A stretch of 64,000 nucleotides of DNA from an uncultured Legionellales bacterium (GTDB lineage: Bacteria > Pseudomonadota > Gammaproteobacteria > Eutrophobiales > Eutrophobiaceae), in NCBI GenBank assembly GCA_913046215.1, contig CAJWRJ010000003.1, forward strand, positions 19,994 to 83,993, read 5' to 3'. The position numbers and the translations under genes were made by a program. The notes beneath the pieces are model-generated. The model was not told the origin of the DNA. It was given only the letters and a program-made list of their open reading frames with translations, and did not search any database. Each line of letters opens with the position of its first letter. Positions within the stretch are counted from its first letter, which is position 1. Below, piece after piece: positions 1-64,000 of the stretch.

Positions 1-19120: not shown

Positions 19121-19834
19121 ATGAGCCAAGAACAGGATAAAATATTTTTTAGAAATTTCTCACTTGTATTAGCTCTGATCGCATTAATGATGGTGGCTTT
19201 CTATGCTATAGCTAAATTGACAACTACTAAGAAACAAAATACTGTCGAAATAGAAGTAAAAGAAAATAATGAAATAATTAGTATGGCCGGGGACCCAACT
19301 AAGGGTAAATCTCTTTCTCAACCATGCGCTGCTTGTCATGGAAATGATGGCAATAGTATTAATCCAATCTGGCCAAAACTAGCAGGGCAACACTCTTCAT
19401 ATATTTTTAAACAATTAAGTAATTTTAAAAGTGGAGATAGAGTCAACGCCCAAATGACTGCAATGGTTGCTAATTTAAGTGAACAAGATATGAAAGATCT
19501 GGGAGCATATTTCGAAAGTGAAAATATTAAACTAGGCTTTTCAAATCCAGATTTAATTGATTTAGGTCAAAAAATATACAGAGCTGGTAATAAAGATACC
19601 GGGGTTCCTGCATGCATGGCTTGCCATGGACCAACTGGTAAAGGAAATCCAAGTGCAATTTACCCTATAATACAAGGTCAACATGCCGAATATATTACGA
19701 CCCAATTGAAAATGTTTAAATCTGGTGAAAGGAAAAATGATTTAAATGCGGTAATGCGAACAACTGCTAGCTACATGACAGAAGCTGAAATTATCGCTGT
19801 TTCCGAATACATTCAAGGACTTCGTAGGAATTAA
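19121..19834 (+). CDS. diheme cytochrome c4, membrane-anchored
   Basis: Two CxxCH motifs (CAACH, CMACH), an N-terminal TM helix, and a position divergent from engB and upstream of dsbA. Confidence 0.85.
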   Translation: MSQEQDKIFFRNFSLVLALIALMMVAFYAIAKLTTTKKQNTVEIEVKENNEIISMAGDPTKGKSLSQPCAACHGNDGNSINPIWPKLAGQHSSYIFKQLSNFKSGDRVNAQMTAMVANLSEQDMKDLGAYFESENIKLGFSNPDLIDLGQKIYRAGNKDTGVPACMACHGPTGKGNPSAIYPIIQGQHAEYITTQLKMFKSGERKNDLNAVMRTTASYMTEAEIIAVSEYIQGLRRN

Positions 19835-19912
19835 ATTTTATTGCACAAAATAGAAAGTTTAAGGTCTAAAGGCTATTAATAAGAGAACTATTGATATTTG
19901 AAGGAAATTAAT

Positions 19913-20530
19913 ATGAAAAGAATAACTAATTATCTAACATTTTTCTGCCTTATTACATTTTTTAGTCAAGTGCATGCTTTTGACGGCTATATTGAGATTA
20001 CACCACCGCAACCAACACAAGCGGAAAACCAAATCGAAGTTCTTGAAATATTTTGGTATGGATGCCCACATTGCTATGATTTCGAACCATTCATAAATGA
20101 CTGGCTTAAAACAAAACCTGACAATGTAATGTTCAGAAGAATGCCGGGTATATTTCAAAAAAGTTGGATCCCGCATGCTAAAGCCTACTATACTGCAGAA
20201 AAATTAGGTGTGTTAAATAGTATACATAATGCAATGTTCAAGGCAATTCACCAAAAGAAGAAAAAATTATCAAATGATTCATCCATAAAAAAGTTTTTTA
20301 TAAATAACAATGTAAGCAAAAGTGATTTCAAAAAAACTTATGAATCGGATGAAATCAATACTAAAATAAAACAAGCCTATATAATGGGTCAACGTTACAA
20401 AATAACTGGAGTTCCTGCAGTTATAGTCAATGGAAAATATATGGTGAGTGGCACGACAGCTGGCGGTTTCGAAAATATGATTAAGGTTATTAATTTATTG
20501 ATTGAACAAGAAAGTTCAGTCACAGAATAG
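19913..20530 (+). CDS. dsbA: thiol:disulfide interchange protein DsbA
   Basis: Signal peptide and active site WYGCPHC. I use the ATG at 19913 rather than the track's TTG at 19898. Confidence 0.9.
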   Translation: MKRITNYLTFFCLITFFSQVHAFDGYIEITPPQPTQAENQIEVLEIFWYGCPHCYDFEPFINDWLKTKPDNVMFRRMPGIFQKSWIPHAKAYYTAEKLGVLNSIHNAMFKAIHQKKKKLSNDSSIKKFFINNNVSKSDFKKTYESDEINTKIKQAYIMGQRYKITGVPAVIVNGKYMVSGTTAGGFENMIKVINLLIEQESSVTE

Positions 20531-20575
20531 AATCCTATAAACGCCCTATTCATATTCTTAATCTCGCAAAAAAAA

Positions 20576-20598
20576 AGGACCTTAATGGTCCTTTTTTT
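20576..20598. terminator. bidirectional intrinsic terminator between dsbA and pqqA
   Basis: AGGACC-ttaat-GGTCCT, flanked by an A-run upstream and a T-run downstream, so a U-tract follows the hairpin on both strands. Confidence 0.7.
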
Positions 20599-20621
20599 GT
20601 CTTCTTTGCGAGAAGGAAGTT

Positions 20622-20696
20622 TTATTTGTTGTTAATGTACATGGTTACTTCAAAACCAAAACGAATATCGCTGTACTCAGGTGTTTCCCATTTCAT
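20622..20696 (-). CDS. pqqA: PqqA-like peptide (coenzyme PQQ precursor family), 24 aa
   Basis: Manual translation gives MKWETPEYSDIRFGFEVTMYINNK, which carries the PqqA hallmark D-[IL]-R-x-G-F-E-V-T-M-Y (Glu-x3-Tyr). GAGGG lies 8 nt upstream of the ATG. It is too short for the ORF track. Confidence 0.75.
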   Translation of the reverse strand: MKWETPEYSDIRFGFEVTMYINNK

Positions 20697-20748
20697 GTTA
20701 TTACCCTCTTTTTTTAACGTTAAAAAAATACTACTTGTGCCTTAAGTA

Positions 20749-20766
20749 ATGCAGTTAACGTGCCAA
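20749..20766 (-). promoter_or_regulatory. sigma-54 (-24/-12) type promoter directed at pqqA
   Basis: The minus strand reads TTGGCACGTTAACTGCAT, against the consensus TGGCACG-N4-TTGCW. It matches 11 of 12 defined positions with correct GG/GC spacing. The predicted transcription start is near 20739. Confidence 0.5.
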
Positions 20767-20850
20767 ATTAGTAAAAATTATGATAATTCTATATAAAACA
20801 ATAATTTATGATAATTTTATAAATCTAAAAAAAAAATAATGTGTTTTTTT

Positions 20851-20889
20851 TTGGTTCCGAATAACCAATAAAATGGTTAAAAACAACCA
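20851..20889. promoter_or_regulatory. two phased palindromes (possible enhancer/activator sites)
   Basis: TTGGTT-ccgaat-AACCAA (20851-20868) and TGGTT-aaaaac-AACCA (20874-20889). Their centres are 22 bp apart and lie about 120 and 142 bp upstream of the predicted sigma-54 start. Confidence 0.35.
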
Positions 20890-21000
20890 ATTTTATAAAA
20901 ATATGGATATAAAATACAGATTTAGTCACCACTTTATGCTAAATTCGCCGCCTTTTTTTATAGATATATATAATGAAATTATGATCAAAATACATAAAAC

Positions 21001-22161
21001 TTGGGATATAAAGCTTTGAGTTCACCTCGAATTGGAATTATTGGCGGGGGGCAACTAGCAAAGATGATGGCGATTTCAGCCATGAAATTTGGCTTTAATA
21101 TTTTTATACTCGAAAAATCACAAAATAGCCCCTCTGAAAGTTTAGCATCTGAAATACTTTATGGTGACTGGGATGACCCTAATAATTTACTGGCGCTAGC
21201 AAAAAAGGTGGATATTGTAACTTTGGAAAATGAATTTGTTGATGCAAAAAGCCTAAAAGTACTGGAGGAAAAAGGATATAAATTATTCCCATCCTCTACT
21301 ACTATTAATTTGGTACAAGATAAGTTAATGCAGAAACAAGTCTTAAGCGATGCTGGTGTTAAAGTAGCGCCATTCGCAAAAGTCGATTCTAAAAATGATA
21401 TCTATCGTGAAGCTAAAAGACTTGGCTGGCCAGTAATTTTAAAAACGAGACGTAATGGTTATGACGGAAAGGGTAACGTAACAATACGGGACGAAAAAGA
21501 TATAGATTCTGCATGGGAAAAATTAAATGGTGATCAACGAAAATTATATGTTGAAGGATTTTGCGATTTTAAATCTGAATTAGCTACAATGGTCACTAGA
21601 AGTATCGAGGGTGAAATTGCAATGTACCCTATTGTCGAATCAATACAGAATAATCATATATGTCACACTGTAAAAGCTCCTGCCAGTATTAAAAAAGAAA
21701 TTGCTGACATGGCATATGAATTATCAAAAAAAGCAGTCGAAATCATCAATGGTGTCGGAACAATTGGGATTGAAATGTTTTATAAAGATGGGGAAGTGAT
21801 ACTTAATGAAATGGCTCCCCGAGTACATAACAGTGGTCACTATACTATAGAGGCATGCGAATGTTCGCAATTTGAGAATCACATCAGAGCAATTCTTGGT
21901 TTACCTCTCGGTTCAACAAAAATGATTGTGCCAGCGGCGGTTATGGTTAATATGCTTGGGAGAGGAAATGGTGATGGATCTCCAAATGGAATTGAAGAGG
22001 CATTAAAAATAAATAACGCATATATACATGTTTATGGAAAACAAACTAGCAATACAGAAAGAAAAATGGGGCATGTCACTGCATTGGGATCAAGTATTAA
22101 TGAAGCAGAAAAAGTTGCTAGTAAAGCTGCGTCATTAATTTATTTTGGAGAAAAATCATGA
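21001..22161 (+). CDS. purK: N5-carboxyaminoimidazole ribonucleotide synthase
   Basis: ATP-grasp protein with [12 protein letters not shown]. It overlaps purE by 4 nt. There is no in-frame ATG near the start, so the start is the TTG at 21001 or the TTG at 21016. Confidence 0.9.
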
Positions 22162-22652
22162 CAAGCAAAAAAGCTTTAATCGGAGTAATAATGGGTAGTG
22201 ACTCTGATTGGAAAACACTCGAGGCTGCAACAAAAGTTTGTGAAGATTTTTCTGTCCCATATGAAGCTCATGTAGTCTCAGCACATCGTACACCTGATGA
22301 TATGTTTGATTATGCAAAAAACGCTCATAAAAAAGGTTTAAAAATCATTATAGCTGGTGCGGGTGGTGCTGCTCATCTGCCTGGTATGGTAGCAAGCAAT
22401 ACTCCGCTTCCAGTAATCGGAGTCCCGATAAAAACAGAATCATTAAGTGGAATGGATGCTTTACTTTCTATTGTTCAAATGCCAAATGGTGTTCCAGTTG
22501 CCACCGTTGCTATTGGTGCGGCAAGAAATGCAGCTTTATTAGCAATAGAAATATTAGCAACTAATAATCAAGAATTAACGGACAAGCTTATTGCTTATAA
22601 AAATGAAATTGCTGATGAATCGAGAAAAAAAGATAAACTAATAAAAAAATAA
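22158..22652 (+). CDS. purE: N5-CAIR mutase
   Basis: Motifs GSDSDW and [10 protein letters not shown]. Confidence 0.95.
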
Positions 22653-22654
22653 GA

Positions 22655-23383
22655 TTAACTAGCAAAAACGGTTGATTTCCAGTTTTTATATAATAATTCT
22701 GCACAATAATTAAAGTTATCTATTTTTTTTAACACGTCTTCCTCTAATTTTTTTACAGCATCCTTACCTAAACTATCTTCTAGTGATTTTTTATATTCGG
22801 GAACTTTGCTCCAATCTGAAATTGTAGCTTTTGTAATCTCCTGATGATATTGAACGCTAAAAGCTTTTTTTTCCAAAGCAAGCGATTGAATTGAACAGTT
22901 TTCTGATTCAGCTAATACACTAAAACCATTAGGGATAGTCTTAACTTCCGCTGAATGCCATTGTAATGTTTCCATTGTATTAGGCAAACCTAGAAGAAAT
23001 GGGGATTCACTCCCAGCTAAAGTTTTTTTAACAGGTAAAATACCAACCTCAGCTTTCCCGCATGGTCCTACCTCTGCTCCAAAAGCACTAGCGAGTAATT
23101 GATGTCCTAAACAAATACCCATAAATGGGATGTTCAAATCAATAATTGCCTCTCTAATAGTAGAAATTTCGTCAATTAACCACGGATATTTTTCTTTTTC
23201 CCATACATCCATAGGCCCTCCCATAACCCATAGTGCATCATAATTTCTTAAATTTGGGATACGCTCACCCTGATCAAGTTCAATTGTATGAATATTAAAA
23301 CTATCGCGCTGGAGAAAACTCCTAAAAATACCAGGATGCTCAACATTAAGATGTTGGAGTATAAGAATTGAATTTCGAATCAC
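22655..23383 (-). CDS. stand-alone class I glutamine amidotransferase
   Basis: Nucleophile elbow GICLGHQ and a later H-x-E (YHQE), 242 aa. No synthase partner is adjacent. Confidence 0.75.
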   Translation of the reverse strand: MIRNSILILQHLNVEHPGIFRSFLQRDSFNIHTIELDQGERIPNLRNYDALWVMGGPMDVWEKEKYPWLIDEISTIREAIIDLNIPFMGICLGHQLLASAFGAEVGPCGKAEVGILPVKKTLAGSESPFLLGLPNTMETLQWHSAEVKTIPNGFSVLAESENCSIQSLALEKKAFSVQYHQEITKATISDWSKVPEYKKSLEDSLGKDAVKKLEEDVLKKIDNFNYCAELLYKNWKSTVFAS

Positions 23384-23419
23384 TTTTTATTCTTTGTGTT
23401 TTTTCATCAATACATTAAT

Positions 23420-23496
23420 TGGTGCGCCTGAGAGGATTCGAACCCCTGACCTCGGCCTCCGGAGGGCCGCGCTCTATCCAGCTGAGCTACAGACGC
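23420..23496 (-). tRNA. tRNA-Arg (anticodon CCG)
   Basis: The reverse complement reads GCGTCTGTAGCTCAGCTGGATAGAGCGCGGCCCTCCGGAGGCCGAGGTCAGGGGTTCGAATCCTCTCAGGCGCACCA. The anticodon loop is CTCCGGA and CCA is encoded. Confidence 0.9.
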
Positions 23497-23704
23497 ATAT
23501 ACGTAATAAGACTAATAATCACAAATTAAGTCGATTTTTCGGAAAAAATACATTTACTTAAACGCCTCGTAACAATTAGTATAAGTTTACACGGCTTTTT
23601 TGCAATAACCGTAGTTTCCTCAGCTACATACAATAGGTATAATCTTCATTTCATATAATTAAATAAACAATAAATATTACATATTTGCTCCCGAGGTTAC
23701 ATCC

Positions 23705-24202
23705 ATGAGTCAAGAACAAGATAAAATATTTTTCAGAAACTTTTCTCTAATACTCGCATTTATTGCTGCAATGATGGTAGCGTTTTATATTATTGCTGAT
23801 ATGGTCACAAAGCATGGAGAAAATGCCGACGCTCTAAACAATTCTATTAGTGTCAATGAACTCACTAAACCGGTTGGAAAAGCAGCATTGGCAGGAAGAG
23901 AGGAAGAAAATAATCAAAATGAGATAGTGGCTGACACAGCAAGTAATAATGGTGAATCTGTTTACAATGGACTTTGTGTCAACTGCCACGGGATTGCCGC
24001 ACTAGCATCAATGATCCCACAAGCTGGCGATGCAACAGCATGGAAAACGCGAATCGGAAAAGGTATGGACTCTTTATATAGTAATGCGATAAATGGCTAT
24101 ACTGGAGAGATGGGTATGATGCCAGCAAGAGGTGGCAACCCGAATCTTACTGATGATGAAGTAAAAGCAGCTGTTGATTACATCGTAAATTTATCACAAT
24201 AA
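23705..24202 (+). CDS. monoheme class I cytochrome c (c5-like), membrane-anchored
   Basis: One CxxCH (CVNCH) and the distal Met region GMMPARGG. The N-terminal 33 aa are nearly identical to those of the c4 gene at 19121. Confidence 0.8.
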   Translation: MSQEQDKIFFRNFSLILAFIAAMMVAFYIIADMVTKHGENADALNNSISVNELTKPVGKAALAGREEENNQNEIVADTASNNGESVYNGLCVNCHGIAALASMIPQAGDATAWKTRIGKGMDSLYSNAINGYTGEMGMMPARGGNPNLTDDEVKAAVDYIVNLSQ

Positions 24203-24235
24203 AATAATTAGTCACTAAACATTAAAAATTATTTC

Positions 24236-25369
24236 TCATTTTAATTCCAAACTCTTTTGATACGCTTCGTCTGAAAGTTTGTTCCAATTACTATAATTTG
24301 ATCTGAAACTTTCATAAGCATCATATACCTGTTTGAACCTTGGATTATTTTTTTCATTCATTAATGTTGCTGCCTCTTCATCAAGCGTCTTTTTTGTCAG
24401 TAATTTAAGTTTTAAAAGAAGATCATCTGGAAACTTAAGAATTTCTACATTCTCTTTTTCTCTTAATACAGCTAATGCTTGTTGGTTGTGAAATTCCATT
24501 TGTGCGTATATCCATTCGCTTACTGCCCCCGCTGCAACCTCAACTATTTTTTGTAAATCTTCTGGTAATAGTTCCCATTTTGATTTATTAATCATTAACT
24601 CAAAGACGGTACCCGGCTCATGCCAACCAGGATAGTAATAATACCTTGCAGTTCTATCCAACCCCAAGCGTAAGTCATGAAAAGGTGAAACCCACTCAGT
24701 AGCATCAATTGCTCCTCGCTCTAATGCAGTGTAAATTTCACTACCTGCCATTAATACAGTATTGCCTCCAGCCTCTTTAAAAACCTTCCCTCCCAAACCT
24801 GGAATTCTCATACGTAATCCTTTAATGTCATTTAGAGAATTTATTTTCTTTTTGAACCAGCCCCCCATTTGTACTCCGGTATTACCCATTGGGAATACCA
24901 TTAAATTAAAAGGCTCGTAGATTTGTTGCCACAATAAAAGTCCGCCACCATTATATAACCATGCATTCATTCCTTTTGCAGTCATCCCAAATGGAACTGA
25001 AGAAAAAAATTGTGCTTCTGGTATCGTGCCTGCCCAGTAATAAGGTGACCCATGACCCATCTCAACAGTGCCTTGAGATACGGCATCAAATACCTGAAGA
25101 GCTGGAACAAGTTCACCGCCAGCGTAAACATTAATATTTAATCGCCCGTTACTCATCACACGAACTTCATCTGCAAATCTTTCAGCCCCCTCTTGAAATA
25201 TCGGAAAGTTTGATGGCCATGTTGTAACCATTTTCCATCTAAATACCTCCATAGAAGTACTAGACGATGCGTTATTTTGAATCGTTTCTACTTTGTCACT
25301 GCATGCTGTAATAAAAAAAATTACGAGCAACAAAAAGAATACAGAAAATTTATACATTTTTATTTCCAA
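24236..25369 (-). CDS. TRAP-transporter DctP-family solute-binding protein, predicted lipoprotein
   Basis: 377 aa with a signal peptide and lipobox FITAC. Composition is DctP-like (WKMVTTWP, GGWF). No dctQ or dctM is adjacent. Confidence 0.75.
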   Translation of the reverse strand: MEIKMYKFSVFFLLLVIFFITACSDKVETIQNNASSSTSMEVFRWKMVTTWPSNFPIFQEGAERFADEVRVMSNGRLNINVYAGGELVPALQVFDAVSQGTVEMGHGSPYYWAGTIPEAQFFSSVPFGMTAKGMNAWLYNGGGLLLWQQIYEPFNLMVFPMGNTGVQMGGWFKKKINSLNDIKGLRMRIPGLGGKVFKEAGGNTVLMAGSEIYTALERGAIDATEWVSPFHDLRLGLDRTARYYYYPGWHEPGTVFELMINKSKWELLPEDLQKIVEVAAGAVSEWIYAQMEFHNQQALAVLREKENVEILKFPDDLLLKLKLLTKKTLDEEAATLMNEKNNPRFKQVYDAYESFRSNYSNWNKLSDEAYQKSLELK

Positions 25370-25376
25370 TAATAAT

Positions 25377-27539
25377 CTAAACTAATTGAAGATTAGCATA
25401 GGAAGCAACCAACCATTTGCTTCCCTCTTTTTCGAAATTAACTTCAATTCTCATGTGGCTACCACTTCCTTCTAAATTTAAAATAGTGCCTTCTCCAAAT
25501 TTTTCATGCACTACTCGTCGACCAAGAGTTAATTCTTCGGATGCATTATTATCATTTGTTAGGCTTTTTGTTAATAACTTATTAGTAATGCTACCACCTA
25601 ATCTTATTTCACATAGTAATTCCGAAGGTATTTCATTAATAAATCTAGAGGGTCTTGGATAATAGTCTGATCCATGTAATCGACGAAATTGCGTATATGT
25701 CAATACTAATGCTTTTTTCGCTCTTGTCATACCAACATAACAAAGTCTTCTCTCCTCTTCTAACTGTTTTAAATCGCCACTACTTCTTTGATGTGGGAAT
25801 AATCCTTCTTCCATGCCTACGAGATAAATGGATGGGAATTCAAGACCCTTTGCGGAATGCAAAGTCATCAAATGAACACAATCTGTTTGATCGCCAGATT
25901 GTGTTTCTCCAGACTCTAGTGCTGCATGAGCAAGGAATGCCTGCATAGGGCTTATGCCATCTGATTCTTCCTCATCGTCTAATTGAAATTCAGATGCAGC
26001 TTTAACAAGTTCCTCAAGATTTTCAATTCTTGCAAGCCCTTTTTCGCCTTTTTCTTTTTTAAAATGTTCAATAAGACCACTGAGTTTTATTATTTGATCA
26101 ACTTGCTCATCAATTGTATAACCTTCTTTTATTGCGGATATTTTCTTAATTAATTTAATTAATTCCTCTAATGCATTTATAGCACGTGCGCTTAGAAGCT
26201 TATTCTCAATAATATGTAATATGGACCTCCATAGAGAACAATTATTTGTTTTTGCAATTGATCGTAATTCATTAATTGTTTTATTTCCTATGCCGCGTGC
26301 TGGTGTATTGATAATGCGTTCGAATGAAACATCATCATCCTGATAAAAAGCTAAGCGTATATATGCAAGAGCATCTTTTATTTCCATTCGCTCATAAAAA
26401 CGTAGGCTACCAAATACTCGGTACGGAATTTTTTCTCGCAACAAGGACTCTTCTAAAACGCGAGACTGTGCAGTAACTCGATATAAAATAGCATGTTCAC
26501 GAAAATTCATATCATGCTCTTGTGACTTTTTAATTTGGCTTACTACATAATTTGCCTCGTCTATATCGTTGCTAGCCATATAAACATCAATAGGATCGCC
26601 ATCTTCGCCATCTGACCAAAGATTTTTACCCAATCGGGAGCTATTATTGCCTATAAGTTTATTAGCTGCTTTGAGTATGGTTGTGGTTGATCGATAATTT
26701 TGCTCGAGCTTTAGTAGTTTTGTATTTTCAAAATCTCTCTTAAATGCTTGCATATTTTCAACACACGCGCCTCGCCAACTATATATTGATTGATCATCAT
26801 CACCAACAGCAAATAAAGTATTATCATTGCTTATCAATAAGCCTAACCACTTATACTGTAATTCATTTGTATCTTGAAACTCATCGACTAAAATATGTTT
26901 GAATCTTTGCTGATAGTATTTACGTATTATTTCGTTACTCTCAAATAGCTCATATGTTCTTAATAGAAGCTCGGCAAAATCCACAGCGCCGGAACGATCA
27001 CAAGTTTCTTGATAGGTCTTATAAATCCTTGCCATTTCCATTACTGTTGGATCATCATCTTTAATATCATCAGGTCTTAATCCCTTGTCTTTTTGTGAAT
27101 TAATATACCACTGCACCTCTTTTGGCGGGTATTGAGAATCATCAAGCATCATTGCGCGTATCGTTCTTCTGATTGTTCTATATTGGTCTTCATTATCTAA
27201 TATTTGAAAATTTTCGTGTAAATTAGCATCTTGCCAATGCGATCTTAACAAGCGGTGACAAAGAGAATGAAATGTGCCTACCCACATACCTCGGGTGGAT
27301 TGTCCTAAAAGTTTTTCAATTCTAGAACGCATCTCAGCAGCTGCTTTGTTAGTGAATGTTACAGCTAGAATACTATGTGGGCTCGCCTCGCCGGTTGCGA
27401 TATACCAAGCAATACGATGTACTAAAACACGTGTTTTTCCGCTACCAGCGCCTGCCAAAATTAGTAGATTACAACAAGGGGCGCCGACTGCATCACGTTG
27501 GTTCTCATTTAATGAATCAAGTATATGGGATACATCCAT
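25377..27539 (-). CDS. uvrD: DNA helicase II
   Basis: 720 aa. The N-terminus MDVSHILDSLNENQRDAVGAP...GAGSGKTRVLVHRIAW is near-colinear with E. coli UvrD. Confidence 0.95.
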   Translation of the reverse strand: MDVSHILDSLNENQRDAVGAPCCNLLILAGAGSGKTRVLVHRIAWYIATGEASPHSILAVTFTNKAAAEMRSRIEKLLGQSTRGMWVGTFHSLCHRLLRSHWQDANLHENFQILDNEDQYRTIRRTIRAMMLDDSQYPPKEVQWYINSQKDKGLRPDDIKDDDPTVMEMARIYKTYQETCDRSGAVDFAELLLRTYELFESNEIIRKYYQQRFKHILVDEFQDTNELQYKWLGLLISNDNTLFAVGDDDQSIYSWRGACVENMQAFKRDFENTKLLKLEQNYRSTTTILKAANKLIGNNSSRLGKNLWSDGEDGDPIDVYMASNDIDEANYVVSQIKKSQEHDMNFREHAILYRVTAQSRVLEESLLREKIPYRVFGSLRFYERMEIKDALAYIRLAFYQDDDVSFERIINTPARGIGNKTINELRSIAKTNNCSLWRSILHIIENKLLSARAINALEELIKLIKKISAIKEGYTIDEQVDQIIKLSGLIEHFKKEKGEKGLARIENLEELVKAASEFQLDDEEESDGISPMQAFLAHAALESGETQSGDQTDCVHLMTLHSAKGLEFPSIYLVGMEEGLFPHQRSSGDLKQLEEERRLCYVGMTRAKKALVLTYTQFRRLHGSDYYPRPSRFINEIPSELLCEIRLGGSITNKLLTKSLTNDNNASEELTLGRRVVHEKFGEGTILNLEGSGSHMRIEVNFEKEGSKWLVASYANLQLV

Positions 27540-27660
27540 AAACTAATTGTACTGAAATGTGTCGCACTATTGAATTATTGCTGCCACAATAAGGGGAAAT
27601 GACAAAATACTTAGTTTTTATAATTTTAAATAATTAAATACGGTTAGAAAGGGTTCTTCA

Positions 27661-64000: not shown

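What the first reader, a model, noticed from the sequence alone, without database searches (positions are those of the whole stretch)
20622..20696. Unlisted 24-codon PqqA-like peptide gene with no pqqBCDE neighbours
The minus strand encodes MKWETPEYSDIRFGFEVTMYINNK, with a GAGGG Shine-Dalgarno 8 nt upstream and a bidirectional terminator downstream. The sequence carries the PqqA family hallmark: Trp near the N-terminus, D-I-R-x-G-F-E-V-T-M-Y, and the Glu-x3-Tyr pair that is cross-linked to make PQQ. In known producers, pqqA normally sits directly upstream of pqqB/C/D/E. Here it is wedged alone between dsbA (convergent) and purK (divergent), and nothing PqqB-E-like appears anywhere in the 64 kb. 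It is either a split pqq system or a PqqA-like peptide used for something else, for example a different RiPP maturase or a regulatory or decoy peptide.
Basis: partly seen in the sequence, partly recalled or inferred. Interest (0 to 1): 0.7.

Follow-up and report, generated by a model that had tools for sequence, protein, structure and literature searches.

The report
Detached pqqA gene, split PQQ pathway
This 24-codon gene is a genuine precursor peptide for the cofactor PQQ that, in a whole group of uncultured marine bacteria, sits away from the enzymes that process it; this is an ordinary split pathway, not a new kind of peptide system.

Summary
Window 20622-20696 (-) encodes MKWETPEYSDIRFGFEVTMYINNK, with a ribosome-binding site and a strong bidirectional terminator. 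No pqqB-E gene lies in the 64 kb. The peptide scores far above the curated cut-offs of both PqqA models. NCBI already annotates it as PqqA in a closely related marine MAG.

The peptide is under strong purifying selection: it is identical in genomes whose loci have 32-68 % GC, with up to 14 synonymous and no amino-acid changes. All 23 genes of this "INNK" type lie away from pqqB-E, in two conserved contexts.

The missing enzymes are elsewhere. On one circular 2.71-Mb chromosome of a relative, a pqqBCDE operon without pqqA lies about 31 kb from an INNK-type pqqA. Thirty-three marine pqqBCDE loci, several matching the window's 34 % GC, contain no pqqA-like ORF.

I could not show the operon in the window's own genome, so that step is inferred (about 0.85). 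Orphan pqqA genes are already known in methylotrophs.

One small extra: a conserved sigma-54-type promoter motif precedes the gene.

Verdict: ordinary detached pqqA of a split pqq system; low interest.

The parts
20622..20696 (-). pqqA coding sequence (24 codons plus TAA stop): MKWETPEYSDIRFGFEVTMYINNK. Glu16 and Tyr20 are the residues cross-linked to make PQQ.
   Evidence: sequence, ORF. (PF08042 43.1 bits; TIGR02107 46.9 bits). (variable sites at codon positions 1/2/3 = 3/3/19 among 22 distinct relatives). (NCBI calls the gene in L005).
20704..20708 (-). Shine-Dalgarno GAGGG, 7 nt upstream of the ATG
   Evidence: A GAGG/GGAG core is conserved at the same place in L040, L070, L119 and L126.
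20750..20765 (-). Sigma-54-type -24/-12 promoter-like element TGGCAC-GTTAA-CTGCA, 54 nt upstream of the ATG (function inferred)
   Evidence: 2 matches in 64 kb against 0.07 expected; an invariant block in five lineages within an otherwise diverged spacer; found in 17/32 INNK/INNR/ISNR-type loci against 1/80 Methylococcales-type loci.
20709..20728 (-). Perfect AT-rich palindrome TTTTTTTAACGTTAAAAAAA in the predicted 5' leader, just upstream of the Shine-Dalgarno; role unknown
   Evidence: The core TTTTTTAACGTTAAA is shared with L126, and TTTTAAC with L070.
20562..20613 (.). Bidirectional intrinsic terminator shared by dsbA (+) and pqqA (-). The core stem-loop is at 20570-20598, flanked by an A-run and a T-run.
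   Evidence: 1 terminator-like site against 0.2 expected. (MFE -25.1 kcal/mol, z = -6.34).
19913..20530 (+). dsbA (thiol:disulfide interchange protein), convergent neighbour; part of the conserved cyt c4-dsbA-pqqA-purK-purE arrangement
   Evidence: PF01323. (synteny in L040, L070, L119, L126).
21001..22161 (+). purK (N5-carboxyaminoimidazole ribonucleotide synthase), divergent neighbour. Public gene calls start at 21016.
   Evidence: ATP-grasp, PurK_C..

Best explanation
This is the functional pqqA gene, the ribosomally made precursor of pyrroloquinoline quinone, of an uncultured marine gammaproteobacterium whose pqq genes are split.

The peptide is encoded as its own small transcription unit between dsbA and purK. 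That unit has a sigma-54-type promoter-like element, a short leader, a strong Shine-Dalgarno and a terminator.

pqqB, pqqC, pqqD and pqqE form a pqqA-less operon elsewhere on the chromosome. In relatives that operon lies among tetrahydromethanopterin, methanofuran and molybdopterin genes.

The peptide would be bound by PqqD and cross-linked Glu16-Tyr20 by the radical-SAM enzyme PqqE. It would then be trimmed and converted by PqqB and PqqC to PQQ, most likely for periplasmic quinoprotein dehydrogenases such as methanol dehydrogenase.

Shown: family membership, purifying selection, conserved detached position, and the split arrangement on a relative's chromosome.

Inferred: that the window's own genome has the operon, the sigma-54 dependence, and the enzyme that uses the PQQ.
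For: (1) Family membership: PF08042 43.1 bits and TIGR02107 (equivalog) 46.9 bits, each more than twice the cut-off. NCBI names identical or near-identical peptides PqqA.

(2) Selection: the identical peptide occurs in loci with 32-68 % GC. Among 22 distinct gene sequences, variable sites are 3/3/19 at codon positions 1/2/3. There are up to 14 synonymous and 0 amino-acid changes against the window, while the flanks are at random identity.

(3) Conserved detachment: none of the 23 INNK-type genes has a pqqB-E gene in its 8-kb block, whereas Methylococcales/Cycloclasticus-type pqqA is almost always followed by pqqBCDE. The cyt c4-dsbA-pqqA-purK order recurs in four other species whose PurK is 63-69 % identical.

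(4) Direct split system: on circular contig ERZ26052130:ctg19852c (2,709,625 bp), pqqBCDE lies at about 2,001,580-2,004,640 and an INNK-type pqqA (one residue different) at about 2,035,998-2,036,072. Logan contig DRR227397_109 has the same layout.

(5) Mirror image: 33 marine pqqBCDE loci contain no PqqA-like ORF. Those loci include populations at 34-35 % GC. One of them is in a MAG with the same NCBI label ('Legionellales bacterium') as the window-related MAG. For two of the three populations (P0336, P0243) the tetranucleotide match to the window is r = 0.85-0.87, inside the within-window range of 0.85-0.90; for the third (P0280) it is 0.81, just below.

(6) No alternative maturase in either conserved neighbourhood.

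(7) Precedent: orphan pqqA copies in M. extorquens AM1 (PMC11317620) and 3-12 pqqA copies against one pqqBCDEFG in Methylophilaceae (PMC4109929).
Against: The operon was not shown in the window's own genome. No PqqC with an accession from the window-related MAG GCA_002698845.1 was found among the listed hits.

Only the best 120 of 8,000 PqqC candidates could be seen per search.

The complete chromosome with the direct evidence carries its pqqA in the other conserved context (sensor kinase / sigma-54 regulator), not the dsbA-purK context.

Composition cannot tell the window's lineage from another AT-rich lineage: L129 scores equally.

The sigma-54 element is a consensus match only, and no rpoN or enhancer-binding protein lies in the window.
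Confidence: 0.85

Rival explanations
1. The genome lacks pqqBCDE. The PqqA-like peptide is the substrate of a different, unrecognised maturase, or has a PQQ-independent role such as a signal, metal binding or a decoy.
For: No pqqB-E within about -25 to +43 kb of the gene. No PqqC was traced to the window-related MAG. PMC11317620 speculates about an extra, lanthanide-related role of orphan PqqA.
Against: The peptide retains every canonical PqqA position and is one residue from a peptide that shares a chromosome with a pqqA-less pqqBCDE operon. Neither conserved neighbourhood has a radical-SAM enzyme, a PqqD-like RRE protein, a peptidase or an exporter. Compositionally matching marine populations have the operon and need a pqqA.
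Confidence: 0.06
2. It is one of several pqqA paralogues in the genome, an extra copy for dosage or differential regulation, as in Methylophilaceae. The genome would also hold the second conserved locus type (next to the sensor kinase / sigma-54 regulator).
For: L070 has two tandem copies. Two conserved contexts exist for identical peptides. L129 (context 2) is compositionally as close to the window as the window is to itself. Multi-copy pqqA is documented (PMC4109929).
Against: This rival is a refinement of the best explanation, not an exclusive alternative, so its 0.3 is the chance that extra copies exist and overlaps with the best explanation's 0.85.
Confidence: 0.3
3. A chance or decaying small ORF with no function, or merely a regulatory upstream ORF for purK or dsbA.
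For: It is very short, and several gene callers skip it.
Against: HMM scores are twice the cut-offs. Change across deeply diverged genomes is synonymous-only. It has its own Shine-Dalgarno, promoter-like element and terminator. It is on the opposite strand to both neighbours. Its GC3 of 0.42 against 0.24 for window genes suggests expression-linked codon choice.
Confidence: 0.01

Closest known systems
Canonical pqqA of pqqABCDE(F) operons (Klebsiella, Pseudomonas, Acinetobacter, Methylococcales); families PF08042 / TIGR02107
   Same: Same family by curated HMMs. Same length class. Same W-x-x-P ... D-x-R-x-G-F-E-V-T-x-Y core with the Glu-x3-Tyr pair. It is 75-80 % identical to the Methylococcales and Cycloclasticus peptides, which sit directly before pqqB.
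   Different: It is not adjacent to pqqB. It forms a monocistronic unit between housekeeping genes, and the operon in relatives starts at pqqB with no pqqA.
Orphan or multiple pqqA copies of methylotrophs: M. extorquens AM1 pqqA2/pqqA3; Methylophilaceae with 3-12 copies; Methylovorus MP688 with 5 copies
   Same: pqqA genes located away from the single pqqBCDE(FG) cluster and separately regulated (PMC11317620, PMC4109929).
   Different: I know those organisms to keep an operon-linked pqqA as well; this is from memory and was not checked in the papers read. In this gammaproteobacterial group every pqqA of this type seen is detached and every operon seen lacks pqqA (33 loci), so the detached gene is the precursor supply rather than a spare.
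RiPP systems with precursor genes dispersed away from the maturase (for example prochlorosin ProcA genes and the single ProcM in Prochlorococcus; recalled from knowledge, not tested here)
   Same: A small precursor-peptide gene is unlinked from the enzymes that modify it, in a streamlined marine genome.
   Different: A different chemistry and product. Here one invariant peptide yields one cofactor, not a library of variable peptides.

Membership tests
PqqA (PF08042 / TIGR02107) | Scores above the curated cut-off of the family models | tested here: met
   PF08042 43.1 bits against 21.1; TIGR02107 46.9 bits against 20, matching the full length of both models.
PqqA (PF08042 / TIGR02107) | Conserved Glu-x-x-x-Tyr pair that becomes PQQ, in a peptide of about 20-40 residues | tested here: met
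   E16-V-T-M-Y20 in a 24-residue peptide. These positions are invariant in all 120 related loci, but the search pattern required them.
PqqA (PF08042 / TIGR02107) | Maintained as a protein-coding gene (purifying selection on the amino-acid sequence) | tested here: met
   Variable sites 3/3/19 at codon positions 1/2/3. Up to 14 synonymous and 0 non-synonymous differences from the window, while the flanks are unalignable.
PqqA (PF08042 / TIGR02107) | Immediately upstream of pqqB/C/D/E (typical arrangement, not strictly defining) | tested here: not met
   No PqqB-E in the 64-kb window or in any of the INNK-type 8-kb blocks.
PqqA (PF08042 / TIGR02107) | pqqB, pqqC, pqqD and pqqE present in the same genome | tested here: inconclusive
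   Met on a relative's circular chromosome about 31 kb away and in compositionally matching marine populations. Not demonstrated for the window's own genome.
PqqA (PF08042 / TIGR02107) | Bound by PqqD, cross-linked by PqqE and converted to PQQ | not testable with these tools
   Needs biochemistry or genetics.
Spare 'orphan' pqqA copy (as in Methylorubrum and Methylophilaceae) | An operon-linked pqqA also exists next to pqqB | tested here: not met
   33 pqqBCDE loci of relatives have no PqqA-like ORF in the DNA fetched, up to 8 kb on each side and less where the contig is short. Not tested in the window's own genome.
Sigma-54-dependent promoter | -24 GG and -12 GC elements with canonical spacing (TGGCAC-N5-TTGCW) | tested here: met
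   TGGCACGTTAACTGCA at 20750-20765 (-). 2 matches in the window against 0.07 expected. Invariant across five lineages.
Sigma-54-dependent promoter | rpoN and a cognate enhancer-binding activator in the genome; transcription start about 12 nt downstream of the GC | not tested
   No Sigma54_activat protein in the window. In the other conserved context, pqqA is adjacent to a HAMP histidine kinase and a sigma-54 response regulator. No transcript data were available.

The most novel reading that the evidence does not exclude
The window's own lineage (the dsbA-pqqA-purK type) has lost or never had pqqBCDE. It keeps a perfectly conserved, sigma-54-controlled PqqA peptide for a PQQ-independent purpose. 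Examples would be a secreted precursor processed by neighbours, or a metal- or lanthanide-related peptide.
Probability: 0.05. Interest if true: 0.7.

Novelty: new member of a known kind. Interest (0 to 1): 0.2.

Why it matters
The practical value is mainly for annotation. Gene callers that skip 24-codon ORFs miss this gene, and it is tens of kilobases from pqqBCDE. Automated metabolic reconstructions of these abundant, uncultured marine gammaproteobacteria would therefore score PQQ biosynthesis as incomplete. Conversely, a lone pqqA can look mysterious. Recognising the clade-wide split layout resolves both problems.

The conserved sigma-54-type element suggests that precursor supply is the regulated step of PQQ synthesis in this group. 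So does the neighbouring sensor kinase and sigma-54 activator in the other locus type. This would be a modest, testable addition to what is known about pqqA regulation.

It does not open a new class of system.

Tried and rejected
(1) The single genome-collection scan used a pattern that was too broad. 

(2) The PqqC profile search returned only the top 120 of 8,000 candidates, all Methylococcales- or Cycloclasticus-like. Amino-acid composition did not pick out products of AT-rich genomes.

(3) Direct look-up of the peptide failed: it is too short for the search for homologous proteins and for contig look-up. A tandem-duplicated query worked but returned no cultured, named organism.

(4) Names and accessions are hidden for window-encoded proteins. 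I worked around this with variant proteins from L005. No PqqC with an accession from that MAG turned up.

(5) Tetranucleotide signatures could not tell the window's lineage from the L129 lineage, so no PqqC cluster could be assigned to a specific pqqA lineage.

(6) The Thioglobus/SUP05 idea for the source organism had no support in the literature search.

(7) No paper linking pqqA to a sigma-54 promoter was found. The CbrAB effect in P. aeruginosa is described there as mostly indirect.

(8) Rfam has no family reaching its gathering score in the intergenic region. The weak hits are driven by the terminator hairpin.

(9) Rejected: an alternative maturase in the neighbourhood. The neighbours are dsbA, purK, a GGDEF protein and a photolyase. 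In the other context they are a sensor kinase, a sigma-54 regulator, cytochrome b561, YkuD, DUF302, an ExbB-like protein and a VWA-FHA protein.

Full report

Yes. The minus strand of window 20622-20696 carries an ATG-initiated 24-codon ORF, MKWETPEYSDIRFGFEVTMYINNK.
- GAGGG lies 7 nt upstream of the ATG.
- Downstream there is a G+C-rich stem-loop flanked by an A-run and a T-run. It was found as the only terminator-like site in the region, against 0.2 expected. It folds at -25.1 kcal/mol, z = -6.3.
- It lies between the 3' ends of dsbA (+) and the small gene (-), so it can serve both. purK and purE follow divergently.
- The window is 34.1 % G+C.

**2. Is it a PqqA?**

Yes. The peptide scores 43.1 bits on Pfam PF08042 (gathering score 21.1). 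It scores 46.9 bits on the NCBIfam equivalog model TIGR02107 (cut-off 20), over the whole length of both models. In the NCBI annotation of a closely related marine MAG (GCA_002698845.1, locus L005), this exact 24-aa gene is already called and carries PF08042. The gene callers used for the ENA assemblies of the same population skip it. Near-identical peptides in the large protein collection are named 'pyrroloquinoline quinone precursor peptide PqqA' by NCBI and JGI.

**3. Are the other pqq genes in the window?**

No. Pfam annotation of the whole window shows housekeeping genes only: hemA, prfA, cytochrome c4, dsbA, purKE, uvrD, phosphoribulokinase, hemCDXY, pyrBC, pilTU, proC, metXW, slmA, argB, dut, coaBC, fpg and ggt. 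tblastn with PqqB, C, D and E references finds nothing in the window at E <= 1e-5. Those references came from a canonical operon and were verified against NCBIfam. No PQQ-dependent dehydrogenase is present either.

**4. Conservation.**

A degenerate pattern scan of one genome per species returned 120 loci. They split into two peptide types.
- Peptides ending ...MYIYNR (Methylococcales, Cycloclasticus) are almost always followed directly by pqqB-C-D-E.
- Peptides of the window's type (MKWETPEY[S/N]DIRFGFEVTMYINNK, 'INNK type', 23 genes in 22 sequences, window included) never have a pqqB-E hit in their 8-kb block.

The identical 24-residue peptide is found in loci with 32 % to 68 % G+C. Among 22 distinct gene sequences the variable sites are 3, 3 and 19 at codon positions 1, 2 and 3. 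One relative differs from the window by 14 synonymous and no amino-acid changes, while the flanking 75 nt are at random-level identity.

**5. Where do INNK-type genes sit?**

There are two main conserved contexts.
- **Context 1, as in the window:** cytochrome c4 - dsbA - pqqA - purK - purE. It occurs in four other species whose PurK is only 63-69 % identical. A GGDEF protein or a photolyase is sometimes inserted. One species has two tandem pqqA copies (L070).
- **Context 2, at least 11 species:** a HAMP histidine kinase plus a sigma-54-dependent response regulator on one side. On the other side are cytochrome b561, YkuD, DUF302, an ExbB-like protein and a VWA-FHA protein.

A few other loci fit neither context; L020 and L062, for example, sit next to three type-II-secretion-ATPase-like (pilT/U-like) genes.

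Neither main context contains a radical-SAM enzyme, a PqqD-like protein, a peptidase or an exporter. So there is no candidate for an alternative maturase.

**6. Where are the enzymes?**

PqqC hits from uncultured Gammaproteobacteria lie in pqqB-C-D-E operons among tetrahydromethanopterin, methanofuran and molybdopterin genes. They have no PqqA-like ORF in the DNA fetched on either side.

The decisive result is on the circular contig ERZ26052130:ctg19852c (2,709,625 bp).
- It carries this operon at about 2,001,580-2,004,640.
- It carries an INNK-type pqqA (core MKWETPAYSDIRFGFEVTMYINNK, one residue different from the window's) at about 2,035,998-2,036,072.
- The two are about 31 kb apart, and the pqqA is in context 2.
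- A second assembly (Logan DRR227397_109) shows the same layout.

So this peptide type co-exists with a pqqA-less pqqBCDE operon on one chromosome.

**7. Getting closer to the window's lineage.**

A search seeded with the most AT-rich-looking PqqC found many open-ocean variants. Three clusters were examined.

| PqqC cluster | Loci | G+C |
|---|---|---|
| P0336 | L153-L162 | 34.5 % |
| P0280 | L143-L152 | 35 % |
| P0243 | L163-L171 | 34 % |

- All are pqqB-C-D-E operons in the same gene neighbourhood, from Tara and other marine metagenomes. None of these loci contains a PqqA-like ORF. With the four, that makes 33 loci.
- P0336 is MAJ90912.1 from an NCBI MAG labelled 'Legionellales bacterium'. 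The window-related MAG has the same label (UvrD MAS84023.1), but it is a different assembly.
- Tetranucleotide correlation of the P0336 and P0243 loci with the window is 0.85-0.87. That is inside the range for window fragments against the rest of the window, 0.85-0.90. For the P0280 loci it is 0.71-0.81.
- On equal-length references another AT-rich lineage (L129) is equally close, so composition supports the link but cannot prove it.
- No PqqC with an accession from the window-related MAG was found.

The presence of the operon in the window's own genome is therefore an inference, which I put at about 0.85-0.9.

**8. How it most likely works.**

The gene is a self-contained unit.
- **Promoter:** 54 nt upstream of the ATG lies TGGCAC-GTTAA-CTGCA, a close match to the sigma-54 -24/-12 consensus. 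Only two matches occur in 64 kb, against 0.07 expected.
- **Conservation of the promoter:** in the five context-1 lineages the block TGGCAC-N5-CTGCATT is invariant within an otherwise diverged spacer. A strict pattern finds it in 17 of 32 INNK/INNR/ISNR-type loci but in 1 of 80 Methylococcales-type loci.
- **Context 2:** these loci have TGGCAY at a similar distance with a weaker -12 half. They sit beside a sigma-54 activator and its kinase.
- **Codon use:** the gene prefers C-ending Asn and Tyr codons, with GC3 of 0.42 against 0.24 for window genes. That fits high expression, though it rests on few codons.

PqqA is consumed stoichiometrically, one peptide per PQQ. A separately and strongly transcribed, separately regulated precursor gene therefore makes sense. 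PMC11317620, citing Ge et al. [quoted passage not shown]

The sigma-54 dependence, and the use of PQQ by a methanol or other quinoprotein dehydrogenase, are inferences.

**9. Comparison with what is known.**

The peptide is a member of the PqqA family by every feature I could test. The one typical feature not met is adjacency to pqqB, which is not defining. Detached pqqA genes are already documented: orphan pqqA2/pqqA3 in M. extorquens AM1 (PMC11317620), and 3-12 pqqA copies against a single pqqBCDEFG in Methylophilaceae (PMC4109929).

What differs is this. In this gammaproteobacterial group every pqqA of this type seen is detached, and every operon seen lacks pqqA. The detached gene is therefore the precursor supply rather than a spare copy. 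I found no paper describing a sigma-54 promoter for pqqA.

**10. Verdict.**

- The 'something else' half has no support.
I rate it a new member of a known kind.
- Interest is about 0.2.
- The residual novel reading is that this particular lineage lacks pqqBCDE. It keeps about 5 % probability until a complete genome is checked.

Noticed in passing
window 20750-20765 (-); L040, L070, L119, L126 and others: A sigma-54-type -24/-12 element (TGGCAC-N5-CTGCA) is conserved 54-80 nt upstream of detached INNK-type pqqA genes. It is essentially absent upstream of operon-linked Methylococcales pqqA (17/32 against 1/80 loci). This suggests enhancer-dependent control of PQQ precursor supply.
   Followed up: partly
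L030, L036, L054, L084, L093, L105, L110, L122, L129, L136 (about 160 nt upstream of pqqA): In the second conserved context, pqqA lies next to a divergent HAMP histidine kinase and sigma-54 response regulator. Most of these leaders (not L036, L084 or L093) carry two hairpins (CACA...TGTG and CCC...GGG) between a TGGCAY element and the Shine-Dalgarno. This may be an mRNA-stabilising or regulatory structure.
   Followed up: no
L070 2895-2969 and 3006-3080: Two tandem pqqA copies encode the same peptide with synonymous differences, between purK/photolyase and dsbA. This is a local duplication of the precursor gene.
   Followed up: no
L132-L135, L143-L171: Marine pqqB-C-D-E operons without pqqA sit among methanofuran/H4MPT-biosynthesis-like genes (4HFCP synthase, DUF447, DUF6513, pterin-binding), moaCDE and a formate-dehydrogenase-like molybdoenzyme. 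This points to uncultured planktonic methylotrophs. The NCBI label 'Legionellales bacterium' for these MAGs is probably a misplacement.
   Followed up: partly
window 20709-20728 (-): A perfect 20-nt AT-rich palindrome, TTTTTTTAACGTTAAAAAAA, sits immediately upstream of the pqqA Shine-Dalgarno and is partly conserved in L126 and L070. It could be a protein-binding site or a weak leader hairpin.
   Followed up: no
window 11598-11613 (-): The only other exact match to the sigma-54 consensus pattern in the window (TGGCACGGTAATTGCT) lies inside the ABC-transporter permease gene (11097-12788, -). It could be an intragenic sigma-54 site or chance.
   Followed up: no
window 20780-21019 (+) (= L001/L005 8623-8862): A 79-aa ORF with no Pfam hit is called by some pipelines in the pqqA-purK spacer. 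It overlaps the pqqA promoter region on the opposite strand and is probably a spurious call.
   Followed up: no
window 37763-37833 (+): An Rfam SNORD36 (eukaryotic snoRNA) match barely above its gathering score (31.7 against 30 bits, E = 0.42), inside the glutathione synthetase gene. Almost certainly a false positive.
   Followed up: no
window 20622-20696 (-): pqqA uses C-ending Asn and Tyr codons exclusively (4 of 4; P about 0.002 from window codon usage). Its GC3 is 0.42 against 0.24 for the window's genes, consistent with selection for high expression.
   Followed up: partly
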